Positions 1-64,000 of a stretch of 64,000 nucleotides of DNA are shown here, in pieces; the stretch's first letter is position 1; every line of letters begins with the position of its first letter. Both the position numbers and the translations under genes were made by a program. The notes under the pieces are model-generated. The model saw nothing but the letters and a program-made list of their open reading frames with translations, was not told the DNA's origin and made no database searches. Source of the stretch: Octopus vulgaris (Eukaryota); contig OX597824.1 of NCBI GenBank assembly GCA_951406725.2, forward strand, positions 60,078,001 through 60,142,000. The letters are read 5' to 3'.

Positions 1-1606
1 TGACTGGAGTTAAGAATAACTGAGCATCACTGATGCGATTGATGTTTATTCTGATCTATTGCAATTAGAATAGGATTGTGTGGGCAAATGTGAAATAGGT
101 TCCAGAGTGGGTAGTCTTGGATAGAGGGCACTAATTTAGTCAATAAAGTGGAGCCAGTGGCCATGACCACAGGACAACTTGTGAAGTTAATGTTTGCGAA
201 CTTTTTACATGTTGGTATCATTAGGGAAAAAATGGAAAGGGTAGGTGTTCTAGAGGGTTGCATTTTTGAGAAGAAAGAATTAAGTCCTTAGTGTGGACTT
301 AGAAAGAAATAAAGAAAAAAAGGGGACATTAAACATGGAATATTTTGTCCTGAGAACCAAACTTAATAAACCCAGGTCTATTTTAAAGAGAAAGAATTTA
401 ATTAACACTTTTGTTACCAAATTTCTGTTGAAATACACAACATTTATTTCAATTAATTTTGAAGAATTTAATAATGAAGAATTTAATAAAATAGCTAGGT
501 CATTAAGCTGGTGTTTGGAATATAAATTAGCACAAAATTTTGATCAAAGATTTTAATTTAGGTCATTTTAAAATAGGAAATTTGGATCAAAGAAACAAGG
601 GCTGTTTACAGCAGGTTAGTTAAAATGTGTCATATTGAGTAGTTCTGGTAACTATAGAGACAGCCCTCTGTTGGTTTGGTAAATCAAATGTTAAACATAA
701 TAAACCATGTTTAATGAAGATGGAATATGATCACTTGAAACATTTAAAACTGATTGAGTGTTAAACAAAGTCAAAAATGAATCCTTTAATTTGTATCACA
801 GACATTAACTAATTCTAATGCCAGTTCTTTGATTTATTTCAGAAAGTAGTCTGCTCAAAGAATAAAGTAATTACTGAACCAACATAAACAATTTTCGTAA
901 GAGGAACACAAGTAGAAAATTCAATTAGAAACTAAAAAATAAAATGAACACAAATGATATTTTTTCTTGTAATTAGATTTTATCTACTTCTTAAACTTTT
1001 TTTTTTTGGTTTTTAACATTAATGAAATCAATCCATTGGTATTTTCATGACGTTTTATAGTTTTACACTATGGTAACCTCACAGTTCAAAATCACTGCCA
1101 TTGTATTCTTCACTGTAGTTAGTCTTTTACTTGACAATGGAGAGGCCTAGCATATGTACTAACTTCAATAGTACATTCTGAATTGGAAAGATACAGAAAT
1201 TATTAACATAGCTTCTATACAATAATTGCACAAATTTATGAAGCATTCCACATTCTGAAGAATAGAAACAATAATTCAGAAACAAACTAGCAAAAACAAG
1301 AACAAACAATACTCCTGTCAACAAAGCACAAAAAGTAAAGAGGAAACAACCCCAAATATTAGAAAATACAGAGAATGATAACTACCAGTATATCTAAGTA
1401 TACAGTTCTTGTCTGAAAATCACAATGGAAGGAGACTAACAGAAGCAGTTTAAATAATTAATCCACTGATGTTTTTAGTACTCTTCTTCTTCCATGTCAA
1501 CAAATTAGAACATTTAATTATATACATAAAAAGCATATAGTTTGAGCCAATAAGTAGACCTCTCTGTGGTTACTTGTTTTAAATAAAGAACAGACATATT
1601 ATACAA

Positions 1607-2553
1607 CTAGCAGCATAGCCCGGGTATGTAAGAAACTTTGTCGATAAGCAATGCCCTTTACCTTTTTTGTACTCATTGAACCATTATTTTGTAAAATGAA
1701 GCCTAAAAGGCATTAAGGCATTCAAGGCACCGTTCCCTTGCATGCATGAAGAAAATCTATGACAGTCAAAGTGCATTTTCTGGTTTTGTTTAGCACACCC
1801 AACCCAGTTCTGCGGGATCAGTGTCGCGACGGGAATGCATGGGTTGGTAGTTTGACTGGCAGAGGTGATAAGGTTGCACATGCCGGCCCTTTTGACACTG
1901 CCATCCCCACCCCCCGAACCCAAGTTGGATTCAGACCACAGCTAAGCCCTACCTAATCCTAACTTAAGTCTAGCAAAAGCGGGTTCAGGAGCAAAAATCG
2001 GTTTGCTATGTGTGCCACATATGATGTAATTAACCGATTTTTTCCAGTAATAACGTATCCTATTGGAATCAAAAGGGCCATATAGCTCCTTGGAGCAGAC
2101 ATGATGCTCGCAAATTTCAAAAAAATTCCTGCCAATTTGTTAAAGATATTGTCGAAAATATGTCATCTTGAATTTGAACGCGATTTCCCAAAATGGCATG
2201 ATTTTATTGATTTTTTCTGATGGTAAGGTATTGCATGGAAAACTAACGTCTGAATTAAGTTCCTTAGGGTAACATTAAACTTCACCATGAGTTTGGTGAA
2301 AATCGATTGCAAGTTGCGAAAACTACAACGGAAAATGTGTTGCATATGATAAGCTTAGATTCTTGACCCCATATCGAATTTATTGATTTTTTTCAGAACT
2401 GGGGGAACTTTTCAAAATTTTTGCTGCGTTAGTTTTGAATTATGACATTGGGCTATGTGTATGTCAAGTTTACTCAGAATCGGTTGAAAGCCGTGGTCAG
2501 GGTGAGGGTACAACCTGACAGACAAACTGCCTTTTATATATATAGAGAAGAGA
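1607..2553 (-). mobile_element. Non-autonomous Helitron-like element
   Basis: On the minus strand it begins A|TCTCTTCTCTATATATATAAAAGG and ends ...cccgggctatgctgCTAG|T. It is more CpG-rich than the flanks and has no TSD. Confidence 0.6.
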
Positions 2554-3596
2554 TGAAGTATTTGATACTTTCTCAATAAAAATAGGATGGTCACAACCGG
2601 AATGTTTGCTTGATTACAGATCAGAGGAAATCATGACAAAAGATTTTATAAAACATTTTTTCAGCATACAGATCCTCTAAAAAACCCCTTCCTTCCCTAA
2701 AAATAATGTTCTGCAACTCACACTGGTTTCATCACAGACTAATTTCACCAGTCTGGGATGGTTTGCAAAGGCTATGAGAACTCTCCCTCTCTTCATCTTT
2801 GACATAAATGTTTAAAAATATTTGTGAGCCCTGTATATCTATGATCCCTCTATGATTGTGGCTCCTGTACTGCAATGACTCTGCATATGTATGACCTCAG
2901 TGGCCCCTGCACAACTGTGGCCTCAGTATGTGACTTATGTATGTATTCATAAAGGTAAAGAATGACAAGGCAACAAAACACTGGTATATCATGTGGAATT
3001 GTTTATTTCAATTTTCAATCTAAGGTAACCATAGAGATAGGTTACATGTTTTAGTGCTCAATAACAAAACACTGTAACAGGCTGTGTATGTGTGTGTGTG
3101 CATACATGTATCAGTGAATGTTTTTATATGTATGTGTGTTAAGATTAAATAAGAAGACAAGAGAGACAAAAAAATGTAAACCAACAAAAAGTGTGCTATG
3201 TGTGAAGCAGGTACTATCAGTTCTTATTGAGTTGGACTGAAAATTTAATAAATAGACTCAAAGGGAGCTAAATAAAATTTTTCAGTACTTTTCTTACTTT
3301 ATTTGATGATATAGCATTCATAACAAAAGGTAAAGCTACAAACATTATTTTACTCCAAATATATAATATTAAATGAGTAATTATAGCAAGATATGTTTTA
3401 TGAAACCAAAACAATATTTGTAGAAAGTAGTGCTGATTAATTTGCAGAAATCTTTCTTGGTTCATGCCATTGAGATTCTAGTCACTGCTACCATAAATTC
3501 TGTATATTTAAGTTAAGGATGTTAAACTAAAAAAAAAACCAACCCCACTAATTGTGAATTTATTTGACTAAATCAAGACTATTGACTTTGTTTGTC

Positions 3597-3870
3597 CCTT
3601 CTGTTACCATATTTCTGTTAAATTCTGTTAAAAATCATAAACATACAGATGGCAGTCTAACAGAGATGTAACTGTGTACAGTTGTTCAGTGTTTTTCTTG
3701 GAATTAATTCTAAAATTATGAAGAATATATTAAAACTTCATTATTAAGCTGATGTTACGAATATAAATTAACATGACATTTTAACAGAAAGTAGCAGATC
3801 ATTTTCAAACAGGAAGCTTGATCCATAAAACCAAGGGCAGTTTCAGGCTGTTTGGTATCAACAGGTTAAA
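3597..3870 (+). repeat. AT-rich MITE family with CCCTT...AAGGGTTAA ends (piggyBac-like)
   Basis: Related copies at ~403-620, 14014-14105 + 14685-14810 (split) and 15700-15846(-), the last ending gtaacaaaagggttaa. Confidence 0.6.
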
Positions 3871-4585
3871 GCAGAAAGACGTGTGTACATATGTGTATTT
3901 GTACATTAACGTAAACATTTGGTATGCTTTAAGTGCTGTTATTTCTACTTTAAAATATTATTTCCGTATTTCACTTATATATAGTAACAGTTATTGAGAT
4001 AATATTATTCTAAAAGTAAATAGTCGATTTTTAATTGATAATCAAAAGAAACAACCCCACAGATGTTCTATTTTTTATACAATGGTATTTCCAATACAGA
4101 GATTAAGTAAAACTGAGCCTGTTATGAGGTTTCAGTGAAGTCATTTAATCAATTGTTTTCTTGTGGATTAATTATTTTTAAAAAATTAATGAAAATGAAC
4201 CCCTTTTTAAAGAGAAAACAAAAACAAACAAAAAACAGATCAAATTATAGATGTGACTTTTGAACCAAATTTGACTGTGTTGTTGTTGTTGAAGTGAATA
4301 TAAAAATGATTCTTGTATATTTGCAATAAAACAGAAAAGGGAGAAACAAGAACAGTTTTTGTAATTTTATCCACAAATATCAGAGACATCATTTCAAAGA
4401 GATGACATACATGATGATGATGAGGGGGAAAATCATCAATGAAGCCATTTTTTGTAAGAGTATTTACTGTGCATTTTCAAATGTCATCAAGGCAGAACTG
4501 ACTTCAGTTCTCCAATTTTAATTCAAGTTAACTTCTGGGAAAACTCAAGTTTACAGATTCTCAACAGTGCCACGTTTAACATTTC

Positions 4586-4600
4586 TCAGTGTTTTGATTT
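4586..4600 (-). CDS. Possible terminal coding exon of KLHDC2-like gene (KSKH*) followed by AT-rich 3' UTR
   Basis: Strong acceptor tttactttattttacag at 4601-4617. Phase 0 gives AAA TCA AAA CAC TGA. No homology support; candidate AATAAA on the minus strand at 3002-3007. Confidence 0.35.
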   Translation of the reverse strand, partial: KSKH

Positions 4601-5478
4601 CTGTAAAATAAAGTAAAAATTATTAAAAAAAAATTAAGAGATCTGGAAATAATTCTTACATCACAGTATATGTACAAGTATTGTACTGATGTTTAACCCT
4701 AGGCCTGCAATGATCAAACAGTCCCATGATCAATAATGCTCCAACCATGACCATCCTGCCTTTTTGTCTAATGTAATGGGCAATTTTTTTACATCATTGA
4801 CCCTTCATGGAAAGCTTAATATCTTATCACCTTCCCTCCATGTGTAGTGGGGGTGCAATATAATTAAAAAGTTTAATTAATATAAAAATTTCTGGATTTA
4901 AAAATGATTATTTCACTCTCTCATGTTATACATTTTAATAAGAATTATTTAAGGAAATTTAATGAAAATATTTAACAGAATCGATAAAAGACGATAAAAA
5001 TTCAGTCATATCATATTGATATGGTCAGGAATGGATTGCATGAATGTGTGTACCTCATGAGCGAAAAACAAACTCTCACTATAAAATATTCACTTTCTTT
5101 TGCATTCGGCACAAGCATAAATTCATATAAGATTCCTGCATTGTTGTCAAATAAATGTACAAATGGAGAATAATTGGTGCTCTTTTTTGATCCAGCAGCG
5201 ATTAAAGCATCACTTTCTTCTGTGTTATCTAGATCATCATTATCTACCTCAACTAATGATAAAGGGAAATCAAAAAAAGAACTTCTGTATAAATTTATCA
5301 TTTGTGACTTGATTTCTCCCATCGATAACGGTTATTTATGCTTAAGTGCATTTGATGAAGCAGATGCTTGGACATCAATTGATGATGGCTGTATCCATGT
5401 AAAATCTTTGAAACATAAATTGACAATATTTGCCATAGTGTTTGTTGTGTTTAGTGACTACTACTTATTGCATTGATA

Positions 5479-5812
5479 TGAGGGTTGGCTGGAAAGTTCA
5501 TAGACTGACAATCAAATAGAGTTTATATTTCAACATAGTCCCCCGTGTGGTCCACACACTTTTTCCATTGGTGTTATAGTTCATGTATCCCATTGGTGAA
5601 GGAGCTTTCATTCTGTTGGTCAAAAAGAATCATCAGAGGGCTAAACCATTTTTCTAACAATACAATGCCCAATTTTGTCAATTTTCAAGAGAAGTCACTA
5701 TTAGTTACTTCTGAAGTTTTCATAAGAAGAGTTGAAAGAAGTGCCTGCCAGATTTCACAGATCTAGCACCACTGCTTCATTGTCAGCCTATGAACTTTTC
5801 AGCCCACCCTCA
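5479..5812. mobile_element. Mariner-derived MITE
   Basis: ~34-bp TIRs tgagggttggctggaaagttcatagactgacaat / attgtcagcctatgaacttttcagcccaccctca with TA on both sides. Confidence 0.85.
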
Positions 5813-6269
5813 TATTTCACTGGAAATTAGTGACTTTTAACCTTAAATTATTGAGTTCTTTAAGGTTCAGTTTGCTTAATTATTCAGCACCCATAAAACT
5901 CAAAATCATTTAATGTGTTTATTGACTCCCTTGGACAGCCACATAAAAATCCTTAGGGGTCAACATTAACCACTTTGCCAACACCTCGTATATTCCTATA
6001 TTTAAGACAATAGGGTGTGAGTCAATAGATATTTGGCTGTTATAACTAGCCAGTCTAGTGACCAATAAAGGCCCCTTGTTAGCTTGACCATATGAACATA
6101 TGTCACAGGAATGCTGAAAGCAGGTAGTATATCCCCCAAAATTTGTATAATACTTTAAAAAAACCATAATGAATCAATCTGGTAAATCAAAGCTGCTGTA
6201 CAAACTTTAAGTTAGTGTAATGCTCTTAAACTAATACATACACACACATATTACACGCAGTAAAATTAT

Positions 6270-6500
6270 GGCAAATATGGAGAAAACAGTAAATGTTTGA
6301 GTGGATGATCTGACATAGCATCATTCACTTCATCTCATGGCATTATTTTCCAAAAGGCAATAAATTTATTTAAACGGTAGTAGCAAGGAGCTGAGCAATC
6401 AAATTGTTGTTGGTTCTTGTGGGTAGTTTGGAAAGATCAAGAAATGGTCCACTCTCCATAGCAATTAGATAACAAAAGAATCAGCAACTGTTGGAAGTGC
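6270..6500 (+). mobile_element. Possible pogo/Tigger transposase (CENP-B HTH) relic
   Basis: Broken frames give MEKTVNV*VDDL..GIIFQKAINLF..SCG*FGKIKKW..IT.ESA, resembling the Tigger N-terminal region. Confidence 0.4.
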
Positions 6501-7558
6501 ATGCATGTGTGTGTGAGAGAGAAAATGCTAGATAAATTGCATGTAAATACTGCCCACACGTCATGCAACTCTGTTTAACACTAATTCCCTAGAGCACTCT
6601 TTTGTTCTTGGAGACAATATTTTCAGTGGATAGCAAACATTATAGCAGTAATTGTATGATAACATGCAAGAAACGACTTGTATGCATATATACTCCCACA
6701 TACACTAAATTGTTCATATACCAGAAGTAGGGTATGGTAACAAAATAGTACCGGCAGGTCATTCAGGGACAAAAAAAAGAAGTGTGGGGAAGATATAACT
6801 GGACACTGGGTACACCAGAACTAGTAGGCTATGGGATGATAGAGTTCTATAAGCACACAATGCAGAATAAGGAGTGTGGAGAGGAAATAAGTGAACATTG
6901 GGTACACAAGAGTTGATAAATTCTGGCATGGTGCGGGAGCTCCATTAGTACTCAACAGATTTAACAGGTAGCTTCCAGTCCATAAAATGAAAGATTGACA
7001 GCAACTTTAGGCAGTAATAAAACTAGAATGTCCTCTTCATATAAGATACAGTGGAAGATTTTGCTAATATCAAATACAACAACATCACTTTTGTCAAATA
7101 GACCAAATGAGCTGAGGCAGTGGCTGGACATTGATGATGACTACATTTTTGCAGACATGAGATGCAAATTGACAATGGTGAGTAAAAAAAACTTACTGAA
7201 TGCTGATAGTGGGAGTAGATGAGGCAGTAGAAGTCCAAAGAAAATGTGGAAGATTTAACCCTTTAGTATTAAAACCGGCCATATCCAGCCCAAATATTTT
7301 ATGTTCTAACAAGCCAGGTCCAGCTTATTACACCTACCCTTCAATGCCATGAAATTTCGAGGGAGGAGCTAAGGCAATTACGTTGATCCCAGTGTTCAAC
7401 TGGTGCTTATTTTATCAACCTTGAAAGGACGAACAGCAAAGTCAACTCTGACGGCATTTAAACTCAACGTAAAAACGGATGAAATACTGCCAAGCATTTT
7501 TCCCGGCATACTAACAATTCTGCCAGCTCACCACTTTAATAATAATAGTAATAATAAT

Positions 7559-9260
7559 CCTCTCTTTCTCTCTTCTACTAGTTTTTTTTTCTGTTTTTAC
7601 TTTCTGTTAATGCCAGGGTGGTGAGAGGAGTTTGAGCACCCATCACTTATAAAATGCTCCAATGGCCTGTGCAAGACCTGTCCTCTAACAGTCAAGTCTG
7701 ACTCGTTTGCCAAACCAACAGGAGAAGAGTGGGAAAAGGCAAGTATCTGGCATCTTCATATAACTAGTGCTCCAGACAGGCTGTACTTGTAAGCCTTGGA
7801 TGGCAAACAGGTAGGAGAAGGAATACCGAGTTCAAAACCAGGGGAGCAAGGCCTCAGCTGCCTCGGCTGACTACCTTGATAGAAATGGTGTCTTGATAAA
7901 AATACCGGTTAGTAGTAACCTAAAAACACACTTCATTTGTGAGTGAGAACGTGAAGCAAAATAGATGACAATAACAGTGAACAAGACTGGAACCAATGGT
8001 GAAGGTGTCACACTCAGCAGGTGCCCCACTGTGCAGCAGAGTAGGGCCGGTTGTAATCCAGCAACTGCTAGCCATGCTACAAGATGTAAGTGGAGTAAAC
8101 AAGTGAACATGATAATTATGGAGTGTTACTACTGGAGCACCCCAGTGGATGCGAATGGTGTGTCTGTCAGAGGGTACAGAAAATGAATGCACAATGAATA
8201 GAAGGATATGGAACTCTTTGAAATTACTGAACAGAGGTTATGTGACCAAGCAAGAGCAATACAAAAGAATGGATGGTTAACAGATGGTTAATAGAAGCTA
8301 TTAAAAGAAAAATATCAGGTGATACTGGACATGCGAGAAACAAAAGTGGTATAGTGGAAGAGATCGACAATTGTTCGCAAAAATATAACATTGTGAATTA
8401 TGAAAGAATTGAGATCAGTGACTACTCAAACAATGAAGACTGATTCATAATAGACAAAATTTTGGATCTATTAAATACAGGACAGAATTTATGTGCGACT
8501 TTAAGAAGGCTAACCAATGGAGACTAAATCAAGAGACCAGTAAAGTCAATAATGTATTGAGACACATTGAAACAAAGAACATCACACAAACAAACAATCT
8601 TAACAAGGCTGCTAGTAGGATTGTGGCAGAAAGGATGGGATTGAGAACTACTGAGAATAGAACAGCAACGGATACAAGACGAAATAAACAACCGTGGTGG
8701 AAAAGAAGAGTTTCTGAAGATATAGACTCCTTGAATAGCGTAGTATCAGTGCTTGTTAAGAAAAGAATGGAAATTCAAATGTAATTGAAGAACTGAAGGC
8801 TGGTGTCATCAAAACTGAAAATTGTGTAACTAAAGAAAAATTTAAACATGAAATTGTTGTGGTGAATAAAAAAAGAAAGAACATATTTGATAATTGACAT
8901 AGCATGCCCCGGTGACAACATGGTCAGTGTGAAAGGAGAAAAAAAATAAACAACTATGATGATTTAAAGTGTGAAATACAAAGGTTGTGGTCAATGAAGA
9001 GAGTAGACGTGATACCAAAAATATTTGATGCACTTGGGAGTATCAGCACTCAACTACCAACATGGCTGAAAAAGATCAGTACTAGTGTGAAGGTAGAAGA
9101 CCTACAAAAATTAGAATTGCTTGGAACTGCAAGAATTCTTCGCAGGGTTCTTGAAGCATGACCAGTAAACAAGTGTCACCTTAGTCTGCTGGCTGTGGAC
9201 AGCTGACACTTTCCATCATACCCAGCAAAATAAGCAGTGAGTTTTCATATAATAATAATA
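7559..9260 (+). mobile_element. Internally deleted R4/Dong-like (RLE) non-LTR retrotransposon
   Basis: KQPWWKRRV; C-terminal DIACPGD..YDDLKCEIQRLW..ALGSIS..LLGTARILRRVLEA*. (TAA)n tail at ~9249 and (AAT)n at the 5' junction. Confidence 0.75.
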
Positions 9261-9333
9261 GTGCAGGCCAGAAAATGAATCCATGCAAGCTTTGATAAAA
9301 TGGATGTTAAGATAATAAAATTTTTTTACTTAC

Positions 9334-9475
9334 TACCAGATTTGAAGAGAATTTGATGGGGTCATTTATAATAGCCTGCTCCTTTAATTTGGCATATTTA
9401 AATAACCTTTGAGGCAAGTACTTCCACTCTGCTTTTGTTTTCTGACGGTATTTTACTAGTGTATCAACAGACAGT
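9334..9475 (-). CDS. KLHDC2: KLHDC2-like exon 10 (BC-box / cullin-box region)
   Basis: tttttttag| LSVDTLVKYRQKTKAEWKYLPQRLFKYAKLKEQAIINDPIKFSSNLV. Resembles human LSLEAV...SWNCLPKHLL. Ends at donor GTAAGT (9333), or reads through to TAA at 9307-9309. Confidence 0.85.
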
Positions 9476-9697
9476 CTAAAAAAATAAAAAAGTTGTAATT
9501 TAAAACAAAAGAACTAATTAACAAAAGCTTGAATCTCAACAAAAATTCCAATGAGAATTGCTAACATTTTTAGTTTCAGAGTAAAACAGAATAAGAAACT
9601 TCTGATTAATCATTAGCATGAAAAACTTCAACAACTAATGTTAGCTGAATATATTTTAAACACCATCAGACACAAATAAGAAATGAAGTTAATATGC

Positions 9698-10300
9698 TTC
9701 ACTGGATGTGCAATGTCAGTGTACACATATAACAGATTTTAAGCATCTTGAGAGAAAAATTGGGCATAAGAAGCTTCAATTGTGTATGCAAGCAAGATGA
9801 CTGTGCTGGTATAGTCATGTGATGCATATGGATGAGGACAGCTGCATAAAGAAGTGCTGATCTCAAACTGTGGAGAGAACCTGTGGAAGAGGAAGAGCCA
9901 GGGAAACATGGGATGGGGTGGTGAAGCATGGTCTTTGGCTGTTGAGTCTCATGGAGACAATGGTAAGTGATACAGACCTTTGGCAATTTTCTGTGCTTGA
10001 AAAGACATGTCAAGCTAAGTGAAATCATAGTTGTGGCCAGTGCCAGTGACATGGAAAAGGCACCTGTGCTGGTGACGTATGAGAGGCACTTGTACCAGTG
10101 GCGTGCAAGAGGCACCGGTGCTAGTGATAGATGAAAGGCACCCTCTATGCTCTTGGAATGGTTGGTAGTATGAAGGGCATCCAGCTCTAGGAACCAAGCC
10201 AAAACAAACTGGAGCCTGGTGCAGCTCTTTGGCTTAACAGTCCCAGTCAAACCATCTAATCCATGCTAGCATGGAAAATGGATGCTAAATGATGATGATG
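9698..10300 (+). mobile_element. RTE-clade LINE 3' end with internally repetitive 3' UTR and (GAT)n tail
   Basis: HWMCNVSVH..LREKLGIRS..TCGRGR, followed by the widespread ...ccatgctagcatggaaaatggatgctaaatgatgatgatg end. Confidence 0.75.
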
Positions 10301-11123
10301 ACCCCCACTCACAACATTTGACACCCAGTAATTACAGCCATTTACATTCCTGCATGCACATGAGTAATTTCTCTTGGCATTTATTATGATTCAAAATTCA
10401 AATTCATATACTCTTACTTCTGAAAGTCATGTACAGTGGCGCAGGTATTGAATATTTGTTTTAGAAGAATGGACATCTAGGGTGATGAGATAGAGGTCCC
10501 TGCCACTACCCATAAACATGAAACTATTCTAACAATTACTTTCCTAACATCATCATTTTCCACACAGCCCATCAAAATTAATTGGGGAAGTGCTTTTTCA
10601 ATTGTAGATTGGTTGTTGTTTAGCCTCAGGTCAACCTTGATGAAGCAGATCTTATAGCTTAATTTAAGGATTAAGAACACTATTTTGCAACTACTTGGTT
10701 TTCAGTTCAATCCCATTATGTGGCACATTGGGTAAGTATCTTCTAGTATTGTCTTCAGTTGGCAAAATCTTTGTGACTGAAATTTGGTAGATGAAAACTA
10801 GATGGAAGCTTGTTGGAGATATTCTAGTTCATGGGTGGTAGCGTTTATCTATTAACCTAACACCATTACCTGGTCACTGGGTGACTTTAGCAAAGTCATC
10901 ATTTACTCTGGTCTTTGGTTGGATGTAATTTCTTCCCTTAAGTCTTAGAGACCTCAGAAAATGGTCACTAGTGTTGTCTTTTCTCCCCTAAGTAATGACC
11001 ACAAACAAAAGCAATGTCAGGGCTAACAAATGTGAAGTAGAATAACTGAAGACACAGTGGAATGGTTATAAAAACAGTGGGATATGATAGTAACCACCAT
11101 GTAGAAAAAAAAAGTTAACTTAC

Positions 11124-11176
11124 TGCAAAAGAGACTTTGGTTTGATCCGGAATTGTATTACTTCGTTTGTGTGGAT
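11124..11176 (-). CDS. KLHDC2: KLHDC2-like exon 9 (start of BC-box)
   Basis: tttttag| IHTNEVIQFRIKPKSLL(Q) |GTAAGT. Resembles human HSNEILIFSVQPKSLVR; phase 0->2. Confidence 0.9.
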
Positions 11177-12164
11177 CTAAAAACATGAAAAAACAATACT
11201 TTCTGATACAAAATTTCACACAATAGAGATAAGAAGGAAGAGTAATGGATTAATTAATTACGATATTCAGGTCTTTTGGACAGCTAAGCCAATTTATCAG
11301 TTACTTACTATATATCAGGGCCCTAACATCTGATCAAGGGTTTCTTATCATTTCATTGCTTATGAGGTGCATTTTTCCACAAATATATATAAGAAGAAAA
11401 CAATCTGCATTAACAAATACAAGGCGTAGGCATGACTGTTTTGTTAAGAAGTTTGCCTCCAAACCATGTGGTTCAAGGTTCACACCTTGGACAAGTGTCT
11501 TCCTTTCTATTATCATTTAGCATCTGTAACCCATGCTAGCATGGGCTAGATGATTTGACAGGATCCAATGAGCCAGAGGACATGACTATGTTGAACTCCA
11601 ACATATATTTTGGCATAGTTTCTATGTCTGGATGCCAGAAGATAACTGGACTCTCAATCACAAAGTTATGGGTTCGATTCCCAGGCTGGGAAACATTGTA
11701 TCCTTAGGCAAGGCACTTTACTTCATGTTGCTTCATTTCACTCAACCAGCAAAAATGGGCATTCAGATTGAAAGAACACTCAGTCAGCATCAAGCTAAGC
11801 CCAAGGTATGCCCTAACTGAGCAGATATATGACAAAAACGGTATTCCAACCATAACTATTCCATTTATTCATTTCAGGCATAGTGAACCCCAGACTGCCT
11901 TCCAATGACCCCTTTTCAGGAAGATTTGGCTGCCATTCTTAGCAGGCAGGTGAACCTGAAGAAACCTCATTTTATTTATAAGTGCAGAAGTGGAAGTTAT
12001 GGCATTCATTATAGCCCCACTTTAGAATGTTAATGATGTAAATCTCCAACTAAGATTTGAAACTGTATTGCCAACTGAAATTTTCTGAGACCATAACACA
12101 ACAGCATCATCACCAGGACAACAAGACATTGCAGAAGAAGGTAGAAGAAATTATTATTACTTAC

Positions 12165-12325
12165 AGCTTTTTGGGTATAATCCAAAATATTACTACAACA
12201 ACCTCCAAATATGATGACGTCATCATCTGGAGTGACACAACAGGAATGCCAGAGGCGGGGTATAGAGAAGGACATCTCATAGATTATCCAGCTAAAAGTA
12301 GTTACATCAAATAACCAGATATCAG
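12165..12325 (-). CDS. KLHDC2: KLHDC2-like exon 8
   Basis: gtttcag| (A)DIWLFDVTTFSWIIYEMSFSIPRLWHSCCVTPDDDVIIFGGCCSNILDYTQKA |GTAAGT. Resembles human PRLWHTACASDEGEVIVFGGCANNLL; phase 1->0. Confidence 0.95.
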
Positions 12326-13189
12326 CTGAAACATAAAGAAGAGTAGCACAGGATAGCAAGAGAGAGAAACACTCCTAGAAAATATTATGATGAAGGTGAT
12401 TATCATTCTAATGTTAGTGTGTGTGTGTGTGTGTGTGTGTGCACGCACACGCACAATGTGAGCATCTATGAGTTTGTCTCCATGCATCTCTGCATTAATG
12501 TCTATGTTCTGCATATATATGTTGCACAGTTCAATGATTCAACATGTGAAAACCAGTAGAATAAAGTACGTAATCATGATGATGGTGGTGACAGTGGTAG
12601 TGATAATTTCTATGCTGGTATAGTGTAGTAGTCTGTGATACGGCACATCACATTCCTTTAAAGCCTGCATTAACTTACAAACTTTTCAGGTCCAAAACCC
12701 TCAGATCTATTTAACCCCACCTCTAGCCATGAATTCTAATTCTTGGGTTTCCAGTTACAGGTATCCTTCAATGTCAGAAAATAGACATTGCCCACACTCA
12801 TTTATCAGCTATATGCATCATTCCCACACAATCATTCTTCCTGCATACCTCAGCTTATATTTTTAATACCCAATCTCCCTCTCTCTCGTACACTACCTCT
12901 TATGTAGGTTAATACATTTAATGTCCATCTCTCATTAGTATGTGGTTCTACTTTTTACACAGAAAGGAAGCCTTTATTTTCTACAGAAGCAACAGATCTC
13001 TGAACTATCCCTATACCCTCCACACTTTAGCTGCACTACTATCTCTGCATCTACTTACCATCACTACAATGCACTAAGTAGGCTACCATAGTAACAGAAC
13101 AATGTCTAGTGAGCTAAATAGATCATAAATTCCATTACATAGGTATTCTTATTGTTTACGCTTGTATATCTATTACGACAGAAGCCCTT

Positions 13190-13385
13190 GTACTATGTCA
13201 GCTGGACTAAAATCATAATCAATGTTTATCACAGATGAAGACTTGCTTCCCTGTCAGTCTACTAAAAATCTTTAAAATCTATCACAACTGAAGTCCAGGT
13301 GTCCTGTCAGTTCACTAGATATCCTACTGAACATTTATCACAAATGATGCTCCGGTAACCTGGGTCATTTGTCAGATACACTGTT
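13190..13385. repeat. ~55-bp degenerate tandem repeat (3-4 units)
   Basis: tgtcag..actaaaa..tttatcacagatgaag recurring; a 22-bp repeat gacacagacattatcaggca follows at 13500-13570. Confidence 0.55.
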
Positions 13386-13610
13386 ACATCTATTTCTTCC
13401 ATTAAGGACAAAATATGGAACCTGGTGTGACCACTGGCCTTGCCAGCTCTGGTCAAGCTGTCCAACCTATGCCATGGAAAATGGAGTTAAATGATGATGA
13501 TGACAGACATTATCAAACAGGCACAAACACAGATATTATCAGGCAGACACAGACATTATCAAGGCAGATGATGCCATCATTAGAGATAAAAAAAAGGTGG
13601 GTGCTGTTAC

Positions 13611-13723
13611 CTAAAGGTTGATTATCCTGAGTAAAACCTCCGCACAAAAGAATGCGTGTGGGAGAAACAGCTGTGAAAGAGCACCAAGATCTGCCACAAG
13701 GGACATGACCTGTTATCTGAGGC
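13611..13723 (-). CDS. KLHDC2: KLHDC2-like exon 7
   Basis: tggcag| PQITGHVPCGRSWCSFTAVSPTRILLCGGFTQDNQPL |GTAACA. Resembles human CPVGRSWHSLTPVS..LFGGFTTDKQPL; phase 2->1. Confidence 0.92.
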
Positions 13724-14123
13724 CTGCCAAGAGATATTACGAGTTAGGATTACAAGAACAACAACAGCATCAATAATAATAATAATGTCATAAGATTTGA
13801 ACATTTTAAATAATATCATCAATTTATGAATTTGTAAAGAAGATATTTCTTATAAAATTACCATCTATTAAGTCAATTAATTATAAAAAAGTAACAAAAA
13901 ATTTGGAGGACTTACTAAAAATAATTAATTTGTTATTATTAAACTGGTGTTTGGAATCTAACAAAAAGACACATAAAATTATGAAATAAGGTTTTGATTT
14001 AGACAACATTCATAACCCATTTGTTACCATATTTCTTTTGAAAGACACCGACTGTTTCAATTAATTTTAAAAATAAGAAATTTAGTGAAATATCTTTGTC
14101 ATTAGGTGCAGGTGTGGCTGTAT

Positions 14124-14354
14124 GGAGCTGGCAGAATCGTTAGCACGCTGGGCGAAATGCTTAGCGGTATTTTGTTTGCCGTTACATTCTGAGTTCAAAT
14201 TCTGCCGAGGTCGACTTTGCCTTTCACCCTTTCGGGGTCGATAAATTAAGTACCAGTTACGCACTGGCGTCAATGTAATCGACTTAATTCCTTTTTATGT
14301 TCTTGTTTGTCCCCTCTATGTTTAGCCCCTCATGGGCAATAAAGAAATAAGAAA
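14124..14354 (+). mobile_element. tRNA-derived SINE (family A), nested in a family B SINE
   Basis: Same sequence family as 27390-27608. Other copies at ~7350-7535(-), 25540-25745(-), 31227-31410(-), 32424-32598(+), 40965-41170(-), 42125-42297(-), 56700-56915(-). Confidence 0.85.
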
Positions 14355-15944
14355 CTAGCTTCCTAGCCACATGGTTCTTGGTTCAGTCCCACTGCATGGC
14401 ACCTTGGGCAAATGTCTTCTACTATAGTCCCAGGCTGACCAAAGCCTTGTAAGTAGATTTGGTAGATGGAAACTGAAAGAAGCCTGTTCTATGTGTGTTA
14501 GTTTCTTTGTGTTTGTCCACCACTGCTTGACAACTGGTGCTGGTATGTTTACATCCTTGTAACTTAGTGGTTTGACACAAGAGATTGGCAGTGTAAAAAA
14601 TAAGTACTCATGTCGATACATTTGACTAAAATTCCAAGGCAATACCCAAGGATGGCTGCAGTCAAAAGACACACAAATTAAAGATTATTAAGCAGGTGTT
14701 TGGGACATAATATGAAATGTTGAAGGAAGATTTTAAATTTAAATCACTTTAAAATAGGAAGTTTGATTCATAGCACCAGGGGTGGTCTAAGGTGGATTCA
14801 TATGAAAAGAATTAGAACAGATGGCTTTAATATTAGGAACTCAAAGTAGTCTTGAATATCAAAAAGACTTCAAAAGATTTCAACAAGTCTCAATAATAAA
14901 GTAAGATGATAGCCCCACTCCATGACAACATTATACAGACATTTTATGTCCATTTTCCCAATGCTCTCATCCAACAAAAACACATTAGAAACACACCTTT
15001 CATCCTTTCTCCATTGCTTCTTTCTTGTTTCAAACTAACCTCATTTCTCAAGTTCAGCTCCACCCTGATGAGATTATAAAAGAATGTTATACAGTACTTT
15101 TACAATCACTATTAGAGTCAAGAAGGAAACTCTTATGCAGTAACTTAACCTGCTAGAAATAGCAGCCATACTTGATAATGTGGCCATGGATATACAAAGA
15201 GGCAGAATAGTCATAACTGGAATAACTGAGTATAAGTCTTCATGATCAGAGCTGACTGACCAAGGGTTAAACATCAATAACTCTCACCTATTTCTGTCTT
15301 CTTCCATCCTTCATTTGGTCTTTCCTCTACCCTAAACCTGCCAACCTCAAGGTACTCAACTTTTGCCATTCTCAATAAAATAATACTTGAAACATTGCTT
15401 CTTAATTTCACTTTATATGAGCGAGCATCATCATCATCATCAATATAGTATAACATAAATCAATGAGTGAGCTTCTTACATGATTGAAAAATGTGCTAGA
15501 AATAACATCTACATTTCACTCAAACTGTATCATACTGTCTTGTGTCTCTAAGTGTACTAATGGAAATGCACACTGAGATTTTATGTTCATAAAAAGAAAT
15601 ATAAAAATATTAAAAGAATAGAACAGGATGGTCAAGCTTGGAATACCTACTAGCCCTAGTTCTAGGATACAAACTTCTAGATTTAAAGTTACTGAAATGA
15701 AAACCTTTCATCAAAATTTCATGTTAATTTATGTTCCAAACACCAGATTAATAACGACCAAGTTATTTTACTAAATTCTTCATTGTTTTCAAAATTAATT
15801 GAAATCAAAGAGTATTTCAACAGAAATGCAGTAACAAAAGGGTTAATTATAGGTCGTTGTAGTAGCAGCAGCAATATCACTATCAGCAGTAGCAGAGGCA
15901 GTGGTAACAGCAGTAGTAATGGCAGCAACAACAGCAGCAGAGGG

Positions 15945-16190
15945 AATACAAAGGAGTGATGGAGAAAGAGAGGAGAAATGGAAAGACAAGAAAAGACGTC
16001 AACAAGAAACTATGACACTACAACCAGCCAGGAACAGTCTTCGCTACATTTGCGGTACCTGCCAGAGGGAGTGTTTGTCCAGGATAGGACTACACAGCCA
16101 TAGCAGGAAATGTATCAGGACAGGAAATGTAAAAGCCGGACTGGACTTCCATTGTCTCCCGAGACAAAAAGGATGCCAACAACAATTATA
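15945..16190 (+). mobile_element. RTE/BovB-like LINE 3' end with C2H2 finger
   Basis: YICGTCQRECLSRIGLHSHSRKC followed by a short (CAA)n tail. Confidence 0.65.
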
Positions 16191-16334
16191 GGTCTGCTGA
16201 ATCAGGACTAAACTAGGGTTAAATAACATCATATAACACATGCTTGCTCAATCAGAAGTGATCTACAGTTAGACAACACTGTACAACAGTATAGTGACAA
16301 AAGAAAAGCAAAAAACAAAATGAAACAAACTCAC

Positions 16335-16471
16335 TTGGTCCAATGGAGTGTATCTAAATCAAGGCAATATAAATCATTCATGCGTTTAGAGAGATGTCGG
16401 CCACCAAATACATAGGTTTTATTACCGATACGCGTGGAAGCATGAGCTGCTCGAGGGGATGGCACTTCACC
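16335..16471 (-). CDS. KLHDC2: KLHDC2-like exon 6
   Basis: tctctag| GEVPSPRAAHASTRIGNKTYVFGGRHLSKRMNDLYCLDLDTLHWT(K) |GTGAGT. Resembles human APSPRAAHACATVGNRGFVFGGRYRDARMNDL; phase 0->2. Confidence 0.95.
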
Positions 16472-16600
16472 CTAGAGAAAATAAAAGTGTAATGTCATTA
16501 TTAACTAATGTTCTATCCACAAGTTGGATCACATCAGATGTCCCACAAGAGACTATAAATGAAATATTTCTTAATGCTAAATATTTATGGATAATTTTAG

Positions 16601-16824
16601 TAACCCTTTAGCATTTAAACCAGCCATATCCGGCCAAAATATTCAATCGCTTCTACGTCCAAACCAGTCAGATTTGGCCTCTCACACCTACCCTGTGATG
16701 TCATTCTGATAATAAACAATCACATCATTGAAATCGCAAAGCTACAGGATAATGCATGCTTAATTCAAAACAATTAGAATAAATAAGCATTACATTCGAG
16801 AGAGAAATCTGAATGCTGAAGGGT
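16601..16824 (+). repeat. Second piggyBac-like MITE family
   Basis: taaccctttagcatt ... aatgctgaaggg inverted ends; partial copy at 7256-7350. Confidence 0.55.
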
Positions 16825-17054
16825 GAGTTTTGGGGCAGCTTGTATATTCACAGAGATATAGCATATATAGGCATAGACATGGCTGTGCAGTTAAGTTTAC
16901 ATCCCAATCATCATATTGTTTCAGGTTTAGTCTCACTGTATGTCACCTCAGGCAAGCCTCTCTACTACTATAGCTGCAGCAGACCAAACCCTTGTGAGTG
17001 GATTTAATAGACTGAAATTTGAAGAACCCAGTTGTGCGCGCGCGCGTGTGTGTG

Positions 17055-18130
17055 TGTATTGGGTTATCTCTCTAAAATGTACTCTCCTTCACTTTCTACA
17101 ATGCTCTTCCATCTATCTGGTAGACTCGCAAGGCCCCTCTTCCAAAATTCACTTGTCCATGATGAAAAATATTCCTCCAGTGCCATTTTGACCATGTCTA
17201 CAGAATTCATATATTTTCTGTTCAAATAGTTTTGAAGACAGCAGAATAAATGATAATCAGATGGGGCAATATCTAATGATAATATGGTGGGTGAGGCATC
17301 ATTTCCCATTCAAACTGCTCAAGCCTTTGAAATGTCATCCTCACTGTATGTGGCCAAGCATTATGCTGATGGAAGAACACCTTTCACCTTGGTTTTACTT
17401 CTAGTGTTGACTTAAGCTGCTTCCTTTGTTATCATTTGGTTTGGGTTTAAAAGTTCAAAGTGGACTAAACCTTTCATATCCCATGGGTGAAAACCTTCTT
17501 TAGCCTCGGGTGCTAGTGTTTCTCCTTTCCCTACCCACTGTCTTTGGCACTTGACAATTTTATAGAGAACCCATTTCTTGTCACCAGTCACTATTTGATC
17601 CAAAAAAGTTTCCTTTGTGAGACATGACAGCAAAGAAGAGCACACATTCACTCTCTGCACGCTATTAGACACAGAAAGTCTGTGGGGAACCCATTGACCC
17701 AATTTACAGACTTTTCTGATGGCACACAGGTGTCAATGAATGGTTGAATGACCAAATCCAAGCTTCTATGCGAGTTCAACAGTTACGATGGGATGTTGTT
17801 CTACCAGGGTTTGCAGGATGTCCTTGTTGAGCTCTAAAGATCTTCCAGGACAAGGCTCGTCTTCTAGACTGTAGTTTCCAGCTCAGAATTTCTGCAACAA
17901 CTGATGACACTGGCTTATGCTTATTTTCTGATCCCTATATACTACATTAACACTCCTCGCACTTTCCATTGCGTTGTTGCCTTTATTGAACTCATAAAGC
18001 AAAATATGCCAAATATATTCCTTTGTCACTTCCATTATAGCTTTGAAAAAATAACTGTTAAAATCGAACTGCACTCTTCAAAACTTGCACTAAGAATAAG
18101 TACAAAGTAAAATTACTACCTGCTTTTATA
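17055..18130 (-). mobile_element. Mariner transposase pseudogene
   Basis: Broken ORFs: MEVTKEYIWHILLYEFNKG (HTH), WVPHRL, IVTGDKKWVLY, HQHNAWPH, SLDIAPSDYHLF. These are mariner DD34D motifs. Confidence 0.9.
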
Positions 18131-19620
18131 GCTGTCTTTGTGTTCCAATGACTTAATTCTTAAGGCTGAAAATGTTGAAGGTTTTCAAAACAAATTTAAA
18201 AAACAAGTTAGTAAACCTAGAATTGAGAGGCCTCGAAGTATACCTAGCAAAGATCAAAAAATTTTGATTAGCAAGAAAACAGAACTTGACTGGGAAGTGG
18301 CCAATATGTTAGTAGGAATTCTATATAGTGTGCATAATGTAAATTATGGGTGCACAAAAGGTGCACCTAAGACCATTGGCAGAATGACAAGGAAGATACA
18401 CAAAACAGCTGGCAATAAGAACATGGGAGGTTTCATAGAAGTAATTGAAAGCTTCTTTTGTCAAGATGACCAATAATGGAGATAAGTAATTTGAAAACAG
18501 AATAGCCAAAATAAGATTAGGATGGGAAAAAAATCAAGGGAGCTTTTACTTCGGCTGGTAACAAAGGGATTCTATCTGAGTTAAGATTGGATTGTATGAT
18601 GTTTATGTATGAAGTATTATTTTGTATGGTAATGAAACAGGAACACTGAATGTACTGGATGTGCAGAAAATGAGGCAAGCATGCCCTGCTGGATGTGTAA
18701 TGTTAGAGTACATGAACAAGAGAGCACAAATGATCTGAGGGAAAAACTGAGTATAAAATGAAAAGTAGTGTGGACATGTGATGTGTATGGAGGGGGATCA
18801 CAGGGTAAAGAAGTACCAAGGGTTCAAATGAAAGTGACCTGTGGGAGAGGAAGACAAGGAAAAACTGGTGAAAGTGTGGAAAAACAGACATAAAAATGAT
18901 AGTAATTTACATGTCTTTAAGGGTTTAATCAAGGGGAAGGGCCAGCTCCTATGATTTTTTTTTCTCTGAGTATGGAGAGACTGATGCAGTTTATGTTCAA
19001 CATAAACAACTGCAGGTAAAACTGGGTGGAAGTGCAGAAATTACAGAGTATTGACATTCATTAAGGTAAAGACTGGGCAAATAAAAAGTGATTAGTGTGG
19101 GATCTGCGAGGGTCAATAATATGAGATACAGGGGTATCTAGAGCAGAGAAACAAGTGTGCCAGATGGGTTCTTTGAGTGAGGTGGGAGCTAGTTCAGAGA
19201 GTAGAAGCTATTGTAGTAAATATAAAATAGTCTAAAAGACACAGCACATTTGTTGGGGAAAGAGTCTTTGTTAATCAATCTGAATGCTAAAGGACTAAAG
19301 CTCTAGGGGTGAGCTGAAAAGATGTCACATTCATGTTTTGCTCAGAAGTAATACTAAACTAAGTCATACAAATGAAAAGCTAGCCAAGATATAAAACCCC
19401 ACAGGGAGTAATGTAGTAGAAATTTAAAATATTAGGAAATGTGTAAAAAATATAAATGTATATATTAATCGAAGTATTATATATCCATCACGGCCGATCT
19501 TACCAATCGGTTTTGCACTAGGGTTTCAACAGAGTATTAGGTAACAGTCCGATTATGTAACCCTGTGCTCATCAGAGGTAACTGTTATGTAATGAAATAT
19601 GGCAATATATATATACTTAC

Positions 19621-19698
19621 AGTGCATTTTGGATTTGACCAACGATGTAGGTCACAGTCAAATATCAGGAGTTGGTTGTTCCAGCCACGAGGGTAAGA
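19621..19698 (-). CDS. KLHDC2: KLHDC2-like exon 5
   Basis: ttcaacag| SYPRGWNNQLLIFDCDLHRWSNPKCT |GTAAGT. Resembles human HPRGWNDHVHILDTETFTWSQP; phase 0->0. Confidence 0.92.
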
Positions 19699-21207
19699 CT
19701 GTTGAAAAATAAAGAAATATAGCAAATATATAGGTACTTATGCGTTGCACGTACAGACAGATACATAACATGCATATGTGTGTGTGTGTGTGAGAAAGGC
19801 AATGGACATGAAAAGAAAGAAGACAATATAAGTGGGACAAGTTTTAACAAATGTATTAATTTAACACTTAAAAAGAAAGTCTTGAAATTTAGAATCTTAG
19901 TCTTTCATCAGAAGATAGAGAAGAAAATTAAAGAGGAGAGGAAATGAGAAAATGTGTTTGGAGTGAGGGTTGAAACACAGCAGGTTAGGGGTCAGGTGGG
20001 AATACAGTTCTGTGGTGGGAGCTGGAAAGCAAAATGGTGTGGGGTGCATGCATGTATAGGAGTGTATCCATTACACTGCAATGGGATCAGGGTGAGGTGT
20101 GTATAGGAATTCAGGTATGGCAGAATGGGATAGTGAGAGTAAAGGAGGTTGATGCGCAGGTAAAATCATACCATGTGCATGAGGAAGGTATGGTGATTAC
20201 ATAACCAGTGCAAGGTCTGTGTTTTCAAAGGGTCTAAAAGCAAGATCCATTCCTAATTGTATTGCCTTTTATTTTAGAAAAATTTACATTAGGTGATGTT
20301 ATTGGAGTTATCTCCTTTTATATATATTATCATTAATATATTAGTTAGACATGGCCTGGGCCTATACTGGCCGAAACTTATCAAAGTTATATACACACAC
20401 TATTCCTAATGCTGCTATGAATCTCACTGCCAAGATAAGTGAAGCGATCAACATCTTTGACATTCTCACCTACAACAGAAACAGACAAAGTGGAGTCCTC
20501 CAAGAACATAAAACTGGATCTTTATCTTGACCCAACTATTGCTTTTAGCAGTTGGATGCTATTTTTAGCAAATTAAGAGACCAGAAGCAAGTACCTTTGT
20601 AGGTTGGAATCTACAAAGTTTTAGAGACTTCTTAATATATTGTCAATGTCCCTGCTCACATAATAATGACCCATGGTGGATATGCAGTTATGTAAATGAT
20701 GATACATGGTGGATTACATACATGCCTCCTCTCTGTTTTCCATTATTACTATAGTGGCCTCTGCATCTCAAAACTAGCTGGTCTTGTGTGTTCTCTACTC
20801 AGATATTCCCAATTCACTCACCTCTCCTCTCATCTCATCACTCATCTTAGTTCCAGCCCAAACCAACTCTACTAAACACATTCTAATCACTAAACAGAAC
20901 CCTTTTCCTTTGGGATGTCAGATCTTTGTATTTCCCATCCTGAATGTTTTTTTCCTTCTCTTTTGTCTGCAACTGCTCAAGACAAATTTTAACCATGTTA
21001 ACCTCACCTGTTCCAGAGGGCCTGCAAAAGCCATGGGAACAGCACTTTCTTGAAACTAATCTGATAAAAAAACATACTATTGTGTGGTTCTTTAGTTGGA
21101 AGTCATGCTGGAGCATTACAAAAGTCTATGAAGAATTCTCTAAAACCAATTGAAATATTAAAATGTGTTATGTGAGAACATAAGAAGAGTAAAAGCTAGA
21201 TACAAAC

Positions 21208-21295
21208 CATATCACTGCTGACGTCTTCAACATATTCACCACTGTCACATAAGAAGTCAGTTATGTCAGGACCGTGCCCTCCAAAACAATAAAGC
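21208..21295 (-). CDS. KLHDC2: KLHDC2-like exon 4
   Basis: ttgtag| LYCFGGHGPDITDFLCDSGEYVEDVSSDM |GTTTGT. Resembles human LIFFGGYG...GTFEFDE; phase 2->0. Confidence 0.88.
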
Positions 21296-21608
21296 CTACA
21301 ATCAAATTGGACATAAAAATTACATTACTAAGGACATACATTCAGCTCATAAAACACGTAATTATCTGTGCATGTTCACACACACATCATTATCATCATT
21401 GTGTAACTCACACGTTTCTATGCTTACTCAGGCCAGACAGAATTCGTTGAGGCAGATTTTTCTATAGCCAGATGCCCTTCCTGTTGCCAAGTAAGTTAAT
21501 ATATTCCATGTTTTTCATGGAAAACTGGAAACAACATTGCTTGTATGATGATGCTTATTTACAATCATCACATACACACACATATATGTATGTGTGTGTG
21601 TGTTTGTG

Positions 21609-21643
<35 letters not shown>

Positions 21644-22316
21644 TACTTAATGTAGAGACATCATGAAAATCCATATTAAGTGTAATATTCATCCTAAGAA
21701 GGTATCTCTTGTGGATGTACAATGTTAAAAACGCAAAAATATATTGATTACAGATGAAAATTGTCCAGCAGTTTTGGTGGCATGGCTAAATGTTCATTTC
21801 TGCCTCTTTGGGGCTCCATCAGTAGCAAGTATCCATTGGCAACCACATGCTAAGACAAAATCTATTGCCACTGATATAGGAAAACTAATTGAAAAAAAAA
21901 ATCACTGATGTTGCGATAGATTAGCTTAAAATAGCAGTCTGTGTATCATACTTAATGCAGATATCTCATGGAAAGCTAGATTAACTGCAGTATTTACATG
22001 TTGCACAGATAGCTATTTTAAACTAATACTGCTTCTCTGGCATATAGTAATTCATTTATTTATGTATGTATATATATATATATATATAGACACATCATCA
22101 TCAATTAACAATCACTTTCCATGCTAACATGAACAGGATAATCCAACAGAATCTGAGTTGTAGGACTGCATTATACTCCATTTTGGTGTGGTTTTGGTGT
22201 GGTTTCTACAAGATGTCCTTTCTAATGCAAACCACTTTACAAACAATACAGTTAACACATATAGTGGTACATAAGGTTGGGAAGCAAACGTCTGATTCAC
22301 AAAACCATACTAGTGA

Positions 22317-22351
<35 letters not shown>

Positions 22352-22352
<1 letters not shown>

Positions 22353-22560
22353 GGGAGAGATTACGAAAAAAACAAAAGACGAAGACAGGTGGTGTACAAA
22401 ACAAACAGATGTATTAGTATAACGCTCGGGAATAGAAAAAGTCTTTTACGTTTCGAGCCTACGCTCTTCTACAGAAAGGGACACAGAAAAAACAAGGAGA
22501 GAAAAAAATGTGTGTAGTAGCTAACGATCTATCATAGCAACTAGTGCCAGACAGATGTAT
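22352..22560 (-). mobile_element. Short (TA)n-associated element with hammerhead-like core (Penelope pLTR-like); copies at 53770-53960 and 62640-62830
   Basis: Near-identical ~190-bp sequence at three positions, each adjacent to (TA)n. Minus strand cttt-CTGTAGA-a-GAGC gtag GCTC-GAAAC-GTA-aaag. Confidence 0.65.
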
Positions 22561-22729
22561 AAATATAGTGATTGTTTTCCTTATATACAACTCAAGTTTA
22601 GAACAAACTGTGTATTCTGATAACCATTTTCTTTTTAATTACCTGCCCTAGATTATTTACAAGACACAGCAAAAAGATATAAATATAGACATGTTTTTAC
22701 ATGGATTTCACAGCCACAGACATACTTAC

Positions 22730-22957
22730 TTATTTTTGTACACCCATGAAGAATGTTTATCCCTTGGACTGGGTAACGGCCCTTCATAATTGGACAGTAG
22801 TTTTTTCCACTCCATAGTTTTAATGTTTAAACAGTATATAGAGTTAGTGTTTCCTTGTTTAGTGTGACCGCCATGAACGTATAACTTGTCATCTATCAGT
22901 TGAGCAATTGAACCAGAACGAGCTAAGGGTATTTCACACGTTGTTTCATAAGAGTAC
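22730..22957 (-). CDS. KLHDC2: KLHDC2-like exon 3
   Basis: tctcag| YSYETTCEIPLARSGSIAQLIDDKLYVHGGHTKQGNTNSIYCLNIKTMEWKKLLSNYEGPLPSPRDKHSSWVYKN(K) |GTAAGT. Kelch GG motif; phase 2->2. Confidence 0.93.
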
Positions 22958-24339
22958 CTGAGATAATAAAAAGAAAAACAATCAAATCAAATGAAAATAT
23001 TTGGAATAACTAGCAGTAAAACAGACTTTCTGATTGTTGAGCGGTAGAGTAACTGAATGCAAAACATTCTCTAATGTAATAATTCACTCTGAGCTGGGGC
23101 GAAACTAAACAAAGGTAAACAATTGCTAGTAACTCTTAAAAGGGGAGGAAGGGATACAACTGTGAAAATGTTTCAATTTATTCAACCTCATTAACATATA
23201 TTAGCCTATGTTGATCAAAGACATTTACATACATAAAAAAAAAAATTACAAATAATTTTTGGCTAGTATACTTTGCATAGTTGCATAGTTGCATAAAGCT
23301 GCATGCACACACACACACACCTTTTATGTTTTTACTTGTTTTAGTCACTAAACTGTGGTAATGCTCAAGCACTGCCTTTAGGGATATAGTTCATTACATA
23401 GCCCCATTATGTATTTTACTGGTCCAGATAAAATAAAAGGTAAGGTAGATCTGAGCAGAATTTGCATTTAGGATATAAAGGAAAGAAACCAAACATCTCA
23501 AGGTATTTTTTGTCTAGCAACCTAGTAATTCTGCCATCCAGCCATCTGTTATACATACTTGCATCTAGACAAACACACACACAATATTCGAAATCAAATT
23601 CGATGACTGGCATCCGTGCTAGTGAAGCACTAAAAGCACCATCTGAGTGTGATCGTTGCCAGAGCAGCTGACTGGCTTTCGTGCTGGTGGCACGTAAAAA
23701 GCACCATTCGAGTGTGATTGATACCAGCGTCACCTTACTGGCACTTGTGCCAGTGGCATGTGAAAAAACATTCAGGCGAGGTCGTTGCCAGTGCCTCTGG
23801 ACTGGCTGCTGTGCAGGTGACATCTTAAAGGCACCCATGCCGGTGACACGTTAAAGGTGGCCATGCCGTTGACACATTAAATGCATATTAGCTGGTGACA
23901 TGTTAAATGCACTTGGTACACTCTGTGGAGTTGCTGGTGTTAGGAAGGGTGTCCAGCTGTAGAAACCAAGCCAACACAGACTAGAACCTGATACAGCTCC
24001 TTGGTTTACCAGTTACAGTCAAACCATGAATCCATGCCAGCATGGAAAATGGACGCTAAATGATGATGATAATGAAAGGAATGTTCAGTGGAAAATAAAG
24101 TAAGAATGGATGATATTGAGAATGAGAGATGGGTGACAAAAGAAAGTCATTCCAAGAAGTTAACTGGATGAAATATGTACAGTTCTGCTCTCATATAATT
24201 GCAGCAGCTGAGTAGGTAATGATTTAGTTAGAAAAGCGATGGAAGGATGGAAGTTAGGAAGATGGGGGAAGGCTTAATAGGGATAGACTGCGTGTAGGAA
24301 CATAGATATAAACAATATGCTTTTAGGATTTTACTTTTG

Positions 24340-24830
24340 CCACGAGGGTTTTTAGAGCACAGCAAATCACTAATAATCTTGGTCCTTTGAGGCTCAGCAT
24401 CCTGAAGTTGGTTTTGGCTATTTTGTCCAACTTCTTCCTAGGTTTCCCTGTTCCACAGAGTTCATCCATATTTCACGATGAGCACTTTTTTATACAATTG
24501 TCCTGATCTATATGTATTATATGACCCTACCAGTGCAATCTTCTCTTCTGTGCACCACATCTGAATCTTCTTATACTAATTTTTCTCTTAATGCATATTG
24601 CACTGTTGAACATGCACACTGATGTTGCACATCCAGTGCAGCATGCTAGATTCAGTTCTTTTGAGTCTTTGCATCTCCTCTGCATTCAGGGGATATGTTT
24701 CACTATCATGCAGCATTGCAGTTTGTACACAAGCATCATACACTCTGACTTTTACTCTGAAGGAGAGAGGTCTTTTGTTACTAGCAGGGATAATAGCTTT
24801 CTGCACTTTTTTCTGTTAGTTCATATTCTA
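24340..24830 (-). mobile_element. RTE-clade LINE fragment
   Basis: LSFRVKVRVYDACVQTAMLHDSETYPLNAEEMQRLKRTESSMLHWMCNISVH. Confidence 0.8.
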
Positions 24831-26134
24831 GAACTATATCACTATTTTACATCCATTCCTCCTTGTTGTCACAGTTGGGATGGTCTAGTTGCTGAACTTG
24901 TTATTTCTTCAATTCAACAATATCCTTCTCAGTGAAGTAAGATACATTTGTTTGTATGTTCAGTCAAGAAAAAGGAGTAAGCAGTAAGAAGGTTTTATGA
25001 TCATATGTCAATATTTCACACCTTAACATCACAACTATTATACATATTTTATGAGAGACATACATGTAATATTGTCCAATGGTGACCATCTTCATTTGTG
25101 AATCCTTTCTTTGATGCACAGTTCCCCTCACAGACAGGGTCAGAGAGTTCAGATATTCCTCTAAGTGTATGCCTCCTTGCTCACTTCCCTTGGTAGCTCT
25201 AAGTGTGGTTTCTCCTGTTTTCCTCCAAGAGTGAAAACACTAATGTGAATGGCAGATAGCAACACCTTCCTCTTCTGAATGATTGATGACATTCTCTTCA
25301 GCTGATCTCTGAATGACTACTTCAGTTATGTACCCAGGTATGACTATGGTATTACTAGCTGTAGTGGATACTACAGGGAAGACACAAGTCAAACACACAC
25401 ATACATCTGAGCCATCTCAGTTGATGCTATATAGTGTGGCTTCAATGTTACTGGTGTCAGTTCAATGGAGAATTTCTGTGTATAATCTCTATCTTGCTTC
25501 GTGGCAGAAAGGATTGTCTGGAGATACTGAAGATTAATTTCAAATTTTGGCACAAAGCCAGCAATTTCAGGGGAGAGTTAAGTTGATTATATTGACTCCA
25601 GTGTTCAACAGCTATTTATTTTATTGACCCCAAAAGGATGAAAGGCAAAGTTGACCTCAGCAAAATTTGAGCTCAGAAAGTAAGGCTGGATAAAATACCA
25701 CTAAGCATTTACCCAGTACCCAAATGATTCTGCCAACTTGTGGCCTTGGAAACATTGAATATTAAAGGCTTCCAAAAAACTTTAAAGTGGCAGAAATATA
25801 TAGTCTGCATCTCATAGTATGCAGGAAAATTGAAACACAAACTAGTTGTTAGCTGTTTAGCTGAAAACCTTAGTAAGGAATGTGAGATGGCAGCTTAAAA
25901 AAGCTATTCTTTCTAAGTCTTCTGAAGTAAACAGAGACCTATTTGATGGCATGTAAAATCATTCTCCTTCTTCAGGATGCAGCTGCTTGAAATGAAGCAG
26001 CATTGGTACCTGAAATGGAAGGATATTATTAGTTGACACTGCCATACTGAGAAACCTGGTCAGTGAAGAAGAGTCCAGCAATAAACATTTACAACAATAA
26101 TAACACAAATAACACACAGAAAAAGAATACATAC

Positions 26135-26199
26135 CATCTGTTTAGGATTGTGTCATACATCCATATTTCATTTGACTTGCAGTATTGTTCGCTATTATA
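26135..26199 (-). CDS. KLHDC2: KLHDC2-like exon 2
   Basis: tttacag| YNSEQYCKSNEIWMYDTILNR(W) |GTATGT. Resembles human EELWIYNMETGRW; phase 0->2. Confidence 0.88.
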
Positions 26200-27389
26200 C
26201 TGTAAATACAAATGTTTCAACTGTAATTTCAATGTTTAAATGTAATCTTTGATTATATGGTTCAGTTGTAGCCGAATTGTATAATCTGTTTATAGAACAT
26301 ATGGGAAGTGATGCAGATACGATGATTTACTGTTAAGGAGAGATTGCATATGAATAATGGTGTATGTTTTGAATATTGCAAATGTGTACATACATGTAGT
26401 TTCAAAATGACAGATGAACAAAATTATGAATGTTTTGAATTGGGGGTAAAATATAGGAAAGTATATTGGACTAATGCACTTGAATGAACTAACATAATTA
26501 TCATAGACTCAAAGAGAGACTTCTGCCAGGAATAGCAGTCAAATGTTATACACACTATACACTACTACTTAAAAAAAAATTTTTTTAAATACATTGAATA
26601 GTGTTGCCCAAAATTAAAAAGATTGTTAGCAGGATAGTCATGGCTGGATTACATTTGATCAAATGTATGTTCTTATCAGGATTAACATTGGGCTAAACAA
26701 CAGTAACATAGAAGATGTAATAAGACAAGCAGAGGTAATTAAGGGCGTAATGAGATTACAGCAGTAATTAATTAAGAACAAATTTTAGAACAGGGAAATA
26801 CAAAGACAAAAATTTTATTTTTTTAGCATTATAGTTGGCGGGGTGGGGGAAAGAACTGCACCTATGATTGTAAATTTTTTCAGGGCCTCTAAGATTGAGC
26901 TTTCAACCCATACCAGCATGGAAAGTGGGCATATACACACATAGACATATGTAAGTATGTATTTATAGGTAAATATAGATTTATACCAGTGGTTCCTAAA
27001 GTGGGCAGTACTGCTCCTCTGACGGTGGTGGAAAGATCCAGCAGGTGCCGAAGAAAAGTGGGGGCAATGGATGTAAAGAAAAACAAAATAATGGGTTAAT
27101 TAGGTTCAGTTCTATTTGTGAAATACAGTTGTTTTGAATTTGATGCAGAAAGTGGTCTTTGTGGTGGTCAGTGAGGGTGGGGGCACTAGTAATGTTGCCT
27201 GGATGGCAGTCCGAAAAATAGCTTTATATTTGTATGAACATGTACGTCAATAGCTTCTCACTACTCTAGCACATTTATCACTCACCTGAGTGTCTGTCGT
27301 CTGTATCTCTTTTGTCCCTGCCTTTATCACTCTCACCCCCATTCAATTAGTTTCCACTTTCACATCTTTACAGAACTATACGACTGATA

Positions 27390-27608
27390 AAGGCGGTGAG
27401 CTGGCAGAAGCGTTAGCACGCCGGGCGAAATACTTAGCAGTATTTCGTCTGCTGCTATGTTCTGATTTCAAATTCTGCCAAGGTCGACTTTGCCTTTCAT
27501 CCTTTCAGGGTTGATAAATTAAGTACCAGTTATGCACTGGGGTCGATATAATCAACTTAATCTGTTTGTCCTCTCTGTGTGTAGTCCCTTGTGGGCAATA
27601 AAGAAATA
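27390..27608 (+). mobile_element. tRNA-derived SINE (family A) with 18-bp TSD
   Basis: A-box-like tggcagaagcgttagc, B-box-like gatttcaaattc, core gactttgcctttcatcctttcagggttgataaattaagtaccag. TSD agaactatacgactgata at 27372-27389 and 27609-27626. Confidence 0.9.
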
Positions 27609-29149
27609 AGAACTATACGACTGATATGATGAATGATAAATCTCTTTAGATCACCATATAACTAGTGTAACTAGGGATGCCATGACACCTCTCTCATTCT
27701 TATCAACCTAGCTCTCTTACAATTTTGAGTTAAGTACCTAAGGAACCTGATCAGATCTGCATATACACCATACAACTAATCACCACTGACCATTTGGTAT
27801 CAACACCCATCACTCACTCTCACCATTTATCCACTTCCTACTATCTCTCTTTTTCTTACTCTTATACCCCTCTAGTGCAGGTGCCACTATAAATTACACC
27901 CAGTACACTCTACTATGTGTATGGTTGTGAGCACCTTGAGGAGATAACCTTTGCAGAGTCAGTACCCAGTACATTCTGTGAAGTGGTTGGTAGTACGAAG
28001 GGTATCCAGCAGTGGAAACCAAGCCAAAAACTTACAAGCAAAATGTAGTCCATCCAATATTACATTTGTTTACAGTTGACAACACGTGCTGTCACGCACA
28101 AAATGACAACTTCCAAATCCAGTTTTCGCACTGGGTAAAAATGATCAAACTTTAAACCTCTGTAACGGTTTTAAAATTATTTTCTGGAAAAAGTTAAATA
28201 TCTCCCTAGATTCAGCGTGGAAAATTACATCAATATACCAAATTTTAAAATTTCCACAGGTACAGCCAAACAAAAGATTCCATACATGTGTGTGTCATAT
28301 AGATCGATGGAGTTGTGTTTCTAAATGAAGGTATTTTAGATAGGATTCTACATCATGTTGCTATGACTGCCATTCAATAGACTAGTTCTATAACAAGATT
28401 TATTATTACATAAATATATATTAAACGTCTGTGTATGTATTTCGTATACATACACATATACACATCAATGCATGTGCATTTCTTTGTATATGTATACACG
28501 CACCTACACACACATTAAACTAACTACAAATCCATTTATTTGTGGTATATATTTATAGAACAAATATAATAGAACCTCAAAAGGATAAATAAAAAAAAAG
28601 ACAGGCAGGTGAAGCTGATATACAGTTTGGTTATGTCCTATTTTAATGTCTTACTGAAAACTGCGAAAAATTGTGTGAAGTCATAAAAAATTCGAAATGG
28701 AAACAACGAAATGTACTTTGTTTTTTCTTCATCTATACTGGCACAAGAATACATATTTATTCAAAAAAATTTTACCTTCATTTCAATCGCCTTTTATATT
28801 GCGAAATAATACAAAGGCTTTCCATAAATATTTGGCAACACACGGTTCGATTAATGATAAAACAGATATAGTGTTTTAATCTTAAAGATATAGTGTTTAT
28901 CAGTATTTCTGTTACCATACACTCTTTACGTAAATGGTCCTTCGTTAGTTTTTGACAATCATCAGGTACACATCAAAGAGTCCATAGTAGGAGATACTGA
29001 AAAGTGACAGCCAACAGAAAAGATCCACACGATGAAGACTCCTATCTAAAATACCTTCATGTAGAAACACAACTCCGTCGATACTCGGAGTTTATAATCT
29101 ATGTGACACACAAACGTATGCAAGTTCTCTGTAATTTAGAGTAAATTTT

Positions 29150-29690
29150 GACCGGCCACCTACTCGGTAGCAAGACTGAAGCCATCTGGTTTGTCGTTTG
29201 TGTACGTAAACAACGACCTCCAGTCCAAAATCCCTAAACACAAGCTATATTCTTCCCTTAATTGATAAATAAATCATCATTTTGTATAAATGACTTTAAA
29301 GATTAATTAGAGTTCATTATCTTTTTTTTTTTCCTATGGTTTATTTTATAAACATAAAACAGTCCATCTACAACAGTTTGTAGACATTTGTATAAATTAA
29401 TACTTTATGAGCCAATAAAGAAGCCAGTGATTTTTAAGACTAATTAAACTGACTTAATTACAGAGAATATTTATCCCCACTCAAACTATACTGCGGTAAA
29501 TATCATGAAAAGAAACTCGTACTGGCTTTTGGTCTAAAGTGCAGTCTTGTTTATGATGTATTTTATAAACAGTAACCACAATACTTTAGAATATTGGTAG
29601 ACATTCAAAGATTCCAGCATGTCATTTCTTCGTTAATCCTTTGTTTTATGTGGAAAGTCGTTGTTTACGTACCGACTCGACATGTTTACT
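29150..29690. repeat. MITE-like element with nested imperfect inverted repeats
   Basis: gtacgtaaacaacgac (~29202) / gtcgttgtttacgtac (~29657), plus inner inverted segments. Confidence 0.55.
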
Positions 29691-29700
29691 ACACACACAC

Positions 29701-29734
<34 letters not shown>

Positions 29735-29736
<2 letters not shown>

Positions 29737-29884
29737 GGAGTAAACACATAAATGTGAAACAAGGTGGAAAAAAGAGTACTCAAATACCAGTGGTAAAGTA
29801 ATATGCTTTATTTAAAGCAGCAGAAAATTCAACAAAACCTGTTACTCTGAGTTTCCCGTTGCCGTTCATCGGACAGTTTTTGCT
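29735..29884 (-). mobile_element. Short element inside (TA)n with hammerhead-like core
   Basis: Flanked by (TA)n on both sides. Minus strand ctgt-CCGATGA-acg gcaa cgg-GAAACTC a GAGTA-acag at 29839-29876. Confidence 0.6.
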
Positions 29885-30317
29885 ATATATATATATATAT
29901 GTCGTACACCATTCCTTCGTGTGATTGGTTTGAAAAATTAAGTTATTAAGATATTTTTTCTTAACATGAAACCGACGGTAGCCTTAATACACAAATCTAT
30001 ATATATGTGAAAGAATACTTCCTTCTCTATATATTACACACAGATATACATACGTGTATGTATGTATATATATACACACACACACTTGTGAGGGTGTGAG
30101 CATGTGTATAATGAAAATGTTGAGAAAGGCATGGACATCTCAACTGCTGCACAAACATGTGTTAAGTGCGTGTTTATGTTTTCTGACATCAATTCCTTAA
30201 AACCTAAAGCAATGTGGGAGGAAGATTGTCAGTTAGGAGGTTTAAATATTGTTGTTAATATTTACAAGAGTGATTAATGAAGGTAGCTACAAATGTAATT
30301 AATGGAAGCAGTCTTAC

Positions 30318-30428
30318 CTCGCTGACTTCGTAGCCACCCCAGACACACATAAAATTGCCAAAGCAAGCAACCAGATGACCAGCACGGGCGGAAATCTCCT
30401 GAAATTTGCCAGTTTTAGGGGGATTCAT
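30318..30428 (-). CDS. KLHDC2: Kelch domain-containing protein 2-like (KLHDC1/2 family), coding exon 1
   Basis: ATG at 30428. Encodes MNPPKTGKFQEISARAGHLVACFGNFMCVWGGYEVSE, resembling human KLHDC2 ERSGHVAV..MFVWGGY. Donor GAG|GTAAGA, phase 0. Confidence 0.9.
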
Positions 30429-33400
30429 TAGGGATGAGAGAGTTGAAGATGAAGAAATGCACAATGAAGGTGACTGTTCATGTCTAAATAGGAGAAATAG
30501 AGAAGGTGAGAGAAAGAGGGAGGGAGAAATAGAGAGAGGTGGAAGGAGATACAGACAGAGGTGTAAGAATGATAGACAGAGGTGGAGAGAGAAGAGGTGA
30601 GAAAGAAAGGATGAAATATAGACTGAGTGAGAGTGAGAGGATAAAAGAAATGAAAGAGGAGGTGAGAGACATAAGACTGTAAGTTGTAAATATGACAGAG
30701 CTGTTTCGTCAAGACTCATAGACAGCGATAACCCAGCATATATATATATATATATTTATGAAGGGTTATCGCTGTCTATGTGTCTTATATATATACACAC
30801 ACACATATATATATAAGATAAACTTACTTGGAAATGGATGCGTGGTGTGTGTTTATATATTGTAAAGCATATATTCGAAGTTGTAGAGCTACAATTTTTC
30901 GTAGACGTGTAACTGTGATTGTGTGTAAGTAGATAAATGCAAAGATTTACTCTAACTGCAAATGTGACAGTTCTACGTGGTCGACTAGAAACAGCAGCTA
31001 AATTTTTCACTACTACTTACTACCTTAAAAACATACACATTGAATTATAGTTGTTCAACGTATACTGCCCCTAGAAACAAAAATGAGGGAAGGTCATGAT
31101 TGGTATTTCTTCGATCATAAGTGGCGTGTTTAGATCAGAGCTGACTAGAGGAGGTTAAACAAGAACGAGTAGCTGTTAAACAACGGGATCAAACAATATA
31201 AATGGCAAGAGAACGAGTGAAATTGGTTTCAAATTTTGGCACACGGCCAGCAACTTCGGGGGAGGGAGTCAGTCAGCTATATCGACTCCGTGTTCAACTG
31301 GTACTTATTTTACCAAACCCGAAAGGATGAAAAGCAAAATCAACCTCGGTGGCATTTGAACTCAGACGAAATGCTGTTAAGCATTTTACCCGACGTGCTA
31401 CTGCCAGCTTGCTGTCTTGGGAGTACAAGCAATATAAACAAGAGTAACAGTAATACTAAGAATAATCACAAGAAATCCAGTTTCACGTGGCAATTTAGTC
31501 ACGTCTACTGGTTTATCTTGGAGCAGAAGATGGGAGAGTACCCATAGCCTTCTAAATCGTTGAGGTGAATTAGGTTGATGGGAGTTTTCAGTGTGTTGGA
31601 GTGGATAGGAAAGACCGGATAGTTTTAGTGTGTGTTCGGAGGGGGTGACACTGTTTGAACGAAGATAGAGGGGAGGAGGAGGCGATGGTATAGAGGAGAA
31701 TATAGTGTGTCCAAGACAGAGGGCTGGTATAGCAAGTTTTTAGGGTTAATAAATCGTTGTTACATGGCTGGATAAAATCTCACCTGTTGTTAAGTTAGTT
31801 TAATGTAGTGATCATTACAATTAAAATTTAAAATATTAATGCAGTAAAGAAAAAAAAACAATGTTTAATATTCTAATAATTTTGATTAAGTATGTAAGAG
31901 TTCCAGACACGTTTTTTAAATTTATTCTCAAATCTCCTTAACTAAGCTAATACTTCACCATACTTGGAAGTAACTCTGAATTCCAAACTTACTTTTTAAA
32001 ATATATAATAAATCACTACATTTAATTACTAATGGTGCTTCTGTGTAATTAAACTTAAGGGTATACAAAGTTTGTTGTTAGAGAGAGAGAGAGCACAGGC
32101 AGTTAGTGGTTTAATGATTGTAAGAATATTGCTAGGTAAATACCAATTGGCAAGATGATTTATTGGATATATGCAGAAAGGCTGTAATTGAACAGTGCTC
32201 TAATCAAAGACATTCCAATCATGATCAACCCATTTATTTTATCTTCAGAAATAGTGATTTTAGGTGTATATTAGCCAATGTCTTTTCTTGAGATGGTAGG
32301 ATGTGGATTGAGGAAGATTTGGCTGTTAATTTGGGCAAGTAGAGAGTATCAGAAGGTTATTTTCTCCTTGCAATATGGATAGTGTTCTTACCTTGAGCAC
32401 AAACATCATTATGTATGGTTCAAAGGCAGCGAACTGGACAAAATGTATAGCAGTATTTTGTGCATCTTTATGTTCTGAGTTCAAATTCTGCTGAGGTTGG
32501 CTTTACCTTTCATCCTTTCAAGGTTTTGATCACTGGGGTTGATGTAATCAACCTACCCCTTCCTCCAAAATTGCTGGCCTTGTGCCAAAATTTGAAAGCA
32601 TGAATATGCATGAGTCACCTTGTGGATGTTGGATCACAGACTATAATTGTATGAGATATTATCACCATCCTTATTTAAGGTTCATATTCCATGCTGGCAT
32701 GGGTTGAATGGTCTGACCGGATACAATGCATTCTAAGACTATATCATGCTCCATTGTCTACTTTGGTATGGTTTCTGCAGCTGGATGCCCTTCCTAATGC
32801 CAACCACTTACAAAGTATACTGCTTATTTTTTTCATGCCACCAGCACTAGTGAGGTTACCAAGCAACCTTCAAGACTAAGATCTCCTTTGACTGAGTGGC
32901 ACTACAGGAGAGAGGTGAGCAGCTTTATGCTATGAGATGACGGATTAAAGTGAGGGCCAGAATAGAACAGATTTCTCACTGCAGAGAATAAATACCAGGC
33001 TTAAAAAAGTACTGGGGTCAATTCAAGGCAGTGCCCCAGCATGGCCACAGTCTAATGACTGAAACAAGTAAAAGATAAATGATAACAATAAATACAAGCT
33101 ACTCACATTTTAGAGGAGAGGTTGGGGTGGAATTGGAAAGAGATAAAAGTAGTAGTCACTTGGTGTACCTTCAAGATACAAAGGGAGTTGAAGTGACTGG
33201 GGCCAAGAGAACCAGAAGTGTAGCTGCGTAGAGTCTGCAAGAGTGTATGGAAGAGTAAAAGATAGTGAGAAATAGGGAATGGGTGAGAGGGTGAGTTTAA
33301 TGAAGAACAAGTGTTGTGGGATGATAAGTGGGGAAGAAGGAACAGTAAATGACAATTGTAGAAATTGGAGAAAGGTGGTGAAGAAGACTAACAGTGTAGG

Positions 33401-34229
33401 AAAAAAGGGAGAAAAACTGCAGAATAGGTATGCAGAAGAGAATAACAAAACCGTTTTTATTCCCAATGCATGGCACCTAGGGCAAGTGTCTTCTACTACA
33501 GCCTTGGGCCAACCAAAACCTTGTGAATGGATTTGGTAGATGGAAACTGAAGGAAGCCCATAGTATATAAATATATATGAGTGTGTCTTTGTGTCCATGT
33601 CTGTCTTCTCGACCCCTCCCTCACCGCTTGACAAACAGTGTAGGTGTGTTTACTTCCTGGTAACTTAGTGGTTTGCAAAAGAGACCAGCAGAATAAATAT
33701 CAAGCTTAAAAATGTACTGGGGTTGATTCAAGGTGATGCTCCAAGATGGCTACAGTCTAATGACTGAAGCTAGTAAAAGATAAACATAAATAGCTAATTT
33801 AAATTTTTTCCAATGGCTCGATCACAAGACTGATTTGTTGACAACAGCATGATTAGTTATAAATTTTCCACAGATCCATTACTGGATCAAATTGTGGTCA
33901 ATATATCATTAGTTACATATTTCCAGTTGAACAATTAGTGATTAATAGCATCATTAATGATAGATTTCCAGTACATCAATCACTGGATCAAACAATTTCT
34001 GTCATGGAAGCATTTGTATCTTACATTATGATGTAAAATTTACATATTTTAGCAATAAGAGAAAGTAGATATTCATATTGTATATTCCAGGAATCTTTTA
34101 TCTTTCTACTTACTTCAGTCAGAAGACTTCAGCCATGTTGGGACACTGCCTTGAAGAATTTTAGTCAAATAAATCAGCTCCAGTACACATTATTCCCAAG
34201 CCTAAAGCTTGATCGAAATTCTTACATTC

Positions 34230-34790
34230 TCCCAGTTTCCTGTAATTCAGACCACCTCATGGTCCCAGCAGACAAAGTGGAAAAGTTTTTGCTCCAGAGG
34301 AAAGTGAGGGAGATGTGCTGGAGCAGCTACTCACAGGACTTACACTTGCAGATAACCATCTCTGCCCTGATAACGGTGAGCAGGAGTATGGTCTAGGGGC
34401 TGAGAAAACCAGAGGTCTCTACTACCTGAGGCTCAACTATAAACCTGTCAGAGAGCAAACAATACTTTAACAGGTTGCTTTTCTCAGCCTGATGAGCAAT
34501 GGAGCCTGGGCTGGTAACTGAATACACCAAGTTGCCACTGGAGAAGGTGTCACAGCAAGTAACATCGCCATGGAATGGGAAAATTGTCAAACATCAGGCC
34601 TTTTACTGTTCTTTTGGTCTAACCTTGCTGGTTTGAGTTGGGAAGAGAAGCCTGCAGTGTCTAAGCCATGCTTTATGATTTTGTTAAGGGTGGCATGGTG
34701 TGGAAGGTGACCAACACTATAATGGCATGACAATAGGTGAAGGCCAAAAGAATTCACAGTGCATCCACAGTGGCATTTGTGTAAATCAAT
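34230..34790 (-). mobile_element. CRE-like LINE C-terminal (CCHC + restriction-like endonuclease) fragment
   Basis: CHCGCTVNSFGLHLLSC..HHATLN, KRPD, DVTCCDTF, IVEPQVVETSG. Confidence 0.65.
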
Positions 34791-35699
34791 GAACTTAGTT
34801 TTCCAATGTACACATCCCTCACTGATTTACAACAAAAGTTATAAACATGTAAACACAGACAAATAAATTGACATGAATGCATGTGCACACACATACACAC
34901 ACACACACACACATGGAGTGGTTGGTGTTAGGAAGGGCATCCGGCTGTAGAAACCATGCCAAAACTGACAATGGGATCTGGTGCAGACTCTGGCTTTACC
35001 AGCTCCAGGCAAACTGTCCAACTCACACCAGCATGGAAAGCGGACATTAAATGATTATAATGATGATGACGATGATAAATATGTGCAAGCATAGCTGTGT
35101 GGTTTAGAAGCTGCTTTCCAACCATGTGGTGCATGTTACCTTGGGCAATTTGTCTTCTATTACAGCCCTTGGCCAACCAAAGCTTTGTGAATGGATATAG
35201 TAGAAAGACACTGAAAGCCCATCATGTATACACATACATATGTGTGTGTGTACCCTTGTACTGACCTCGTGTGTTGGCTGTAAACAAGCAAAACTGCCAT
35301 AGAAGTAATGTTAGTTTTCAGTCCTCTGAAAACCTCTGATGGAGAAATATTACCTTGCTTGGAAATAAGTCAGAGATGGTAACAGGAAGAGAAAGTCTGC
35401 CTCAATGAACTGTGACTGACCAATGCAACTGTGGAAAAGTGGATGTTAAAATGACGATGATAATGAGGATGATGATTTCTACCTTACTGACTATTCCTCT
35501 TTCTTAGTTCCTTTATGTTTTCCTCCTCCTTCTGATGGAGGACAAATATGAAATGTTAGATACTTTCTCTTTCCATTAAAGCATTAAGCTTATACCATAT
35601 TTGTTGAACCTTGACCCTCTTGTGTTGACATTGAGAAAAATTTTATTTACATTGAACTTAACAACAAAAATTATGGGTCTATAATGCTGTTTTCATTTC

Positions 35700-36290
35700 A
35701 ATCTTGCTATATGCTGTGAAACCTGAACTCTGTATATTGACGCAACATTCAAAAATTAGAACGCTTTCACCAACAAAAGCTTCATGCGATCTTGAGCATC
35801 AAATGGGAACACTATGTCACCAACAACAAAGTCCTGGAAGGTCCAACTATTAAAACATCAAATCACTGATCAAGAAACACTGTCTTCAGTGGTCAGGATA
35901 TGTAGCAATAACTGAAGAGTCAAGTCTAATTCAGCAAGCTCACTTTAGGGAAAAGACCATGGGGTTGCTCTCTTCAAATATACAAACACCAACTCAAAAC
36001 AACCCTGAAATCCACAGGATTTGAGCCTAAATCATTTGAAACACAAGCCCGAGACCTGTACCAAGTGGAAGTGTTCTGTCACTATGGGAATCAAAATCTT
36101 TGAAGCCATCAGAAGAGAAAATAAAGAAATTAAATGACAGGAGAGAAAGGCTTGACAAAATCAAACATTGTCCTCCACCAACAATATCATGAAGTCAATG
36201 CCATCAACTCTTCTATGCAAGAATCAATGTCAATACCATAAAGGAAGCATTCAGCAAAGAAGTAACTAAATTCTCAGAAATGAGATAAAG
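35700..36290 (+). mobile_element. Degenerate RTE/BovB-like LINE fragment
   Basis: LERFHQQKLHAILSIKWEHYVTNNKVLE..HCLQWSGYV in broken frames. Confidence 0.6.
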
Positions 36291-37009
36291 CTGCTACTGA
36301 TGGCGATACACACACACATACACATCCAGCTCAATTCCCCATCTTTATCCATCTTACCTATCCACCCATCCACCTTCTTAAACCTCTTTCTTATTCACCC
36401 TTGTACCTTGAAAGTATACTCTCACTATCTCTCTCTCCCTTTTCAGTTGGAGAAGCCATGTATTTCCTCTTCAGCAAGACACCTGTTCTTATCCCTCAAT
36501 ATTATACCTCCAACTCAGTTGAGGGGTTTTAGCTTACAAATTACTTGGTAACTCAAATTGTACTAATGTTACACACACACAAAAAAAGCACCTGGTACAT
36601 GCTATAAAGTGGTTGATGTCAGGTAGGGAGGGTGTCCAGCTGTTGAAACCATGCCAAAACAAACATTTGAGTTAGGCACAGTCCTCTGGCTCATCAGTTC
36701 CATGCCTGCATGGAAAATGGATGTTAAGCAATGATGATGATCTGTACATCATCATTATTTTCGTTTAACATCCATGTTCCATGCTAGCTTGGATCAGACA
36801 GTTTGACTGGGGACAGTAATCAACTAGCCTACAGCATCAAAATTTCAGGCCTTGTGCCTATAGAAGAATACTATTATTTTCATCCTTTAAGGGTTAATAA
36901 AAGTGCCACTTGAACAGTGTGGTGGATGTAATCTACTAACCTCTCACCCTGAAACTGCTGACTTCGCTAAAATTTGGAACATCATTATTATTATTAAGGT
37001 GGCAACTAT

Positions 37010-38241
37010 TGTGTGTCAAAGGAGCATGCAATATCAATAGAGCACATGTAGTCCACCTTGGCCACCAACACAAGGTCTGGCTTGATGTGCTCAAGCACCA
37101 GGTTTGTTTGGGTTGAGAAATCTCGCAGGATTTTGCAACTCTCTGACTCCACTTCTCTCTGTGGTTTGTGCTTATACCATATGTCGTCTATGTCTAGCCC
37201 CCACTTTTCACAAAGTTTTCAATGTAGCATTTTTGCTACCTCATTGTGTTGCCACAACTTGTAATGGTTTTTGGGTAAGTGAAGAGCATTCATTCATGAT
37301 ATGGGCAATGGTTTTGTCAACTCTATTACAGATTTGGCATAGTGGAGACACTTGCTCATTCCTAAGTTTAACCCTCCAATTTGTGACCAAAGCATGGTCT
37401 TGCACTGCCAGAATTGTGCTCCTGGTCTCCTTTTTCCGTGTTCCCCTCTTCAACCAGTCCTACCTATGTTTTCTGCCAACTTCAGTTTTGGCCACATGGA
37501 ACTTATTGTGTAGTCTCTTGTCGCATAGTGCTTCATCATGTTCTTTATGTTTTGATCATTTCTTTTTCCCTAATTTCAATTTGCCCTCATCTCTAACTGC
37601 CCCTAGCAAGGTTTCCTCACCGTAGGATAGATACCTTAGCAGGTTCCCAAGTTCAATATGCACACAGTTTTTCACACTTATCAGTCTCCTTCCCCCAATT
37701 TCTCTCTTCATGTATAAGTGATCAGTGTCTGCATGTGGATGATGAGCTCTGTGCATTGTTAGGAGCTTTCTTGTCTTCCTACCGACTCTTTTCTGTCCAC
37801 TTCAGAATTCCAACACTATACTAAACCACAGCAACTGCATGTGAGTTTATTGCTGAAATTATGTTTCTCACATTCAACTTTGAATTCAATATTTTCCTCA
37901 ATCACTGCAAATACTCTTTTGGTGTCTTTTCTTTCATACCATTACAATTAATTCCATCTGACTCAAGTATTCCCAGATATTTATATTGGAATTCAGGTTT
38001 AATTGTCTTCATCATTTTACCACTTGGCATACATATATCTTCTTTTCTGACAAATTCTTCTCATCTCATCACCATTACAGCATATTTTAAAAGTCTAAAC
38101 TTCATCTTAATAGTTGTGAAAATCTGCACAGACTGGACTAGATTGTCCAATTCTGTCTCACTTTTTATGAACAACTTCAAATCATCCATGAATAGTAGGT
38201 GGTTAAGATTTCCATTACCACTCCCCAGATCATACCCCAAC

Positions 38242-38242
<1 letters not shown>
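37010..38242 (-). mobile_element. R4/Dong-like LINE RT/zinc-knuckle/RLE fragment
   Basis: HLLFMDDLKLF; HHPHADTDHLYMKREIGGRRL; TILAVQDHAL..CQICNRVDKTIAHIMNEC; KILRDF..PDLVLV. Adjacent to (TAT)n. Confidence 0.8.
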
Positions 38243-38272
<30 letters not shown>

Positions 38273-38311
38273 CATCATCATCATCATCATCATTATTATT
38301 ATTTTTATTAA

Positions 38312-40185
38312 AGGTGGTGAGCTGGTAGAATCATTAGGATGCTGGACAAACTGCTTAGAGACATTTCATCTGTCTTTACATTCTGAGTTCAAATCTCACT
38401 GAGGCCAACTTGACCTTTCATTTTTTTAGGGTCAATAAATTAAGTACCAGTCAAGTACTGGGATCGATGTAATTGACTATCTCCGACTCCAAAATGTCAG
38501 GCCTTGTGCCTGTAGTAGAAACGATTACTATTATTATTTAAGACAGTGAGCTGGCACAATTGTTAGCACACTGGGCAGAATGCTTAGCAACATTTTGTCT
38601 GTTTTTATGTTCTGAGTTTAAATTTTGCTAAGCACTTTGGGGGTCAATAAAATAAGTACAAGCTGGTAACAAAAAGTTCCCAGACTAGTTAAGGTTGATA
38701 AAAAAAAATGACTTATTTACCTAAGTTTTAACATCATCTCCTTCAAAACAGCAAAACATCAGTGCCAGTGTTCCTGTCACTTTTGGAATCCGGCCTGGAA
38801 ATAATTTTCCATAAATGAGTCAAGGACCTTCTGCAATTTGCTCTGGATCCTGACAACAGCTTTAAAACAGTGACCTTTGAGCTGCATTTTCATCTTTGGA
38901 AAGAGATGGAAGTCAGCAGGTGCTAAATCTGGCGAATAGGGCAGGTGCAAAAGTGATACCATGTTGTTTTTGGCAAGAAACTTATGAGTGAGGAGAGTTT
39001 GGTAAAGAATCCAATTCTTTACACTCCACAGATCCAGTTGCTTTTACCAAATGTTCTCCTTCAAACACTTCAAAACATGATAAGAGAATTTCAATTGATG
39101 GTTTGGCCCTGGGAGTGAATTCTTGATGCACAATACCACATTTCCAGGGTTGATGCTTATAGCAGGTCTTCTAGATCGCTCATCATCTTCCAGGGTCGTT
39201 CTCCCATTTTTGAAGCACCTGTGCCAATGAAACATTGCATACAACTCATTGCCTCATCACCATAAGCTTACTGAAGCATGCTCAATGTCTGTAGCAGATT
39301 TCTCAAGTTTAATGCAAAATTTCACTTTGGCTTTTAGTTCCTCTCTGTCACAAAAGCACAGACTACAACATACACATGATCACAAAAACACAAATTTCAC
39401 AACTTGTGAAGTAAATACAGTGATGTCACTTGGCATACTGCTTCATGAAGGTCACAGCTAGCTCTCACTTCATACACAACCATATACTGCTATCTGTTGG
39501 CACACTACAGAACTAGTCCAGGAACTTTTTGATATCTCATACTAGTCAAGTACTGAGGATTGATGTAATCAACAACCCACCTCCCAGGAACTTGCTGGCT
39601 TTGTACCAAAATTTGAAACCATTTTTATGATTATTATTGAGGCAGTTGACTGGTAGAATCATTAGCCAGCTGGGTAAAATGTATAACAGCATTTTATCTG
39701 TCTTTATGTTCTGAGATTAAATGCCACTGAAGCTGACTTAACCTTTCATCTTTTTGGGGATCAATAAAATAAGTACCAGTTGAGTGCTGGGGTCAATCTA
39801 ATCAACTTGCTCTTCTCTCAGAACTGCTGGCCTTGTACCAAACTTTGAAACTATTATTATTATTATTATTATTACACTTGGGTTTAAATTTTGCTAGGAT
39901 TTTACATTTGGTCTTTCTATCAACTTTGTCTTTTTCTCAAAGATATGTGGCCTTGTATCCAGATAAAAAATAATCATTATTATTATTACTAAGGCAGCGA
40001 GCTGGCAGAATCATTAGCATGCCGGGCAAAATGCTTAGTGGCATTTCATCCATCTTTATATTCTGAGTTCAAACTCCACCAGGGTCGACTTTTCCTTTCA
40101 TCCTTTTGGGGTTGAAAAAATAAGTACCAGTTATGCACTGGAGTTGATGTAATTGTGTCTATAGTAGAAAGGATTATTATTATAA
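38312..40185 (+). repeat. Cluster of 4 head-to-tail family A SINEs separated by (TAT)n
   Basis: Heads ggtggtgagctgg (38312), gacagtgagctgg (~38542), ggcagttgactgg (~39641) and ggcagcgagctgg (~39993), each preceded by a TAT run. Confidence 0.8.
38659..39539 (-). mobile_element. Internally deleted mariner element with TIRs and TA target duplication, inserted in a SINE
   Basis: PYSPDLAPADFHLFPKMK and WHRCFKNGRTTLEDDERSRRP. TIRs caaaaagttcccagactagtt / aactagtccaggaactttttg; TA at 38657-58 and 39540-41; SINE core resumes after the element. Confidence 0.9.
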
Positions 40186-40339
40186 TATGAGGTAAACAAA
40201 CTCCTTAAAAATGCAGGGAGAGCTTCCATGATATTTGCAGTTTCTTTGAGCCTGTCATGGGGCAGGGAACTGAGGAAGAAGCCATAATGTGGGTTGTTAC
40301 AATAGGAAACATGTATATCGGAAAATTGACTGTCTGCAG

Positions 40340-41270
40340 CATCAAAAATGTTTGCTGCAAAACTTTAATCTGCTGCATAATATCCCTCTGTTGCACAGTT
40401 TCATTTCATTTGCTGCATTGCTTCCCTCTCTCTCTTTCATGCATAACTTTGCTATGTCTACTGCAACACTTTACTCTTCTGCACAGCTTCTCTCTCTCTC
40501 TGTTGCACAATTTGACAATGTTGCATAACTTTAACTTCTTTGATGCACAACTTTATTCCATCTGTTGCATATTTTTATCTTTCTGCTACATAACTTTCCT
40601 GTCTGTTGCATGCATAAGTTTACGATCTGCTGCATAAATTTCTATCTATTTACTGCACAGCATCCTTCTATCTTCTACATAAATTCCATTATCTCATCAA
40701 ATTTACACTGTCTAATGCTCTGCTTCATTCTATATACAATATAACATTTTCTGCTGCATATCTTTCCTGCACCTCATGCACAACCTGACTCTAACAGCTG
40801 TATAATTTTACTGTCATATATTCTATTTTCCATTGACTGCTGCACACCTACATTGTAACATAACTTCAGATTAATTAATGCAGACACGACGTATAAGATC
40901 ACTATCTACTGTATAATTCCACATTGTCTATTGCACATCTTTACTCTGTTACATATCTTCATATTGGTTTTAAATATTTTGGCACAAGGCCAGGAAGTGC
41001 AGGGGAGGGGATAAGTCAATTACACATCCCCAGTATTCAACTGGTACTTATTTTACGGACACCGAAAGGATGAAAAGTCAACCTTGGCCTAATTTGAACA
41101 CAGAACATAAAGACAGACAAAATGCTGCTAAATATTTTGCATGCTAACAATTCTGTCAGCTTACCACCTTACATCTTCAAATTAAAGTATATTTATTATA
41201 TAGCTTCACTCTATCTGCTGCACAACTTCAGCTTAAAATGCATTTGCTGTACAACTTCACTTGTTTGTTA
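40340..41270. repeat. Degenerate ~22-bp minisatellite (tctgctgcataacttt core), interrupted by a SINE
   Basis: Recurring tgctgcataa/tgttgcacaa + cttt units. Confidence 0.75.
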
Positions 41271-41529
41271 CACTGTGTCCTAACATCTCCTGAACATGAG
41301 CCTAAATATATAGATAAACAATGATTGAATATTGCATTGAGAATTCGTTTTAACTTAGTAAGGCAGTCTCACAACCACTTAAAGATAGTCAGCTACTAAC
41401 AGAGTGAAACTAGGCAGTAAAAAATTATGTAGTGTTGCCAAAGATAGTAAAACTAATCCTATCTGCACTCTTTCATGGTTCTATAGATTAGTGACTTGTG
41501 GAACTGTACCAAATAGTTGTTATATATGT

Positions 41530-41825
41530 ATGAGAAGCACATGGCTCACTGGTTAGAGCATTGGGCTTACAATCGAGTGATTGTGAGTTCAATTCCCAGA
41601 CTGGACTGTGTGTTGTATTCTTGAGCAAGGCACTTTATTTCACGTTGCTCCAGTTCACTCAGCTATAGAAATGAGTTGCAACATCACCCTGTGTCAAGGA
41701 GAGGAGAGATTAGTATGTATGGTTGATTGCTGGTCTTCTACAAACAGCCTAACTCAGACTTGTGCCTTGGTGGGGAACTTCTAGGTGCAATCCCAAGGTC
41801 ATTCATGACTGAAGGGACTTTTTAA
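41530..41825 (+). mobile_element. tRNA-derived SINE (family C); opposite-orientation copy at ~42575-42886
   Basis: A-box tggctcactggttagagc, B-box gagttcaattccc, shared body cttgagcaaggcactttat...cactcagct.tagaaatgagttg. Confidence 0.75.
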
Positions 41826-42886
41826 TGTATGAAGGGACTTTTTAACCATTGTGAAGATCGAAATGAATTATAACCCATGAATAAGAAACCATTGACAGTG
41901 AAAAATAAGGATAAATTATTTTAAACCAACTCATAATAAAATACAACTTGCTCATTGGCTTCGAAATAGGGGTACAGGGGCACCTCTTAAAATTTTGGGG
42001 GAGCAATTAAAAAGCATTGAACATCTTCTTGAAAAACTTCATCATAGAAACATTTTTGGACTAATCTAAAACATTACTTTTCCATTATTGGATTTATTTA
42101 ATTTGATTGATGTACAACTATAATGGTTTCAAATTTTGGCACAGGGCCAGAAATTTTGTGGGGAGGGGTTCAGTTGATTACATTGACCCCATTGATCAAA
42201 TAGTACTTATGTTATCAACTCTAAAAGCGATGAAAGGCAAAGTCAACTTCAGTGGAATTTGAATTCAGAACATAAAGACTGAAGAAATACACTAAGCTAC
42301 TGTAGCCTCAGATTAATGAATATCTTCAAAGTGAAATCTGATAGATATAAGCTATATGGAATCCCATCATATGTATGTATGCATTTCTGTCTTTGAAGGT
42401 GCAAACCCAACAGATGATTTGTTAACAGAGTTTAGTTGCTTGGAGGTTATAGTATGGTAGAAGGTACAGCACAGTGGGACTGAACCCCAAACCACATGAT
42501 TCAGAAGTGAACTTCTTAAAAATACAGTGAAGTCTGTGTGTGTGTGTGTGTGTGTATATATATAAAGAGTAAAGAACCTCTTCAGTCAGGAATGACCTTA
42601 GGATTGCTTCTAGAAAGTTCCCCTCCTAGGCACAAGTCCAGGCAAGGTTGTTCATAGATCAGCAGTTGCCCATGCATACCAGCCTCTCCATGCCATCAAT
42701 GTTAACCAAGGGAAAGGCAAAGGCTAATACAGCTTGGCACCAGTGATGTCACAACTCATTTCTACAGCTGAGTAAATTGGAGTAATGTGGAGTAAAGTGT
42801 CATGCTGAAGAACACAACACACAGCCTGGTCCAGGGATCAAACTCACTACCTCATGATTGTGAGCGCAATACTCTAACCACTGACC

Positions 42887-42917
<31 letters not shown>

Positions 42918-44081
42918 TTATACACATTTATCCAATTCATGCCATCATGTAAAACAATGGACAGAAAAATGAAATGGATACATACACACACACACATATA
43001 TATATATATTTACACACACAAACATACATATGAATATGTGCATGTGTCTATAAATATCTATCACCATATTTCCTGTCCATGTGCCTTATTTTGGTTGAAG
43101 GCTAGCAGCCAGCTATTTACAATAAAAGCAGACAATTTTCACACTTATACTTTGAATACCAAAGTTAAACATTTTTAGATGAATAAAACAATATATTTGA
43201 TTCTCAGCAATTGTTTCTCATTACAGCAATTATTCAGTTAAAATTTGAAAACAATAATTTAAATAAATTTAAACACAGTGCATTCTGAAACATAATTATC
43301 AAATTTTCTAAATTTTCAATAAATAAATTCTGTGAAATACAACAGTAACAATGGAAAAATTTCTTTGCTCATACTATTTTGATGGCATACACAGAGTAAA
43401 ATTACATTCCTAAATAGAAAACTACATTCCTAAATATTCTTTCTGTATTTCAACAGAGAACCATTCTAGCTACTGACCTTATCTCACCTTCAGCCATAAT
43501 GCAGATTACATCAATTACAATACTACAATAGTTACTCTAGATCAGATGTTCATAAAACAGCAGAATATGTTTTTAAAATTCCAATTGCCATCATGAAACA
43601 AGGTAAAAGTATTGAAGCTTAAGTCACAATTCAACACAACTTCACCAGACACTGTAAATTTCAAACTGTAACTGATGTCAAAAAATATATATTAGTAATA
43701 GAGGCAGAAGATTTTGTTGTATTTAGGAATGGTCATGTTGCCAGTGTAGTCAGAATCTTGCAAAACAAATATATAAACGTAACAGAGGCAGAAGAGTTGT
43801 CTATAAATGCTTATCAATATAGGATTTCATTATAGGGACAACTCTTCTGTGAAATGATTGTAAGATGCTTTAAATAATTAATCCAAAACTTTTAAAGTGT
43901 CATATACATTATATATTTATATTTATTTATTTACATATTTTTAATACAACAATCATTCTTCACATGTGTATATCTTTCTGAGGAGTTTTGATATTGATTT
44001 CCTAATATTAATAATAATATATTATTAAAAATATATATATATATATAATAGAGGCAGTATTAATAGTGAAAGGCAATATTT

Positions 44082-44360
44082 ATGCTTTATGAGGAACCTC
44101 TTACCATAGTAAAGAAACACAAGCTCAGGTCGTTCAGGCACGTCACCCACTCATCAGAGATGGCCAAGACAGTCCTTCGGGGAACATTCAAAGGTAGCAG
44201 AGGAAGAGGTGGGGAAGCAAACACCTATGAGTGGACAGGCCTAAAGATGAGAAATGCATTGCAAGAGGCAGAAGACAGAGACGAGTGGAGGGATCTGGTT
44301 ATAAAGTCATCAGTGGTGTCCCAACATTCAGCCAGACTACAGGATATGTAATGTAAAAAA
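44082..44360 (+). mobile_element. RTE-group LINE C-terminal fragment
   Basis: PLTIVKKHKLRSFRHVTH..KTVLRGTFKGSRGRG..EWTGL..AEDRDEWR. Confidence 0.7.
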
Positions 44361-44685
44361 GGTGGACAATGTAAGTCATGTGCCAGAATTAAACTAGAAC
44401 ACAAGCTAGGCTAAATATTTGAATGCAGTTTTTCATTCAAACAACAGTATGTTTTAAAAAGAAAAAGATGGAGAATCATTCTGTATTTAGTTACCAGGAC
44501 AATTCAAAGACATTGCTGCAATGTTGAGATGAGAGATTCTTGCAAACCTCCTTGAAACTGGTGACACTACTCAAATTTGAGTGAAGTATTAATGTATTTA
44601 GTTCATCATACACATATTGATTGTAGCTTTTGAAGAATATTAAGGTTGATAATATGGCTCCCTTTAACCAATGTCATTGTCGTCA

Positions 44686-45232
44686 TCATCATCATCATCA
44701 TCGATTAACGTCTTTTTCAATGCTGGCATGGGTTGGATGGTTTGACCGGGAACTGGCAAGCCAGGAGGCTGCACCAGGCTCCGATCTGATCTGGCAAGGT
44801 TTCTACAGCTGGATGCCCTTCCTAATGTCAACCACTCCGAGAGTGTAGTGGGTGCTTTTTATGTACCACTGGCACAAGAGCCAGTCAGGCAGCACTGGCA
44901 TCAGCCACATTCAGATGGGTTTTTTTTCACATGCCACCGGCACAGGGTCCAGTCAGGGTGGGGTGGGGAGCTGCATCAACCATGTTCGGATGGTGCTTTT
45001 TACATGCCACCGGCACAGGGAGCCAATCAGGTGGCACTGGCATTGACCCACACATGAATGGTGCTTATTACATGCCACCAGCATGGGAGCCAGTCATAGT
45101 TGGGCTATGACCTTCATCAACTGATCCAGCAGTTTGATACCCCTGTAGTTATTTCTATCTAAAGCATCACCTTTACCTTTGTAGCAGTTGACTATGGTGC
45201 TTCTACACCAGTCATTGGGTATGACTCCTTCA
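44686..45232 (-). mobile_element. RTE LINE remnant: RT N-terminal fragment fused to RTE 3' UTR/(GAT)n tail
   Basis: EGVIPNDWCRSTIVNCYKGKGDALDRNNYRGIKLLDQLMKV, joined directly to ~50-bp ggtgcttttacatgccaccggcac repeats and a (CAT)n tail. Confidence 0.8.
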
Positions 45233-45275
45233 GTTATGAAAAGTGTGGTTATGGAAAGTGACCAATTTTTTATTT

Positions 45276-45641
45276 GCAGTATGGCATGTTCTGTTCTTTC
45301 TGAATAAAAAGAACATTCAGAGTAGTGGCCAGTTAACACCAAAATGGTATCTTCACCTATAGATTGATTTCTTCATGGGAACAAGAAGACATTCATTGCT
45401 AAAAGAGCTGAACTTTATTTTAGCTGAAATTTCAGATGGCACAGTAAGAGAGAGGGAATATGTCACTAGTTAACTTCTGCATTTCTCTGAACAGCTTCCA
45501 GAAAACAAGTTTGGGTGACACAATTTGGAATAAGCTGTTGCAAATTTAATCAATCTATAGGTGAAGATGTCATTTTGTGTTAACTAGCACCTGCTCTGAA
45601 TGTTCTGCTTGTTCAGAAAGAACAAAACATGCCATACTACA
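45276..45641. repeat. MITE-like long imperfect inverted repeat
   Basis: 45276-45370 is the reverse complement of 45548-45641 (gtatggcatgtt...ttcacctatagattgatt). Confidence 0.75.
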
Positions 45642-45671
45642 TCGGTTGATGGAAATTGAAAGAAGCCTGTC

Positions 45672-45704
<33 letters not shown>

Positions 45705-45880
45705 TAACTTAGAGATAAAACCACTATTAGGCAAATCAAACAGTGAAAATCATAAACCAATAACTAGTGGTTTTATCTCTAATTTAATATAATATATATA
45801 TATATATATTTATACTATAAAATTGGATTTAATCTTAAATCTAATTTTTCCCTGTAAGTTTGGATTTACTCCCTAATATT

Positions 45881-45912
<32 letters not shown>

Positions 45913-46789
45913 TTTAAAATGAATAAAATTACCACACAAGAACACGGAGTTTCTACCCTTGGCATGTAGCTTCAACCGTGTTTTCTGACGTGAATTTGCT
46001 ACCCAGGTATCAGTTAACCGAATTATCAATACTAGGATAATTCATTCACCTACTTATATATATATATATATATGCATGTATATATACATACATGTGTGTG
46101 TGTTTGCCCCCCCCCCCCCCCACTGCTAGACAAGTGGTGCTGGTGTGTTTACATCTCCATAACTTAGTGGTGATAAGTACCAGGCCTTAAAAAATGAGTA
46201 CTGGGGTTGATACATTTGACTAAAAATCCCTCAAGGTGGTGCCTCAGCATGGCCACAGCCTAATTAATGACTGAAACAAGTAAAAAATCAAAACAAAAAA
46301 GAAAAAGAGATGTATGTGAGCATATCTATATTTCTCTGTCTGTCTGTTTCTCTCTCTCTCTCTATATATATATGTACACATACAGGTGTGTGTATATGAA
46401 TGTATGCCCATGTGAATGTGATAATCTGATGCTTATTTGTACAGCTGGTTGCCCTTGCTGACACTCACCACTCTACTATGATGGGTTGGAAACTTGTACC
46501 AACTCCACCGACTGAGGCAGTGTGAGCTACGTATCCCAATTGACTATGGTTACACTTGATCCAATGACTGTGTGGTTGGTAGTTTAGCATTTAAATTGAC
46601 AAATATTCTTGTTCATTTACATATATACATATACACATATATATATACATACAAACCCTTATACAAAGACACACAGATGTATATACACAATTAACAAAAC
46701 TCCAAGTTTTTACATAAGTATCAGGATAAAACATTGTTTGTAGATTTTTATTACCAAACAAATTAATAATAAAGCAGAATACTTGTAGA

Positions 46790-47430
46790 GTACTGTATAA
46801 ATGCATATAGTATAGTAGTGAATTATATAATATAGTGCAGTGCAGTACTTTGCAGAATAGGGGTAGCTTATCCTGTTCAGGCTATATTATTAGCATTATC
46901 CTGCATTTGAGAATTTAAAATCACTTCTTTAACTTTCTAAGACATCTCAATGCTTCTAAAGCAAACTTCATTTGTTTGTTTACGTTCATCGTAATTTGAA
47001 TTTATAATATGGTATATTGCAATATATACTACAATATAATACATTACTGTAGAGTAGAGCACAATACTATAAACTGTACTATGAGGAAAACATCAGTGTT
47101 TGAGATACACATCGGTCAACATCAACATGTGGCCTTAAGGAAGACAAATCAATACAGTACAGTATGGTAGAGTACATTACATTACAGAACAATAAGGCAG
47201 AATTCAATATGGTAGAGTACAGTACATTACAAGAAAAAAATGTACTACGTATTGCTTGTGAAGAAAATATCTGTTTGGTACATACTGCACTCCAGTCAAC
47301 ATAATAAATGTGGTAGAGTACAACATGCAGTGTAGTAGAGTACCACATGGTAGAGTACAGTCCATTGGAATACATTGTAAGAGAGTATAGTACGGTAAAA
47401 TACAGTATCTCTGAGTAAAGTACAGTATTA
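46790..47430. repeat. Degenerate pentamer (AGTAC/TACAG) satellite in the putative COQ6 3' UTR
   Basis: Repeated atggtagagtaca(g)tacattaca units downstream of the COQ6 stop. Confidence 0.65.
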
Positions 47431-47475
47431 GTATCCAAGATATTTGAAGTTGAAATCACTCTAAAATAGTTTTCA

Positions 47476-47508
47476 CTAGGAATGAGTTGCTGTCTGGATG
47501 AATTTATC
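47476..47508 (-). CDS. COQ6: COQ6 last coding exon (DKFIQTATHS*)
   Basis: Poly-T acceptor ttttttttcag, phase 0, TAG at 47476-47478. Corresponds to human EQIMAFASK*. Confidence 0.85.
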   Translation of the reverse strand, partial: DKFIQTATHS

Positions 47509-47706
47509 CTGAAAAAAAAAAAGAAATAATAAATAAATGAACAAGAAGGAGGAGGAGGAGGAAGATTTGTAACTGAGGCACTACTTGACAACTATTGTTG
47601 GTGTGTTTATGTCCACATAACTTAGTGATTCAGCAAAAGAGACTGATAGAATAAGTATGTGGCTTTAAAAAAAAGGTACTGGGTTCAAATTATTCGATTA
47701 AAAATT

Positions 47707-48230
47707 TGTAGTGACACCTGGTTTCAAATGCTGCTTTGGGATTTTCATCCACGCATGGGCAGGGATTAGAGCCTTCCGGAAGCCCCTTATGCATATGCAC
47801 AGTCACCAGCAGCAGCTAGGCTTGACCGCCATTCTCCCTCTCTTTGGCCCCGGCTTCTGACCAGACAGGATGCAACTTAGACCAGCTCCGTGGAGCTGGA
47901 ATTCTGAAGGCGATCCATGACTTCAGCGAATCTGTGAAGTATGCCTTCACAATCGTGATTAAACTGTCTCTGCTGCTTCCGCACCAAGGCGACCTAGCTA
48001 CTGATTGTCCAGAGATGTAACGCTTGTACAGACAGAAAAATAAATATTGTTATTTGTTCAGAGATTCTTGTTCCTGTTATTTTCCTTTCCACGACTATGT
48101 AAGGAATTTTGAGGCACCAATCCAGTGCCAACCTCACTTCCTACAATTGGTGACCCTGATGAAGAACATTAGCAGCCAAGACTCTGACTAGTGCCTGTTT
48201 TCACAATGGTGAAAGGAAAAATGGAGCTTA
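47707..48230 (+). mobile_element. LTR retrotransposon 5' LTR (47707-48145) + PBS + short internal stub, inserted into a SINE
   Basis: TGTAG...CTACA termini, internal AATAAA near 48039, then TGGTGACCCTGATG at 48148-48161 (tRNA-Trp-like PBS). SINE sequence is interrupted at 47706 and resumes near 48230. Confidence 0.8.
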
Positions 48231-48294
48231 TTCAAGGTGGTGCTCCAGCATGGCTGCAGTCTAATTACTGAAACAAATTAAAAATAAAAGATAT

Positions 48295-48792
48295 ATCATC
48301 ATCATCATCGTTAAACGTCCGCTTTCCACGCTAGCATGGGTTGGACGGTTCAACTGGGGTCTGGGAAGCCAGAAGGCTGCACCAGGCCCAGTCTGATCTG
48401 GTAGTGTTTCTACAGCTGGATGCCCTTCCTAACACCAGCCACTCCATGAGTGTAGTGGGTGCTTTTTACGTGCCATATGAGGCTGGCAATGGCCATGATT
48501 GGATGGTGCTTTTTACGTGCCACCGACACGGAGGCCAGTCGGGGCTGCGCTGGCAACGGCCATATTCAGATGGTTCTCTTACGTGCCACCGGCATTGGTA
48601 TCACAACTACAATTTCCATTGATTTTGATTTCACTTACCTCAACAGGTCTTCGCAAGTAGAGTTTTGTGTCCCAAGAAGGAAAGGTATGCATAAGTGGAC
48701 TGGTTGCATCCCAGGTAGAGGCCATGGGTTATAGTCTCACTTGTCCTGCCGGGTCTTCTCACGCACAGCATACTTCCAAAGGTCTCGGTCAC
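48295..48792 (-). mobile_element. Young 5'-truncated RTE LINE 3' end
   Basis: (CAT)n tail, retained CpGs, DRDLWKYAVREKTR at its 5' side. Related copies at ~23600-24070(+), 34917-35075(+), 59018-59225(-). Confidence 0.75.
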
Positions 48793-48797
48793 TATAC

Positions 48798-48828
<31 letters not shown>

Positions 48829-49336
48829 CTAGCAGAAAACTAGGCAGGGGATAGTATTTCTGCTAGTAATAACAACAGTAATTTCTAATTTAGGCACAAG
48901 GCTGGAAGAATGAATGGCAAACTTGAGCTTCATAGGATTTGAACTCATTACTGCAAGGCATTTTTCTGACACTCTCACAATTCTGCAACTTCATCTGTGC
49001 TGCTGTTATTTAGCCCCACATCAGTATTGAATGAGCAGACCTCCGATCAAATGTGTTGAATATGTAATTATCCCATTTTATTTTTAGGTGTAATGTGTCT
49101 AGGATCATATTATCCAGGCTATACATGTCCTTCCTGTTCTAAGATGGTAAGCTGTAATTTTAGGGGTATTTGGTGGCTCTTTGTAGCACGTGAAATTACT
49201 CTCAATTTCACTTGTAATAATGATATTGCTAGTGATGATGACAATGATGATGATGATAACGATAATGATGATGATGATGAATTGATGATGAAGATGACAG
49301 TGACTACGTCTAAAAAGAGGGAAAACAGAAAATCAC

Positions 49337-49503
49337 CTTGATGAATGTACTGGAATTGGTTGCCTGCAAACCAAGTGTTCTGAGGACCACTAATGGACTG
49401 AAATGTGTTCCATACAGCTTTTGTAGACCATCTATAGCGGCAACAATAGGCAAAACATCTCTTTGGCGTTGTGATTCATATGACAACAGATGGTTTAAAG
49501 AGC
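49337..49503 (-). CDS. COQ6: COQ6 penultimate coding exon
   Basis: ttctgtag| (G)SLNHLLSYESQRQRDVLPIVAAIDGLQKLYGTHFSPLVVLRTLGLQATNSSTFIK |GTGATT. Resembles human HLTGYETERQR..LKRLYS..SPLVLLRTWGLQATN; phase fits the previous exon. Confidence 0.95.
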
Positions 49504-50315
49504 CTACAGAATGACACAAATAGCATGGCAGGATGAATAACTGAATGTAAAACAATTGAAAGAAGTTTGAACCAAGTGAAAGTCATCTTTACTATTGGTT
49601 AGATGATTAATTAGTAATGGACATCTAGTAATTAATAATAACTTGGGGCATACTAACATGTTTAGTGAGAAACTTAAATACAGGAAACATTGTACATTGT
49701 GTGTGTGTGAGAGAGATTTGAAAATGCCCTGTAAGTATTAATGTAGCAAGGACAGTGGACAGGCAGAATTGTTAGAGCCTCGCAGTATTTCAGTTTCCAT
49801 CAATCAAATCTACTTACAAGGTGTTCATCAAACCTGGGGTATAGTAGAAGACACTTGCTTAAGGTGCCTATCTATGCCTCTGTGTGCATGTGTAACAGAA
49901 TATATATATTTATATATTACCTTTTATCTTTTATTTCAGTCACTAGATTGCAGCCATGTAATAATTGTACGAGTCGACCATAGTACTTCTATTTTAAGCC
50001 TAGTACTTATTCGAACAGTCTCTTCTGCCAAACCACTAAGTTATGAGGATGTACACAAAGTAGTGATGGAGGATAAACAGAGACACAAACACATAAGTAT
50101 ATATACAATGGGCTTCTTTTAGTTTCCGTCCATCAAATCCAATCACAGGGCTTTGGATTGCCTCGGGCTATAGTAAAAGACACTTATCCAAAGTGCCATG
50201 CAGTAGGACTGAACCCAGAACCATGTGGTTGAGCAGCAAACTTCTTACCTTGGGCTCAACAAGGCTTTATGAGTAGATTTGGCAGACAGAAATTATATAT
50301 ATATATACACACACA

Positions 50316-51597
50316 TGTCGTCTCTTTGTGTGTTTTTGCGTTCTTGTCCCACTTTGCAATTTATATTTTATATTTAATTTCTATACATATATTATTGCGG
50401 CGTAACGTACCCCTATCTCCTATGTATACACATTTTACCTTGTACGACGTCTTTACACACACTCTCTCTATAGTCTGTGTCTTTCTCTTTCCTTGCCTCT
50501 GATTCTTCCCCCATTCTCATTTGCACCGTCATTTCTATTGCTAAGCCAATCCTGTTTCTTCTCCCCTCTTTGATTCCTTGTTTCTCTCTCTCTCCCCCCT
50601 GGTGCCTTCGTCCCTTTCTTTCTCTCTCTCTTTGATTCCTTGCTCCCTGCTTTTCTTTTTCATTCTCTTTCTTCCATGCTCTCACGTGACCGCCTTCAAA
50701 CTGGTCTTTTCGGCTTGACCGCTGCCATGTTAACGTTTGTTTTCGTTTGCTGCAAAGGCATTTTTCAAATACGCCAGCCAAGATAAGTTAAAAATTGTCT
50801 AAAGTCGTAAGACACCCGCTGTTTTTGTCCTCTTTACTCTTTTACTCTTTTACTTGTTTCAGTCATTTGACTGCGGCCATGCTGGAGCACCGCCTTTTAG
50901 TCGAGCAAATCGACCCCGGGACTTATTCTTTGTAAGCCTAGTACTTATTCTATCGGGTACTTTTGCCGAACCGCTAAGTTACGGGGACGTAAACACACCA
51001 GCATCAGTTGTCAAGCAATGCTAGGGGGACAAACACAGACACACAAACATATACACACACACTAATATATATATACATATATACGACAGGCTTCTTTCAG
51101 TTTCCGTCTACCAAATCCACTCACAAGGCATTGGTCGGCCCGGGGTTATAGCAGAAGACACTTGCCCAAGATGCCACGCAGTGGGACTGAACCCGGAACC
51201 ATGTGGTTGGTTAGCAAGCTACTTACCACACAGCCACTCCTGCGCCTGCTTACCATTCTTGTTTACCATTCTTGTTTACCATTCTTGTTTTTTTTTCTAT
51301 TTTTTGTTTCTTGTATTTATATTAGTGTGGCATCCGGTCTTTGTTTCGTATACATTCGATCCTCTTTCCAAGAAATCTAATGCCTGTGGCTTAGTTTTTC
51401 CTTGGGGCTGGCCGGTTCGGAGCGATATCGAGATTAAACAGCCGAAATTGCTAAGATGATCCGGTTCCCGACTGAAGATTAGAGGCTTCGAGTGACCCGT
51501 CTGTTTTTTTTTTTTTTGTGTCGTCTCTTTGTGTGTTTTTGTGTTCTTGTCCCACTTTGTAATTTATATTTTATATTTAATTTCTATACATATATAT
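50316..51597. mobile_element. Element with ~78-bp direct terminal repeats (partial-tandem, Penelope-like), interrupted by a SINE
   Basis: tgtcgtctctttgtgtgtttttg.gttcttgtcccactttg.aatttatattttatatttaatttctatacatatat at 50316-50393 and 51519-51597. CpG-rich interior; microsatellite flanks. Confidence 0.6.
50831..51245 (-). mobile_element. Young full-length tRNA-derived SINE (family B, octopus OR/CORE-like) with (GTAAAAGA)n tail
   Basis: Head gcgcaggagtggctgtgtggtaag, B-box ggttcagtcc, internal (TG/TA)n, tail gtaaaagagtaaaagag, CpGs intact. Older copies at ~14355-14670, 33465-33790, 46100-46290, 51620-51790. Confidence 0.85.
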
Positions 51598-52872
51598 GTA
51601 TACATATATATACACGTGTGTGTGTGTGTCTTTGTGTCTGTGTTTGTCCTGGTAATTTAGCAGTTCAGCAAAAGAGAAGAAAATAAGCACCAGGCTTAAA
51701 AAATAAGAATGGGTTAATTCATTCGATTAAAAATTTTCAAGGTGCTGCCCCAGCATAGCCCCCAGTCTAATGACTGAACCAGGTAAAAGCTTATATATAT
51801 ATATATGATTTATAAATGTGTTTAATACTTAATTTCATATATATTTATATATATGTGTGTGCATGTATGTGAAATTATTAAAGTAAATATCATTTACAAT
51901 AAAATTTGCAGTGACTTCAGAGAAAAATTTCCACTACAGTTCCCCTGCATTCAGTGTCTTCAACTGTCACTCACTTTCACTCCATTTCTGGTACTAGTTT
52001 CCCTCTACCAGTATGACCAAGAAGACACATGTTGTGTTTTACCGTATGAGATTGTGTCAGGTGCTCTGGCATTAATAGCTTCTTGGATGACATGTTCTAG
52101 AGGTTGTGTGAGTGCTACAAGCCATTTTGGTAGGAATCCAGGATGGAATGACTTGGAAATTGTAACAAGTATATGACATGAACTTGGCTTCACTAAGAAT
52201 TGAACCTGTACCACTGCAAACTAGTGCTTGTATGTGGCTACACGACCACAACATATAAATACACAAACATACAAGAACTAATGAAGGAACTTCTTTCAAC
52301 CTGCTAAAAATACCAACTGAATCTTTTGTAAACCCTACCTTATTGTTATATAAAAAGACACATTGGATAATGTTGTCCAAGACGTACTCTCATAGAAGAT
52401 ATTGTATGGCTGGAATGACTGTGATCACAGGCCTACTTTATTGGGTTAACCTGAGGTAAAGTGGACATCACTGGTGTTAGAACTTGAAGGAATGGAACTA
52501 AACACTGAAATGCATTTTGTTTGATACTCTACTGATTCTATCAAACTAATCATCCAACTGGAATAAATATTTAATTAATTAGTAAATCTGGCTGTGTGGT
52601 TGAGAAGTTTGCATCACAACCATGTGGTTTTATATTCAGTCCCACTGTGTGGCACTTTGATCAAGTGTCTGCTACTAAAGCTTCAAGTTAGCAACAGCTT
52701 TTTGAGAGTGGATTTTGTAGACAAACTGAAGGACATCTGCCATAAGCATATATACATACATATACATGCATGCATCCATGCATACATACATACACACACA
52801 CACACACATTCAGATGGTGCTCTTAGCGCTCCACTACCATGGATGCCAGTCATGCGGTGCTGTCATCGAATT

Positions 52873-52915
<43 letters not shown>

Positions 52916-53085
52916 TAACGTAAAGTGTACTAGCCATCTGAATGTGGCTAGCCACTGGGGGTGGGGTGTTACTGACGCTTTTAGCCCCAAGAGATAGACG
53001 TCTCCAGCTGGCCTTAGAAAACAATTTCAGTGCCCTTGTGTTATTTGCAAAGGGAGGTCATCCTCCCTCGAAAACCTAAGTGATA

Positions 53086-53130
53086 CATACGGACTATAGT
53101 TTCAAGGTTTTTGCCTCTCGTCAACGCATG
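53086..53130 (-). ncRNA. Same hammerhead motif, minus-strand copy (sense to COQ6 pre-mRNA)
   Basis: Exact reverse complement of 53493-53537. Further copies in the duplicated block at 61927-61971 (-) and 62361-62405 (+). Confidence 0.75.
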
Positions 53131-53492
53131 GTAAACACCGGTTTTCAATGAAGGAGACCTTTGCAAATAATATTTAACGTTTTTCCCAGCAACCACAGTC
53201 ACTGATTTAGAAAAACTGTCTGAAAGCATTAATAAATCTCCGAACGAGATATAAACAGTAACCGCTCGACAACGTAAAGTGTACTAGCCATCTGAATGTG
53301 GCTAGCCACTGGGGGTGGGGTGTTACTGACGCTTTTAGCCCCAGGAGATCGACGTCTCCAGCTGGCCTTAGACACAATTTCAGTGCCCTTGTGTTATTTG
53401 CAAAGGGAGGTCATCCTCCCTATAGTTTCAAGGTTTTTGCCAACGTTAAATATTATTTGCAAAGGTCTCCTTCATTGAAAACTGGTGTTTAC

Positions 53493-53537
53493 CATGCGTT
53501 GACGAGAGGCAAAAACCTTGAAACTATAGTCCGTATG
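53493..53537 (+). ncRNA. Minimal type I hammerhead ribozyme motif (U3 variant) in 354-bp repeat unit
   Basis: CATGCG-TTGACGA-GAGG caaaaa CCTT-GAAA-C TATA GTC-CGTATG. Stem I CATGCG/CGTATG, core YTGANGA, stem II, GAAA, palindromic stem III ACTATAGT, GTC cleavage triplet. Confidence 0.75.
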
Positions 53538-54069
53538 TATCACTTAGGTTTTCGAGGGAGGATGACCTCCCTTTGCAAATAACACAAGGGCACTGAAATT
53601 GTGTCTAAGGCCAGCTGGAGACGTCGATCTCCTGGGGATAAAAGCGTCAGTAACACCCCACCCCCAGTGGCTAGCCACATTCAGATGGCTAGTACTTTAT
53701 GTTGTTGAGCGGTTACTGTTTATATCTCGTTCGGAGATTTATTAATGCTTATATATATATATATATATAGGGAAAGTTTACGTAAAAAAACAAAAGGCGA
53801 AGACAGGTGGTGTACAAAACAAACAGATGTATTAGTATAACGCTCAGGAATAGAAAAAGTCTTTTACGTTTCGAGCCTACGCTCTTCTACAGAAAGGTAC
53901 ACAGAAAAAACAAGGAGAGAAAAAATGTGTGTAGTGGCTAACGCTCTATCATGGCGTCTGACACACACACATATATATATTAGGTATCATAAGAATTTAT
54001 AAACTTTCAAGAGTGTGTGTGATAATTCATTTTTGGAATTGGGTCTCAAAGTCCATACAAAGCTTGACA

Positions 54070-55515
54070 TAACTATCGCCCCGTCAGTCTTACAAGCTGC
54101 ATTGCCAAACTGATGGAATCCTGTTTCAGAGAAACCCTCTGGAACTTCTGGAAGTCTCACAGCCTCATCCAGCTGTCACAATTCAGATTTATTCCTAACT
54201 CCAGCTGCTGTAATCAACTCATCGAGTTTCTTGAGGACGTTACCCAAATCACTGATCGCGGATCCTAGGTGGATGTTGTTTACCTGGACTTTGCTAAGGC
54301 TTTTAACTCTGTGCCACACAAAAGACTTATGGTGAAGCTTTCTGTGTTGGGTGTAAGAGATGAACTCTATAACTGGTTGAAGTCTTTTATTTTCGGCCGA
54401 AAAGAGGTTGTCACAGTTCTAGGACAGCACTCTTCGCCCTATGAGATGGCATCTGGTGTACCACAGGGATCTGTTCTTGGCCCCCTTTTATCTGTTGCAT
54501 ATGTTAATGACATTGATGCCAACTTAAAGAATGCCACAGTGCTGAAATATGCAGATGACATCAAGCTGTACCTTGAAATAAAGAGGTCAAATCCTGTACA
54601 CTATAGATCCCTATTGCAAGCAGACCTGGACACAATGCAGCAGTGGATCATGGACTGGCAACTAAAGCTGGCTGTGGGCAAATGTACCACCATGCATTTT
54701 GGGAGGAGAAACCCAGCGTCCACCTACTCCCTCCACAATACTAGTCTCAAAAAGTCTTCGTGTGAACATGACCTGGGTGTTATTGTCGACAGTGATTTGC
54801 GTTGGACAAAACACATCGCTAAAATTGTCAAGAAGGCTGAGGGTGTCTTGGCATCACTCACCAAATCCTTTGTGAGCCGCTCTCCGGCTATCTATCTGCG
54901 GCTTTATATAGCTATGGTAAAACCTCACCTGGTATTTGTATCACCGGTATGGAACCCCTATCTTGCCCAGGATATCAATCGTCTGGAAGCCATTCAGTGA
55001 CGTGCAACCAAAAGAATACCCTCCATCAGGCATTTGCCATATCCTGAACGCCTTACTTCCCTGGGCATGGACACATTGAAACTCCGACGTCTGGCAGCTG
55101 ACTTGGCAGACACCCATAAAATTATTAACCATCTTACAAACAATAACTCTGAGCACCTTTTCAAACTCCACCCATCTAACACCTGTGGACATATTTACAA
55201 AGTCAGAAAACAGCACAGCTCCCATGACTTCAGGAAACATTTTTTCACGCTGAGAGTTGCTGAAGCCTGGAACAAACTGCCGGCATCAGTTGTTAGTTGT
55301 CGGAGCACTGCATCCTTCAAAACTTCCATGCTTTCTGAGATTCGCCAACACTACACCTGATTTTCTCCCCTCCATACACACACAAGCATGTATCTGACTC
55401 ATACATTGTTCGCTTTCCAGACATTTTTACAATACTGCATGTACTTTATATGCACTTTCTGACAAGTTGTGGTGCACCTGAGCACTGTATACAAAAATTT
55501 CATCATTATTATTAT
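54070..55515 (+). mobile_element. 5'-truncated CR1/L2-group LINE (reverse transcriptase pseudo-ORF plus 3' UTR)
   Basis: NYRPVSLTSCIAKLME, VDVVYLDFAKAF, SGVPQGSVLGP, YADD, SPVWNPY, R..FFTLRVAEAWNKLP. Premature stops at 54266 and 54998; ends in an (ATT)n tail. Confidence 0.92.
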
Positions 55516-57109
55516 TTAATATATGAATACTCATTTGGATAGAAACACACACACACACAAAATCAACATCCATCTTTTATTCGTAGAGTATCCTACTCAT
55601 GTTGATCACCCCCACCCCAGTTCACTAGTCACTACATTCACACCTCTTAAACACATCTGACCTCCTCCACCTCATGTTTATATCTGCTTCACTCTCTTCT
55701 AATGCTCTTTTAACCTTGCACACCCGCTGCCCTTGACTGTTCTGTTCCACATCTTTTGGACATGTTAGAATAAGTGCATGTTCTGGCACCTCATCATCAC
55801 TCTATTTACCACTTGTTGAGCTCTGCTCCAGCCATCCCCATGCACCCTTGTAAAATATTAGGTAGCCGTGAATTTCCACTACAAACAGTAAACATGTCCC
55901 CCTCTGCCTCCCCATCATATTTAAGCCTATCATCACCTTGCTAAAAGAGACCATCCTATCTCCTATCCTTTCCCTCAGTCAATAGGTTCTTCAGTCTTGC
56001 AAGTTACTTGGTGACCACACTAATATAGATGTCATGACAAAAGCACACTGTATAAAGTGGTTAGCATTAGGAAACACATCCAACCACAGAAATCATGCCA
56101 AAATAGTAGCAACATTAGAGCAAGATATGATCCTCTGATCTTTTGCATCCTGTCAAAATATCCACCTAATGCAGGCATGGAAACTGGACATAAAATGATG
56201 CTGACACATATACACTTGTGTATATGTGTGTACATATGTGCACATGTGTATGTGTATATCTGTGCTTCACCAAAATATCAGTGAGTAAGAAGTAATGATG
56301 TTGCTGTAGTTTACCTTGTCAACACATGATTTACTAGCTTTGCACCTTCAAATACAGAATGAGATATCCCTTCCTTGTAGAACAGGTAAAGGTTAGTGAT
56401 AGGAAGGGTATCCAGTTGTACAGGAATACTTAAGTAATATGCTCATCTAACCCATGCTAGCATAGAAAATCACTGTCATCATTTCATGCTTACATGGGTC
56501 AGATGGAGGGAGATTTTCTACAACAGAATGCCCTTCCTGTCTATTCTTATCCATATCTATTTTCAAGTAAAGTAATATTTCCCTATGGCCAGATATATGC
56601 TTCATGGAAACAAACAACATTGCTTGTATGACAATGGGTTGTGTGTGTGAGTATCCATGTCAAGACATGAGTGTACACATACAAACACACACACACATAC
56701 TGATTTCAAATTTTGACACAAAGCCAGCAATTTTAGGGGAGGGGTAAGTTGATTACATCAACTCCAGTGTTAAACTGGTACTTATTTTATTGACCCATAA
56801 AGGATGAAAGGCAAAATCAACCTCAGTGGAATCTGAACTCAGAATGTAAAGACAGACAAAATACTGCTAAGTATTTTGTTTGGCATGCTAATGATTCTAC
56901 CAGCTTGCTACTTTACACACACATATGTATATTAACTCCCAAGAATATAGTCAGCTTGGGGTTATAGTAGAAGGCACTTGCCCAAGATGTGCAGTGGGAC
57001 TGAACCTGAAAGCAAGCTTCTTAATCCCACAACCACGCCTAAACCAAGCCATGTTTGCACCTAATCACAATAAATGAACAAAAGATCAAAAAGAAAGAAA
57101 CAAAGGTAC

Positions 57110-57225
57110 CTAAATCACTGCCTTGATTTACTGCTTCCAGTAATTTGTCAGAAAGACAAGTAACATCAGCAAAACCAAGGTTCACTCCTTGACCAGCCAA
57201 TGGATGGATTCGATGGGCAGCATCC
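57110..57225 (-). CDS. COQ6: Ubiquinone biosynthesis monooxygenase COQ6, internal exon (GD FAD-binding motif)
   Basis: ttttttacag| (G)[38 protein letters not shown](G) |[22 protein letters not shown] is the UbiH/COQ6 signature. Confidence 0.95.
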
Positions 57226-57610
57226 CTGTAAAAAACCAATAAAATATGTTACTGTTACACTTCAATGTCAGATACATTCATTGATCTTTTTATCATGGGT
57301 ATAAGTGTGGTAGTGTGATTAAGAAGTTCACTACAAAGCCATGGAATTCTGAGTTCAGTCCCACTGAGTGGTACCTGAGATGAAATTAGTTCAGACAAAC
57401 TATGTAGAAGTTTGCGTGCGTAAATGTGTGCATAGAGCAACCAATGTAGTGAACACTATCAATCTAGTGAATGTCTAGAAACCAGTCTAATGAACACTTA
57501 TAAACCCAGTCCAATGAACACCCAGTCTAGTGGAAAGCTAACAACCAGTTTAGCAAATGTCCAGCAATCAGTCAAGCAAATAGTCGAGTAGATGTATGAA
57601 TGCATGTATT

Positions 57611-57655
<45 letters not shown>

Positions 57656-57661
<6 letters not shown>

Positions 57662-58177
57662 CATCCTCGAGTATAATCTGCATTTTTTTCCCCAAATTTA
57701 AAGTTCAAAATCCCTAGTGCATACTATATACGAGGTTAAAAATTAAAAATATTTTCTAAGTAATGTCCGAGTCTCTATTTGCTGTCTGGCAATGTTTATT
57801 CAGACGCATTTTGTGATGTCAGGCGTGAAAATACTTTAAGCTAAGCCTGAAAGCAATGAAGTCATAAAAGAATCATCCATAACTTGCAGTAAGCAACATT
57901 TATTATAATAAAAATATTCAGAACACAGAGTAACATGTAACAAAAACAATTTGCAAACATATTTACATTCCCATATAACAGTTAAGAACATCACCATTAA
58001 TGTATTATGCATGCGCGGAAGTGTTTGTTCGACTAGGTGCTGCTGGCTTAATTACGCATGACTCAAGTTAGAGAAGGGATGCGTATTATACACAAGGCTT
58101 AGCTTTTTAGCGGTACAGTTCCCTAAAAATCCCTTGCATATTTTACTCAAGGGCGGATTATACTCGAGGATTTACGG
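57656..58177. mobile_element. Tc1/pogo-type MITE
   Basis: TIR atcctcgagtataatctgc (57663-57681) / gcggattatactcgaggat (58153-58171), ending ttacgg; adjacent to (TA)n. Confidence 0.7.
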
Positions 58178-58716
58178 CATATATTTTAAGAAAAAGGTGG
58201 CCAACTCTTCAGAAAGTCTCCATGAATGGACGAAAGTACTAATAAACAATTATCCAAAATTCTGACTGCCTCCTTTTTCTTAATATACAATATCTGTACA
58301 TCACTTCAAAAACACACACACACACACACACTCACTCCGTCCGTCTGTCATTGTCTGAGGTGGTAGTACTGGGGACCCTGGTTTCCTCCTCTGTGTTGCT
58401 GGTCCCGGATTGGTCACCATCTCTAGCTGTGATGATTGTACTGCTGGTAACATATGGTGTGGGGCCAGTCACTCTACTGATGTTGATAATAATAGTTTGT
58501 CCATCATCTGGGGTCGTCAGTTACCACCTTGCATCAGCCTCCTATTGGACAGTTATTGCTTACTCTGCAAGAGCAACCTGCCTACTCCTTGTTTTGTGGG
58601 TGCTTGTTAAAATGCTTTTTATGTTAAGTGCACAACTAAAGGAGACACTTAGATTGTTCCTGTTAAATAGATGCTTGTATCTATGTGTGTGTGTGTGAAA
58701 TAAATAAATATATAAG

Positions 58717-58755
<39 letters not shown>

Positions 58756-59704
58756 TCATATATATATATATATTTATTCATATGTCCAACCCATGCTAGC
58801 ATGGAAAACGGACGCTAAACGATGATGAAGATGATGATGATGATATAAATATATTTATTTATTTATATATATATATTTTTATTTATTTATATATATATAT
58901 ATTTATTTATTTATTTCACACACACACACACACTCATAGATACAAGCATCTATTTAACAGGCACAACCTAAGTGTCTCCTTTAGTTGTGCACTTAACACA
59001 CACACACACACACACACATCATCATAATTGTTTAATGTCTGCATTCTATGCTGGCATGGGTGGGACAGTTTGACAAGAGCCGGCCAAGTAGAAGCCTGCA
59101 TCAGACTTCTTTTGGCAGGATTTTTACAGCTGGATGCCCTTCCAAACACCAACCACTTTAGAGTATGGACTGGGTGCTTTTAAGTGGCACCTGCACTGAC
59201 AGGGTCACCAAGTACTTGCAAGACAAAGAAAAAAAAATCTCTTTTGAGAGGGAGGGGGCATTGGAGGAGGTGATATTGTGTCGGAAAGGTTATAGTGAGA
59301 CAGAGAGATAGAAACAGGTGTCTTGCTGTAGAGGAGATACAAGGTTGCCTGGGTGGGGGGAGGGGAAGAGAGAGAGAGAGACAGATCAGAAATGAAGTCA
59401 GAAACAAGTGCATTGCTGCAGATGAAAGATGTTGTTACTCATCCTGAGGGAAGTGCAGGAGAAGAAGAGAGAGGGTAGGAGACAGCAAGATAGAGATGGT
59501 GGCAAAGTGCTGAGCATACTCACAAGGGACAGGGATCAGAATATAAATAGGATGGTTGAGTAAAGGAAGAGAGAGATATAGATGGTGACAAGTGCCTTGA
59601 GGTTCGAATGCCGTAATATAAGTGGTAGGATATCGTGAAAGAAGCAAGGTTAAAGTGTGTGGAAGTGGGGAGTGAGTGGCAAAAGCCTGGGTGTGTATAT
59701 ATAT

Positions 59705-60970
59705 ATAACCTCCAAACCTTCTAATATATTTATTTGGATGTACAAGACATCAGAATGGATGGTTTAATATCAGATCCATAAAGAGAGGATACCAAAAATA
59801 CAGAAAACATTGAAAAGAATGGAACAGAATCAGACCCAAAACAGGCTTATACCAAACACACAGAAGACCTAACACAAATCTGTGAAATAAATAAGACAGA
59901 ATCACATCTTCAACATGGGAGATCTATTCACAGAAACCTGTAGTAAGTTGAATTTACTTCTTTCAAAAATTGATACAATCTTTGCAAACATTGCTTTAAC
60001 AATAAATATGATCCAAACACAAAATATTCTCTCTAAAAATAATCAAGCAAACACAACTGACAACACAAATCTTTTGACGGGACCACCCCAATCACAAAGG
60101 ACAACAAATAACGAAACAAAAACTGACACAAACCAAGAAAAACCTTCAAAACCTCCAAGACTGGAACAAACTTCTAAACCAACGTAAACATGCTTATTGG
60201 AAAAGCATATGCTGTAAGAACATAGCTAACATATACCAAAACTGGTGGGACATGAAGAACCCAATACTCCCTAGAAAATTCCTTATCAAAGAAATAAGAG
60301 GTGAAACACTAGAAGAAACAACAATACATGCAAACCTAGCCCTTTGCCGACTAGAAACGGAAATTTCCCTTCTACAAACACAAAGTTTACACCAGGAAGA
60401 TAAGATTAAAACAATTGATCGTCATAATGGCCGAAATAACAGAAAGGAACAATAACCAAAACAAAGAAAAACTACAACAATTATGGAAAGAGGATACCAA
60501 ATGAGAGGAGGAAAGATCCAGAATTATGTGGACCAAACAACAGGAGTAGTTTTTAAACTACGAAAAGAACTATGGGGAAAAATCAATTATGAAGACAAAA
60601 AAACTACCAAAACAAATGAAAAGATACAACAAACCAACATCACGAACATATTGGACTCCCAGACATCCAAATAAGCCCTACCAAATACAAACCAAAAACC
60701 CGCTCCTTACACTGCCGAATCTCCCAATAAACAGACACACAAAATATGAAAGACGACCATCAACCCAAAACCCTACAAAGACAAACACACAAGCAGCAAG
60801 ACGAGCATGATACATACAACCAACAACCTATAACACCTACTACTAAAAGGCCTCAAATTTACACCCACACCCACTCCAAATCTCATAGAACTAAAAACTG
60901 ATATAGACAACTTCAGCCGCCACCTCCGCCTTATGGAATTCTTTGAAAATAAAGAAACAGTAGATAACTC
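59705..60970 (+). mobile_element. Degenerate 5' part of a Penelope-like element
   Basis: A/C-rich broken ORFs. 60834-60960 encodes HLLLKGLKFTPTPTPNLIELKTDIDNFSRHLRLMEFFE, resembling the KGLxFxPTP...D...F.R.LRL..FF N-terminal motif of Penelope-like ORFs. Starts after a (TA)n tract. Confidence 0.7.
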
Positions 60971-61236
60971 GGCGAAGTTTCGCATGTCGTAGCACAGATT
61001 TCCGTCGATTTCCGTAAAAAACTTTTATTTTTTTACATAAGTAATGAGAGCGAAAGAGACTAAGAGGAAGCGATTTTATGACGAGAAGGTTTCTCTTTGA
61101 AATCGGCCTGTGTGTGTTTGATGGGGTGTGGGAGACAGACAGTATGTTGTGTAAGTGAAGTGCTTCTGTTAGTGTGTGCGAAGAGACAGAGAGAGTAATG
61201 TGTGAAAGAGAGAGATAACTGATATTTTACTCGGTG

Positions 61237-61336
61237 NNNNNNNNNNNNNNNNNNNNNNNNNNNNNNNNNNNNNNNNNNNNNNNNNNNNNNNNNNNNNNNN
61301 NNNNNNNNNNNNNNNNNNNNNNNNNNNNNNNNNNNN
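61237..61336. other. Assembly gap (100 N)
   Basis: Run of exactly 100 N. Confidence 1.
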
Positions 61337-64000
61337 TGTTAGAACTTGAAGGAATGGAACTAAACACTGAAATGCATTTTGTTTGATACTCTACTGATTC
61401 TATCAAACTAATCATCCAACTGGAATAAATATTTAATTAATTAGTAAATCTGGCTGTGTGGTTGAGAAGTTTGCATCACAACCATGTGGTTTTATATTCA
61501 GTCCCACTGTGTGGCACTTTGATCAAGTGTCTGCTACTAAAGCTTCAAGTTAGCAACAGCTTTTTGAGAGTGGATTTTGTAGACAAACTGAAGGACATCT
61601 GCCATAAGCATATATACATACATATACATGCATGCATCCATACATACACACACACACACACATTCAGATGGTGCTCTTAGCGCTCCACTACCATGGATGC
61701 CAGTCATGCGGTGCTGTCATCGAATTTGATATATATATATATATATATATATAAATATAACGTAAAGTGTACTAGCCATCTGAATGTGGCTAGCCACTGG
61801 GGGTGGGGTGTTACTGACGCTTTTAGCCCCAAGAGATAGACGTCTCCAGCTGGCCTTAGAAAACAATTTCAGTGCCCTTGTGTTATTTGCAAAGGAGGTC
61901 ATCCTCCCTCGAAAACCTAAGTGATACATACGGACTATAGTTTCAAGGTTTTTGCCTCTCGTCAACGCATGGTAAACACCGGTTTACGATGAAGGAGACC
62001 TTTGCAAATAATATTTAACGTTTTTCCCAGCAACCACAGTCACTGATTTAGAAAAACTGTCTGAAAGCATTAATAAATCTCCGAACGAGATATAAACAGT
62101 AACCGCTCGACAACGTAAAGTGTACTAGCCATCTGAATGTGGCTAGCCACTGGGGGTGGGGTGTTACTGACGCTTTTAGCCCCAGGAGATCGACGTCTCC
62201 AGCTGGCCTTAGACACAATTTCAGTGCCCTTGTGTTATTTGCAAAGGGAGGTCATCCTCCCTCGAAAACCTAAGTGATACATGCGGACTATAGTTTCAAG
62301 GTTTTTGCCAACGTTAAATATTATTTGCAAAGGTCTCCTTCATTGAAAACCGGTGTTTACCATGCGTTGACGAGAGGCAAAAACCTTGAAACTATAGTCC
62401 GTATGTATCACTTAGGTTTTCGAGGGAGGATGACCTCCCTTTGCAAATAACACAAGGGCACTGAAATTGTGTCTAAGGCCAGCTGGAGACGTCGATCTCC
62501 TGGGGATAAAAGCGTCAGTAACACCCCACCCCCAGTGGCTAGCCACATTCAGATGGCTAGTACACTTTATGTTGTTGAGCGGTTACTGTTTATATCTCGT
62601 TCGGAGATTTATTAATGCTTATATATATATATATATATAGGGAAAGTTTACGTAAAAAAACAAAAGGCGAAGACAGGTGGTGTACAAAACAAACAGATGT
62701 ATTAGTATAACGCTCAGGAATAGAAAAAGTCTTTTACGTTTCGAGCCTACGCTCTTCTACAGAAAGGTACACAGAAAAAACAAGGAGAGAAAAAATGTGT
62801 GTAGTGGCTAACGCTCTATCATGGCGTCTGACACACACACATATATATATTAGGTATCATAAGAATTTATAAACTTTCAAGAGTGTGTGTGATAATTCAT
62901 TTTTGGAATTGGGTCTCAAAGTCCATACAAAGCTTGACATAACTATCGCCCCGTCAGTCTTACAAGCTGCATTGCCAAACTGATGGAATCCTGTTTCAGA
63001 GAAACCCTCTGGAACTTCTGGAAGTCTCACAGCCTCATCCAGCCGTCACAATTCAGATTTATTCCTAACTCCAGCTGCTGTAATCAACTCATCGAGTTTC
63101 TTGAGGACGTTACCCAAATCACTGATCGCGGATCCTAGGTGGATGTTGTTTACCTGGACTTTGCTAAGGCTTTTAACTCTGTGCCACACAAAAGACTTAT
63201 GGTGAAGCTTTCTGTGTTGGGTGTAAGAGACGAACTCTATAACTGGTTGAAGTCTTTTATTTTCGGCCGAAAAGAGGTTGTCACAGTTCTAGGACAGCAC
63301 TCTTCGCCCTATGAGATGGCATCTGGTGTACCACAGGGATCTGTTCTTGGCCCCCTTTTATCTGTTGCATATGTTAATGACATTGATGCCAACTTAAAGA
63401 ATGCCACAGTGCTGAAATATGCAGATGACATCAAGCTGTACCTCGAAATAAAGAGGTCAAATCCTGTACACTATAGATCCCTATTGCAAGCAGACCTGGA
63501 CACAATGCAGCAGTGGATCATGGACTGGCAACTAAAGCTGGCTGTGGGCAAATGTACCACCATGCATTTTGGGAGGAGAAACCCAGCGTCCACCTACTCC
63601 CTCCACAATACTAGTCTCAAAAAGTCTTCGTGTGAACATGACCTGGGTGTTATTGTCGACAGTGATTTGCGTTGGACAAAACACATCGCTAAAATTGTCA
63701 AGAAGGCTGAGGGTGTCTTGGCATCACTCACCAAATCCTTTGTGAGCCGCTCTCGGCTATCTATCTGCGGCTTTATATAGCTATGGTAAAACCTCACCTG
63801 GTATTTGTATCACCGGTATGGAACCCCTATCTTGCCCAGGATATCAATCGTCTGGAAGCCATTCAGTGACGTGCAACCAAAAGAATACCCTCCATCAGGC
63901 ATTTGCCATATCCTGAACGCCTTACTTCCCTGGGCATGGACACATTGAAACTCCGACGTCTGGCAGCTGACTTGGCAGACACCCATAAAATTATTAACCA
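61337..64000 (+). repeat. Near-identical duplicate of 52475-55131 immediately after a 100-N gap
   Basis: Both copies start tgttagaacttgaagg and are colinear through the SINE, hammerhead repeat and RT. Differences are a few SNPs, microsatellite lengths and small indels. Confidence 0.95.
62940..64000 (+). mobile_element. Duplicate copy of the CR1/L2-group LINE fragment
   Basis: Same RT sequence with an additional 1-bp deletion near 63754 that shifts the frame. Confidence 0.9.

Follow-up and report, generated by a model that had tools for sequence, protein, structure and literature searches.

How does a short non-coding repeat that carries a hammerhead motif come to lie, in one partial tandem and one inverted copy, within the intron of a host gene? 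The ribozyme may cut tandem transcripts of such a unit into monomers that circularize before they are reverse transcribed, or the machinery of a Penelope-like element (PLE) may insert an RNA that was never cut. The question is raised by a locus of Octopus vulgaris (GCA_951406725.2, contig OX597824.1, positions 60,078,001-60,142,000 of the forward strand); the whole stretch of 64,000 nt is called the window below, and all feature positions are window-based. The insert at this locus is the product of one recent insertion of a 354-nt repeat that is abundant and ORF-less. On balance, it was probably placed into (TA)n by the endonuclease and reverse transcriptase (RT) of a PLE acting in trans, with uncut RNA as the template.

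The insert is 834 bp long (52917-53750) and lies between two (TA)n tracts in a 7.6-kb intron, the exons on either side being consecutive COQ6 exons on the minus strand (Table 1). An earlier sequence-only reading of this DNA had placed the unit inside a COQ6 intron and had noted its (TA)n flanks. Both statements hold, with two consecutive exons that match TIGR01989 around the intron and a tract on either side of the insert. The segment 52475-55131 recurs at 61337-64000 with 97.9% identity over 2.7 kb, starting directly behind an N gap (61237-61336), and the window therefore displays the insertion twice; this duplicate is likely the other, uncollapsed haplotype. At 54269-55360, 500 bp from the insert, lies the 3' portion of an ORF for a LINE reverse transcriptase (Pfam RVT_1, E 2.6e-23), which is seen again at 63139-63780.

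Table 1. Positions of the insert, its predicted RNA features, its surroundings and the second hammerhead-like element in the window.
Feature	Positions	Strand	Remarks
Left target, (TA)n tract	52875..52916	.	
Arm 1, copy A, complete 354-nt unit	52917..53270	-	3' end adjoins (TA)n; GC 43%
Arm 1, copy B, partial tandem, unit positions 156-354	53271..53441	-	5'-truncated inside stem II
Arm 2, copy C, inverted, 5'-truncated, unit positions 90-354	53442..53703	+	
47-nt tail, unit positions 1-47	53704..53750	+	continues past arm 1's 3' end; at one insert end only
Right target, (TA)n tract	53751..53770	.	common to the insert and the second, unrelated hammerhead element downstream
Type I hammerhead in A	53086..53130	-	predicted cut after 53092; sense to COQ6 pre-mRNA
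Type I hammerhead in C	53493..53537	+	predicted cut after 53531
Predicted long stem I extension	53040..53172	-	about 35 further pairs; hammerhead at tip
COQ6 exon downstream of host intron	49337..49503	-	TIGR01989 positions 377-429, E 2.4e-13
COQ6 exon upstream of host intron	57110..57225	-	TIGR01989 positions 340-377, E 4.5e-15
Second version of the insertion	61759..62620	.	A2 61759-62111, B2 62112-62309, C2 62310-62620; within the 2.7-kb duplicate
Motif of second element	53896-53861, 62766-62731, 22478-22443	-	minimal type I hammerhead-like

Unit positions are counted on the hammerhead-sense strand, with position 1 at 53270 and position 354 at 52917. The earlier reading had described a period of 354 bp followed by a flip in orientation, and both features are found: 52917-53018 and 53271-53372 are 98% identical, and the inverted arm occupies 53442-53750. 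It had also taken the tandem to consist of complete units, which turned out to be wrong, the tandem amounting to 1.56 units with copy B partial. The two arms both face (TA)n with their 3' ends outward, one stopping at unit position 354 and the other continuing 47 nt beyond. In copy B the cut site has been lost to a 27-nt deletion (53420-53421, 2-nt microhomology) in the first version only, while copy B2 of the second version is intact over unit positions 156-354. Copy B lies on the COQ6 sense strand, and the deletion of its cut site is compatible with either chance or selection. Private changes are few (four in A, two or three in C, none or one in B), and A differs from B and C together at four sites in either version.

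The four insert ends fall at unit positions 354, 156, 90 and 47. None coincides with the cut site (179), across which both arms continue, and this implies a template that was either uncut or religated. The 354-nt ring holds no ORF of more than 80 codons, its longest stop-free run being 80 codons, and no RT or GIY-YIG ORF occurs within the insert. In size and composition (354 bp, 43% GC) the unit falls within the range of retrozyme-type elements, which are ORF-less, about 150-450 bp long and below 50% GC. The insert also shows every mark of an insertion by an autonomous, endonuclease-bearing (EN+) PLE, namely a partial tandem, an inverted 5'-truncated copy, a one-sided tail and a microsatellite target. 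The earlier suggestion of a retrozyme-like, ORF-less unit that inserts by a Penelope-type route is thus supported by the anatomy and by the absence of an ORF.

Insertions of EN+ PLEs as described by Craig et al. (2021, PMC8557442), Frangieh et al. (2024, PMC11167929) and Cervera and de la Pena (2014, PMC4209133) likewise combine a partial tandem with an inverted, 5'-truncated neighboring copy, a one-sided tail and a microsatellite target, and their hammerhead lies near the 3' end as it does in the octopus unit. The octopus unit differs in having no RT/GIY-YIG ORF and in its tail of 47 nt, the one-sided tail described in PMC8557442 being 30-40 bp. By analogy with these elements, the template at the octopus locus would have been an uncut RNA of more than one unit, transcribed from a tandem donor. 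A GIY-YIG endonuclease would have nicked the (TA)n tract on both strands, as the protein of the anole PLE does with AT-rich DNA (PMC11167929). Reverse transcription would then have begun inside the RNA at unit positions 354 and 47, 47 nt apart, with one start for each DNA strand; the anole PLE likewise uses two starts within its RNA, and these delimit the tail (PMC11167929). One cDNA would comprise 1.56 units (A, then B) and the other 0.87 unit (the tail, then C), and the two cDNAs would finally have been joined back to back. Both start sites, taken as fixed at 354 and 47, are deduced from a single insertion. Two facts run counter to this reading: the tail exceeds the published 30-40, and no mobilizing PLE is linked to the unit.

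Cutting by the hammerhead would be unnecessary for such an insertion; the anole PLE inserts equally well with a dead hammerhead (PMC11167929). Any cutting would require a dimer and would probably be weak, given the U3.G8 pair (see below). The insert ends are compatible with a circular template, since reading round a religated circle would likewise cross the cut site. An uncut linear RNA and a monomer circle would both account for the present data, including the few changes that distinguish A, B and C. The linear, uncut RNA is preferred because U3.G8 predominates in the core and because a dead hammerhead did not impair insertion in vitro (PMC11167929).

An apparent period of 354 bp could also be created by a single slip-back of the RT at this one locus, an idea that would suit the presence of merely 1.56 units and the fact that arm C begins at 53181, where a few other contigs break off. 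Public sequencing runs bear on this point. The stretch is present in 20 of 24 listed runs (four organism labels, ten studies), none of these carriers being on record as RNA. Contigs of four runs from two of the labels were compared with the unit, two of them DNA runs and two guessed to be RNA. Unit-matching contigs number 945 and 855 in the DNA runs and 53 and 24 in the RNA-like runs, and their identities to the unit range from above 99% to below 90%. The head-to-tail joint (53270 to 52918) recurs in all four runs, in 7, 1, 1 and 2 contigs, with a short side of more than 30 letters only in contigs of run X20. Among the 32 pieces listed out of 1907, diverged ones bridge 53181 in runs X3 (n=2) and X20 (n=2), one X12 piece bridges the tail end, and one of the two X20 pieces covers everything between the cut site and the tail end. 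The joint in every run, together with the bridging pieces from two organism labels, argues that the 354-nt ring is a property of the family and no one-off slip. A slip at this locus is largely refuted by the bridging contigs and retains hardly any probability. Head-to-tail repetition is found in many genomic copies. Since the joint also occurs in DNA, the contigs of the RNA-like runs say nothing about expression or circles. In three runs, contigs carry a different 18-letter stretch across the joint (53267 to 52932), a sign of a subfamily that differs in its 3' end.

The same contigs bear on whether the insert could be the end region (pLTR, possibly in tandem) of an autonomous PLE whose ORF was lost by 5' truncation. 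Hammerheads in the pLTRs of PLEs have a small palindromic helix III and often occur as single truncated copies or as opposite-strand pairs 100-700 bp apart (PMC4209133), a description that resembles the octopus locus. In addition, a recurrent exit from the unit into related foreign sequence occurs at 53181, which is the first base of arm C, in two contigs of run X1 and one of run X3, the two DNA runs. Against such an origin, the sequence upstream of the hammerhead is the previous unit and no ORF, both at the locus and in diverged pieces elsewhere, and at most 1% of the aligned DNA contigs continues into unlike sequence (shares of 0.01 and 0 in the DNA runs, and of 0.08 and 0.57 in the RNA-like runs). 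The 24 loose ends listed of 223 are mostly indel variants of the unit; some pieces do continue into unlisted sequence (for example one in X3 and one in X20). The motif argues in the same direction, having a helix I of 6 bp, a helix II of 4 bp and no extra base after A9 as in canonical retrozymes, unlike the minimal PLE motifs described in PMC4209133. An origin as the truncated end of an autonomous PLE is therefore regarded as improbable. The family behaves as ORF-less, and no abundant ORF-bearing parent appears among the contigs, which are short and often branching, so that a rare parent is possible and could be missed. Along the unit, summed contig depth dips at 53146-53217 and does not change abruptly at the cut site; this measure cannot rank the parts of the unit. 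The exits at 53181 could possibly mark a transcript start, a junction with a parent element or the target site of another retrotransposon.

What, then, is the state of the ribozyme? The complete copies were said in the earlier reading to contain a 45-nt type I hammerhead with a self-complementary stem III. The motif is indeed present in both A and C, and its stem III is a palindrome. In A, the motif consists of a stem I of 6 bp, the core UUGACGA, a stem II of 4 bp closed by G.U, GAAA and the palindromic stem III. The assignment to type I is sound as regards the order of the three stems and the NUH cut site, with all 45 Rfam positions aligned and no broken pair, but not as regards the core, where a departure went unremarked. 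The usual core is C3-U4-G5-A6-N7-G8-A9 with a Watson-Crick 3-8 pair, whereas position 3 is a U opposite G8 in all four complete motifs of the window. A second departure from the usual hammerhead is G10.1.U11.1. At the insert, the complete hammerhead occurs only in A and C, which are on opposite strands, and no strand carries two complete ones.

The check with Rfam Hammerhead_1 (RF00163) that had been proposed did not come out in favor of the motif, which scored 17.6 bits against a gathering threshold of 34 (E 0.053 on 121 bases). Hammerhead_1 was likewise absent from the Rfam results of a 16-kb scan and from a gathering scan of the whole window. A strict hammerhead scan returned four matches in the window, all of them copies of the unit motif, and none in any of 40 shuffles, with thresholds that were set post hoc; the hammerhead pattern matched no stretch in metagenome contigs and none in viral contigs. 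An Rfam match to whalefall-1 (18.8 of 37 bits, four broken pairs) was treated as chance. The natural variant reported for the 3-8 pair is U3-A8 (PMC4209133; PMC3088659), and the single changes C3G and G8C abolished cleavage of a PLE hammerhead (PMC11167929). A literature search returned nothing on the activity of a U3.G8 core. Judging from the C3-G8 requirement described in PMC11167929 and PMC3088659, U3.G8 presumably lowers activity.

Folding predictions suggest that the unit as a whole is highly structured. The linear unit has a z of -3.89, with none of 100 shuffles equally stable, and the predicted circular form has an MFE of -106.6 and a z of -5.1 (none of 60 shuffles), in agreement with a stable, highly self-paired ring. 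This excess of structure over shuffles is mainly due to the long extension of stem I. A hairpin pointed out previously (gggagg-atga-cctccc) is missing from the best fold of the unit, in which its bases extend stem I instead. A lone motif is predicted to prefer an inactive fold (minimum -9.0 kcal/mol, versus -3.7 kcal/mol for the active one). With two motifs, the unconstrained co-fold minimum is a double hammerhead with an 8-bp intermolecular stem III (-20.4 kcal/mol), which lends predicted support to the dimer mode envisaged in the earlier reading. In the in-register dimer of whole units, the double hammerhead lies 5.0 kcal/mol above the minimum.

In the cycle of a classical non-LTR retrozyme, such double hammerheads would cut tandem transcripts, the resulting 354-nt monomers would circularize, and a Penelope RT would copy the circle for more than one round. 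The size of the octopus unit, its 43% GC and its self-paired ring resemble the elements described in PMC7229834, the double hammerhead of the in-register dimer also counts in favor of this cycle, and the small number of sites at which A, B and C differ is compatible with a single template. Sequence variation within the family, taken from unphased variants at a 3% listing threshold, can be read on both sides. The change U11.1C, which restores the usual G-C pair, is seen in 19% and 9% of summed depth, and G8A, which gives the known U3-A8 pair (PMC4209133, PMC3088659), in 13% and 12% of summed depth. However, no C3 variant appears at the 3% threshold, and U3.G8 dominates. G8A also sits at a CpG and need not be compensatory, the same C>T change being found at 3 of the 13 CpG sites of the unit. 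Nor is the density of variable positions lower in the motif (6 of 45) than outside it (25 of 308). Three of four changes at paired positions within the 45-nt motif keep the pair and one breaks it, and several variants break pairs in the long stem I extension, the variants being unphased in both cases. Taken together, these variants do not point clearly to selection on the ribozyme. Finally, eight of nine predicted Xenopus dimers failed to cleave in vitro (10.64898/2026.07.22.740005).

Cutting into monomers followed by circularization is not supported at the octopus locus, given its U3.G8 core and the absence of any insert end at the cut site. The complete retrozyme cycle is considered possible but rather unlikely. 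The favored reading of PLE insertion from uncut RNA can be carried one step further. A retrozyme-type family that is abundant in several octopus-like genomes, with a majority of broken U3.G8 cores, might have spread through Penelope start signals and not through cutting or circles; unit position 90 (53181), at which contigs of two organisms exit from the unit, would then be the start of its own transcript and arm C a copy of the full-length primary RNA. This extension is doubtful and is offered as an unlikely but specific proposal.

The orientation of the arms has consequences for the host transcript. Along the COQ6 strand the antisense of C precedes the other two copies, and pairing with B or A is predicted for it; in the pre-mRNA this antisense arm would pair with the sense arms and hold the ribozyme off. 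In the host-strand insert of the first version, forcing the ribozyme of A costs 58.6 kcal/mol. In the second version, A2 could act in cis only on B2, at a cost of 91.9 kcal/mol; on the strength of these costs the COQ6 intron is predicted to stay uncut. Sequestration would be incomplete, since the lone A2 ribozyme of the second version is forced at a cost of only 5.3 kcal/mol. The inverted arms in the COQ6 pre-mRNA (minus strand) are also predicted to form a long dsRNA with about 82% of bases paired. A-to-I editing is extensive in cephalopods, and this dsRNA is likely a substrate for it.

How does the octopus unit compare with known retrozymes? The metazoan non-LTR retrozymes of Cervera and de la Pena (2020, PMC7229834) are likewise ORF-less units of about 350 nt with less than 50% GC, high copy number and head-to-tail joints, and they likewise carry one type I hammerhead per unit, a weak palindromic helix III and a self-paired predicted ring; the sizes given are 350-390 bp in mussel and 330 and 350 in axolotl. 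The octopus locus differs from these in consisting of 1.56 units plus an inverted arm and no plain array (the word "inverted" is absent from the main text of PMC7229834), in its U3.G8 and G10.1.U11.1 core, and in that cleavage and the circle are known here as predictions only. The main text of PMC7229834 includes no cephalopod family.

Li, Clavereau and Pollet (2026, 10.64898/2026.07.22.740005) proposed the same origin and mobilizer, with animal retrozymes as non-autonomous derivatives of PLEs. The evidence presented there is co-occurrence in vertebrates and pLTR homology, to which the octopus locus adds the footprint of an insertion in a mollusc. The octopus locus lacks what that study takes as the mark of an active element, two consecutive units with complete hammerheads: such a pair is absent at the locus, copy B being without the 5' half of the motif. 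The verdict reached here is that the octopus unit is a passenger of Penelope elements of the animal non-LTR-retrozyme type, with cutting and the circle as predictions only. A literature search found no description of an octopus retrozyme family among the papers it returned, and the family may already be deposited in repeat libraries. The element class, the dimer mechanism and the Penelope footprint were already known separately. The octopus unit extends the animal retrozymes to cephalopods, and an ORF-less hammerhead unit with the full Penelope footprint gives structural support to a partnership that had been argued from co-occurrence and homology. Because U3.G8 is the majority core and A8 and C11.1 occur as natural variants, the family also offers a convenient test of whether spread depends on ribozyme activity.

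Which PLE might have served as the partner? A degenerate ORF at 59705-60970 had been put forward in the earlier reading as a Penelope relic and possible mobilizer. It contains stops and frameshifts, ends at the start of the RT region and resembles a predicted Octopus sinensis protein; for a neighboring ORF piece, the best protein match comes from Octopus sinensis (90% identical). The last 44 codons of the relic match 171 proteins, with E up to 0.001. Eight long ones, chosen by length from the 150 listed of these 171, were scanned, and matches to RT were found in six, to a C-terminal GIY-YIG in four and to both in two, indicating that the relic is the front part of a Penelope-type ORF. No longer relatives of this front part were found. 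The identification as Penelope therefore stands, but the relic shares no DNA similarity with the unit (only chance matches of 9-17 nt, best E 1.6) and for that reason cannot be named as its partner.

The octamer motif is an element of snRNA-type promoters, and two one-mismatch octamer matches in the unit were considered as a promoter of its own. The two matches are the two arms of one stem, and shuffles contain at least one match in 316 of 1000 cases and at least two in 53 of 1000; a promoter of this kind is not supported.

A second, unrelated hammerhead-like element of 180-200 bp lies beside (TA)n at 53771-53952, at 62641-62822 and at about 22353-22535. Its core reads CUGUAGA (altered at U in the position 5-6 region), with an extra base before stem II and a palindromic stem III of 2 bp. 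Two of the loci are 95% alike, and two copies do not co-fold into a double hammerhead. This element is likely the end of another Penelope family that struck the same (TA)n tract.
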